Shown: piece by piece, positions 1 to 64,000 of the stretch
Layout: each line of letters starts with the position of its first letter
How positions within the stretch are numbered: the stretch's first letter is position 1
Assembly (NCBI RefSeq): GCF_001194135.2
Contig: NC_068988.1
Coordinates: forward strand, 84,254,938 to 84,318,937
Direction of reading: 5' to 3'
Length of the DNA stretch: 64,000 bases
DNA from: Octopus bimaculoides
Lineage: Eukaryota
Notes under the pieces: model-generated
Seen by the model: the letters and a program-made list of their open reading frames with translations, nothing else
The model's database searches: none
What the model was told of the DNA's origin: nothing
Made by a program: the position numbers and the translations under genes

Positions 1-1529
1 ATTAAATCCTTCAAGGGGGTACCCCAGCATGGCTGCAGTTCATTAACTGCAATAAGTAAAAGAAATGTATAACTCCACACTACATGATGCCATAAAATTA
101 AAAATTTAGATGAGACGTGATGAATCTGGTAATTACAAAAATTACCTGATAATTAGGAAAAAATTTTATTCTGACCAGTAGTGAGTCTTTCAGTAGACAA
201 CTCATTTGTGTTAGGGGATGAGATAGAGGTCTTAGATGTTGGCATAACTTTGTTTCTTTTCTTTTTTATTTTAGAAAGGGGAGGGAAGAGGAACAGTGCC
301 CATGACCTTTGCAGGAAAGCTTGAAATAATTAACTGACATTATTGTCTGCAATGTTCTGAAAATAACTTGCCAAAATTGACGACGCATAAAAATAATAAT
401 TTCTCCAATTGGTGCAAGGCCACACGTTTTAGGGGAGAATATATTTCTGGTAGCTGACTGATACTGTATTTTATTTTTAAGTCCAGAGAGATAAATATCA
501 ACGCTGACAAAATGTAAAACTCAGAATGTAACAGAGATTTAGTAATTAAATGCTGTAAGTGATTTTTGGTCCTGTGCTGTATTTATCATTTGCGATAGCA
601 GAATCAATAAAATACCTTGCTGTATTTAGTTGTCATCACTTTGTTAAATTCAAATCCAGTTCAGAGCAACTTTAAATGTCATCGTTTTAAAGTCAATAAA
701 ATAAAGTGCCTGTGAAGTGAGTGGATTGATTTCATCAACTATATCTCACCCTTGAAATTTATGGTCTTCTTCCTATGTTAGAAAACAGTTTTAGTATTAG
801 AATGGTTGATTGGCAGAACTATTAGTGTTGGATAAAATGCCTTGAGGTATTTATTCTGGCTTTTTACATTCGAAGTTCAGATCAAAGGTCAGCTTTGTCC
901 TTCATCCCTTCAGGGTTGATAATATATAGTATCAATCAAACGTTAGGAGTAATGATATTAACCTCGTCACCTCAAAATTGCTGGCACTTGTCCCTAAATT
1001 AGAAACAATTAAGAGTGATGGTTGGCAGAATTATTAGAGTACTAGCAAAAATAACCCCTGGTATTTGTTTTGGATTCTTGCATTCTGAGTTCAAATTCTG
1101 CTGGGGCCAAATTTACATTTCATCTTTTCAGGGTCAATAAAATAAATTTTAATACTGGAGTCACTGATATCAAGTAACCTTATTCCCTCAGAAACTATTA
1201 TTATTGTAATTATTATTTACACTCAGAGGTCAAATCTGACAATGTTCATTTTTAAAGAGTGATAAGATAAAGTACTAGCCAAGTACTAGGTTTGAGGCTA
1301 TCAACTAATCCCCTCACTTCATAATTAATTACTGGTCTTGTGCCTAGAGTTAGAAACCGTTATTAATCTGGTGGTGAATGTGCAGTATTGATGAATGTCC
1401 AAGAAAATTTTAATTACGCACTTTAACATTGAGTTGATAAAATAGTTCCATTCAATGTCATGGTTGATTAGTCCTTTCTTACAAATTCATACTTTTTTTT
1501 TACAAATTCATGCTTAGAAATCATTATTA

Positions 1530-1764
1530 CAATGGCAGAAATCTGGCAGAAACGTTAGCACGCCGGGCGAAATGCTTAGCAGTATTTCGTCTGCCGTTAC
1601 GTTCTGGGTTCAAATTCCGCCGAGGTTGACTTTGCCTTTCATCCTTTCGGGGTCGATAAATTAAGTACCAGTTACGCACTGGGGTCGATGTAATCGACTT
1701 AATCACTTTGTCTGTCCTTGTTTGTCCCCTCTATGTTTAGCCCCTTGTGGGCAATAAAGAAATA
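1530..1764 (+). mobile_element. tRNA-derived SINE family A, young copy
   Basis: A-box/B-box-like head (TGGCAGAAACGTTAGC...GGTTCAAATTCC) and core ACTTTGCCTTTCATCCTTTCGGGGTCGATAAATTAAGTACCAG. 14-bp TSD AGAAATCATTATTA at 1516-29 and 1765-78. Older copies near 790, 1015, 1795, 9940, 10145, 30035, 40430, 45795, 46380, 46625 and 60870. Confidence 0.85.
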
Positions 1765-4700
1765 AGAAATCATTATTAGGGCTCAAGTGAAGGGAGTGAG
1801 CTGACAGAATTGTTAGCATGACAGGCAACATGCTTAGTTGCACTTTGTCTTTAGGTTCTGCATCCCACTGAGATCAACTTTGCCATTCATCCTTTCAGGG
1901 TCAATAAACTAAGTACCAGTTGATTATTGGGGTTGATTACATAGACTTGCCTCTTCCCTCGAACTTGTTGGCCTTGTGCCAAAATTTGAAACCATGATTA
2001 GGGCTTGGTTGAAGATGACACCAGATGACCCAGTAGTACCCTTTGAGGAACAGATGCCACTGTGATGTTGTTAGAAAAAGCAGGGTGAGAAGAGATTTGT
2101 GGACCAGAGGTTAGTTTGTATTGGCAAGTAGCTATGTGATAATGAGTTCGGTGATATTATTTTAGATGCAGTTTAAGATGCTTTTATCTTCCTATAAATT
2201 CCCATGTTGACATGTTTTGTCATAGACCAAGGAAGCAGTGTCCTTCCACACATCTCAGTTTTCATCATTTTAATGTATACTTTTCTATGCTTGCATTGAA
2301 TTCGTTAAGACAGATTTTCTATGACCAGGTGCCCTCCCTGTCATCAACCCTCATCTGTTTCCAAGTCAGGTAATAGTTTCCCATGACCAGACATATTTAC
2401 ATGGAGGATTGGGAACAAAGTGCATTGCTAGTTTGACACTGACCTCATTTACAACTCTATCGTGTGATGTTGAGACAAGGTGACACCAATACACACACTG
2501 TTTACCAAATCCACTCACAAAGCTTTGGTTGACCCAGGGCTTTAGTAGAAGTCACTTGCTCAAAGTATCATACAGTGAGACTGAACCTGAAACCATGTGG
2601 TTGGGAAGCAAACTTCTTATCCACACAGTCATGTCTGGGCCTATATTACATATTACATTCTATAAGGATGCAGCTCACAACATGATGCTGCATCTATTTT
2701 ATACTGACATGAGTGGGAGGATTCCTTTTGGAGAAAAATTATGACTATTTTGCATATTCTTAAGACAGTTGTCTTTTTCGGTACACCTTTTCCCATTTTC
2801 TGTTGTTAATTAGTCAGCTATATGTACAGATAGGACTGAAATAACTTGATAAACATCTCTACATCACCAATCATTGAATAAAGAGAGGTTGGTTATTGGT
2901 TTGGTTGGTTTATTGGTGTATCTTGTAATTATTATTACACCAATGTTGGATTTGTAGATTGCAACCAATCTTTCTCCACTCCCATGTTAGTTTGGATTGT
3001 TTAGATAAACAAAAGAAGCGAGAAGGGTGCAGAATATTGAATTGTAACTATTTTAAAGCTTTAGAAGGTTAGGGCTTCATGAGTTTCATATAGTTTTTAG
3101 ATCTATCGACTGCTGTATTCTCTGTTCATTGATGCTACATTGTTAAGTGTTTACCACTCAGTTATTTATACTTCTTACTATTATGTTTCTTGTTACCCAT
3201 TACAAGATTATCATCCTGATTTCAAGTTTCACTACAATCATAGTGTTATGTTCCTGGATACAGCAAGATAGTTGTAGCCATGCAAGCCAAACAAAATTTG
3301 TCCTATCTAAAAACCAAAAGGAAGTTAAAGCTTTGTTTGCTGGTTGAGTAGCAAAGGAGAACAGCAGGTGGGATAGGGGTGACAGACGTCTAGTTTTTCT
3401 AAAAATCAATTGCACCGCCAATATATTTACACTTTTTGACAAAAAGCCATCTCTATTCATGCTGACATATTAAAAAACAAAATAATAAATGAATGTAATT
3501 CATTGCTGCTTTAGTATCTTCGAATATTGAATTATAAATTGGTAGTAGAAAGATTCAACTATTTTTGCTATTTGTCATGAATTTTATGTTTATAAAAGAA
3601 TGTAAGAACTTCCAATTAAAAACAAATGCTTGTTGGCACCATTTCATCTTCCTGCGTCAAACCAACTACAAAGCCTCTATGCAGCTATTTGATTTTCCTA
3701 GAAATGGCTGCCAAATCTCTCAAATTGCACCCTATTTACTGTCTTAAAAATGGACACCTTGGATAAAACAGTACTATGTACACTACCTCAGAAAACAATT
3801 TGAATGATCATAGCTGGAATAGCTTTGATTGTAGGTCTGCTTAGTCAGGACTCATTTAAAACACAGAAAAATAAAGAAATGTCGAACACTTATCAACATA
3901 AGTTCAATACTTTTTACTAGTTTACAATTTCCTGTGAAAATTTTGAAATATAAAACTGGGTTCAGTGACTCATCCTAGCATTGATTGGGATTTTACTCTA
4001 ATTGAGAAGATATAATATTGCAGAGTGCAATCAATACAAACAGGAAACTTCATTATGGTTGCTTAATTTGTTAGAAATAGCAGTAAAATCTGCCTCAAAT
4101 TATAACCCTATTGTCTTAGAAAAAGAAAAGAAAAACAACAGGTCAGACATGTTGGATAATGTAGTGTTGAGAGTTGGTTTGACTGCATCACTTTTGATCA
4201 TGGATTTGCTGGATCAGGTGTGACTGGAGCTATAAACAGTGACAATAACAATATTAGATTGTGTTGGTATCAGAAACAGAAGACCTCAAGAAATATGTAT
4301 ATATGTGTGTGTATAAATGTATAAATTTTCCAAATGCATCCTGTCCATGCTAACATGCAAAAAAAAAAAAAAAAAAAATGTAAACTAATAAGAATTTTAA
4401 AAAATCCCCAAATTGGGTAATGGCACATGAATGACTGAATTGAAAACATTTAAACCCCAAGTTTTTTTCCTTTTTTGTTTGTTTGGCAAAGCTGAAGGGG
4501 ACTCAGCAGTGGGGATGGAGGATTCTATGACCTAAAAAGTAAATAAATGAGAAAGAAAAAAATGCACTTCTTCCTTGAAGCATCTGATTCTTCATGGTAG
4601 AAATCAATTTTTCTGCCTTTCACCTCTTCCCCTTCCTCATTCCATATGGAACAATTCTTAAGTAGCAACTAGAAAAGAAAGAGCTAGTTGATACCATTGT

Positions 4701-5349
4701 TACTCAATCCAGCAGATCTTAAGGGAAAGGGTGGCAGCTGTGGTAGGGGTTGGATGTCCTATATGGTGATGATGATATAAAAGATTAGTAGGAAAGTTGG
4801 ATCAATAATATGGAAAAGATGGTTAATGGCTGGATGAGGAAGAAAATGCACACACATTCACATAATGTAGAAGGAGTTTCAAATCTATTAAAATTATATT
4901 TGAAGATGTTTTAGCAGGAATTTGGCAGATGTTTTTTTAATTTTATTCTTTGGGGGTTTCAAACAAAATGAAAACAAAAGCTTTTCTTTTTCAATCTTAG
5001 CCTCCCCCACTTTTTTCCCCCTATTTCCACCATTTTATATAATATTTGTTTTCTTTTATGCATAAGGTATTTAAGGTGAGGTTAGTATTGATCTGCCTGA
5101 ATGAAGTCCCATGTGAGTTGCAGCCAATGTTGTACAAGTTCCAAGTCTGAAAACAGAAAAGAGTGGGAAAGGTGGGGGAAGGATGTGAGTTTTCCCCAAG
5201 AATTAGAAATAAATCAATATTTTAGATTAAAAAAAAAAAATCTAGTCTTTGATTTATTTTTTAATCATACTATGATGACTATTTTTATTTTCATATTTAA
5301 ATACCCTTTTATACTAAAAACTACTCAAATTTCAATATAACATGTAATC

Positions 5350-6100
5350 CCTTGTCAACCAAGCAAACTGAGGTAATCAGTCATGTACCTTATCTAGTGG
5401 CACAACCCTGTACTTGTTACATCTTGCTTATTGTGGTAACATGGGTGGGCATATTCTTTTGGGGCAAAGTATAGATATTTACATATTGTTGAAGCAGTTG
5501 CCTTCATAGGTAAACCTTTCTTCCCATCTTGTTGTTAATCGGTCTACTATAATTACAAATAGATCTTGCTTGGTAACTGATTTTCCAGTGGCATAAATGT
5601 ATTAGTTGTAAGGTCTTGAATTCATAACCCACATGGTCAATGATGTTTCAACTGTTGCACATCTTGGCTGAGACAATAAGATGCAAGTATCAGTTTAAAG
5701 GTTCACAGTTCATACCACATCATCAAACTTTAGTCTTCAGCAAAAAAACATTTTAACAGTTAGTGGACAGTCAGATCTAATTTAGAGCTAATTCACTTTG
5801 GAAAAGAAGATATCTGGGCCAACAATTAGACAAATCTTCAGTTATCCATCACAATGATGACATCAAGCTGAACAATCAAATTTATCAAGTCCTGTAGGCA
5901 CATCTTCAGTTGTTCAATATACTAGTGAAGTTGATGACCAACAGTCATACCTTTAATTGTCCACTTGAATGAGGATACCAACTGATATATACAGTCACAT
6001 TAACTATATACTGTTACTATACCAGGAGTGGTAAACGACAACTTGCAGGCCATATCCAGTCCATGACCTCATTCCATCTGGCCTGATAAATTCAGTGAAT
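5350..6100 (-). mobile_element. Gypsy-type LTR retrotransposon integrase relic
   Basis: Minus strand 5580-5470 reads SVTKQDLFVIIVDRLTTRWEE, then after a frameshift PMKATASTICKYL, resembling the rve core (xIxVDxxTKWxEAxP..TAxxV). Highly decayed. Confidence 0.45.
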
Positions 6101-7292
6101 ATGTGACATTGCAAACAAAAAATCTTTCGTTTTTTCATTTCTTTTCTTTGGTTCATGGATAATAAAATTTAAAGTAAAGTAGAGCAAAGTTGTGTAAAGT
6201 AGAGCAAGATTTCTTGCAGTTGATAAAAAAAATCTAAGTTTCTTCAGGTGCATAAGTAGTAATTGCTTTCACCTTCCTGAATAAATGGAATAATTGACTA
6301 CCAGGGTCTCATATTAATTTATATGACTTATTGATTCTAAGAAAGGTGGGAGTGACAAAAATTGTCTGAGTAAAACAGGTTATCTAGTTGGTTTACTTTA
6401 TTTGAAACTACTGTTACTCCCATTCATCTGAACTACTGTTTTAACCATTAACTATATTATTATAGTATAGATGTTATGTCATAGAGAAGACCTACGCATA
6501 CACACTGATTATTAAGGTAGCTCTGGAAAATGGAATCACCAGTAGCATTGAAGCAACCTTGGGAAAACTATTAAGAATAAGGAAAGAGGGAGATACTTTA
6601 TCTCTACACCATCCTCATCATGAGTAATAATACCAATGTTATGTACTTTCTGATGTAGACATAAACTTATAAACATGTTTGCTGTTACATAGAGAATATG
6701 AAAGTACTTTTATAAACATCATTATACATGTATATGATTTCTATAATGGAAACATTGTGTTGAAAGTTAATCTAACAGCTGGACTATCATGGTTTCATTT
6801 TTATTTCTTAGTAGGAGGGCTTCTGAGATTGGTGAGAGTTGGGGAAGAAGGTATCCATAAAATTGAGTCTGGTCCCAAACACTAGCAACAGAGTGGAAAC
6901 CACTAAAATCATCGAAGGTGCCACATGGTGGTGTTAAATCATATGATGAACTAAGTCATATGATGACCATGTAGGTCATGGTAGGATTTGAACTCGGAAC
7001 ACTAAGAGCCAGAACAAATACTGCAAGACATCAAGTCCAACATAGTTCCACCAATCTATTATCTTGTATTGGGATTTTTTTTTTTTTTATTGAGCTACAA
7101 AAGAATGGAAAGTGAAGTTGAACTCTTTGCACTCACCACAGGCTCAATATACTTGATTCAGGTAGGGAATGAATTAAAAATCACTTTTACAGAAAACTTG
7201 ATTTGAAGATTTGAAATTTCATATTGATAAAAGCCAAAAATGCTTTTGGAAATCAGAATCAAACATTTTATGTAAATGTATGTAAATGTATG

Positions 7293-7871
7293 NNNNNNNN
7301 NNNNNNNNNNNNNNNNNNNNNNNNNNNNNNNNNNNNNNNNNNNNNNNNNNNNNNNNNNNNNNNNNNNNNNNNNNNNNNNNNNNNNNNNNNNNNNNNNNNN
7401 NNNNNNNNNNNNNNNNNNNNNNNNNNNNNNNNNNNNNNNNNNNNNNNNNNNNNNNNNNNNNNNNNNNNNNNNNNNNNNNNNNNNNNNNNNNNNNNNNNNN
7501 NNNNNNNNNNNNNNNNNNNNNNNNNNNNNNNNNNNNNNNNNNNNNNNNNNNNNNNNNNNNNNNNNNNNNNNNNNNNNNNNNNNNNNNNNNNNNNNNNNNN
7601 NNNNNNNNNNNNNNNNNNNNNNNNNNNNNNNNNNNNNNNNNNNNNNNNNNNNNNNNNNNNNNNNNNNNNNNNNNNNNNNNNNNNNNNNNNNNNNNNNNNN
7701 NNNNNNNNNNNNNNNNNNNNNNNNNNNNNNNNNNNNNNNNNNNNNNNNNNNNNNNNNNNNNNNNNNNNNNNNNNNNNNNNNNNNNNNNNNNNNNNNNNNN
7801 NNNNNNNNNNNNNNNNNNNNNNNNNNNNNNNNNNNNNNNNNNNNNNNNNNNNNNNNNNNNNNNNNNNNNNN
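7293..7871. other. Assembly gap (N)
   Basis: N run. Further gaps at 49907-50356, 55859-56251 and 62026-62611, each abutting (TA)n. Confidence 1.
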
Positions 7872-7881
7872 TATATATATA

Positions 7882-8141
7882 TATATATAAAATATATAGT
7901 TTTGGGGAAAATAACCAATTTTCAAGAACTCATTGATGAAAATCCACTATCACATATTATTATATTTATATTATTATTATATTATATTATATTATATTTA
8001 TCTTATGATATTTACTTTACTTTATATTATACTCATTTATTGTGCTTTTAATTATTAATTTTTCTATATGTGATAGTGGATTTTCATCGATGAGTTCTTG
8101 AAAATTGGTTATTTTCCCTAAAACTATATATTTTATATATA
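7882..8141. repeat. 76-bp near-perfect inverted repeat with an AT-rich loop
   Basis: 7882-7957 is the reverse complement of 8066-8141 with only 2 mismatches. Confidence 0.9.
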
Positions 8142-9203
8142 CTTTATCTATAAGGCTCAATTTAATTTTAATTTTTTATAAATTGATTTTAATTGAGTTT
8201 TTTTACCTGTAATTTTGGATTTTGTCCCTAATATTATTACTTTATTAGAATCACTTTTCAGAATAACATCAAAAGATTTTTAAAAAATCACCTTGGGCAA
8301 GTGTTTTCTACCGTAGCCTTGTGAGTGAAATTGGTAAATGAAAACTGAAAGAAGCCTGATGTATATTTGTGTGTGTGCACACACGCACACATGCATGCTA
8401 CTCTCGCTTTGCCCTAACATCATGTGATAGTTGTAAGCAAGCGTCACCATTATGCAAGTAGTGTTCTTTGTTTCTAATTTTCCAAGACATTGTCTGGTAA
8501 CGGGAAATATTACTTTACTTGGAAACAAGTGAGGGATCGCAGCATAAAGGGCATCCAACTGTAGAAAATCCACCTCAACAAATTCTGTCTTACTTATGCA
8601 AGTATGGAAAAGCAGACATTAAAATGATGATGATGATGATATTTCATAAGCACACTAAGAACTTTATTATTCCACAGTACTGTTGCGCAGTCCACTTTTA
8701 AAATAAGAGAATAAATTAGTTATCAAAAAAAAGAAAAAAAAAAAAAAGGATTTTTCATCTTCAGATGTGATATTACTTTTGTAGTAGGTATGTAAAAAAA
8801 AATTAATTTCCTAAGGATGCAGGTGGGAGAGCATAGGGAAGGTTGGGAACACACTAAACAAAGTGGACTGTCTTAGTCACATGGCACATGTTTACATCTC
8901 GGTAGACTGGGCTATCACCTAGTATCTATATTATATACAGCTAGGTGGACTGGCCCAATCTGTCAAGTGCCATGACTACAGACACTGTAGTCATGGCACT
9001 TCCCCTACTCTCTTGCATTTCTAGTCAGACAACCTATTCTCTGTCCTCTTCACCCCATCCACCTCATAGTATCTCTCTCTTTCTCCCCCCCCCCACCTTC
9101 CCAATACATCTCTACTTTCCATCCATCATCACCATTACCAGAAATGTTAATGTTTTTGTCAAAGTATAGTGGTGGTACATTTGTATGAAATTGCCAGTGG
9201 ACT

Positions 9204-9246
<43 letters not shown>

Positions 9247-11213
9247 ACGGCTAAATGTCACTGTAGGGACAATCTAATCTGAACTTCTGGTATATTTCTC
9301 TGACTCTCCATTTACTGCAGCCCGTTGTTTTGTTTCAGACAGAAACCACACCTTTTTGCCTTTGGAGGGTGGCAGTGGAATTTGTATTTGTTTGTGTAAA
9401 GCTGTGTCTGCGTGTGTGTGTGCACCAGTGCAGTGTATGTATGTATGTATGTATGTATGTATCTTTCCATATGCATGTATCAGTGACGTGTGTATGGCTG
9501 TGCGTATGCCTCTGTGTGTATGTAAGTCTGTGTCCATGTATGTCTGAATGCGCTTGCCTCCTGGTGTATATGTGAGTCTGCATGAATGTACCCTACTAAT
9601 AATGCTATAAAACACACTATCTCCCTTCCCCTTTTATTCGAGCAAGTATTCTCCAAGATCTTTTTTTCTCTTTTTTTTTTTTTTTACTATAACTGGTTGG
9701 GTGGGGAAAATATGTCGAAAAATCCAAGTGTACTCACTGTATTAGATGGTTATGAAGGTTAGTATTTGTCACTTGAACTGGCAGGTCTCCCCCATTTGAG
9801 GATACCTTCTTCGTGCCATTCCACCAGTCTCAGAAGCCCTTTTAAACAACTTTCTGCTCAGTGAGAGTGGAGATAGGGGAATGTAGTACAAGGGTATACA
9901 AAGGCTCAGTCACCAGGTATGTGTTAGTGCAATAATAATTCTTTCTATTATAGGTGCAAGGCTTGAAATATTGACGGAGGGAGCTACTTGGCTACATCAG
10001 CCACAATGCTCAACTGTTACCTACTTCATTGCCTCAAAAGGATGAGAACAAAGTTGACCTTAACAGCATCTGGAGTTGAAAGAAATACTGATAAACATTT
10101 TGTCTGATGTACTAATGATTCTTCCAGCTCACTGCCTTAATAAAAATAATTTCAAATTTTGGTACAAGGCCAGCAATTTCAGGGAAGGGGCCTAGTCAAT
10201 TACATCAATCCCAGTGTATGACTAGTGACTTATTTTATCAACCCTGAAAGGTTGAAAAGTAAAGTTGACCTCACCAGAATTTGAATTCAGAATGTAGAGC
10301 CAGAAGAAATGCTGCTAAGCATTTTGTCTGGCATACTAATAATTCTGCTAGCTTGCTGCCTTAATAATTTCTAAAATAAGCATGAAGCCATAAATTTGGT
10401 GGAAAAGGAATAGTTATTCAGTACTTGACAGGTAGATTATTTTGTTGGTCCTTAGGATCATTGAAGGCATGTTGGCCATAATGGGATTTGGACTCTGGAC
10501 CTAAGTATTTCACAGCATTTTGTCCCTTGCTCTGCTAAGTCTGTGAGAATCTAAAGTCTTGGTATTAAGCACTGTAATCACCAACTGACAAAGGAAAGGA
10601 TAACAGACTGTATATACCTGGACCACATATCTATCTATCTATCTATATATATATATGTGTGTGTGTGTGTTTGGTGAATACTAGTTATTACATCAGTATT
10701 TGGCTGAAAATTTGTGAGTTTTAGCCTTAAATTACTGTGCTTTTCCTGATTCACTTCACTAATAATTCAGCACCCTTAATGCTCAAAATTATTTCACGTT
10801 TATTGACCCCTGGATAGCGAAACAAATACCCCCTCCCCAAAGGTTAATGCTGACCATTTTGTCAACTTCTGTTCTAATTAAACTGAATACAAGGCAGAAT
10901 GGTCACAGTCACAACACCTACTTACTGTATGTCTGCTGGATCAGGGGTGACTTCAGCTAAACAGCAATATAACACTGTATAACATTGTTAATCTGTTGCT
11001 GCTGGGTGCAAAGTGTCAATATCTAACAGTGAAAGTTACTTAGGACAAAAGCAGCAGATTTGGGTGGGGCAGTCACGGATGTTGGGTCACAGATGAGATG
11101 ATGCAGGATTGAGAAGAAGGGTGGTACATTTTATTTGTAGACATGTCCACGCATAGCTAAGTTCTAAAGCCCTTAACGTTTCAGACATTGCTCTAACTTG
11201 TTGTCCATAAGCG

Positions 11214-11630
11214 CTCTAGCATTTAAACCAGCCATATCCAGCCGAAATATTCTATCTGGTTTATGCTCAAACTAGCCAGATCCTGCTTCTTGCGCCTACT
11301 TTATACTGTCATTTTAAAAATATACAATCATATTATTAAAAATTCGAAGCTATAAGATAATGTATGATTAATTCAAAACATTGTTGATAGATGGCAGAGT
11401 GATCTGAATGCTAAAGGGTTAAATCAGCTATATCCAGTCCAAATATTCTACTTGGTTTATGCTCAAACTAGCCAGATCCTGCCTCTCACACCTATTTTAC
11501 ACTGTCATTCTAAAAATATATAACCATCTCATTAAAAATTGAAAGCTATGAGATGATGCATGACTTAATTCAAAACAATGTGAATAAATAAGCGTTACAT
11601 TGGACAATAATCTGAATGCTAAAGGGGTAA
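11214..11630 (-). mobile_element. Tandem pair of piggyBac-type MITEs in reverse orientation
   Basis: Two ~205-bp reverse-complement copies of the 16099 family, joined at TTAA 11419-22. Confidence 0.8.
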
Positions 11631-12589
11631 GGAACAGTGAAATAACCAGGATTAAAATTCCAAATACAGCTGATGTTTTATACATTTGAAACAAGGCATT
11701 TTGTCCTACATAGCCTCTGTTCACCTAAAAATTTATACTAAAGATACCAGATCAGATGTTAATAACAATACTATAGGTACCAGATAATTTGGGATGTTAA
11801 TAATGTGCTATCTCTGTCCTCCAGTAAAAAAAAAAATGCTTCTCAATTCTATGACCTCTGCTCTACTTCTCCACACTGACCTATTGGGTAGTAAATGTTA
11901 AAATGTTCATACTAATTAGGTCTTATATCACAAAAAAATATTCTCTAAATAGTCTTATAAAGAATGTATTAAAACTTTTTTTTAACACTGATATTTTTTT
12001 AACTGCTTTATCAAAGGGTTTATAGCTAGCTCATCTGTGAATAACAGTGCTACACTAATTTCTTTTCAAATAACTTAAATATGTTCAATATAAACTAAAA
12101 TCAAAATGACATTTCTGTGACATATCGTAAAAAGAAGAAAATAAAAAAAAAGCATTAATGAGACAAACAATCACGTTTTCTTCTCATGGCTGTTGGGTTT
12201 GTTATACAGAGGCTGCTTTTTACATTTTATATGCTGTTATACATAGGCTGTTCTTTGCATTTTATGTGATACAATGTCATCTACTCAGTGGTTCAGCACA
12301 TTTGTCATCCTCTTTCTCTCAAGCTAATATTTCTCACTCCCTCATTCTCACTGTCCTCCACATTCTCTCTTTCCCTTTCACATTTTTCACTTTCTAAACA
12401 CATGTGTATGCACAAATAACACAGCTGTAGATACTCCTAAAAATAAATTAGGCTGATTACAGTTGAAATATGGTTTGATCATAGGTCTGTTTGATCATTA
12501 TTGATCTTGGGCTAAACTACATTTGATTTTATGATACATGATTTGTTATGAATCAATATTTATTATTTTTTTTTTTTTCCCCATTTCAG

Positions 12590-12811
12590 ATTGCTCAATG
12601 GAGTAAACTGTGGCGTTTGATTCAGGGCAGTGACTGTGACACATGTCGAGACTTGGGTGTTGATTTGGCACCCAGTGGTGCTTCTTCTCAGCTAGATCAA
12701 GAGCTTGATCACAGAGTGAAGCGTTTTCTGATGGAGCGTCATATACTTCGCATCCATCTTCCAAATGGAGGATTCAGTATGGTGAAATATGGCGATGCAA
12801 CCGACATTAAG
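12590..12811 (+). CDS. PTK2: FAK exon A (first visible exon; N-terminus and start of FERM F1 lobe)
   Basis: Poly-T tract plus TTTCAG acceptor, AAG|GTAAAT donor, 222 nt, phase 0-0. Translates IAQWSKLW...KRFLMERHILRIHLPNGGFSMVKYGDATDIK, matching vertebrate FAK MERVLKVF...RHGDATDVR. Whether the 47 codons before MER (ATG at 12731) are translated is uncertain. Confidence 0.9.
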
Positions 12812-15800
12812 GTAAATATATGTTTATTTCACTCTTTTTTTTTGTCTTTAAAGTTAAAATTGAATCTGTCTGCAAATCAGAGTGTCTGTAGGGCCAGTGA
12901 TAAGGATATATCTGTCAAATGTATTGCTTATCTATTCACGCTGTTTTGAATTAACCACACATTGTCTTGTAACTTTGAGATTTCGATTACATGATACTTT
13001 ATTTTTGGAATGACATTGTAAGGTATGTCTGACCAGTTTGAACATAAAAACAACTATATGTTGGCCAGATAAGGTCATTTCAAATGTTAAATGGTTAAAC
13101 AATGTCTTTCACTCACTTCCTCATGGTACCATTTTTAAAAATTATTCTAAAGAAGGTGAAAAAGGAAAAACACTACAAACCATTTTCTTATTAACTAAAT
13201 ATACTGATATTTTGATGACTTATATCAGGTGTTAAGACATCACATCACATATAAGTCAATCTAATATATACATATAAATCATACCCAGTCATGCTGTGAA
13301 AATTACTAGGTGGTAGAGCCCAAGTTAAGTGTACCATTGATACTCATCAAGCCCAGTGTGTCACAGTTAAACCACTGTAATGGAGATATGCGCACTTCAT
13401 AAATATCGTGTTAGGTTCAAAATATTACACAGCATTTAGTAAGCTATATTGTGTATATATAATGTTGATATACATTATATAAAGACCCCCTTCAGTCATG
13501 AATGACCATGGGATTCTACCTAGAAAGTTCCCTTTCCGAGGCACAAGTCCAGGCAAGGTTGTTTATGGATGACCAGCAGTCACCCATTCATATCAGCCTC
13601 CCCTCTCCATGCCATCGATCTTATCCAAGAGAAAGGCAAATACAGCTTGGCATCAGTAATGTCACAACTCCTTTCTACATCAGAGTGAACTGGCGCAATG
13701 TGAAATAAAATGTCTTGCTCAAGAACACAACACACAGCCCAGTCCAGGGTTTGAACTCACTACATTATATATATATATATATATATATATTTAAAGTCAC
13801 CACAGTGAAATTATATATGTATGTATTATGTATATATACTGCATTATGTTATATATAAACAATATATATATCTACTACATATGTGGGAAATCCTGTCTGT
13901 GGGTGTGTTTGAGGAGTTGTTAGTGAACTCCTTCTACATCATTTTATCGATTTTGGTGAAACTTGGTATGTGAGTAGAACTCGTGTCTGGAAACCACATG
14001 GCATACTCAGATTGTTAAAAAAAAAATCGATAATAGGGCCCCTGGAAGGGATCCTTATATACATCTATTTCATTTTAACAGCCAAGGGAAACAACCCATT
14101 CATTTTCCTAAATCATTTAGTATAAATCAAATTGAGTATGCTTATTTCTTAGTATTTGAACTGTAAGTTATGTTCGCAATTTATCCAGTACAACCCTTAA
14201 ACAAGTAAATAGTATTTTTCTAAACAATAGATCCACTTATTTCGGTTAGTGGATCTATTCACGAATATACCAACACTAACGCTGCTGAGAGTAATATTCT
14301 CTGGGAGTGCACAAAAGCCCTTTTCAGAGTTATTTACTTTGACTTGTTATTATCTCATATCTGATTAGCCTGTTGTTACGTAACATGCTTCACGATTTTA
14401 GTATACATACCTTATTAGTATTTCCTCCTATGTTCTATATACTCTGGGAATGCATTAAAGCCCTTTTCAGGGCTACTTTATTTGAATTCTTACTATCGGG
14501 TAAATATTTCATGTTATTACATAACTGACTTCACAATTTGGGTATTTATAACTTATTGGGAATTCCTAAAAACAAGATCCTTGACTTTTTTGAGTTGAAA
14601 CCTCTGTTGAGTCTCCATAAACTTTCAACAGGCCTGTTTATATTTAAGGGAACATGGATATTTTGGATACCCTCCATGTGGTTATTTGACCTTTTAGTCA
14701 TAACAGCCAAATATCTTTTAAATCACTATCATCTTTAAAAATCAAAGAACCCTTTCATTGACCAATATAGTCATAGAATGCCTGAAATGGTGGTATGGGT
14801 GTGGTTAGAATGTCTGGATGTCTTTGTTTATTAGTCATTCTGTTCTCAACCAGGCTTGGTTAAGAGCTAAATAGACAACTGTTACATATAGAATATGATA
14901 ATGTTTGAACAAAAGGCAACCAAGGTTAATTTATGTCTTTGATGACATAACATATGATGTAAGTTGTTGTGTTTGTGTCTGTATATCAACTTAAGTCTTG
15001 CTTGTGCGTGTGTATTCAATGTCAATAACTTACTACTGATTTGACTATGAACCACTCAATTATGAAGAGGGAATGGGACGTTTTTTCTTTCTTTGTGTGT
15101 GTGTACATATCAGTGAAGCAGTTATATATATATGCCTTGTCTCGGGGATTGGTTAGGACACAATAAGCTGTTGTGCAGTAATGATAGCATTTGAAATTTA
15201 AAATCATGTGGGCAGATATTCAGAACTTTAATCTCACTGTAATTGTGTCTTGAAAAAAATATTAAATACATCCTAATTATTTATTTATTCATTTCAATGT
15301 TACATGAAGGTTTCTGTGGTAACATAGGTGGGATGTTCTCTTTTCGTTTGTTTGGATTAATTTGTTGTTTTCACAGTTGAGTGCTCTTTCCTATTGCGAG
15401 CCACTCAACTGTGAAATAGGTGTGGAACTGGCTTTATGAATGAAACAAACTAAGCTAGAGTTACTGTTGCAGTGAGAGTACCTTAGATGTCATGTCCACC
15501 TTAATTTGTGGTTTGTTGTTGTTATTAGAGTTATGAGGTGTTTTATCAGGCCCCAGGTGTTTAACTTCACCATTGTCATTTCGTTGTTTTTATGCAGAAC
15601 ACTATATTCTACATTACCTCAGTAATGTTGGTAGGATTAGGTCACACCACATTATCTGAAAAAAAAAAAAATATATAGTGATAGACTCGTGTCTTGTATA
15701 AGAGGGGGAGGAGGAAGTTTATCTCTTATTCTAGTGTTTTTTAACTACATCACCTCGGGTTCACTTATCTGTTGGTAAGAATAGGTGCTAGATAATCTGA

Positions 15801-16098
15801 GGAATGTTACCTGTCTACATTGGGGTCCTATCCAGAGAAAATATTTTCATTTTGCTTCTTGCAACAATATTTATTCCAACTCTATTGATTCTGAATTCAA
15901 ATGACATCAACGTCTACTTTGACTTTCATCATTTGGAGTCAATAAGAAAAAAAGTACCAATCCAGGGCAATGAATAAGTGGAACTATAAGAAAATTTGAC
16001 CAGATGCCTTGTGGTATTTGATAAGGTCCTTTGCGTTCTGATTTCAAATCCCATTATGGCTTATTTGAGCAGTAGGCTTAATCTGTTGCCTGGTTTAG

Positions 16099-16811
16099 TT
16101 AATCCTTTAGCATTCAGATTACTGAGTCAAATGGGATGTTTATTTATTCACATTGTTTTGAATTAACCATGTATTGTCTCATAGCTTCAAGACTTCAGTG
16201 ATATGATTGTTTATTTTTAGAATGACATTGTAGGGTAGGTGTGAGAGGCTGAATCTGGCTGGTTTGAACATAAAACAGGTAGAATATAAGGGATGGATAT
16301 GACTGCTTTGAATGTTAAAGGGTTAATACCACCACCTGGTACCCTGAGTGCCATTAGAAGACCCTACTCTGTTGCAAGTATTTGAGTTTGGGTCTCTGGT
16401 TTAAGGACCCTCCTTCCCAGTGTTGGATGGCCTATAAAAGGTCGTGGGCAATGCCCCACTTTCTAACTAAAACATTGAAGTTGGCGCTGAGGAGCATTGA
16501 CCTTTCAAAATGGATCTTTCTACTCAGAGCATATCATTCCACTGAAAGCTGGACAACTTACATAAGTGATATTATTTGAGACTTTAACCCTTTAACATTC
16601 AGATTGCTGTCAAATGTAATGTTCATTTATTCACATTGTTTTGAATTAATCATGCTTTATCCTTGTAACTTGGAGATTTCGATGATGTGATTGTTTACTT
16701 TTAGAATGACATTCTAGGGTAGGTATGAGAGGCTGGATCTGGTTAGTTTGAACATAAAGCAGGTAGAATATTTGGTGCCTGATATGGCTGGCTTAAATAC
16801 TTAAAGGTTAA
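16099..16811 (+). mobile_element. Two piggyBac-type MITE copies (~225 bp; 16099-16326 and 16584-16811)
   Basis: TTAA|CCCTTTAGCATT...AATGCTAAAGGG|TTAA-type ends. The same family occurs at 18092-18321, 51649-51874, 12901-13098 (partial) and in the opposite orientation at 11214-11630. Confidence 0.8.
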
Positions 16812-19800
16812 GGTTGTTAAATTTCACTGTCCCTCTGGCTCTTGCTTATACCTATTAATATTTATGTGAGATCAAATATCTTGGTTGGGAAATCAGTTCA
16901 GATATTGGAAAACTAACTGCAAGTTGTTTACTATATCCTGTTGCCAACTTTATTTTGTGTCTGTGAAGAGGTGAGTTCTGGCAGTATGACTCACTGCTGC
17001 AAGCTGTTCTAGCAATGCATTGCTGTTCCTTGGCTTGAAGTGTCCAGTTAAATTCTTTTCATAGGAACACTTCTTTGTAATAATCCAATGTTAAGTGCTT
17101 TGTTATTATGATATGAGTACTGGCCCTCTGTAGATTTATGGTTGGGAAATGTCTGAATTTAATTGATGTTATAAATGTGAGTAATTAAGAAATTTGAATA
17201 AAGACATGAGTGGCACATTACTGATTAATTGGGTGGAGGATAATTTGAAGGAGACTGGGTTTGCTATTTTTAGCTCCATTATCATCGATCCAATAGGTAT
17301 GTTGTTGTTTAACCCTTGGTTGACCTGCATCAAACAGTGTTCCAACCTTGGTCACCCCATCTTTTTGTGTATATGTTAGAGACTACATCGTGCAGTGTAT
17401 TCTTATTAAGATGATGTATGATTTGAGGGAAATTTGGCTGCTACTTTTAGCAAGTTGAACAGCTGCATAAAGACTTCACTGTCGACTCATTATTTTGTGT
17501 CTTGTTTGGTGGTGGTTGATGGCTGCAGCCACATGAAACTCCAAATTAGATTAAAGAGTCAGGAATATTAAGTTTGTAACATCTATTATATCAATGAGAT
17601 GCATAGAAAAAAAAATGTTTCTGAAGTTCAGTCCTAGCCTGAACACGCTTGTACATATATTCTAGTCATCCATTTATGAGGTCTTATATACACACATGCA
17701 AGCATGCATAGACATGCATTCCTATACTCTTAGAAGAAGAGGGGTGAAAGTATAATATGAACTCTACTAAAGTGTTTGTCTAATCCTTCAGTTTAATATT
17801 AAACTGTTTTATTGTAACTTGACATAAACACACACATAAAGAATAAAAGCAATGATCTTTTTTTTTTATTCTTCTAACACGTGGATATATATATGTATGT
17901 ATACAAATGAAAGAGAGGAGTTAAGAAGCTTGTTTCCTATGTGGTCTTAGTTTCAGCCACACTGTATAATGTCTTGGACAAGTCTTCTACTATAGCTCTA
18001 GGCTAACCAAAGCCTTGAGAGTGTGTTTGGTAAGCAGAAACTGAAAGAAGCTTTGTGTGTGTGTGTGTGTGTGTTTGTGTGTGATCAGTGTTTAACCCTT
18101 TTGCATTCTGATTTTTCTATCAAATATAATACTTATTTATTCACTTTGTTTTGAATAAATTAAACATTATCTTGTAGCTTTGAGGTTTTGATGATGTGAA
18201 CATTTATTTTTTTAGAGTGACATAGTAGAGTAGGTGTGAGCGGCCAGATCTGGCTAGTTTGAACATAAAACAAGTAGAATAGTTTGGCCGGATATGGCCA
18301 GTTTGAATGCTAAAGGGTTAATGTTCATTTTGCATGCTGGCATGGCTTGGGTGGTTTGACCAGAGGTGTCAAGCTGGAGAGTTACATAAAGTTCCAGTCT
18401 GATTTGGCCTGGTTTCTATGGGTGGATGCCCTTCCTAATATCAACCACTTTACAGAGTGTGCCTTTATTGTGACACCAGCGCAAGCACTTTTAGATGGCA
18501 TCAGTAAGGACTCTTGTAGGCCACTCCTTGTGTGTGTGTGTGTGTGTGTGAGTACTTGTGTGTCTTCTTTCTGACATCACATGATGGTTATAAATGAGCA
18601 ACTCCATCATGTGTTGTTCATTTTCAGCCTTCTGTGAAAAACATATCTGACCATGGGAAATATTACCATGCTTGTAAACAAGTGAAAGTTGGTCACAGGA
18701 AGGACATCCAGCTATAGAAAATTTACCTCAACAAATTCTGTTTGATCCATGCAAGTATGCAAAAATAGACATTAAATGATGATGATGTATGTGTAAAGTA
18801 ATTATAGCACCTGATAACAAATAGAGGCCAAACTGCTTGTAACATTTTACTAAAAACAAAAATAATGAGTAAATTAGTCTGAAATAAATATTTCCTTCAC
18901 CAGTCACTAATTATACGTTGGTCTCACTTTGTTCATTACAGTAATGAGATGAGGTCATGGATTCCACCAGTCAGAAACTGAAATTTTTTTTTATCTTAAT
19001 TATCACAAATTGCTCTTTGAAGCAGATTGTTTTATATAAATTAATGGTGTGCCCTACTTTGTCACTGCTCTATACACATTCAGTGTATACATAGATTAGC
19101 TGTGTGTCCTACTGTATTTATTAGTCTACACTACAACTCTCCTTAGTCTTATGCATCTGTTGTCAGATTATAAGGATTGTTGCTGAACTTTGCATGATTA
19201 GAAGTATCCATCAATGGATGATGGGGGACACTTGGTCAAAAAAAAAAGTTTTACACTTATGCTTTCTCATGCTAGCATGATTGGGGATGATTTGTACAAT
19301 TGTAGTAATTGTTTTTATCTTCTAGGTAACTGTGCTTCCCTCTGTAAACAGGCATGGTTGTGTGGGTAAGAGGTTCACTCCACAACCAAGTAGTTTCAGG
19401 TTCGGTAAGAGGTTCACTCCACAATCTAGTAGTTTCAGGTTCAGTCCCACTATGGAGCTCCTTGGGCTAGTGTCTTCCACTATAGTGATAGGTTGACCAA
19501 AACCTTGTGAGTTGGTTTGTGTGTGTGTGGGGGGGGTGCTTAACAGTATGTATGTCCATGACAGCTGGTATCACACTTGTACTAATTATTTTAGGTGCCT
19601 GACTGGTCAGAAGCAGACACATATTTTCTCAGCCTTCCCATTCTTGACCTATCAAAGCAGATATGACAGCTGCAGTCTGCTACTATTCATTTTCAGCAGA
19701 GTACACTGGTGCAATGTGAAATTATGTAGCTTGTTCAAGGACACAACATGCCACCCAGTCTAGGAACCAAACTCACGATTTTTATGATTGCAAGTTCAGG

Positions 19801-22032
19801 CATCCTAATCACTATGCCACATGCTTTCACTATTAATATATGTATGTATGTGTGTGTGTGTGTGTGTGTGAGAAAGTGCATTTGTTTTGTGTCTCTTTGT
19901 TTTGCATAACGTGTTAATTGTGAATAAATGTCATTGTCATTCATGTGTTGTTGTCCAGTTGTAATCTCCCACAAAAAATCTGTTCTATCATTGTGCTGGT
20001 TGTGTCTTAAGGATGTAGGGAAATATTACTCAGATTGAAAACAGGTGAAGTCTGGTGAAAAGAAGAGTATTTGTTAATAGTAAATCTGCCTGAATGAATT
20101 TTGTCTGACTCATGCAGGCATGGAAAAGTGGGCTTTAAAACAGTGACATTGTGGTGGATAGCTTGTATGGTTGTAGTTGTTTTTTGTTTTTTTTTTATGA
20201 TTGCATGCTGTTTCCTTGACTGTGGTTAAGAGGTTTGCTCTGTAAACATATTATTTCAGGTTTCAAATCAGTGCATAGCTCCTTAGTCAAGTATCTTTTA
20301 CCATAGTCTCTAGTCTACCAAAGCCCCATGAGTGAAAACAATACAGAAATCCATCAGAGAAACTGTTCCTGTTCTGAAGTGGTAGACTTAATAACATTCA
20401 GGTTAGGTCTCAAGTTTGCAGATGACTTCCTCCTTTCACCTACCAATCTCAGAGATTTTGATGAGGATCAGGGAAATTACATTTCCTCTTCTGGTTAAGT
20501 AATATATGAAAAAAAACCCCCAAAAAACACTCTTTTAGTCAGGTCTTGTTCAAAAGTATGATACAGCACAATGAGCACAATGGCTGAGGGTATTTTCACG
20601 AGAGATTGCAAATGAACAACAGCACTTAAATGACAGATATTTGTTCATAATTAGCAAACTGTGAAACAAAGAGATACAAATGCACTCTCTCTCTCATACA
20701 CACTCACACATACTCTGAAGGGATATGGCTCAGTGGTTAGTATATTTGAGCTTGCAATCATAAAATTGTGATGGAGGTGGTGGTGGTGTCTGAACTTTAA
20801 TCATTACGTAGTCAGTTGGTTGTGACTTTTGGTACCTTTCATTTGCTCCCTTTCCATTGTATTTTTTAAATATTTTAAATATGACAAATCTTAATACATG
20901 GACTGTGACAAAAATGAATCCAAGGGCTCGGTCTTTGGGAATGTAATAATGCTTGTTATGATAAGGAAGAGTGACTTATGGTTTAACATTCATATTCTCT
21001 TTTATGATTAATGGTTTTTTAACATTCTATATAATATTTAAATTCAAAATCAGTTTATCTGTATACCTGTTTCAGTTTTTGCAAAATCAATTTATTGTGA
21101 TGCAAAAATGTTTCAACTGCGTTTCTAGGTCCTGGAGTCCTTAAAATGAGATAAAATATTGTTCCTTATTTTATTGTTATAAAAATTTTCCACCCATTCA
21201 AAGAAAAGACAAAAATTTACTAGCCCTTTTTTGTGCAAACATACTGATATACCACACTATATATTTTTGTTTAAAGTAATAAACCTCGATGAAATATGTA
21301 AACCTATTTATTTTTCTTTGTGGGTGAGAAAATATTGGATTTGTCCTGACAGGTTACATCTCTTTTGGAGATTAATTGAAGACCATGTACCCTCATTTTC
21401 TCTCTAGAGAGTGATGAACAGCTTTTAGCTTGTAGGTGTTTGATGAAACCAGTCAGAACAATTCCAATATTTTTGTTGCCATAGACAGTCAAACATTTGT
21501 TTACATTTCATGACAAGGTTTATAATTTAAAATTCTGGGTATATCTACAATAAATTTTAAATTACCCAAAGTACACAATATGTGTATTTAATTAACCATG
21601 TTATTAATGATGCATAATCATAGAAATTATATTGGCCGTTCAGCTAGATTCTGGCTTAATTAGTTATTATCAACATGCCCCTCCTAAAATTTCCTTACAC
21701 CTGTTGCTAATATAGAAATTTACTGCTGCTTATTTCTTTCCACTTGAATTTTTTCAAATTTAAAGTTTGATTACAACTTTATTGTTGTCTTACTTTGGTG
21801 TTTCTTTAAATATTTTTTTGTTCTTCCTGCAATATAGGGTTAATTACAATTAACCCACGAGTGCTTAATTGTATATTTTATCATGAAGCCTATAATTAGT
21901 ATGCACTAAATTTTCCATTAATTATATTATTCATAGAAATCTACTCTCCTCTCGGTATTTTTTCTTAATTCATTAACATGTGTACTATATAGCACTTATT
22001 AGTCATTAATAATAATAATGATAATAATAATA

Positions 22033-22322
22033 GATCAGATACCAGGAAACCCCAAAATGGCTGAACTTCAAAAGATAGTGCTCATGGGAACTGCCCATAT
22101 CCTATGTAAAATACTGTCTATGTGATCTCAAATTTTAAAACAAACACATAATTTTCTTATGGTTTCTTAAACATTCTCTAGAACAACACTATGTACAAAT
22201 CCAAATATATGGTACCCTAGGCATAACACCTACATGAACTTCTAACTTGTTGTCTCTTGAGGTCTCTGGGTGAGACTTGGATCCAACTTGTACAAATGCA
22301 AAGCAAAAGTCAAATATAAAAT
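22033..22322 (+). mobile_element. 5'-truncated R4/Dong-like non-LTR retrotransposon 3' end
   Basis: 22036-22125 encodes QIPGNPKMAELQKIVLMGTAHILCKILSM*, typical of the C-terminus after the restriction-like endonuclease of R4/Dong elements. Flanked on both sides by (TAA)n-like repeats. Confidence 0.7.
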
Positions 22323-22374
22323 GATAATAATAATTATGATAAACTTGTTTCAACAAAATGACATCTTTCTAATG

Positions 22375-25300
22375 TAGTGGTTCTCAAACTTTTCAAAAAA
22401 TTTTATATGCTAGTCCCCTTACTGTTTTTTTGTTGATTTGTGGTCCCTTATTAAATGCAGGATAATTAACATGGAAAAAATGACATACATTTGTGTACCA
22501 TAATTTCCAGACTATGAACTGCACTGCCCATAGACCTACAATCTATTCCACACAATACCCCATTGAGATACACATGAAAATATGGGGAATCAGTTGATCA
22601 ATTTGTTACAAAACAAATGAGAAATGAAAACAGTTCAAAAATATTCCCCGCATCCAATATTAACAACTGCATAAGACCCATTTATGCCCATTTGGTAGAA
22701 AGAAACCACAGGTCATACATTGAAAACTACGGTATATATATGTACATAACTGTGGTTCTTGAACTTTTAGCATCACCTTCCCCTTTCACCGTGTTTGAGA
22801 TGTTATTCCTCCCCATTGTCAGGTCATTCCTCATATTGATTATCCAAGAGGTGTATTTCAACCAATTTAGCTATTTTCAACAGAAGAATTTTAATAACAT
22901 CCCAAAATGTACAGAAGTTTCGACCAATTGGACCACTAGTATGCACAGAAAACCACAATTTTATTAGAACCATTTTCTTCTCCTCCCCTGAAGGTTTGCC
23001 ATCCTTTTTCCTGAATCCCTAATACATAACATAACAAAAATTATATAAGAATTTATTTATTCACAAAAGCAGATCAACTGTTGTTTTATTTTCAGTAAGG
23101 TAACCAGCTCTTCTATGTTTGGTTCTGTTTTAAAGAGGGCAACCCTCATTTCTGGTGTGACATCCAGTCAATTTCGTGACTTCATTTTGATAGCAAAGAG
23201 AGTGGAAAATGCAGTCTCACACTCGTATGTGGTTGGAAATGGCATCAGTACTTTAAGTGACATCTTTGTGGCAACAAGATATGACCATGCCATTTCAATC
23301 CAAAATTTGGAACAGCACATTTCATGGATAAGACATTTTGCACCTCGATCATTGATTAAATCAATGAACTGCTCTTGAATTGTCTTCTGTTGGCAGATCA
23401 TTAACAGAGAGTACAAACAGGTTCCTGATGAAGTGGAAGTAATTGCCAAAGTCATGAAAATCAGGAAAATAAAGAGAATATTTCTCTGCCAAGTATTGAC
23501 ACGTTTCATGTGTTCAATGATATTGTCATTGACTTGAAGATCATTTTCATCAATAAACATGTTTAAGTTGAGGAAAAGATGCAAAGTTCTTTCTATCCAA
23601 CTAGGGGTGCCAAAGTTCAAGCTTCATTTTGAAAACAGTTTTTCATGAGAATGAAGCATGATTATATCTTTCCCTTGCAGTGAAAGATTGATGGCATTTA
23701 CTGACTCGAATATGACCACCAAAAGTGCCAAGCACTTCAGAAAATGAACATCAGAGAATCTGGTGTGCAAATCTGACTTGGCATCTTGCAAAATATAGTG
23801 GACTTATTTTCGCTGAAGGAGGACCCTCTTCATTATTTTTCCTCTCAAGTGCTATAGAAACGTTTCGAATTCAAAATCACTTTCTTCGCACAACTCAGCA
23901 AACAGACACGAGTAGAGAATGTTCGCTTTGATGAAGTTCACCACTGTACACATATAATACAGAACGTTTTTTAACTTACCAGACATGGGTTTCACCATTA
24001 GTGTTTGTCGATAAATTATGCAGTGTGTACCAATTGCACTTGGGGATTTTTCTTTCACCAAAGCCTGAAAACCAGAATGACAACCAAGCATTGCCGGAGC
24101 ACTATCAGTGCACACACCAATGACATGCTCTCTGTTGATATCATGTGCCTCAAAAAATTTGTCCTCTTTGTTAAATATTTCCCTTGCAGTTGTTTTGGTG
24201 CTAAGGGGTCCGCAAAACAGGAATTCGTCTTCCAGGTGATGGTTAACGTACATAGATGCAAAGTTGGGTTAAGTTGGAAACATCTGTTGTTTCCTCAAGC
24301 TGGATCATGAAAAAGTTAAGAAGCGAATTGTGAATCTTAGAGATCAACTGCGACAGTGTTATCAGATGGTTTAGTTATTCGTCTGCTAACAGTATCGTTT
24401 GGGAGGGAGACCTGCTTCAGCTTTTGAAATTCTGAACTTCCTAGCACATTAGATATATCTTCGTAGCAAGACAATATCAACTCCTCACCAGTATTGTGGG
24501 GCTCTTTGGCAACATCTATTTTCCTTGAAATCTCGTAGGATGCTTTCAAACCAGCTGTAATGTCCAGCAACAAACATTCCTGTGTCATCAAGTCTGGACT
24601 TTGTCAATCTGTCAGCTTCACGTCTGAAGAAGTTGACATTTCTGTTTATTGAATTGGGCTGCTTCGTTTTGAAATACCTCTTTAAATAGCTAGGCTTTAG
24701 TGAAATAGACGCCAAAACTTTGGAGCACAAAATACACTGTGCTTTCCTTCTCCATCATACTTTATTACAGTAAAACTGAATTTCAAATAAGATTCATCAT
24801 ATTTTATTTTATTTTTTGGAGGCATTATAAAAAAAAAGATAAATTTCAGTAAACCAATTTAATATAACTACATTTTATATTTATTGTGCATTTGTCACAT
24901 ACCACGGGGTGCACTAATTAGCAATAAAGCTTGCCTCTCACTATTAATTGTAGAAGAAATCCAAAGTGCATATGAGCATTGTTTTGTCTGTAGATAGACC
25001 TCTGTGAATTGATAACCATCAAGAAGACAGTTCTGTCAGAATACGTTGCCATGGAAAACAACCATGCCTTCCTTATAAAGCCCTGCCATCATGTGGGATG
25101 AGAAAGGGTGTTTGGCAAAGGGCAAAGTCATGCAGGAACATGCACCGATAAGTGGAGTGGTGAATCATGTGAGCATAGAATACCGACAGCACATGCATGA
25201 TCAACTGTTATACCTGCATATTTTCCATCGGCCAGTCACACTTGTACAACAAATGGGATTAGCAAATGAGTGTGTACGAGTGGCGTGCGTTTTTGAAGTC

Positions 25301-25450
25301 AACAGCAAAAAAGGATGATAATATGCAAAAAATTGAAATTCCTGAAATTTTAAAACTTAGCTGTCTCAGGCCACCTGTTTTCATGACAATTCAGTGTCCC
25401 TTCCTGGTCCCCCTAAAATCACTTTGTGGACCCCAATTTGAGAACCGCTG
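22375..25450 (-). mobile_element. Buster-family hAT DNA transposon (ZBED5/FAM200-like transposase, frameshifted)
   Basis: TIRs TAGTGGTTCTCAAA and CAGCGGTTCTCAAA (12/14 match). Perfect 8-bp TSD TTCTAATG at 22367-74 and 25451-58, fitting nnnTAnnn. Minus-strand ORF pieces show a BED-finger remnant (CILCSKVL..LKRYFKTKQP), GVCTDSAPAM, THCIIYRQ and TTYECETAFSTL. Confidence 0.92.
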
Positions 25451-26789
25451 TTCTAATGCTTTCTCCACCTTTCTTTGAAGAATGTCAGTGGTTGAGTAAA
25501 TAAGGGACTAGAGAAATAATTGGGGCTGATTTATTTTGATCTTGTCTCCAGTGTCTGTGGCCAAGATGCAGTTTCAGTCCATTGAGCAGAAATCAGGTAT
25601 CACACATTGGAACCACTCATCACTTTAAGTAGTGGCAAAGCACTGTAAAATTTGATAAGTGGTTATTTAGCAGATGAGTTTAACTCAGTCTGTGAGTACA
25701 GCTTGTGAAATGGCAGCTATCTCTGTCTTGACTGATTTACTTCTGAGACATACTACATGAATAGGAAGCGATCATAGATGCTTCAGTAAACTAACAGATT
25801 AATGAATTTGCCCACTGTCATCACTTATTTTTGTTGTTCTGTCAGCATTACAACCTACTGTAGGAGCCTCTGTATGCTAGAAATAACAGTCCAATCTCCT
25901 CCATGTCACATCCCGCCATTTGAAAAATTGAGGACACTTTAAATAATGTATCAAAAATGCTTATTCCTGTAAGTAAGACAAAATGGTATATCTGGAAAGA
26001 GTTGATCTTAGGGTCTACTCAGAGTTCACCTAGGGCTAAACAATCACACCCATGGAAGTTAAATGGTGATGTTGGTGCTGTATTGAACTATAAACAGGGT
26101 TTCAAATCTCATTGCAGGTATTTTTGTTACCCATTTGTGGAAGTATACTTGATTCTACAAATCTCAGTTGGCCTATTTGTCTGAGAAATAAGTACAAAAT
26201 CATCTGGGAGTATTTCTTTGATGGTCTAGCATCCTGAGAAACAATTACCCCTTATCTGCTGAAAGACCATGAAACACTTTGACTTGTCCCTCATTCTTAT
26301 AGCTTAGGAAACATTACACTCTGTTACTTTAGATATATTAATTGTATAGAATGATATATGTTGTCTCACTTTAGTTTATTATAATTCTGTGTTGGATGTA
26401 TTGATGCATTCATAGAATAGTATGGTTTCTTGTCTGTTTAACACTAGCAATTATAAGAATAATCGTATTAAATATGTCAATATATTCATATGAAATTAAT
26501 GGAACTAAAACTTGGTGATGGTAACACAGTAGAATGCACAAGATGCTTGCTAACCTCAATTCTTCCTCTGAGTGGTGACCAGAGTCCACTTGGTATCATC
26601 TTGAACTCAGTAATGTTTGATCTCTCATTCACTCACTGCTGGATATACTTGATCACAGAAGGTCTAGAAATTTTCTTGATTACCTTTCAACAGACGAAGG
26701 GTGGGTGATCAAGCTGAAGAAAACCGGGCAGGATCTTACCTTTATAAATGCCTCATTCATTTATGTCTTTTTTTTTTTTTTTTCCCAAG

Positions 26790-26965
26790 GATATAATTCG
26801 GCTGGTTGTTGGTCGTCTAAATGTGAGTGAGTCAGTTTATTCCCGATGTTATGCTCTGAAGTTGGTACATACACAATCGCGAGAGAGTTTTTGGTTGCAT
26901 AATGACCTGACCATGTTCCAAGTTCAAGAGAAATATAATCTGAAACATCCTTACGAAGTGTGGAG
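26790..26965 (+). CDS. PTK2: FAK exon B (FERM F1)
   Basis: Poly-T CCCAAG acceptor, AG|GTAAGT donor, 176 nt, phase 0-2. DIIRLVVGRLNVSESVYSRCYALKLVHTQSRESFWLHNDLTMFQVQEKYNLKHPYEVW(R) aligns to human GIIQKIV...WLHVDMGVSSVREKYELAHPPEEWK. Confidence 0.95.
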
Positions 26966-27712
26966 GTAAGTGTTTAACACTATTTACTATTTTGCTATAT
27001 TTTATACTTATATTCTGAGAGAATATGTATTCTGTTACTGCTAGATATACTATATTAACCATATAGAATGTGTGTTGTCTCAAGTTTAACCTACCTACCT
27101 TAAAAAAAAAGGAAGGATAGACTTGATAATGTTACCCCTAGATAAACTATATCTAAAAAATAAAGATGTATGGTATCAACTGGAGCACCTTTTAATAATA
27201 GGTCTGATGGATTAGGTCTAATCTATGGCTAAACAACAAATGTGTTGATGCTCAATATACGTAAAGTGGATGGATGGAGACATGATTTCTGCCAGTTTCA
27301 ATGACGAGGATTCAATTGTTTGGACCAAAATGTACATTGAATTAACATGTAAGTGGTTGAGCATTCTACGGACAAATGTACACTCAATGTGATTCCCAAG
27401 CATAGTCAACATGCCACAGTGTGACATGGCTGTACCTTTATATGACTGATATGATTCATCCAGTGGGCTTCTATGCAGTTTCCATCTACCCGGCTTCATT
27501 CACAAGTTATGGGTCAACTTGAAGCTATAAAACAATTACAGTTGTCCTAGGTGCCATGGGGGCTGCATAGTTGTGAAGCAAACTTTTTAACCATTCAGCC
27601 ATCATACTGCAACTTAAGGTTAAGCAGTACTAGAATGCCATCTAACATGGTGCTCTTTCTCTCTGTCTGTGTGTCTCATATGTTAACTTTTATTTTTGTT
27701 TACATTATCCAG

Positions 27713-27800
27713 GTTTGAACTCCGGGTACGTTATATGCCTGATTCCTACAAAACTCTCCAGCTGAAGGATAAAGTGACATTCGACTACCTCTATGATCAG
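27713..27800 (+). CDS. PTK2: FAK exon C (FERM F1/F2 boundary)
   Basis: TCCAG acceptor, CAG|GTATGT donor, 88 nt, phase 2-0. (R)FELRVRYMPDSYKTLQLKDKVTFDYLYDQ resembles human [29 protein letters not shown]. Confidence 0.95.
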
Positions 27801-30800
27801 GTATGTTACTCTTCTACTCTTTCCAACCACTGCACTGTGATGTCACGCTTGCCTTATAATATCACTTCTTCCAAATTATGAGAAAGTACAAGATTAGCTG
27901 CTATTTCTGGTTTTTCTGTAGCTCCAAATCAATGGAAAATCAATCTGAACCTTGATTAAAAGTCCTGATAATCATGACAAGCTCTTTTTTCTTCTCTCGG
28001 GAAGAATTAGACTTGACTCTTTATGGTTACAAGGTTACTTCTGTTCTTACACTTTACAGCAGTATTTTGTCTTACATAATACAGCTACACATAGTTAGGC
28101 ATACCATATGTCTCATAATACATCTACCTACAGCTGGATGCACTATATCTTCCATAGAACTATGTTTCATAGTTCACTACTTTCAACTAAATGTACTACA
28201 TGTCTCACAGTACACCTGACAATTAGGTGTACAATATGTCTCATAGTACACCAACCTACAGCTAGGTGCATTATATACCTCATAGTACACTATCTACATC
28301 TCATATATAGTACACATACCTGCACCTATTTTCACATCTGCTTTCCATGCAGGTATAGGCTGGAAATCAGAAGACCATATCTTGCTCAGAAGTTATATTT
28401 TGGTAATGATGCCTTGCTTAACACTGACCACTTTATAGAGTATACTTGGGTATATTTTATTGCAGCTCCAATACCATTAACAATTTTAAGCTAAAACTTC
28501 CTCTTGACTCCGTGTTATTCCTGGTGTAGAATATATGAATATGTTATTTTCTTTAGTGATAATTGTATTGAGTTGTATTGCGTGTTGTGCAGAGAGAATA
28601 CTGTGTGGATTGTGCTATTAAACCAAAGATATTTTACTTAGGAAGTGGGTCCTGCCCAACAGGTTTTGTTTTGAATTATCACTTGTGAAACCTGGTGTGG
28701 TTTTTATATTACTACTTTTTTTTTTATCTTACTTAAGAGTTTGATTATTATTGGCATTGTTTTCACTTTAATACTCCACAATATCGTCATCATTTAATGT
28801 CTGTTTTCCCTGCTGGCATAGGTTCAATAGGAGCAGGTAAGCCATGCTCTACTGTCTGCTTTGGCATGGTTTTTATGCCAAACTGGGTGCATTTTATGTG
28901 GCACCACCACCAGTGAGGCCACCAAGTAACTTGCAAGATAAATCCCTCAACTGAGAAGGGTATTGAGTCAGACTCTAACCGCTCATCACTTGGCACAAAA
29001 GCAGGTGATGAGAGGTGAGAGAGATGGTGGCAATGTGCCAGGGCATTACCTCAAAGTACAAGAATGTGAATATAAATATAATGGTTAAGGATTGCCAAGG
29101 GTGCTTGAGCAGGGAGTTCACAATAGTGCAAAGGGAAAAAGGAGAGAAAAAGTGCATTGAGTGGTACAGTTGGCAAGGAGAGAACAGTAGAGAGAGATGA
29201 CAGAGCAATGTTGGGCTGCAGGAGTGGAGAGGGAGAGATAAGCATAGTGCATGAAAGAGATGTAGTTTGGTTCATTGGGGTTGGGTGTGTGAATTAATGT
29301 TACATTTAAGTGGAGTACCACACCACTTTCAGATCTTTGGTTTCATTGAAATGGGTAGTTCTCATAATCCTTGTATTTTGATTGTTTCTCAACTTACTTC
29401 TAAATGATGTTTTGGTCAGAAGGAATTGGACTATGGAGATTTTCATTCCCGTTCTTGACAATTATTTCTATATGGATTACCTTCATCGCTTTGTTGGAGA
29501 AATGATTGTGACCAAGTCATTGTCCTGTACTTTGTTGGGTATATCATTATAATTATCACTTCTTAACTGTTCTTACATTAAAGTGTTGATATATTGCCCA
29601 GTAGACATAGATAACCGTTAAATCATATGTGCATATAATCAGACTTTGTAAAGACCAAATCCTTGTGAGTGGATTTGGTAGACAGAAACTGAAAGTGTTT
29701 CTGTCTCCTTGCCTTGACATCACATGATAATTGTAAATAAGTGTCACTCTCATGCAAGTGATGTCTTCTGTTTCCAGTCTTACATGAAAACATGTCTGGT
29801 CATGGGGGAAATGTTATACTTGGAAACAGGAGGGTTGGTGACAGGAAGGATATCCCATTGTAGTAAATCTGCCTCAACAAATACCATCTAACCCATGTGA
29901 GCATGAAAAAGGGGACATTAAAATGATGATTAAAACCATTTTTGTGTCCATTTCCCCATCTTTTTCCCTCTGTAAAGTAGTAATGGGAAAATGGCCTGTT
30001 TCCATGAACTTTGCAGGCTGATTCTCCCAGATAGCCTGAATATTAGTTTCAAATTTTGGCACAATGACAGCAGTTTTGTGGCAGGGGCCCAAGTCATTTA
30101 AATCAACCCCAGTGCTCAACTGGTACTTATTTTATCAACCCCCAAAAGGATGAAAAGCAAAATAAACTTCAGTGGAATTTGAGCTCAGAATGTAGTGGCA
30201 GATGAAATGCTGCTAAGCATCTTGGCCAGCGTGTTAACGATTCTGCCAGTTTGCCACCTTAGATAGCCTGAATATAAAAAACACAATGCAATGGTTCTTG
30301 TGGTAAGCTTTAAACTTATGACCATGTCATAACAGTAGTTCAGTATCCTAACCTCACAATCATTGATTCACTAGAATTTGAAATGACCAGTTGTGGTCTT
30401 TATCTGCTACAGACAACATTTAAGGAATAAATAAAAGCAACATTTAGGGTATAGTCATCACAAAGAAAGAAGATAATTTGTTTTTGGATAGCTCTTCATA
30501 TGGTTGATTACCAAACCTTCCCTCCTCATCAGCACACTACTACCGTAACTCACTGACTTGGTGTATCATCTCACCATTTCAACTTTCGAATATAACAAAG
30601 GTACCTACTTCTCTGAAGGAAAGCCATCTGAATAATTAGTAAGCCTTCACTCTTCTTCCAACACTAACTATCAGCCCACTAACAACTAACTTCTCTCTCT
30701 CTCTCTGTTTCTACTACAACCACCACAATTCTCCCTGTTTCACCATATTGAACCAAAGGCTGTCAGAAATCTCTACAACTAGTAGACCAGACAGTATCCA

Positions 30801-33174
30801 CTAACCTCCTCTTCTACTACTACTAAAAACAATTAGAACTAGTGTCCACCAGATAAGCTCACTTGACAGATCTGCTTCTTATCCCATTACTATCCTCACA
30901 AAACCTCTGTGCCATACACTTTACCAAATATTTTTACCTAAAGCTTTAAAGCATTGGAAGTATCACCATTACATATTTATTACTTGAAGCTTCTTGGTGG
31001 TTACTTGACTTACTAAAAATAGCAGCTAAATTTCTCTCCTATTCTCTTGATAAAGAAGTGGATACACTGGATAAGGTAATCTTAGATACATTATTCTTCT
31101 CATAAAAGGATGAGATGTTTATGGCTGTAACAACTTAAATCACAGATCTGCTTAATCAGGTCCAATCTAGGACTGGAATATAACAACCTGCAGCTGTTTG
31201 AGCTGAATATCAAATATATTGACCCCACCAGTCTGGAAAGAGAGTGCAAAGATAATAAGGCCCTGTATTCTCCTTGAATGAGAATTAGAAAAGTCAATCT
31301 CCAACTAAGGATTTTGCTTGAAATTATTATATAACTCCTCTTCTCATGGCAAACTTAACCCCAATTAAATTTTTTTTACTCATCAAATATTTTTGACACC
31401 ATCCTGAGCCTGAGTGTGAGAAATTGACTGACAGCCAACAGTGTTTGTTGGGGAAGGGCAGGTAGTTTAGTGATTTATTACACAAGATATCTTGTAGGAT
31501 TGGAGAGTAGGGCATGAGGAAGAAGGGGTTACTTGTATGACTAAAAGTTTTTTCCTGGGTGAGTCATTTACAGAAAGAAAGCCTTACAAAGGTCTGACTC
31601 AGTTATCTCCCTTTGTGTGTGTACACATGTGTGTATTGTGTAATATGTATGTATGTATGTATGACTGTGCATGGATATATTACTGCCATACGTATTACCA
31701 CTGCTGCTTTTCTCTCTCTCCTTGGGGTGGGGAGTAAGTACACAAGAGCAGGTGTGACTCACAAAAATATCAGCTGGTTGGTTTAATGATTAGGTCCTGT
31801 GTTGTGTGTTTTGTTTCCATATGCCTTACAGCTGAGAGTGGTTGCAAGTGGATCTGGTCACATCGTCCTTTTTTATCAGTAATAATGTACACACACTTAT
31901 ATTTGTACACACGTATTTGAGTGCAGACATGCACGCACTTACACACATGAACACATTTCTCATCCATTCATTCATGCTTCCATATGCACATGTTCAACAT
32001 GTTTACACTTCCTCATATACATATTTTCCCTTACACAACTTGGCCATACACACATATACTTTATCCCTGTGTGTGTGTGCGCGCACACATACACACTTTC
32101 ATGTATACATTTTAATTCATTCATGCGCGTAGGCACATGTTTCTACTGTCTCTCTCTGGTTCTCTCACAGATACAGTTTCTCATATATAAACACACCCTG
32201 TACCAGACCAACAGAATAGCTGTAAACTAGTTCACCAACTTCCCAGTTCATTAAATATAATTGATTTCCTACACAACATTTACACTGGGGAGAGGTACAG
32301 CATTCATGTCTTTGACTTTTATATGATGTAATAGAATGATAATTAGATGTAGATAAGTAGATAAACAAACACACATGTTTGTAGATAGATACACAGATAG
32401 GTAGGTAGATGGCTACATAGGTGAGCGAATGATGACACATAAAAATAGACACACATACACAGACAAAAACACTAACGGCTATGACTCAGTGGTCTGTGGG
32501 CACAACTTTTGAACACAGTCAACTTAGATTAATATCATTATGGCTATATTCTACCCTATTGGCTCATTATTAAGTTTATGAGCCTAATATATTTAATTAC
32601 CATTCTAACATGATATTTGGAATGACTGCCATCTCAGCCATGCCTCTGATCTAAAGCAAAAAACATCAACAAACTTGTGCTTGGCTGGCTTTAACCGATC
32701 ACAATAAGTTCCTTTGGTAGCTAAGCTTCCCCTCCACTTACATCATGGAAACAAGCCTCTTTCCCAGCTGCTTCAGACTGCTACTCTAAACCTCCTCTCC
32801 TCTGTCTACATTGCAGAAACAATCTTTTATTCCCAACAACCTTAGAGAGCTTCCATGGTAACTAAACTCTTTCGCTGCATTATGAAGAAGCTTTGCTTCT
32901 CGGCTATAGTGAAGATGAGTAGTATATAAGGGTTCTGGTCTAATAGCATGAGCATGTGAACTCCACGATTTGAAGAAAATGCAACCCTTCTAGAATGATA
33001 TTAATCATTAGAAAATAAAGTGATTGAAGGAAGTGGATAGCACCCAAGAAAGATGCCACCGTAAGCTTCCATGTGATAGTTGTAATTAAGTTCCCCATTC
33101 TTGTATCATAGCAGCAACTGTTATTCTCAACAGCTTTAGACACTACTATGAGTCCCTTTGGTAGTTGATTCTAT

Positions 33175-34540
33175 CCCCCTCCCTTACAGTCATGGAGAAG
33201 CCTTCTAAGGTCTAAGGAAGGTGGCTGGTCCATCTAGAATGGTGAGAACTCTGAATAAACCTCTCATCACAATGATGGCTTGGTTTTGTGAATGAAGGAA
33301 AATTCTTGATGAGGGTTGTCCACATTGATTGCAGGTTCATTGAGGTGCTGTGGACTCCAATGCAAGACAGGCAGGCCTGTCTGCGAGGAAGATTCTCTTC
33401 TGGGTTTGGTACTACTGTGTTATTGCTTTTCCTCAAACATCTCTTTCCATCAAGGTCATGCCGGCATGCATTCTCAGTTGAGAATAACTGGTGAATGGTG
33501 TCTCTCCAGGCTTTGAATTGGAAGTTCAAGTAGATCACTAGCAATGATCAATGTGAATGTCACCAAGAGATTTTTTCAGAGAGTTCTTAGATATTTTTTC
33601 TTCTTTTCTTTGGTGCCTTTCTGTTACAATGACCAGTAGGGAGTTTTCCATAGAACTCAATCTTAAACAGGCAATGATTCTTCTTACTCTGCCCAGTACA
33701 GCTTCAACTTCATCAATGTGACCTTCATGCTGGTGACTTCCATCTGCTTTAATGATTTTAATATTGATAGCAAAGTTATTTGGACAGAGAATGAGGATAG
33801 TACAAAAACAGTGATTATGGAAGTGCTCTAGGAGCCGGATATGGTAATTGGGTAACTTACAACTTAGAGCCTTATAGGAGGGTGATCAGTATACAGGCTT
33901 TATACACAATGATCGTTTGTACAATCCTTCAGTTACTTGCAGTTCCAGACCCTTCTAGTACAGTCAACTGCTCTTTGCTTTGACCAGTCTGTTATTAATA
34001 TCTTTGTTGATCATGCACCTGCATCTAACAAGATGATGCACCCCAGGTAGCTCAACTGGTGGACTGTCTTCAACTCTGTTTCACTGATGGTGATGTAAAG
34101 GGAGTTGTGGGCTGGTGGAAAACTTCTGTCTTCTTCACAGTGACAAAAATTCAGCAACTTCTGTGTAACAAACACAGCACCAGTGACATAAAGCAGCTCC
34201 TGAATGGGTTTTTCTATTATCTTGGTATGGAATTGTGGTTGCCTCAAGTTGAATAGTTGCCATCAAACAGCATCAGATGTAGAGACCACTTGCCTCATTA
34301 AGGTCTTCTGTTACATGTTGAACTGGGCATTAGGCTTGCAGTATTCAGAAAAGGTTATGTCCTCATTATATGAAGGAGACTTGAACTCTCTAAGCTTCAG
34401 TAAAAGCAATTTGTCAACAAGAGCAGTAAGACTAATAAAACTGCAACTTGCTACAGACAACTTCTCTGTTACTGATGTAATGATAAAATACACACACTTC
34501 ATGTTGCAAAGAGGTTCGTATTAAGAAGTGCATCCAACTG
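33175..34540 (-). mobile_element. RTE-clade (BovB-like) LINE, 5'-truncated and degraded
   Basis: Minus-strand fragments DGNYSTLRQ-type LFNLR region, IEKPIQELLY (about LIRELLFADD), QLSYLGCII, KDINNRLVKA, and a C-terminal CLSCIGVHS zinc-knuckle remnant. Confidence 0.75.
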
Positions 34541-35982
34541 TAAAATCTATGTCACAAAACATGACTTGCACAGCTGCAAGAATTGGTGACTTTTTTTATT
34601 CTACTGTTGTGTGCCAGATGACAAATGATTACTAAGACAAATGACAAATTGCTATGAGACCTGGTTATTTCATACTAGCATGGGGAAATGAATTTGAAAT
34701 ATTCAGCATCTCTCTCTCTCTCTCTCAAACACATTTCTCCATTGTCATACACTAATGGTACAGGAAATCTGAATAAGTCAGATAGACAGATAACTTATTT
34801 GATTGCCAAATAGATATAACATTACAAAAGTATAATATACCTGGAGTTGCCTGTTGATAAAATGGTGGGAACGGGTTGGTATTTTTGTAGAGAAGACAAA
34901 CAAAAAATTAATAACTTGTTTGTGTGTATATCCATACTCACAGTCACTCACTCTTAGAAAAGCACACATACACATCAAGGTGTAAAAATTGCTCAATCAA
35001 TAATATGTATATACAGGTGTAGTCCTCCTCCACTTACTTTAACCTCTCTTCTCCTACTCCCATCTCTGATTTGATTATTATTTATTTCCCCAGTATTTCA
35101 GGGATAGTGGCTTACACAGATAAATTATACTTATAAAATTCTACCACATTATCTACATGTATGCACACATGTATATAAGTATGAACATGTAGCAAAACTA
35201 CACATGTATAGTTCCATTACATTTACATACGTGCACAAACATAGCTCTGCTACACATATAAACATACATAAATCTAATAATATATATGTCTTTTACATAT
35301 AAAAATGCAAACATATCCAATTATATATAGCCAAGTAGCTCTACTGAATGAATACATATACACAAATAGCATGACTACATATACATACACAGCTCTACTG
35401 CATTAGTTTAGTTTGTTTACATACCCATAACTTAGCAGTTTGGCAGAAGAGACCAATGGAATTAGTACCAAACTTTAAAAAAAAAAATTAGTACTAGAAT
35501 GAATTTGTTTGAGTAAACTTTTCAAGGCAGTACCTTAGCATGCCTGAAGTCCTACAACAAAGGGAAAGATAAAAGATACATACACATCTCTACTGCATAT
35601 ATGTACATACTCAAATAACTCTACTACATACAGTATATATTACATATGTAGTTATACATCATAGATAGAATAGATCTCTATTACACACATACCTCTACTA
35701 TTTATATACTTGTTCTACTTCAGGGAAACTGGGGATGGTAGTCATAATGTTAGTATTCAGTTTCCTCCACTCCTTTCATCTATTATTATGGCATGTACAT
35801 AACATACATTTATATATGATGGATTTCTGTTGGTTTACACTGACTGAGTCACTACTTTTCCAATTATTTCAAAAGTGTAACAACTACCTACACTTGGTAT
35901 GTATAAGGGGCTGAGTTGCCCACAGACACTTTAACCCTTAACATAATCCTCAGTGTGACAAGGCTGCAACCTTTGAATCATA

Positions 35983-36595
35983 TATGAAGGGAAGTCAAGA
36001 ATTATCCGCACTTTTGCCATAACATTTCTTTATTATTGTCACACTGGCTTCTGCACATGCGTGCTTATAGTTGGTACTATTGTGGTCACATGATCGAAGT
36101 TGGAGCCTGATCATGCCATTTTTCTTTGCAACTTTACAGTGTAAGCATGGCTGCTCCACAAGCAATGTGTACCAAAGAAGAACAAAGAGCAGTGATCCAA
36201 TTTCTCTGGTCGGAAGTGTGTCAGGTGCTGAAATTCATCGGAAGCTTTTAGTGTAGAGGTGTGCATGAGTGGGTCAAAAAGTTTAAAAGTGGCCAGACAT
36301 GCATGATGCATGAAGAGGGAGCAGGATGCCCATCACCCTCCACCACTGATGAGAAGATTGAGTAAGCTTGAGAGATGGTAATGATGAACCAGTTCACCAT
36401 TGCTATCTCTCGGTCCACTGCTCTGTGTTCTTCTTTGGTGCATATTGCTAGTGAAGGAGCCATGTTTACACTGTAAAGCCAGAAAGAAAAATGGTGCCAT
36501 CAGGCTTAAAGATCACTCGTGTGATCACAATAATACTAACTATAAGCACACATGCACAGAAGGCGAAAGTGCAGATAATTTGACTTCTCCTCGTT
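35983..36595. mobile_element. Mariner-derived fold-back element made of two inverted 5' ends
   Basis: Left arm about 35983-36198 and right arm about 36412-36595 are reverse complements. Termini TATGAAGGGAAGTCAA and TTGACTTCTCCTCGT. Both arms encode the transposase start (MAAPQAMCTKEEQRAVIQFLWSE and MAPSLAICTKEEHRAV). Confidence 0.85.
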
Positions 36596-36664
36596 GACTG
36601 CATAAAGGTAAAGCTGCTGTTGATGAAGTCCTTCAACAAATTTCATGGTGAATTTGTTAGATAA

Positions 36665-38620
36665 CACTGGTCAACAAAATTAAGTGTATTATACTCATTA
36701 TGAATGCAAACCAACTTTTTTATAATAACTTTTCATGCTGATTTCAAAATTTCACTCCATTTGTATGCAGCATGTGTAAGTTTTTCAGTAGATACATGCA
36801 AATATTCACATATTTGTATATATGAAACCATTAATGTAATAAATAAGGACATATTATTCTTAGAAAGTAAATGAGTTTGAGTTAAAAAAACATCATTATC
36901 ATTCTACAAAGAATGAATACACAAAAATGGGTCAGACTAAACAGGCAAAGTTAGAACAACAGAGTTAGAAATATTGTGATTTGGATTTCCTGCAGTGTTC
37001 CTGATCTGGTTGATCATGGTAAAGTGTGCAGTAGTAGTCAGCCAGCACACTGTCATTCCAGAAGCCTTGCTACCGTTTCTCCATAACACTAATGTCCTCC
37101 TGAAATCTTTCACTATGTTCATCAGACACTGCTCTAAGGTCATCTGTGAAGAAATCCAGATGGAAGCCCAAGAAGTGAACTTTCAGTGACATGCGACAGC
37201 CCATTGCTGAGTAACATTTCATAAGATTCTTGAAGCTATCTTTGTAGTCCATTGCCTTCTTGTTACCCCAAAAATTCTCACAGATCAAATTGAAAGCATT
37301 CCAGACAGGCAGTTCTAGTTTATCCAGTATTGTCTTGAAGTTGACATTTTTGAGTACTTCTCTAATTTGGAGTCCAACAAAGATACCCTGTTTCAACTTC
37401 GCCTGTGTGATTTTGGGAAACTTTTCTACAATATACTCAAACCCTCTGGCATTTCTCATCCCTAGCGTTTTTACAAACTGTTTCATCAGTCCAAGCTTTA
37501 TGTGCCAAGATGGCAATAGGACAGTACATGGATTTACAAGAGGTTTATTCTTGACGCAGGACAGTCCTGGCTGGTATGATGTTCTTGTCTGCCAGTTTGA
37601 TTCCGAATAATGTCTGTCAGTTGCCTGACTATCCCATAGACACAAGAAACAGTATTTTGTAGAACCACATTTCTCTGCTGAAAATAAGTTATATGAACAC
37701 CATGCTCTAGCAGATACTTCTCCTTCAGTCTTGATGCCAAAAGTTCTGCTTTATCTTTTGAGAGGGGTAGGTCTCTGACAAGGTCATTCACTTCAGCTTG
37801 GGAAAATTTCTGAGTTTCAAAGCTATCGTCATCAGCCACATAATCTTCCTCAGCAGCACTATCGTGACAGTCAGCATCATCATCTGATGCTTCAACACCA
37901 TGATCTGGTGAAACTGGAATTGGCAGACTTCCATTGTGAGGCACAGGCCTCATTGCAGAATCCAAATTGAGATACACAATTTTGTGTTTATTCTTCATAG
38001 AAAATCCTGTGACATTTACTTTGCAAAAATAAGTCATCAAAATGGTCTTTCAGCTCCTTCCATATCATTGGAATGGCAAAAGGCATGGACTTCTTATTGA
38101 ACCAGTCACATAAGCCATTTGAGCAAGCTGAGCAGATAAAATGTGGCGCCCATAACTTGTCCTGATCTCCAAGAAACAGTCAATGTATAGCTTATAAGTC
38201 TTGATCTCTGGTGGTGTTGTATGTTTTTGAGCTTTCACAAATTGTCCACAGACATAAAAAAAACACATCAGGATGATTTCTACACTATCTTAACATTGTT
38301 AACACTGTAAAACAAATAAAGAAATAGATACAAACGGTTATACTTATATTGAATTTGAGATGATGAAATACCTATTTCATCAGACAAAACCTGATTGGTT
38401 AATTTAAGATGATGGAATATTGCAGCAATGAATAATGTAGTTTATTTTAAAGGTATGTTTCCATGATGTAAATGAAATACATGCATACATGTCATTAATT
38501 GGAATTTCTATATAATGCATGAGTTAAGACCAAAACACTTTCTCATTTTGAAAACTGTACTTGATGTCAAAAAACTAATTGTATATTTGAAATCAGCATT
38601 AAAAACTTAGAGCAAATTTT
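36665..38620 (-). mobile_element. Chapaev3-like (CMC superfamily) DNA transposon, degraded
   Basis: Left terminus TAA|CACTGGTCAACAAAAT. Subterminal inverted motif ATGCTGATTTCAAA near 36736 and TTTGAAATCAGCAT near 38586. Minus-strand fragments FFYVCGQF, DSAMRPVPH, FSQAEVNDLVRDL, HIKLGLMKQFVK, GIFVGLQIR, SLKVHFL and VSDEHSERFQEDI. The right TIR is not clearly preserved. The family name is from recognition, not a search. Confidence 0.7.
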
Positions 38621-39181
38621 GTCCAACTCCTGCAAGCATACAAAAGTGAATATTAAAACAATGATGATGACATAAATTACAAGAAAACTTAGAAATTATT
38701 TTTTCTTGTAAAATTCTTCCTGTTTTGGAAAGATCTAGAAAAAAGGATAATAGGAATCTATTTGTTAAGAATGTAATTAATTTGAAGAACTGAACGTATA
38801 CTCAAAGTATACTTTTAAGCATAATGTCTGTGACGTTAAGGAAGTAAACTACTGACCAACCACACAGTCATATGTTCAGACCTCATCTGGGCAAGTCATT
38901 GTGTTGTACTCTTGAGCAAGAGCTTCAGTTAACCTTATTGGACTTGGACAAAATAAGGAAAGATATGGGCATAAGTAAATCCAAAGACCCTGTTTTTTTG
39001 TAACATGACAATTATAATAATAATTTCTGTTACAAAGCCACAAGGTGTTATTAATTAAAATTACTCTAATATTGGAAAGGTATGTATTTTATTGATCCTG
39101 GAGGGAAGACAATGTCTAACATGGCAGGATAAACTAAAATACCATAAGGCTTAGCTGATAACTGTTTGATATTTATTAATT

Positions 39182-39390
39182 TCATTCATCATCATCATCA
39201 TCATCATCGTTTAACGTCCGCTTTCCATGCTAGCATGGGTTGGACGATTTGACTGAGGACTGGTGAAACCGGATGGCAACACCAGCTTCCAATCTGATTT
39301 GGTAGTTTCTACAGCTGGATGCCCTTCTTAATGCCAACCACTCAGAGAGTGTAGTGGGTGCTTTTACGTGTCACCCGCACGAAGGCCAGT
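39182..39390 (-). mobile_element. RTE LINE 3' tail copy
   Basis: (CAT)n followed by CGTTTAACGTCCGCTTTCCATGCTAGCATGGG..., nearly identical to 63409-63590. Older copies of this tail occur near 2290-2480, 8400-8640, 18330-18790, 29640-29940, 42180-42385, 47560-47860 and 51050-51490. Confidence 0.8.
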
Positions 39391-39399
39391 CTAGCTTTG

Positions 39400-39605
39400 T
39401 GTTGACTCAAACCACTTGATCCCTTGGTTAGTGTCTGACAGCATGTTGACTCGAGTCAGTAATTGGTAATATGTTGACTCAAACCAATTGATTTCTTGGT
39501 CAGTATCTGCCATCATATTGACTCGAGCCAGTTGATCTCTTGGTCACTGTTTTGCATTATGTTGACTCAAGCAAATTGATTTTTTGATCAGTATCTAGTG
39601 TTATG
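39400..39605. repeat. Degenerate 44-bp minisatellite containing TGACTC(A/G)
   Basis: TGACTC at 39403, 39447, 39475, 39519 and 39563 (spacing 44/28/44/44), with the shared downstream motif TTGATxxxTTGGTCAG. Confidence 0.85.
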
Positions 39606-39674
39606 TTAATAAAGTCAATAGTGATTGTGTTGGTTGAGTGAACTGTTTAAAATATCTGTTATTTAACTTTACAG

Positions 39675-39754
39675 GTTCGGAATGACTACATGCTCGATGT
39701 GGCAGAACATGTTGACCATGATGTTGCTATTCGACTTGGTTGTATTGAAATGAG
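39675..39754 (+). CDS. PTK2: FAK exon D (FERM F2)
   Basis: TTTACAG acceptor, AG|GTAAGA donor, 80 nt, phase 0-2. VRNDYMLDVAEHVDHDVAIRLGCIEM(R) resembles human [27 protein letters not shown]. Absent from the ORF track because it is short. Confidence 0.95.
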
Positions 39755-40384
39755 GTAAGAGCTCAATAAACTATTTTTTCATCTTATATGCATCTCTCCA
39801 TTTGATATGCTTCTATAACAAAGCTCAAGGTAATTGAGTGATTTACTGAACATTGGCCGATCTGCTACTCTGAGCCATGCAGAATTTTTGCTTTGTTCAT
39901 TGGAATTATGTCATTTCTTCTCAAATGACCAGATTTGTATAATTTTCAGTCTCAAATTTTACATTATTGTAAAAAATAATTAAAAAAAAAAAAAGGAATA
40001 TTCAAAATAGTGCTCACTCAAACTACCAGAAACAGCTGTCTATTCTCCTTCAAATCTCACTCCCAACATCTACTCGTAAATAAAAGCATACATTGAAAAA
40101 TGTCAGGTTGTTATGTATGAAATGTCTCTTCTTTTCTTGCATCATGATAAATGATACTAATTATTTTATAGATTCAATTCAAATAACATCAGTTATTTTT
40201 ATTGGACATTATTTCACTCCTATCAGCAGTAGTGCCTACCCAGGAACTAATTTTCAAGTATGAATTTAAATTAGAGCACAGCACTGCTGAAACAACTGTT
40301 AACATCAACACATTATTTAGAGAAAACTTTAGCCATGTAAATTGTTCAGCATTGGTTTAGTGGGCTTTAACTTGTAAATAATAC

Positions 40385-40424
<40 letters not shown>

Positions 40425-40674
40425 TTCAACTTGGGATCAAGTCCAGCAATTTTAGAGGAGGGGTAAGTTGATTACACCAACTGGTACTTATTTTATTAAC
40501 CCCAAAAGGATGAAAGGCAAACTTGACCTTGGTGGAATTTGAACTCAGAATGTAAAGATGGATGAAATGCTGCTAAGCATTTTACCCAATGTGCTAACGA
40601 TATTCTAGCTCACTGCATATCATATGGAGAGATGTATATAAGATGAAAAAATAGTTTATTGATGATGGTGATGG

Positions 40675-41120
40675 TGATGATGAATTTCATGGGAGACCCA
40701 AACCTGTTCTTAATGAAGAAAACTTATTGAGGACAGTGGGAAAATCAAGAACAAAGGTTTAAGCTCTTGCTAAAGATTTTGGCCCTTCCATAGAGACCAT
40801 ATCATGTCAGCTCAGGGACCTACTTTTGAAATGCATCATAACATGTGGCAAAAAGTGGGATCTTACAATAGAAAGAGGTCTAGATGAGACTGAAAAGCTA
40901 GGTTTACAGCATTGTCACAGTTTTGTAGAAGTGTGAAGGAATTAGCCTTTTTATTTTAAACCTGGGGAAACAACAACTCATATTGTTAAGAGATTACTGA
41001 AATTCATTCACTATTATCCTTCAGGCTATCTACATTGGTTATCAAACATGGTTCTGATATTGCTCCATGATAATGCCAGACTCTACACTTCTCAAACAGT
41101 GTTTAAGCTTAGAGTTTTAG
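40675..41120 (+). mobile_element. Old mariner transposase relic
   Basis: DEFHGRPKPVLNEENL..ALAKDFG resembles the second HTH, and ILLHDNAR (41057-41080) is the catalytic-core motif. Heavily mutated; no TIRs seen. Confidence 0.6.
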
Positions 41121-41793
41121 TGTCAAATATTGTTAGCTACCTTTATAATATATAATAAAAGATTCAGTCATATGAAAGCTATAATTAGTGTTTTTAATGA
41201 ATTTGTAACTGTTGAATGTAAGGAGATGTGTTATCACAGGATTATTGGAAAATGGTTATTGTTCAAAATTTAAGGCATTTTTTTTTTATTCATTCTACTT
41301 CTCATAAAAATGAATTTTATGTATAATAACCTACTAATCCTTTGTTATTTAAAAAAAAAATGAGGTGGTCATGACTGGAATACCTTGGATGACAGTTTTG
41401 TTTGATCGGTGTTCAGGTGTGACCTAAGGCTAAACAGTAGCAGTAGTGTTGAGAACCTTGAAAATATTTCTCATTTCATGCATTTTAAAAATATCTTTTC
41501 AAGTAATTTCCATTGTTTTAAATATCTGCTCTTGTAATATTTAGTATCGTCATCAATGCTTTTCTTACTGGTATGGGTTGGATGTATCTTCACAGCCCAA
41601 TTCTGTTCTTATTCTGAGTTACTGTCCTCTTGGTCAGGTTGAGAACCAGGTCTTGCTCACACATTCCAGTTTTGATATGTACAGAGAGAACTGGGTGCAT
41701 TTTAACATGACACCAATGCTAGAGAAGTTGTCCTGTCTCTGGTAAGGCTAAAGTGTCCTCTCGGCTCTTAAAGTGTACTGTGCACATTGTGTA

Positions 41794-41796
<3 letters not shown>

Positions 41797-41873
<77 letters not shown>
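41797..41873. repeat. (GT)n/(AT)n microsatellite
   Basis: Long uninterrupted dinucleotide run. Others occur at 9205-9243, 42593-42618, 50567-50602 and 54789-54864. Confidence 0.95.
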
Positions 41874-41876
<3 letters not shown>

Positions 41877-42426
41877 ACTTCCTGTGATGGGAAGAGGTTG
41901 CAAATGATTGCCCACACTGGAGGCAAATACTGCGAAAGGGAATAAAGAGAGTGGAAGAAAAACAGGTACTTACTATCAAAGGGAAGCACACTCGATGGAA
42001 GGAAAAATCATCAGCACCAGCAAAGAGCTCCTTCAAATGCAGTCACTGTATGCATAACTTACACTCCCATGTGAGCCTGCACCACTATCAGCAGCTGACA
42101 CGATTTCTTTGGGCACAGATCCATGGCCTCTCAAGACTGACAGATGCCTACTACTATATATATATATATATTTGTATTTATGTGTTTCAGCCAAGTGGCT
42201 GCGGTCATGCTGGTGCACCACTGTATATATATATGGATATGGATATATACACACATTTAAGCAAGTGGATACAAAGGAGGTTTGTTGACAAGAAAAGTAT
42301 CTGGCTGTAGAAAATCTGCCTTGATAAACTATTTTTCTTTGCAAGTAAGATAAAACAGGTGTTAAAAATTGTGATGATGATGAAAAGAATGTCTTCTAAA
42401 TATATTTAAATATTGTCATATTGTAG

Positions 42427-42544
42427 GCATTTCTTCAAAGACATGCCCCAGGCTGCTCTAGACAAGAAATCAAATTTTGAGTTTCTAGAAAAGGAAGTTG
42501 GAATTAGGCGATTTATACCACGGAATATTATTGAATCCACAAAG
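42427..42544 (+). CDS. PTK2: FAK exon E (FERM F2)
   Basis: TTGTAG acceptor, AAG|GTAAAT donor, 118 nt, phase 2-0. (R)HFFKDMPQAALDKKSNFEFLEKEVGIRRFIPRNIIESTK resembles human [39 protein letters not shown]. Confidence 0.95.
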
Positions 42545-43506
42545 GTAAATAATCCAAGCTTCTTAACTCTTATAAATGCATTAAGTATAAGGTGTGTGTG
42601 TGTGTGTGTGTGTGTGTGTCATGATACATAGTAACAAGGCATGGAATCTGTAAGGTATATGTGATGGGACATGGTGTATATGTATGTATGTGATGGGGCA
42701 TGGTGATGAGACCTTGAATATGTGTAAGGTGTATATAATGTGAGACATGAAAAATGTGTAAATATATAAAAATATATAAAAAAAGCACCCCATATAACCC
42801 CTTATAGCTTTTTTATTTTTTGAGAGTTTAAGAAAACTTTTGCGAATTTGTCTTCTACATGCAGAATTCATACGATTATTGGAAAGTTGGGTAGGGAATG
42901 TGGCTTAAAGGTAATTTAGCTGTTGACTTTGGCACATCCCATGACTGCCTGATAGTTTCCTCATTTCTTTGTCACCCTGGCAAGTATTGATTTTTTTTTT
43001 TTTTTTTTTTCAATATTTTTCTCCCCATAAACACATTTAAAGGAATGATGCTGTACCCAAGGGTAGTTCATTGCTAGGATTTAAACAAAATATTCAGACT
43101 GTCCATATTTTAAACTCTGATTTAAAAAAAAAAAATTCGAAAAAGAATGGAAATTTTAGGGTTTTGGGGTGGGGGTAAAAATGTTTTTCTCATGATTGTA
43201 TGAATTCCCATGTATAGAAAACAAATTCACAAAAATTTTCTGAAAATTACTAAAATTAAAAATGTTACAAGGGGTTACATGGAGTGCTTAAACCAAAATT
43301 TTACCAAAAATATAAACACAAGCACATGTATATGCATACACATCAAAACACCACACATGTTCATACATGCATACATTCTTAGATGGTACTCACTTTATTA
43401 TGGTGATTGTGTTTAAATTTAGTATTTAAAAATGTATATTTTTCTGTTTTAAGTTTTTAAATGAATATATTAATTATTTTGATTTTTTTTCAATTTATTC
43501 TTTCAG

Positions 43507-43647
43507 CCTAAAAACTTACGAAGATTAATTCAAAATCGTTTTAAGACTTATTCGTCGTTGAGTGAAACTGAATGTGTTTTTAAATTCTTTGAAACTTTGT
43601 CTACTGTTACCAAATTCAACCAAGAGCGCTTTAAATGTGCCTTAGGA
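43507..43647 (+). CDS. PTK2: FAK exon F (FERM F2/F3)
   Basis: TTTCAG acceptor, GGA|GTAAGT donor, 141 nt, phase 0-0. PKNLRRLIQNRFKTYSSLSETECVFKFFETLSTVTKFNQERFKCALG resembles human AKTLRKLIQQTF...DKECFKCALG. Confidence 0.95.
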
Positions 43648-44871
43648 GTAAGTGTTCTCCAAAATTTAGACACTAGAATTTATACAATTCCCCAAAATTG
43701 TTTTGTTTTCTTTAACCCTTTTGATATCAAACCACCTGAGACTGCCCCTGGTTCTAAAATACAAACTTCCTGTTTAAAAGGTACCATTTACCTTGCTGTA
43801 TGTAGTATTACATAGAGGTACTTCTAGCTATAAAATGATACCATTTGGAAGTACTGTTCAACTAACTATAATTAAAAACCATGCAAGGTATCATTCATCT
43901 TTCTGAATTGTGCTATGTGGTGGTCTTGTTGACTTAGCTGAAAATAGATACCATGCTTGTTGAAGGCAAATAACCAGAGACCACTGCCAAGATCCATTTC
44001 ACAACAAGATAATGTTTTAAATATGTAGATAATGGGGTTGTGTGGGTGTGTGTCAGCCATCATTTTAACCTGTTTTCTTCCATGCTTTCATGCATCAAAG
44101 GGAATTCATTGAGACAGGTCTTTTGTGGCGAGATATCCTTCCTGTTGCCACCCATTACTTATTCCCATGTAGAGTATTATTTTACCATGGTTAAATGTGT
44201 TTGCCTGGTGCACGCGCACACACACACACACACAGTCTTTCAGTTTCTTTCTACCAGAGCAACTCACAAGGTTATGGTTAGCCCAAAGCTATAGTAGAAG
44301 ACTATAGGTGCCATGCAGTGGTACTGAACTTGAAACCAGAAAGCAAAATACTCAACTACACACCCATTCCTGTGGTTCAGCTGGGAAATTGGCCTATGTT
44401 GGAGGCTTTGTCTACTCGGAACTTAACCACCTCCATATGATGTTTGCTCTTTCCCTCTGTCACAAAACATGCATACTCCTACTCTTCTACTGGTTTCACT
44501 TATTTGTCTGTAGTCATGCTGTAGTGCTGCCTTCACAAGTTTTAGTAGATCATGTTGACTCCAGGATATCAGTCTGCTACTTATTTTATTAATCTACCTG
44601 TTGACCTTCTAATTTATGTCACACACACACACACACACACACACAAAACAAGTTTTTATGGTTTCAGTCTATCATATTCTAGGTCATTTGTCCCTCCTCC
44701 CACACACATGCTGTAAACCTCTAACTTGGAGTGCGGAAAAACATATCTATTATTATACTGCATTTTTCCACATTATAATAATGTGGAAAAACACCCCAAT
44801 TGTTATGATGATGCACCTTCACTTCCTAGTTGGGTTGTGTAATGTTATGTTGATAGTCTATTGTCAGACAC

Positions 44872-45096
44872 TTAACCCTCTTTGATATCAGCCTACCTGA
44901 TACCATCCTTGGTTCTGTGATATAACTTTCTGTTCTAAAGTGTTTTAAAACATCCCCTCAAAATTCTGTGTTAATATATGTTCCAAACACTAGCTAAATA
45001 ATGACAAAGTTAATTTGCAAAATTCCTTTATCATTTTAAAATTGATTAAAACAAAAGCAGCGTATTTCAATAGATGTATGGGAACCATAAGGTTAA
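44872..45096. mobile_element. Second TTAA-flanked MITE family
   Basis: TTAA|CCCTCTTTGATATCAG...GGAACCATAAGG|TTAA. A related left end occurs at 43712 (TTAACCCTTTTGATATCAAACC). Confidence 0.55.
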
Positions 45097-45243
45097 ACAG
45101 TGTTGGAAACAAAATTTTCAATGTTGCTTGAAGAATCTGAATTGGTAGCTGGGTGGAGATAGATAAAATAGTTTCCTGAAACACAATTGACCAACTGATA
45201 GTTTTGCCTGTTTTTAATCTTTGATTCAATATTTTCTTTACAG

Positions 45244-45321
45244 TATGGCTGGAGCATTTCTGTAGATTTGGTGGTTGGACCAGATGTTGGCATCAGTTAT
45301 CTCACAGAAAAAGCTTCCACG
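45244..45321 (+). CDS. PTK2: FAK exon G (FERM F3)
   Basis: TTTACAG acceptor, ACG|GTATGT donor, 78 nt, phase 0-0. YGWSISVDLVVGPDVGISYLTEKAST resembles human SSWIISVELAIGPEEGISYLTDKGCN. Confidence 0.95.
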
Positions 45322-45652
45322 GTATGTAGGATTTCTTTTTGTCCTTTTGTTTTTCTCTGCTTGTCTTCTTTTGACCTGTAACAATGCACTGTGAACAACA
45401 GACTTATTTCAAGGTAACAATACTTGACTACATCTTCAACTAACCATGAAACATTTTGGCTTGTTAATTCTTCACATAGACTTCACCCCTTTCAGAGATG
45501 ATCACAAAACATGGCCTGGAGTCTTCACTAGATAAAATTAAGGTCTATTGCTTCTGTCACAAATGACATAATTTCTCATGCTGGCACAAGGTAGATGATG
45601 ATGATAATTGTTTCTTATATAGGCACTAGGCAGAAGATGATAATGATGATGA

Positions 45653-45689
<37 letters not shown>

Positions 45690-45942
45690 GATAATGATAA
45701 TGATAATAATAATAATTGCTTCTAATACAAGCACAAAACTTGAAATTTTCAGAGATGTTTATTGATTACATTGACCACAGTACTTTATGTTGTTATTAAA
45801 GTGGTGAGCTGGCAGAATCATGAGCATGCCAGATAAAATGCTTAACAACGTATCTTCCAGCTCTTTATGTTCTGAGTACAAATGCTGCTGAGGTCACTGC
45901 CCTCCTTTCAAGGTCGATAAAATACAATACTAGTCAAGTACT

Positions 45943-46274
45943 TTGTTTGTCTTTTGATTGTTTGCTTGGTGCAGAGGTTTCAGGCTGTTTTTCAAGTCAA
46001 ACTCTTAACTCCAAGCACCCAATGAAGCAGGCGGCCTGTGGTGGGTCAGCACCTTATTAACAGGGGGCTGCCCAGCTTGAGGTGGGCAGTAGCTAACCAA
46101 TGGGACACGAGGGTCCCTCCCACCGTCAGAGGTAACCTGTAGCGCCCATATCCTACGCCAATCAGAATGGACTTATCGCTTGTGATTGCTACCTCCCATG
46201 TTTTTTCTGCCACTTTTTACAGCAGCACTGAAGTGTCCTCTCCAGTTTTGCGCAGGCCTGGGCTAAATATAAGA
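45943..46274. mobile_element. 332-bp GC-richer insertion nested in a SINE-A copy
   Basis: The SINE consensus ...GTCAAGTACTGGGG is split, with AAGTACT duplicated at 45936-42 and 46275-81. There is an A-rich (CAAA-like) tail on the minus strand. Confidence 0.6.
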
Positions 46275-49200
46275 AAGTACTGGGGTTGATATAATCAAGT
46301 TGCCCCTTCCTCTTAAAATTACTGGCCTTGTGCCAAACTTTGAAATTATTATTATTATTAGTAGTAGTAGTTGTATTGGTGAGATGGCAAGCTGACAGAA
46401 TTGTTAGCACACCAGGTGAAATGTTTTGCAGCATTTCATCTGTCTCTATGTTCTAAGTTCAAATTCCACCGAGGTCAACTTAGCCTTTCATTGTTTTGGA
46501 GCTGATAAAATAGATACCAGTTGAGTACTAGAGTCAATGTTATTGACTTACCTCTCCCCACAACTCGCAAAATTACTGGCCATCTGTCAAAATTTGAAAT
46601 CATTATTATTGTTCTTGTTGTTAAGACAGTGAACTGGCAGAATCATTAGAACATTGGAAAAAATACCTTGCAGTATTTATTTCTGCTTTTTATGTTAACT
46701 TTGCCTTTCATCCACTCAGTCGATAAAATAAACTACCAGTCAAGGTTGATGATATCAGCCTCCACCTCCTCTCTTAAATCAAAAACCATTATTATTGTTG
46801 TTATTGTTGTAATAAATTGCTAGTGTACGAGATGACCTCTCATGATGGTGGAGGACACAAGTGTTAGTGTTCAGAGGAAAGTGTAATTGCTTACTTTGAC
46901 ACTAGTCCATGACTAGCATTTATTTCACTATAAAGCTGGCATTAACCTTCACAGGAACAAGAGCAACAATGGTGATACTACTATTACTACTACTACATTT
47001 ACTACTATCAATAATAATGATATGATAATGTTGATGATGTAATAGTTCAATTGAACTGGTGTCCATAGTATATGGTTGAAGTGCTGTTAAGGATTTCTAA
47101 ATAAATGTAGAACAAACAAGTAGCAGGATATTTGTAATGTGATATGACATAGATAAACCTTGTTTGGCATTTAGGGAATGTTAATGTTATTGTTGGTGGT
47201 GGTGGTGGTGGTGGTGGTAATGTGTTTAAAATTACAATGAACCAGTTTGTCTATCTCAGTTCCTTTGTGAACTTGTTTATACACATGTACATATCACCAT
47301 CCTTTGGCACACACATACACAGAAACAGATAAAACCAGCATCATTGTTGTGTAAATTTTTTTTTTTTTATGGTTGAATAATGCCCTTCCTATCACCCACC
47401 ACATTCCACCATGATATGTATATATGTATTATAGTACAAAAGGTGTAGGCATGGCCATGTGTTCAAGAAACTCATTTTGGACCCTCTGTGTCGACACTGT
47501 TTGCTGGTGTCCTCTACTATAGCCATGAGTTGACCAAAATTTGTGAAGGAGATTGGTAGATGGAAGCTGAAGACGTGTGTAGAGAGATATATAAGTATGC
47601 ATATGTGTGAGTATGTATTGGCTTGTATATTCTGTTTTTGGCATGCACATGCTAATTGTAAACAATTATTTGATTATGGTCTTCTGCAAAAGCATGTCCA
47701 GCCATTTGATCTGTTTGATGTTCAAAGGGAAATATTGCCTTACTATGAGATAGAAGGTTGATGGCAAGAAGAGCATCCTGCTACAGAAAAATCTGCTGCA
47801 TCAAAGTTTCATCTGAGCCTTCTAAACATAGAAAAGGGAATGTGAAAACAATGATGATATAAGACATACAAATACATATTACATTTTTATGCATGTATGT
47901 ATGTGGTTTTTTTTTTTTTTTAATAATGGAAAAGATAGACAAATTGACAAAATACATTGCAGTATTTACCTTCAGGTTTTACGTTCAGAGTTCATATCCC
48001 ATTAATAATTGGCTGCATTTCTCATCACTTCAAGGGATCAGTATACATAAGTACCAGCAATATACTAGGGTGTCAATTTCAGTTGTGCTTTCCTCTTGTA
48101 TTGAATCAATAAAAATTATTGTGTCTGTTTATGAGCAAGAATGGCTGTGAAGCTAACATGATGGGCTACTTAGCACGTGATGGAGAGTTTGGGATGAGAA
48201 AGACACGGCTCTGTGGTAAGAAGTTTGCTTTCCAACCACATGGTTCCAGGTTCAGTCTCGGCACTTCGGGCAAGTGTCTTTTATTATAGCCCAGGCTAAC
48301 CAAAGTCTTGTGAAAGAAGTGTGTGTGTCTGTCTTTGTGTTTGTTCTCCACCACCCCCTTGACAACTACTTTGTTTGTTTATGTCTCTAACTTTGCAATT
48401 CAGCAAAAGAAACTACTTACAGCTTAAGAGTAAGTACTAAGTTCGATTAAAATCCGTCAAGGTGGTGCCTCTTCATAGCTGCAGCCCAGCGACTGAAGCA
48501 AATGAAAGATAAAAAGATTGTGACAGTTAAGCTGCACCCCAGGGCCTGTACATTCCACATGATTGTGTAGAAAATGACTGTTGACATCCAGATATAAATG
48601 CTTTTACTACAACTCTGTGACTAAATACTGAAATTTGTATAAAGACCTCATAAAGTAATACCTCCTTTTCTGTATAAGACAATAGGGTATGATTTGAAGG
48701 TGATTTGACTACTATTTCTAACCAGTTAAACTACTTAGACTCCCTTAATGGTTCATATGTTATTCTTGCTTAACCCCAAGTGAGCCCAAATTCAGTAGAC
48801 TTATGGTCAAAATTGTTCCACTTGTGACTATGTTGTCTTTTATTCAAACAATATATTTAGGACTACACCATCTAATGTGTTTTTTGTTAGTTTTTTTTTT
48901 TTCTAAGATGCCAGGTATGAATTGAGGGAGATTTAGTTGCTATGTCTAGCATGTTGAGTAAGTGTGTGGAAGTATCTAGATGGTTTGGTTTAAATGCTAT
49001 TCTTAGCATGGTTGTATTACTGAAGACTGTGTTTACATTCACTTGTCTAACTAAGTTCCAGGCTATAACATCTGTTAATTCTCTACCTTCAAGCCATTCT
49101 GTAATTGTTGCAGCATGAAAAGGAATTTTATTTTTCTCTTCATGTCAAAACACAGCAGTCATTGCAAGTGAGAGATGTCAACTGTTTAGTATAACTGACC

Positions 49201-49873
49201 AAGAACTAAACATTATTGTATGTCGTCTTGAAAGGTCATTTCAAACTATGTCTGCTGGCATATTGATGTTTCAGAAGAATTATAACAATCCTCAACTATG
49301 ACATTAGCCGATAAAATACATTTTTACGATCTTACTTTATTTCTCTCTCTCCTTCCCTAGCTCTCCATTGATTTAAAAGTCCAGTTGAAAACAGTAATAA
49401 AAGATCTATTGCACTCTAAATACTACAGCATTTCAAGCACTACAAGCTAGATAGACTAACTGGAAAAGTGAAACTTTCTCCATAATTATTTTACAGAAAC
49501 CAAAACTATTCACTCAATGTCAACTACAATCCTCATCTACCCCACCCCCAACCAGAAGCCATCCATCCCTCCACTCACCCACCCACCCACCAAAGTGTTT
49601 ATTTATCCCAATACTTAGCCATTAAACAAGTGGCTGTTAAAGCCATTAAGTCTAAACACCATTGAATCTTGCAGCACTATTATTCAATCATTTCCTCACC
49701 ATTTTGCCCTAAAATAAAGACCACTTTATTATGACAAATATCAAACCAATTTGAAACTACAAATTGGTGAGAATTCCCTGTCTAAAAGATTTCATAATTA
49801 TTCTACAAAAACAAACAATATTCATATGATATGGTTCTTCATAAGTTCTCTCTCTCTTTCTCTCTCTCTCTCA

Positions 49874-49906
<33 letters not shown>

Positions 49907-50565
49907 NNNNNNNNNNNNNNNNNNNNNNNNNNNNNNNNNNNNNNNNNNNNNNNNNNNNNNNNNNNNNNNNNNNNNNNNNNNNNNNNNNNNNNNNNNNNNN
50001 NNNNNNNNNNNNNNNNNNNNNNNNNNNNNNNNNNNNNNNNNNNNNNNNNNNNNNNNNNNNNNNNNNNNNNNNNNNNNNNNNNNNNNNNNNNNNNNNNNNN
50101 NNNNNNNNNNNNNNNNNNNNNNNNNNNNNNNNNNNNNNNNNNNNNNNNNNNNNNNNNNNNNNNNNNNNNNNNNNNNNNNNNNNNNNNNNNNNNNNNNNNN
50201 NNNNNNNNNNNNNNNNNNNNNNNNNNNNNNNNNNNNNNNNNNNNNNNNNNNNNNNNNNNNNNNNNNNNNNNNNNNNNNNNNNNNNNNNNNNNNNNNNNNN
50301 NNNNNNNNNNNNNNNNNNNNNNNNNNNNNNNNNNNNNNNNNNNNNNNNNNNNNNNGAACACACCAACACCAGTTGTAAAGCAGTAGTGGAGGACATTCAT
50401 GGACAAACACACACACATATACAACAGGCTTCTTTCAGTTTTCTGTCTGCCGAATCCACTCACAAGACTTTGGTTGGCCTGGGGCTATAGTGGAAGATAC
50501 TTGCCCAAGGTGCCATGAACCTAGTCTTAATCTGGGACCATGCGATTGGGAAGCAAGTCTCTTGC

Positions 50566-50605
<40 letters not shown>

Positions 50606-50610
50606 CCTGC

Positions 50611-51020
50611 ACAGGAGTGGCTGTATCATAAGAAGCTTGCTTCCCAACTACATGGTTCCGCATTCAGTCCCATTGTGTGGCACCTTGGGCAAGTGTCTTC
50701 CGCTATAGCCTCAGGCTGACCAAAGCCTTATGAGTGGATTTAGTAGACAGAAACTGAAAGAAGCCCGTCGTGTGTGTATGTATATGTGTGTGTATGTATG
50801 TATGTATGTATATATATATATATGTGTGTCTGTGGTTGTCCCCCCCCCCACCATTGCTTGCCACCGATGCTGGTGTGTTTGTGTCCCCATGACTTAGTGG
50901 TTTGGCAAAAGAAACTGATAGAATAAGTACCAGGCTTACAGTGAATAAGTCCTGGAGTTGATTTGTTCAACTAAAGGCGGTGCTCCAACATGGCCACAAA
51001 CAAATGACTGAAATTAGTAA
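50611..51020 (+). mobile_element. tRNA-derived SINE family B (CCTTGGGCAAG core)
   Basis: Head AAGAAGCTTGCTTCCCAAC..GGTTCCGCATTCAGTCCC, core GGCACCTTGGGCAAGTGTCTT, then CCAAAGCCTT.TGAGTGGATTT. Other copies near 2480, 8280, 17925, 19345, 20215, 27480, 44230, 48200, 50420 and 51500. Confidence 0.8.
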
Positions 51021-52099
51021 AAGAATATATATATATGTATATATATATAAAACCATCATCATTTTTATGTTCACCTAATCCATGCTCATGTGGATCAAAT
51101 AGAATTTATTGAGGTGGATTTTCTATGACCAGATGCCCTTCTTTGTCACAAACACCTAGTTCCAAGTAAGGTAATAATTCCCTGCAGCCAGACATGTTTC
51201 CATGGAGGAATAGAAGCAAAGAATAGAAACTGCTTGTATGACAGTGGTGTTCATTTACAACTGTCACATGTTGTCAAGACAAGGAGACATTTATTATGCA
51301 TACACATGCACATCTTCATCATCATCAAATGTTTTCCTTGCTGGTATGTATTGGATGCAGCCAACAAGCCAGAGGATTGTGCTAAGCTCCAGTGTCTGTT
51401 TGGTGTGGTTTCTATGGTTGGATGCCCTTCTTAATGCCAACTACTTCACAGAGTATACTGGATGTATATTACACGGCACTGGCATTTGTGAGGTCACTTT
51501 CTTTCAGTTTCTGCCTACCAAATCCACTCACAAGGTTTTTGTCAGCTCTGTACTCTACTAGAAGACATCTGCTCAAGGTGCTATGCAGTGGTTCTGACCC
51601 TGAAACTGTAAAGCAAGCCACACCTGCAAAAAATATAGAGAATAGACATTAGCCCTTTAGCATTCAAATTATTTTGTCAAGTGCAATGCTTGCTTATTAA
51701 CATCTTTAATTAATCATGCATTATCTCATAGCTTCAAAATTTTGATGACGTGATTGTTTTATTTTTAGAATGACATTGTAGGGTAAGTGTGAGAAGCTGA
51801 AGCTGATCAGTTTGAACATAAAACAAGTAGAATATTTGGGCTGGATATGACCAGTTTAAAAGTTAAAGGGTTAAACGATGGTGATGATATTAAGTTAACC
51901 CTGCACAATGCAGCATCAATTCCATTTTTGAAACTATATTAAAATTCTAAACTGCATTAGAACACATAATGAAAATCCTCTCCACACTGCTATATTTTAA
52001 AGTACACATTAGTTGGAACTTCTTTATGTAAAATGCGTCAAAACTAGTTTACCAAATCAACTCTGTGCATTTTCTTAAATTTTTTTTAGATGCTCCTAG

Positions 52100-53330
52100 T
52101 ATTAAATCATTGCAGTATCAATGTACTGTCAGGAGCATCAAGAAAGAAAATTCCTCCACTTTTTTTCTCTGACTAATGAAATAATTTTATTATATGCACA
52201 GCATTGTTCTAGAAGAAGTTTAGGTTCATACTCATTCACAAATACAGCCAAGTCTGTGTTGTCGTAATTTGTCTTTCTTGCTATGTCTCTTGAAGTTAAA
52301 GCACTAATTTGACAATTTGTTCTTGGCAGTCCAGAGGCAGACTCTTGCAAATCTTTGCATCCCATGGCCAAAACTTGATCCACAATTTCAATCAGTGCTT
52401 GATTAAAAATTGTTTCAGAGAACTGAATATTGATATCTGGGTTTGCCTGTTGAACTACATACTTTGTCCTCAGCCATGTCCTCACAATGTTTCATCCAAA
52501 GCTGTAAGGGACTGTCAAGTTGACACCTGTTCAGTATAATTGTAAAAAGGTTACAGAGTTTCCTTGGAGAATCTGATACTGATGCTTCAGTCAATGCAAG
52601 GTCCCAATGCTCATCATTTTCTAAGAAAAACCTTGTTGATAGCATACTTCCTTATAAGTTTCAAACACATGACCATTTACCCTCCCCAAATCTTAGAATG
52701 ATTTGGGACCATGTACTTCATGCAAAAGAAGCTGTAAGTAGTAGCATTCTGCTAGACTTGTGGGGGACACTGTAAACTCTTGCAAGAGCATCAGCCCCAC
52801 GTTTCCTCTTGTGCCATTTATTTTCTCCAGGTGTAATACTTGGGTAATTGTGGGTAAAGGAATTTTCTTGCATCTTCATCTACTTGACACAACTTAAAAA
52901 AGCATTAGGGCTAGTTTCTTTTGGAGAAAGTGCTTGTTGTTAGGCTGTTTGTTTTGTAAAGATAACCCTGTGGCTATTCTCTAGATGGACACTCAGATGA
53001 ATGATGGCTGGGTGCCCCTCATGAATGGGAAAATTGAAGATGTGCCAAAAAGCCTCATTGGTACTGATGTATCTTCCTCTGTCATACTGTGCAACTTTGT
53101 CATTTTTATTTATCTGCTGACTGCCATTCTGCATAAGGGTGTATGTTGCAGTGTCTAAGCCTTTGTTTATACATTTGCAAACATACTTAATAGAGCCAAG
53201 TGTTGCAGAATTCAGCATTGACTCTGGCTACCTGCACTTGTCTTTGCTTCACTGTAGATTACTGATCAACTGCATCTACCCCATCTCCTCTTGTAGAGAG
53301 TGAGACTATTGTTCTCGGAAACTTTTTTGA
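52100..53330 (-). mobile_element. Helitron RepHel fragment
   Basis: SIKYVCKCINKG, GRYISTNEAFWHIFNFPIH, LSVHLEN, LLENDEHWDLALTEA-like SPRKLCNLF segment, FNQALIEI and a degenerate helicase motif I (GGIFFLDAP). These are classic Rep-to-PIF1 helicase segments with frameshifts. Confidence 0.9.
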
Positions 53331-54143
53331 AAATTAAAGTGGAGATTAAATGAAAAAATGAGTTACGTGAATATCTTCACAAGAGTGATTGAAATAAATG
53401 GCGATTGTGGAACGCCCCACGCATGCACACATATACATATACAATATCAAACATCAGATGAAATGGACATGTGAAAGAGAGAGGGGGGGGATGTTGTTAT
53501 GTATATGTACATATATAAATAAATATACATACATCTTATTTGTTTGTTTGTGTGACAGAGAGAGCGAGTGCCACTTAGACATTACTATCTCATACACACG
53601 CACACACACACATACATACAAAAAAGATGTATGCGTATGTATATAAATACATATGTATGTACATATACATGACAACATGCCCCTTCACTCACACTCTCTC
53701 ACATAAATCTATACAAATGTACAGACAGAAACACGTGTGCATGTGTGACTGACTACAAATGCATAGAGCTGAACACGGCATGCTAAAGGTAAATAGATAA
53801 AAAAAATTTATGGAAATTAACGAAGTGTGAGGGTTCAAGCAAAAGAATGCCCATATTGTTTTGGACATCCCATGTGGAATTGCAAAATTCTAATGTGATA
53901 TTTGTGTAATAACAAAATCACACCTGGAGTATGTATGTGTGTTTATATGAAAGAGCTTGTGTGTGTGTGTGTGTTTATATTAGAGAGACAGTGTATGTGA
54001 GAAAGAGAACATTGCAAACAAAGAACGAAATAAACATGAAATGAAAAGCTCATCTAAATAGAAGTTCGTTAAAAACTATATTGTGCCGAATATTTAAATT
54101 TGTGAACTTGGTAGATATTTCTTTCAGTAATATATCATAGTTG

Positions 54144-54369
54144 CAGGGTGGCGAGCTGGCAGAAACATTAGCATGCCAGGCGATGTGCTTAGCGGTATTT
54201 CGTCTGCTGATATGTTCTGAGTTCAAATTCTGCTGAGGTTGACTTTGCCTTTCATCCTTTTAGAGTTGATTAAATAAGTACCAGTTATGCACTGGGGTCG
54301 ATGTACTCTACTTAATCCTTTTGTCTGTCCTCGTCCCTTCTATGTTGAGCCCCCTGTGGGCAATAAATA
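54144..54369 (+). mobile_element. tRNA-derived SINE family A, young copy
   Basis: Highly similar to 1530-1764. 15-bp TSD AATATATCATAGTTG at 54129-43 and 54370-84. Confidence 0.85.
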
Positions 54370-54787
54370 AATATATCATAGTTGACATAACAATGCGAAA
54401 TTTTTCATTTCTATTTGCAAATGAAAAATTTCACGTTGCTATGTCAGTACTGAAAGTTGGCATTGAGAAACCTTTTTAAAGGAGTGAATCATATATATAA
54501 AGCAGTATTATTTATTTTTAATAAAAAAATAAACTGAAGGCCCTCAAATTATTCATGCATCCCAAGTATAGAAGCAATTTGTGCAGCTGTTTTTGCATGA
54601 AATGCAAATACACACATACACGTCACGTACACATACACTGTGATCGGCTTGAAAAATTAAGACACCAGGATATTTTCCTACTTTTCTTAACATGAAACCA
54701 ATGGTAGCCTTAATTTACAAATAAAGAAATTACATCCACCAATGCAGTGTTAAGTACTCATTTTCACCGTTCAACATCTATATATTT

Positions 54788-54866
<79 letters not shown>

Positions 54867-54909
54867 TATAATAATCCATATATCACATCTCATTTCATTA
54901 TTTTTGTAG

Positions 54910-55126
54910 CCAACTCACATTGCTGATTTCACTGATGTAGAATCTATCCAGACATTATCTGCCACTTCTGATGACAAAGGTGTATTACAGCTGAAGATAG
55001 CCGGTGCTACAGAACCTTTGACTTTAACCTGTGTGTCTGTAAGTGGTGCTGAAGACATGGCAGATCTTATTGATGGTTATTGTCGTTTGGTCAACAACAC
55101 ACATAGTTCTTTGTGGAAACGAAAAG
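54910..55126 (+). CDS. PTK2: FAK exon H (FERM F3, end of FERM)
   Basis: TTTTTGTAG acceptor, AAG|GTAAGC donor, 217 nt, phase 0-1. PTHIADFTDVESIQTLSATSDDKGVLQLKIAGATEPLTLTCVSVSGAEDMADLIDGYCRLVNNTHSSLWKRK contains the FAK hallmarks LQLKIAGA and ADLIDGYCRL. Confidence 0.95.
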
Positions 55127-55200
55127 GTAAGCCAAACATGGTTTCATTGTAGTATTTACATTTTCAATAATTTATTGTAGTTTTTACAAAACATTCTATT

Positions 55201-55309
55201 ATGGATTAACTACTCTATATCTTATGGATTAACTGCTCAATATCTTATGGATTAACTGCTCAATAACTTATGGATTAACTGCTCAATAACTTATGGATTA
55301 ACTGCTAAG
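55201..55309. repeat. 23-bp minisatellite (~4.7 copies)
   Basis: Unit ATGGATTAACTGCTCAATA(T/A)CTT at 55201, 55224, 55247, 55270 and 55293. Confidence 0.95.
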
Positions 55310-55810
55310 ATTTTGATGTAAATGATATTGAACATTCAATCATCACATCCATTTTTCATTCTAGCATGGATTGGCTAGCTCTCATTGTATTTCAACACTC
55401 ATCATGGTTCCTTGTGATCTGGTACACACACAGTAACAGAGTATTACTGGCCAGTACTGCTTCTGTCAATATCATAGATTTTACAGCTCAACACCCTTCC
55501 TAATACCAATGCCATTACAATGTTGACTGGATGTATTTTATTTTGGCATATTACAAATACTGATTAAAAACATCAGACCCACCCCGACTGATTGAGCTCA
55601 AGCCATATTTCTATTGCTTATCTGATCACCAAGTCACTGATTACTCTTCCAAAGAGCCTTTACTATTCAATTTTTTGGGATTAATTACTATAGTTTAATT
55701 CATGTGGCCATTTCTCATTCCAAATATGAATCTAGTGTTAGACATCTTGGTCTGTTGGAGATTAAAATGACCTAGCCTGCTGGCATTGAGGCAATGTTAA
55801 AAGTAAAACT

Positions 55811-55858
<48 letters not shown>

Positions 55859-56768
55859 NNNNNNNNNNNNNNNNNNNNNNNNNNNNNNNNNNNNNNNNNN
55901 NNNNNNNNNNNNNNNNNNNNNNNNNNNNNNNNNNNNNNNNNNNNNNNNNNNNNNNNNNNNNNNNNNNNNNNNNNNNNNNNNNNNNNNNNNNNNNNNNNNN
56001 NNNNNNNNNNNNNNNNNNNNNNNNNNNNNNNNNNNNNNNNNNNNNNNNNNNNNNNNNNNNNNNNNNNNNNNNNNNNNNNNNNNNNNNNNNNNNNNNNNNN
56101 NNNNNNNNNNNNNNNNNNNNNNNNNNNNNNNNNNNNNNNNNNNNNNNNNNNNNNNNNNNNNNNNNNNNNNNNNNNNNNNNNNNNNNNNNNNNNNNNNNNN
56201 NNNNNNNNNNNNNNNNNNNNNNNNNNNNNNNNNNNNNNNNNNNNNNNNNNNTATATATATATATATATATATATATTATAGCAACATCAGTGACATAGTC
56301 TGATATCATTTTTGTGAGATACTATATGTTGACACAGGGTTTCCTTATTTGTACCCAAATATTTGTGCAGAAGAATAGGGCTATGAAATCTCATGTTAGT
56401 ATGAATGGTCGTCTTGAAAATAGTGATGAATAAAGCTTTAAAACTAGAAATTTGTGAAGAAAATGAAAGAAACTGTTAGATATTTACCTTAGCATAAAAA
56501 GGAGAAAGTTTTTCTCTGATTATTTTTAAGCAGACTGGGCTTTCTGGCAACAATACTAGTAACATGCATAATGCTATAAAATTGAATCTCTGTGTGTATT
56601 TCGAAAGTTGATAATGAAGGATTGTGAGAGAAGAAAAGAGGAAGCATATAGGGCAGTGGAAGGTGGAGCAAGAGCATAAATATGATTAGAGAGAAGTTGG
56701 AGGAAATATTACATAGGCTGCTGTGGAGAGGCAAAGAAGAGACACTACATCTACTGAGAAAGAATGTA

Positions 56769-57675
56769 TTGGGTCATGCCATAGATAATGCAGTTTTTTC
56801 AATTGCATGAACTAAAAGTTGGAGGGGGGATGGGATAAACTACCTGCCTCAACTTGCTATAAAAGCAGGTAGTAATTTTACCTTGTATTTATTCTTACTG
56901 CAAATTTTGAAGAGTGCCGTTTCATTTTAAGTTATTTTTTCAAAGCTATAATGGAAGTGACAAAGGAGCATATTCGGCATATTTTGTTGTACGAGTTCAA
57001 TAAAGGTAACAACACAGCGCAAAGTGCAAAGAATATTAATGCAGTATATGGGGATCGCACAATAAGCGTAATCCAGTGTCAAAGGTGATTCCAGAAATTC
57101 TGAGCCGGAAACTACAGCCTAGGAGATGGGGCTCATCCTGGAAGATCTGTAGAGCTTGACGAGGATGTCCTGCAATCCCTAGTGGAATAAAATCCCATCG
57201 TAACTGTTGAGGAATTAGCAGAGAAGTTTGAATTTGGTCATTCAACTTATCATTCAAGTCAGCACCAGAAGAAAAACAACCAATTTTGGTTTCAAGACGA
57301 AAGGTGTTCTTCCATCAGAATAATGCTCGGCCACATACAGTGAGGATGACATTCCAAAGGCTGGAGTTTTTTTGAATGGGACACCATATTCGCCAGACAT
57401 CACCCCATCTGATTATCATTTATTTTGTAGTTTTCAAAATCATTTGGATGGAAAAAATATGAATTCTGTAGACGAGATCAGAACAGTACTGGAGGAGTAT
57501 TTTTCATCACAGACAAGTGAATTTTGGAAGAGGAGCCTTGCAAGTCTACCAGATAGCTGGAAGAACATTGTAGAAAATGAAAGAGTATATTTTAGATTAA
57601 AAAAGAACTTTGTCTTAATTTTGAAAAATAAAAGAATTATTAAAAAAAGACTGCATTATTCATGGGATGACCCAA
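56769..57675 (+). mobile_element. Internally deleted mariner (Mos1/SETMAR-like) transposon
   Basis: TIRs TTGGGTCATGCCATAGATAATGCAG and CTGCATTATTCATGGGATGACCCAA with TA TSDs. From 56951 the HTH region MEVTKEHIRHILLYEFNKGNN... contains stops. C-terminal NNARPH and YSPDITPSDYHLF motifs; the central catalytic region is deleted. Confidence 0.92.
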
Positions 57676-59959
57676 TACTTCATCCAACAGGGTAGGTGAT
57701 TGATAGATACTGCTACTAGGATATACAACATAGCAGAAAACACTTATCATACAACTAAATACAAAGTGCAGTCAACATACCATGTGACTAACAGCATAAG
57801 AAGACAAACCATGTTAGTGTACAACTGTGAGTTTATATGCCATAGATAGAATTTTAATCTATTAACTTTATATATTTTAAGTTATATGAATGTTAAAGTT
57901 TTGATGACTGTAATGACAACATGTAATTCATTTTATTTGCAATTGCATATAAGACAATAAAAGCAGTGATATACATGTATATATACACTTGCATATATAT
58001 ATATGCACACAATATCATGTGTATACTCACAGCATATTAAACTGCTCCTGACTTTTTATTCACCTTGCACGGCAATCACTATCTTTACCTTGGTCTTTTA
58101 GAGTGAAGAGCCTTTCCTTTCAAAGATAATACATTCCCAAAAATTGTGGTTTAGATACCAGATCGTGTTATTTTTATTCAATGTTTAGACAGTCGTAGCA
58201 ACGGTTTTGGACTGTAAATTTGAGCCTTAGGTGCTAAGCCACTAAGCTATACATTTAATTCTACATTGCTTTATCCCACCAAGTTTTCAGGGACAAGTAT
58301 GAAATCATTAAGGGATATCAATGAAGATAGATTGTTATGTCCTAGGGGAGCATTATCTCTCTTCGGCATAATTCTGTGAAACTGGAGCTAAACAAATAGA
58401 TTCTTTTCAGCTCTTTTGGCAGTTTGGAGATATTTTTATTTTGTCATCGGTTGAGAGTTCAAATCTACTTTGGATCTCTTCATTGTTTGTGCAGAACTTT
58501 TAATACATTCCATTCAGTTCACTATAATGTGTGATCAATAGACTGGTGTCCTATCCAGAGGCTGGGTTTGTCAGTGTCTGACCTGAAATCCAAGTAAATT
58601 TATTTGATGTGGTTTAATCTTCATTATCCCTCCTCAATTGAACATAATATTTTCTCTTGTTGATCCAGTGGAGCTCTGGCACAGAAGTAGTTAAGCAAAC
58701 AGCTAGGTGTGATCTACAAACCTATTATTCCAATACCATGCCTCACCCAGTGGAGGACCAACTGTGTACCTCAGCAATCAATAGTTTGTGTAAAGATTCA
58801 GTGTGGTAGTCTGAATTTATTGTATTTTCTTTACTGTCCAGTCTGATTCTGTATGTTAGTAGATTCTGATGGTGACCACAGTGAAAATAGGCTATGTGGT
58901 CTTGATCAGGATACAGCAGTTGTTGATTTACTTCATCAGTGTTTGGGTTTAACGGCATCATTGACGATGACGGCTCAATGGAAGAGACAGTGCTTTTAGG
59001 ATGGTATGTAGTTGTTTTCTAGTGTGTTGTACATGTGTATGAACTCAGTGGGAGTGATTGTGGTGTCTGGATGATATAGGAATGTTGTGGGATTTAGGAG
59101 ATGTCCAGTGAAAGGGAGGGGGGGGGGCATAGTTTTACGATGGTGATATGTGTGTGTGTCTGTGTGTATGTATATATATACATAGATAGATATTTGGACT
59201 GAATGACAGTGTTGTTAGGATGGACTTAGTGTACTGTTCTGCTGTATTATAAATATGTATAGAGGAATGGTGGTTTTAGGAAAGAAGATGTGTCTGGGGT
59301 GTTTTAGGATGATTAAGTTTGCAATTGGAGGTTCTCTGTGACTTGGAGCTTGTGGTAATAAAATGTGACATCCTTGGGTTTTCACTAAAAGATGCAGTCA
59401 TCTTGAAGGTTGTGCTTCAAGTTGAGAAAGGTTATTTTTAAATGTGAATATTGACTATACGTGTTTGTGTGTGTTCTCACAGAAGTTGTATGTATTGTGA
59501 AGTAACCCAGTGTAATTAAGGTTTGGTCTATAAAGTTTTGTTGTGTTCCAATAGGAAGTAGCAGTTTGTAAAGTGGCTTTCCTGTTACTACTTAAGTCAA
59601 ATTCAATAGTCATCTGTCTTATACTCCGGAATTATTTGTTGTTTAGTTCATGGCGGAATGTCCTCTTTCACCATCAAAAATGTTTTACCATTCTATGTAA
59701 TGCTGTTCAGTTGTTAATCATCATCATCATCATCATGAAAAGAAAACCAAGATCAAATTTGTTATTTTTCGCAAGTAAAAAATGTTTTTTTTTGTTCAAA
59801 TGTCTTTTTTTTTCTTTAGATATAAATCTTCTTTTTTTTTGTCATTTCAATTCTTTTGTGTTTCAATTTAAATATTTTAGTTAAGTTTCTTTTAATTTTT
59901 CTTGTTTTTCTTTTTTCTTTTTTTTTTCTTTTTTTCTCCCCTACGTTTCCTATTTGAAG

Positions 59960-59998
59960 CCAACAATTTCAGATGTTCATCTGCCTCCGAAAGTGAAG
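59960..59998 (+). CDS. Candidate 39-nt cassette micro-exon in the FAK FERM-kinase linker
   Basis: About 60-nt pyrimidine tract (59881-59950), then TTTGAAG acceptor and AAG|GTTTGT donor. Length is divisible by 3 and it is open in the incoming phase 1 (ANNFRCSSASESE). A second AG at 59971-72 would give a 26-nt exon. No homology support. Confidence 0.4.
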
Positions 59999-61799
59999 GT
60001 TTGTAAACAGTTATTAATTTCAACTTGAATGTTATTAATTCCTTTTGTAGTCACAAGGTCACACGCTTGCAGGAGAGCAGACATTTCTTTCTCTTTTTCT
60101 TTTTTTGGTTGGTGGTAGAGTGTAGCATTGTAGTTTGATTGTATTAACTCCGCTATAAAACTGGTATCTGGACCTTTATATTAATTTTGTGGGACAACAG
60201 GCAAAGACAACTTTAGTCTGGCATTCTATCGTTTGTGTCATTCAGGAGACCTATCTAGAATTTAAAGTCAAATATTATATGATTTATTAAACGACAATTT
60301 GTATGTCTCTCTAGGTTTTGTAAAATAACAAACACAAAATGGTTAAATAAGCCAACCTTGAAACCATGAAATATCTGCTCCCCAAAATATTCTAGCTAAT
60401 TTTTGTAGCAGCTTTATATGACTTCTATGAATGTCCTATAACCACATAAATCATGAAAGTTTATATTATATCCACTTATTTGAATTGTTCAATCTAATCT
60501 CTCAGAGTAAATTCTATATCTTTCTTTTTTGTTTTTGTTGTTTTTTTTTATAAGACTAACACGAGTCTCTATGGGAATTTATATTCAGTTCCTTGGTTTA
60601 GTCACTATTACAGTCAAATTATCTTCAGCTAGCTCCCTGTTATTTTTATTACGGAGTCAATATGGGCCACTGAGATAACTTGTATATTCTTAACTCAAAT
60701 TGGTCTATATAGTAACCAAATGTATTTTCATCCGACCACTGATCAAATCTACCCTCGTTCAGCTTCTATCCAAATGTACCTTTACTGAATTCCTGACCAA
60801 ATGTACCTTCAGGTTAACAATAAAGCTTAAAACCCTTGCTGGTATTGTTTTTCTACCTTGACATAGGGTTACAAATTTTGGCAGGTGTTGGCAAGGTTAC
60901 AGCCAATTATATCAATCCCAGTATTTGACTGGTACTTTTTCTCAACTTTGGAAGGATAACAAAAAAGCATTGGGCTTTGATTGGATTTGAACTCAGAATG
61001 TAAATTATTCTATCTAGCACCATTCTACTACACCACCCTTGTATTCCTAGTAATAACGAGGAAGATGATATGGTTTCTTATCAAAACACCAGGTTACCTG
61101 TTGAGCAGAAAGGAGAGTGAGTGTGACAAAGTGGAATGCACTGCTCTTTCTCTTTTTTTAATTATCTTATTCCTCCCATCCACAGTTTGAAAGCTTAGTT
61201 TGAATGTCAAGTGTTTGAACTCAAACTCTTGATGGTGGAAGAATTTATTGAAAGATAGCCAAAATACTTTGCAGTAGTATCATATAATTTTCTCTTTATT
61301 TTCTGAGTTCTAATCATAATAGTCAACTTTGGTATTTATTTTCTCAACTTTAGAAGGAGTAAATCTAGTCAAGTACTGGAGCCTATGTAATTAACTATAA
61401 CCTTCCTCAAACAGCTGTGCCCATGGGCTTATGAATGGGGGGAATATGTAAAAAATATCTTCACAGGGAGACTGCCCATAATGTTTCCATGCATTTTTAG
61501 ATTATTAAGACTTATATGACTGATGTCCAGTCTAGATTATCTACAGAAAATAATTGGGCAAGGGGTCTCATGCCTATTATTCTACTGATTCAAGCAATGA
61601 TACGATGAGGTTGATGATGATGATGATGATGTTTGTGATAGTATATTAAAACCACTCCATTTCAGCTCAAAGATGGGTTTAGTTTACTGAGTCTGTTCTT
61701 TAGTATATTACCAGTATTTAGCAATACGGCTCTTATTACTACTCTACTTCAACATATACAATATTTCTGACTAATGCATTATGTTTATTTATTTTACAG

Positions 61800-61830
61800 C
61801 AGATACTATGCCACGGACATCTCGTTCTAG
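61800..61830 (+). CDS. PTK2: FAK linker micro-exon (31 or 28 nt; NAGNAG acceptor)
   Basis: Branch-point-like TGACTAAT at 61768-75, TTTTACAG|CAG acceptor, strong AG|GTAAGC donor. Phase 1-2 reading gives (A)DTMPRTSRS, the same phases as I recall for the short vertebrate EGERALPSIPK linker exon. Confidence 0.75.
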
Positions 61831-62629
61831 GTAAGCATTATTTGAATTTAACTTAAAATTTGACCTGAATATTAACCTAAAATTTACCTACAATTTAACA
61901 TAGCTTAAATATTCAAGTATCATTTGAGATTAAAAGGAATCATGATGATGATTGATTCCTTTTAATCTAAAATTATAATTTACTAATCAATAGGTAACCG
62001 AATAAAAATATTGCTTTATATATATNNNNNNNNNNNNNNNNNNNNNNNNNNNNNNNNNNNNNNNNNNNNNNNNNNNNNNNNNNNNNNNNNNNNNNNNNNN
62101 NNNNNNNNNNNNNNNNNNNNNNNNNNNNNNNNNNNNNNNNNNNNNNNNNNNNNNNNNNNNNNNNNNNNNNNNNNNNNNNNNNNNNNNNNNNNNNNNNNNN
62201 NNNNNNNNNNNNNNNNNNNNNNNNNNNNNNNNNNNNNNNNNNNNNNNNNNNNNNNNNNNNNNNNNNNNNNNNNNNNNNNNNNNNNNNNNNNNNNNNNNNN
62301 NNNNNNNNNNNNNNNNNNNNNNNNNNNNNNNNNNNNNNNNNNNNNNNNNNNNNNNNNNNNNNNNNNNNNNNNNNNNNNNNNNNNNNNNNNNNNNNNNNNN
62401 NNNNNNNNNNNNNNNNNNNNNNNNNNNNNNNNNNNNNNNNNNNNNNNNNNNNNNNNNNNNNNNNNNNNNNNNNNNNNNNNNNNNNNNNNNNNNNNNNNNN
62501 NNNNNNNNNNNNNNNNNNNNNNNNNNNNNNNNNNNNNNNNNNNNNNNNNNNNNNNNNNNNNNNNNNNNNNNNNNNNNNNNNNNNNNNNNNNNNNNNNNNN
62601 NNNNNNNNNNNATATATATATATATACTA

Positions 62630-63295
62630 GCAGAGATACCCATTGTTGCCCGTGTTACATGCAATTGAAGAATGAGACTTTTCTGTTATATTTTCTGTAA
62701 GGAATACATATGATTCGAATTTCATCAAAATTGCACATGAGGGTTCTTTCCCTCTTTATACATTCTAATCATGAGACATGTATCCCATACTATTGATCTT
62801 TATGCGCATATTCCAAAATTTCAGTCTTCTGGAACCTGTAAAAAGGTTTTTGCTCCTGAAAAATGGAGCTCATGGAGCTCTAAAATGTAGGAATGAAGGA
62901 CCCTATTGGGGGTGGGTGTGTTAATGTCAACCAGAGAAGTTGAATTGTTGGGAATGTTTTTAACTTGAGTCTTATAGTATGCCTGTATATATGTGAGAGT
63001 ATAGTCTCACTTGAATATTAAAGTGAAAGTATTTGAAATTACAGTAGCAACATGTTATTGTTTCACTTTTGACAGGTAATACTGAAACAGTGGAAAAGTT
63101 TCAGTGTTAAAGTGAAAGTATCTGACATTACAGTAGAGTGATGTTATTGTTTCATTTTTGACACGTAATACTGAAATAGTGGAGGAGATATGATATTGCT
63201 GTGGGCTCGAACTATGCAAGAAGTTAAAAAATTTTTTGGCCTAAGACACTACATGGACCCTAAGTAAGGCATGTGTTAATTTGGAATGAATTTCA
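62630..63295. mobile_element. Non-autonomous Helentron/DINE-like element
   Basis: Terminus ACTAGCAGAGATACCC...TTGCCCG next to a (TA)n tract, and an internal ~88-bp tandem duplication (63020-63190). Assignment is by terminal-motif resemblance only. Confidence 0.45.
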
Positions 63296-63405
63296 ATTTC
63301 ATTTTATATATATATATAATATATTGCAATTTCATTATATATATATATAATATATTGCAATTTCATTATATATATATATATATATATTGCAATTTCATTA
63401 TATAT
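63292..63405. repeat. ~32-bp AT-rich tandem repeat
   Basis: (TATTGCAATTTCATTATATATATATATAA)-like unit, about 3.5 copies. Confidence 0.85.
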
Positions 63406-63408
63406 ATC

Positions 63409-64000
63409 ATCATCATCGTTTAACGTCCGCTTTCCATGCTAGCATGGGTTGAACGATTTGACTGTGGACTGGTGAACCAGGTAGCTACACGAGGTTCCAA
63501 TCTGATTTGGCAGAGTTTCTACAGCTGGATGCCCTTCCTAACACCAACCACTCTGAGAGTGTAGTGGGTGCTTTTATGTGCCACTGGCACAAGTGCCAGG
63601 AAGGCAACGTTGGTAACGATCACGGTCAAATGGTGCTATTTACGTGCCACCGGCACGGAAGTCAGACAGCTGCTCTGGCAACGATCATGGTCAGATGGTG
63701 CTCTTAGTGCTCCACTGGTACAGGTGCCATCACGATTTCACTTTCGCTTGCCTCAACAGGTCTTCGCAAGCCGAGTTTAGTGTTCAATGAAAGAGACGTT
63801 GGCATGGGTGCCAGGCGTCAAATTTAGTTCGATTTCGATTTCACTTACCTCAAAAGGTCTTCGCAAGCAGAGTTTAGTGTCCAATGAAGGAATGTTACGC
63901 ATAAGTGGGCTGGCTACATCCTTGGCAGAGGCCTTGGATTTTGGTCTCACTTGGCTTGTCGGGTCTTCTCACGCACAGCATATTTCCAAAGGTCTCGGTC
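63409..64000 (-). mobile_element. RTE-clade LINE 3' end (young; runs off the window)
   Basis: 63947-64000 on the minus strand reads DRDLWKYAVREKTRQAK*. It is followed by a 3' UTR with an internal ~90-bp duplication and the tail ...GCATGGAAAGCGGACGTTAAACGATGATGATG. Near-identical tail copy at 39182-39390. Confidence 0.8.

Follow-up and report, generated by a model that had tools for sequence, protein, structure and literature searches.

A 39-nucleotide coding exon in the FERM-kinase linker of Octopus bimaculoides FAK, possibly a shortened form of an old protostome cassette

FAK activity depends on docking of the linker between its FERM and kinase domains, and vertebrate neurons alter this docking by means of tiny linker exons. 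In a 64,000-nucleotide stretch of Octopus bimaculoides DNA (hereafter the window), a short open segment behind a long pyrimidine tract raised the question of whether the octopus gene carries a comparable exon, and whether that exon would be an invention of its own. A sequence-only reading had put the segment forward as a candidate 39-nt micro-exon and as an independently evolved, regulated linker insert. We find that it is a genuine FAK coding exon which was already annotated. Our best overall explanation, to which we assign a probability of roughly 80%, is that this annotated exon is a shortened protostome cassette, included by default, with proposed roles at the RNA and protein levels.

The window is the O. 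bimaculoides FAK1/PTK2 locus. FERM exons map to the forward strand between 12587 and 55126, and a 31-nt linker exon follows at 61800. The last of the FERM exons (exon H) matched human FAK in a tblastn search with a human query (E=4e-21), and its translation agrees letter for letter with O. bimaculoides XP_052826190. When window exons B–H, the 39-nt segment and the 31-nt exon were spliced together, they yielded 322 residues that recur without a single difference in all six O. bimaculoides RefSeq FAK1 isoforms (XP_052826190-94 and XP_014777049) and in UniProt A0A0L8GY73. The DYAEIV exon lies past the window end or inside the N gap at 62026-62611; scanning the window for a Y397-like exon returned only a chance match in a transposon-like ORF near 57336 and a frame of the 31-nt exon that ends in a stop. 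A Pfam search with the transposase-like ORF gave no match. The gene ranges over 210 kb in O. sinensis and about 190 kb in Sepia pharaonis.

Read in phase 1, the 39-nt segment contains no stop codon and translates to ANNFRCSSASESE, which corresponds to residues 427–439 of O. bimaculoides FAK1 X1/X2. Splicing from the donor of the last FERM exon through the 39 nt to the acceptor of the 31-nt exon inserts these 13 residues between ..SLWKRK and ADTMPRTSRS with the frame unchanged. Since 39 nt is divisible by three, skipping also keeps the frame, giving ..WKRKADTMPRTSRS. The segment thus lies on the coding strand, in the correct exon order, with AG/GT boundaries, an open phase and a frame that continues into ADTMPRTSRS. 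Everything that had been read from the letters about its architecture was borne out, including the pyrimidine tract, the AG at 59958-59959, the stop-free 39 nt, the GTTTGT donor, the phase 1 end of exon H and the next exon at 61800. The predicted peptide proved identical to that of public gene models, and the frame-preserving FERM-kinase linker exon is real. The label “candidate” was mistaken, as O. bimaculoides models have contained the exon from the 2015 annotation onward. The features of the locus are collected in Table 1.

Table 1. Features of the 39-nt exon and its neighbours; coordinates are positions in the window and a slash marks an exon boundary.
Feature	Position	Strand	Details
FAK exon H, last FERM F3 exon	54910..55126	+	ends ..DLIDGYCRLVNNTHSSLWKRK plus G (..SLWKRK+G), phase 1, donor gtaagc
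U-rich polypyrimidine tract	59881..59955	+	88% C+T (53 T, 13 C)
Candidate branch point TTAAT	59892..59896	+	sole YTNAY-like motif ≤100 nt upstream of acceptor; ~64 nt from AG
3' splice site AG in use	59958..59959	+	ttgAAG/CC; weak, A at -3, C at +1
39-nt coding exon, phase 1-1	59960..59998	+	encodes (A)NNFRCSSASESE; matches RefSeq and UniProt models exactly
Alternative CAG acceptor inside exon (tttCAG)	59970..59972	+	would give 26-nt, frame-shifting exon; acceptor score -5.2
5' splice site GTTTGT	59999..60004	+	AAG/GTTTGT; weak, T at +3 and +4
Acceptor of 31-nt exon, acagCAG	61797-61802	+	tandem (NAGNAG) site
Next exon, constitutive 31-nt micro-exon	61800..61830	+	(A)DTMPRTSRS(S), phase 1

The splice signals by themselves were not decisive, because the same intron contains 261 frame-preserving open AG..GT segments of 9–90 nt. 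On a crude position-weight matrix of vertebrate frequencies, three of these, counting the 39-nt exon itself, reach at least its score at acceptor and donor alike. What lifts the 39-nt segment above chance is the outside evidence, namely the 322-residue exact match to the RefSeq isoforms. The acceptor boundary at 59958-59959 is required by the annotated proteins (KRK/ANNF..). The AG at 59971-72, which had been offered as an alternative giving the peptide DVHLPPKVK, was rejected: it shifts the frame, scores poorly and is used in no annotated isoform of three Octopus species or of the cuttlefish cluster. The resemblance of DVHLPPKVK to the vertebrate ALPSIPK motif was likewise misplaced. The real counterpart, DT[MI]PRT[SP], is encoded by the 31-nt exon, which corresponds to the PR1/ALPSIPK Src-SH3 motif and aligned to chicken ALPSIPK with HMMER. 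A PR1-like exon of the same 31-nt length is found in Patella vulgata genomic DNA, and D[TS]IPRTP is conserved across molluscs at this exon.

On neither strand of the window does any 75-nt stretch score higher for pyrimidines than the tract upstream of the 39-nt exon, which also holds the window's longest unbroken pyrimidine run (38 nt, 59905-59942). Its motifs comprise five TCTT, six TTCT and one TCTC, with no TGC. We considered whether the T-rich tract and the exon might be the tail of a repeat, and rejected this reading as there is no second copy in the window and the tract has only a simple T-rich tandem structure. The AG-free zone before the acceptor measures 72 nt (59886-59957); this is not unusual for the gene, in which such zones range from 34 to 153 nt. 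Every other donor of the gene within the window has A at +3, and GTTTGT scores weakest (0.7 versus 2.0–7.6) on the same crude matrix. A motif scan gave TTAAT as a putative distant branch point. We propose that at the RNA level the weak AAG acceptor and the weak GTTTGT donor are compensated by the unusually long U-rich tract, with a branch point that is probably distant. With such an arrangement, pyrimidine-tract binding proteins could control inclusion.

At the protein level, the most likely product of the exon is a disordered spacer, acidic and rich in serine, that separates the FERM domain from the Src-SH3 docking motif; confidence in the AlphaFold model is good to residue ~427, with pLDDT <50 for residues 428–490. 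The 13 residues would lengthen the disordered tether from FERM lobe F3 to the proline-rich/DYAEI Src-docking segment and would add a run of acidic, predicted CK2-type serine sites (SSASESEAD). PR1 and pY397 act in Src recruitment (PMC6025627). Linker docking in the autoinhibited kinase, or the ease with which Src is recruited, could change as a consequence of the insert.

In order to place the exon among cephalopods, we retrieved Octopus proteins with a 1073-aa chimeric query composed of the window FERM and the Patella C-terminus. The protein search seemed to be biased toward matches of query-like length: with exon H by itself (72 aa) as query, all matches were ORF fragments of a single exon, at ≤70% identity and none of them from a cephalopod, and a 349-aa query also returned no cephalopod. 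In a metagenome collection, a degenerate DNA pattern for the exon had no match and a related-locus scan found only relatives at ≤65% identity. Among annotated Octopus models, 17 of 19 include ANNFRCSSASESE: it is found in 6/6 RefSeq isoforms and the 2015 UniProt models of O. bimaculoides, in 6/6 isoforms of O. sinensis and in 5/7 models of O. vulgaris. One of the two remaining O. vulgaris models is aberrant; the other, CAI9727206, lacks exactly these 13 residues and joins KRK/ADTIPRT cleanly. The annotation that contains CAI9727206 was built from Iso-Seq and RNA-seq (PMC10700109).

All 13 linker-spanning sequences of the cuttlefish cluster, which comprise ten full-length Logan contigs (~4–4.7 kb) and three Sepia pharaonis models, include the exon with the peptide TDSCRCSSASESE or TDSFRCSSTSESE. 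Given the length of the Sepia pharaonis gene, the Logan contigs must be spliced mRNA. At the level of the peptide, the conservation in other cephalopods that an exon of this kind called for was found, in O. sinensis, O. vulgaris and Sepia pharaonis models and in cuttlefish-cluster transcripts. No skipping form was seen among the 6 O. bimaculoides isoforms, the 6 O. sinensis isoforms or the 13 cuttlefish-cluster sequences, and the same model sets do vary at a downstream 14-residue basic cassette. When the octopus exon was compared with one cuttlefish-cluster mRNA (L006), the first four codons differed, and the last nine (RCSSASESE) showed four synonymous and zero non-synonymous differences; on this small sample, the exon peptide appears to be under purifying selection. 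Because of the inclusion counts in Octopus models and cuttlefish-cluster sequences, the exon looks mostly constitutive in cephalopods. These models and transcripts indicate that inclusion is the default, and that skipping, where it happens at all, is minor or regulated.

A broader comparison revealed that this intron houses a phase 1-1 cassette in other animals too, namely in Patella, Haliotis, Gigantopelta, Pomacea, oysters, mussels and insects, where models both include and skip it. Isoforms with and without the cassette are found in Haliotis, Gigantopelta, oysters and Mytilus, as well as in the insects Neodiprion and Macrosteles. Molluscs other than cephalopods and insects carry 12–31 residues here with the opening A-x-x-W-[N/Q/K]; the cassettes measure 29 aa in Patella, 31 in Haliotis, 19 in Gigantopelta, 18 in Pomacea, 18 in oysters and 16 in Mytilus, and the insect sequence reads AA[SIV]WK[NHR][YF]PCPC... 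In Patella genomic DNA the cassette is an 87-nt exon with AG/GT boundaries that ends in AGTGAAG/GT, as in octopus. In a MAFFT alignment anchored by the conserved flanks, cephalopod F/C-R fell under the W-[NQK] of the other cassettes; the core Trp is absent in cephalopods, which have F or C instead (ANNFR, TDSCR, TDSFR). A second mollusc cassette, a basic G..SRRKK.. exon, sits at the box-7 junction, outside the window. From these comparisons we infer that an old protostome cassette located directly after the FERM domain may persist in cephalopods in shortened form, as the octopus exon. The proposed orthology draws on the common position and phase, on a five-residue motif whose W is replaced, and on a tail that is rich in serine and acidic residues and of low-complexity composition. 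A lineage-specific invention was not supported, given that alternative phase 1-1 cassettes share the intron in gastropods, bivalves and insects.

Several other explanations of the exon deserve consideration. It may simply be a plain constitutive cephalopod exon, since skipping rests on one O. vulgaris transcript model, which could be an artefact of assembly or annotation, or splicing noise; the tract would then only compensate weak sites and have no regulatory role. The uniform inclusion in O. bimaculoides and O. sinensis isoforms, in the 2015 models and in the cuttlefish-cluster sequences is what this explanation predicts, and the variation of those same model sets at the downstream basic cassette speaks in its favour. 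However, the skipping model comes from an annotation based on Iso-Seq and RNA-seq and omits the 13 residues at a clean junction, many other molluscs and insects provide clear cases of alternative cassettes in the same intron, and the exon combines the gene's weakest donor in the window with an AAG acceptor. We regard a purely constitutive exon as a real possibility, at somewhat less than even odds. Alternatively, the exon could have arisen by independent cephalopod exonisation in a long phase-1 intron, sharing with the other cassettes nothing but its location. Its similarity to the W-type cassettes is weak, with the conserved Trp absent and a shared tail of low complexity, its 13 residues fall short of the 16–31 seen in other molluscs, and cassettes differ strongly even between mollusc classes (Mytilus AGIEWVPLNDTKPSRK versus Haliotis ..SWNSYDSDDEGE..). 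Against this origin are the common intron and phase 1-1 across gastropods, bivalves, cephalopods and insects, the common opening A-x-x-aromatic-[NQKR], and the tail S[DE]SE/[GA]-D-T-[IM]-P-R-T and DNA end AGTGAAG/GT held in common with Patella. An independent origin thus strikes us as rather unlikely.

The idea nearest to the original proposal, that this is a neuron-enriched, SRRM/eMIC-type micro-exon which tunes FAK autoinhibition as a functional analogue of vertebrate FAK+6,7, has some attraction. The exon is short, preserves the frame and lies in a disordered linker, the vertebrate FAK homologue has neuronal linker micro-exons (PMC1570463), and eMIC-dependent exons are characterized by weak splice sites at both ends, by pyrimidine tracts and AG-free zones of great length and by UGC close to the acceptor (Torres-Mendez et al. 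2022, PMC8797185), of which the octopus exon displays the weak sites, the tract and a 72-nt AG-free zone. Yet the 160 nt that precede the exon (59800-59959) contain no UGC, UCUC occurs only once, and the Rbfox motif GCAUG does not occur within 500 nt. The AG-free zone is ordinary for this gene, the exon is longer than the classical neuronal class, and it is located upstream of PR1 and not beside the autophosphorylation tyrosine. Near-universal inclusion in models based on mixed tissues argues against tight neural restriction. We therefore consider such a neuronal role improbable. The preferred explanation, a shortened protostome cassette included by default, can be extended to a truncated orthologue of an ancient post-FERM cassette, common to protostomes at least, that, together with the cassette at the box-7 junction, forms a conserved invertebrate linker-splicing system, with the cephalopod exon regulated by tissue or stage; this wider proposal we hold as doubtful.

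As a find from a genome scan the exon carries little weight, because public gene models, both for the species and for its relatives, contain it already. The exon itself is ordinary as a discovery, with some evolutionary interest, and it is the context that constitutes the useful result. Isoform comparisons suggest that molluscs and insects also splice the FAK linker alternatively, at two junctions, one after the FERM domain (the octopus exon) and the other the box-7 junction. Our literature searches found no publication on the octopus exon or its function, and a literature text search on splicing of Drosophila Fak56 gave no relevant result. If the cross-phylum orthology is true, it would offer a testable case of deep conservation, or of repeated evolution, of splice-controlled kinase autoinhibition, and an entry point into the use of the exon in cephalopod nervous tissue. 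If the ancient-cassette reading is true, invertebrate FAK linker variants would tune autoinhibition or Src recruitment, contradicting the 2006 conclusion that alternative FAK linker exons are a vertebrate innovation (Corsi et al., PMC1570463).

How does the octopus exon compare with known systems? In vertebrate FAK, the alternative exons 13, 14 and 16 (boxes 28, 6 and 7) are neuron-enriched, boxes 6 and 7 raise autophosphorylation through relief of FERM inhibition, and Corsi et al. found none of the boxes outside vertebrates (Corsi et al. 2006, PMC1570463). Like the octopus exon, these are small inserts that keep the reading frame and fall within the disordered FERM-kinase linker of this kinase. 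Boxes 6 and 7 flank the Y397 exon (VSVS/DEISGD/ETDDYAEI and TYTMPS/KSYGIDE/ARDYEI), such that the junction of ..VSVS with ETDDYAEI takes box 28 and box 6 and that of TYTMPS with RDYEI takes box 7, whereas the octopus exon is two exons upstream of the DYAEIV exon, ahead of the PR1-like motif. Direct comparison of the octopus exon with DEISGD, KSYGIDE and box 28 revealed no visible similarity. Because the boxes occupy different junctions, we take the octopus exon not to be homologous to boxes 6 and 7, and to this extent the independence claimed for it from the vertebrate boxes was upheld.

The octopus exon resembles SRRM4/eMIC microexons in that it preserves the frame, has weak splice sites, follows a long pyrimidine tract with a long AG-free zone and encodes part of a disordered protein region. 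It differs in its length of 39 nt, compared with the 3–27 nt of classical neuronal microexons, and in lacking a UGC close to the acceptor, with UCUC nearly absent as well. With the protostome cassettes it shares the intron that separates the ..W.[RK]K exon from the PR1-like exon, phase 1-1, a length divisible by three and the opening A-x-x-aromatic-polar, and the gastropod tail is similarly serine/acid-rich. In contrast to those cassettes, the cephalopod exon is shorter (13 aa), lacks the conserved Trp and is alone in being included in nearly all models.

The splice signals around the 39-nt segment of the FAK linker agreed with the sequence-only reading: the tract, the AG, 39 nt open in phase 1 and the GTTTGT donor were all found (see table). 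The tract is 88% pyrimidine over 75 nt; no other stretch scores as high on either strand of the 64-kb window, and no pyrimidine run elsewhere in the window is as long as its unbroken 38 nt. It forms part of a T-rich low-complexity region (about 59780–59955) that far exceeds a normal pyrimidine tract. A perfect (ATC)6.7 microsatellite lies at 59717–59736, some 220 nt before the exon. We scored splice sites with a crude position-weight matrix built on vertebrate frequencies, so that scores are approximate only. By this measure every other FAK donor in the window scores higher than GTTTGT, and AAG is a suboptimal acceptor. FERM exon B also has an AAG acceptor (26787–26789), behind an 18-nt T run, so the 39-nt exon is not the only one in this gene to combine AAG with a strong pyrimidine tract. 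The intron holds 261 frame-preserving open AG..GT segments of 9–90 nt, three of which (the 39-nt exon counted) match or exceed its scores at both sites. Splice signals by themselves do not decide between a real exon and chance, and thus the reality of the exon rests on outside evidence.

Features of the FAK1 linker region, in window coordinates
Feature	Position	Strand	Remarks
Exon H	54910–55126	+	ends ..SLWKRK plus one G; donor gtaagc
Assembly gap (run of N)	55859–56251		intron before 39-nt exon
107-aa ORF	57372–57695	+	in intron; contains PYSPDITPSDYHLF
T-rich pyrimidine tract	59881 to about 59955	+	then ttgAAG
Acceptor AG of 39-nt exon	59958–59	+	context ttgAAG
39-nt exon	59960–59998	+	open in phase 1; translation (A)NNFRCSSASESE
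Internal alternative acceptor	59970–72	+	tttCAG, inside 39-nt exon
Donor of 39-nt exon	directly after 59998	+	AAG|GTTTGT, read from sequence
Tandem (NAGNAG) acceptor of 31-nt exon	61797–61802	+	acagCAG, read from sequence
31-nt exon	61800–61830	+	ADTMPRTSRS in phase 1; constitutive; PR1-like motif
Assembly gap (run of N)	62026–62611		just after 31-nt exon

That evidence came from protein comparison. With human FAK as query, tblastn placed the FERM exons on the + strand, between about 12.6 and 55.1 kb. Among 1.8 billion representative proteins scanned without a profile, the nearest was Patella vulgata FAK1 (69% identity). Octopus proteins were retrieved with a long chimeric query. Exons B through H spliced to the 39-nt and 31-nt exons encode 322 residues that occur unaltered and uninterrupted in UniProt A0A0L8GY73 and in each of the six RefSeq FAK1 isoforms of O. 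bimaculoides. This identifies the window as the FAK1/PTK2 locus of that species and the proposed frame-preserving linker exon as real. It is no unannotated candidate, having been in the gene models since the genome was first annotated. Codon alignment with a cuttlefish-cluster mRNA (L006; 76% overall protein identity) revealed four differences in the last nine codons (RCSSASESE), all of them synonymous and at third positions; the first four codons differ (ANNF in octopus, TDSC in L006). In this small sample, the differences fall as they would in a translated exon under constraint.

Patella vulgata genomic DNA holds a counterpart of the 31-nt exon with the identical length (L005, about 41256–41286), encoding GDTIPRTPIA. 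O. bimaculoides reads MPRTSRS, the second proline being lost; cuttlefish-cluster sequences and most other molluscs read IPRTP. HMMER aligned DTMPRT to chicken ALPSIPK in the 2J0J/2J0K sequences, so the echo of ALPSIPK once heard in DVHLPPKVK belongs to the 31-nt exon. The DVHLPPKVK reading itself, from the internal acceptor, shifts the frame, is used by no model and was rejected. Splicing at the second AG of the tandem acceptor would remove Ala (SE|DTMPRT); the first is the one chosen in every model. Read-through past the exon H donor (55127–55150) gives GKPNMVSL then a stop in O. bimaculoides; O. vulgaris model CAI9727211 has GKPNIVSLN joined to the SIQQ exon with both small exons skipped, and may reflect an alternative donor or an annotation artefact. 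The intronic 107-aa ORF, which we take to resemble the C-terminal part of a Tc1/mariner transposase, had no match in a Pfam search. We did not locate the next linker exons (SIQQSSG.., RLSDYAEIVEEEGDYSIPD) in the window; the gap after the 31-nt exon or sequence beyond 64000 could contain them.

The 13 residues are present in 17 and absent from two of 19 O. bimaculoides, O. sinensis and O. vulgaris models. In O. vulgaris CAI9727206, ..WKRK is joined straight to ADTIPRT, skipping the exon; since that annotation drew on Iso-Seq and RNA-seq via StringTie, TACO and PASA (PMC10700109), this single model probably reflects a real transcript. All 13 linker-spanning sequences of the cuttlefish 90% cluster (three Sepia pharaonis models and ten full-length Logan contigs) include the residues, and TDSCRCSSASESE or TDSFRCSSTSESE occurs throughout the cluster. 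Given a Sepia pharaonis gene of about 190 kb, the Logan contigs (about 4–4.7 kb) must be spliced mRNA. Within these model sets, a basic cassette of 14 residues farther downstream does vary, which makes invariance at the 39-nt exon informative.

The exon had been read as a possible lineage-specific invention, which is wrong or unproven, as molluscs and insects carry phase 1-1 cassettes in the same intron. In Patella vulgata genomic DNA this is an 87-nt phase 1-1 exon (DDTLPLRKAYISLNYDSDDEGEDTSSDSE), present in some isoforms and absent from others, lying 4.5 kb before the 31-nt exon and ending, like the octopus exon, in AGTGAAG|GT. Models with and without a cassette were likewise found for Haliotis (31 aa, ..YLSWNSYDSDDEGEATCSE), Gigantopelta (AILSWNSYDSDDDDTESSE), oyster (ASMDWQLSV[DE]EALTRLEK), Mytilus (AGIEWVPLNDTKPSRK), Pomacea (DCPSWNAYHSGDERDRSE; one model each) and insects (AA[SIV]WK[NHR][YF]PCPC.., Neodiprion virginianus and Macrosteles). 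MAFFT set cephalopod A-N-N-F-R / T-D-S-[CF]-R under A-x-x-W-[NQK] of other taxa. Because conserved flanks anchor this alignment, the cephalopod cassette lacks the Trp and its tail is low-complexity, we rate orthology as likely at most (probability roughly 0.6–0.7). Extra residues at the post-FERM junction also occur in the nemertean Lineus (P0293, ..WKRK ATRTRHFSLE GESLPRTP) and the chelicerates Centruroides (P0303, VCLWKARS..) and Nymphon (P0214, ANFWNPPEF..), so the cassette may have an earlier origin than comparison of molluscs with insects indicates.

In an AlphaFold2 model of O. bimaculoides FAK1 isoform X2 (52-sequence alignment), the FERM domain is confident, including the F3 C-terminal helix (398–416) and a short strand (423–425), and pLDDT is below 50 for residues 428–464 and 469–490. 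From this drop, the 13 residues (427–439) are predicted to open the disordered linker. PR1, the proline-rich Src-SH3 docking motif, and a phosphorylated linker tyrosine jointly recruit Src via its SH3 and SH2 domains (PMC6025627). On general grounds, 13 extra residues between F3 and PR1 would lengthen the tether. The CK2 consensus is a serine with an acidic residue at +3; SSASESEAD would offer candidate serines of this kind, which could add charge in graded steps.

A weak acceptor and donor fit a regulated exon, as does the very long U-rich tract, in which UCUU and UUCU recur. The only YUNAY motif within 100 nt of the acceptor, TTAAT at 59892, lies about 64 nt before it and points to a distant branch point. 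The AG-free zone, at 72 nt, falls inside the 34–153 nt seen for other exons of the gene. Control by pyrimidine-tract binding proteins is no more than a reasonable guess. Treatment of the exon as neuron-regulated is wrong or unproven: unlike SRRM4/eMIC neuronal microexons (3–27 nt; PMC8797185), it is 39 nt long, has a single upstream UCUC, and lacks any UGC in the 160 nt before the acceptor and any GCAUG within 500 nt.

In retrieved vertebrate isoforms, box 6 (DEISGD) lies between ..VSVS and ETDDYAEI, box 7 (KSYGIDE) between TYTMPS and RDYEI, and box 28 just before box 6 in salmonid models, in agreement with Corsi et al. 2006 (PMC1570463), who found none of the three outside vertebrates. The octopus exon sits elsewhere, between the FERM end and the PR1-like motif, and these differing junctions uphold the view that it is unrelated to boxes 6 and 7. 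Protein pairs P0372 vs P0246, P0174 vs P0183 and P0410 vs P0269 define a second, basic alternative cassette beyond the window, in the same gene's downstream linker between DYS[TI]PD and [RK][DN]YEI (octopus GENLCVSRRKKDTKP, Patella GKSNTLRNSKKRKS, oyster GPLGSRRRKK). Alternative cassettes at two linker junctions of invertebrate FAK, seemingly conserved over deep evolutionary time, are of moderate interest only; the basic cassette sits at the exon junction that box 7 uses in vertebrates.
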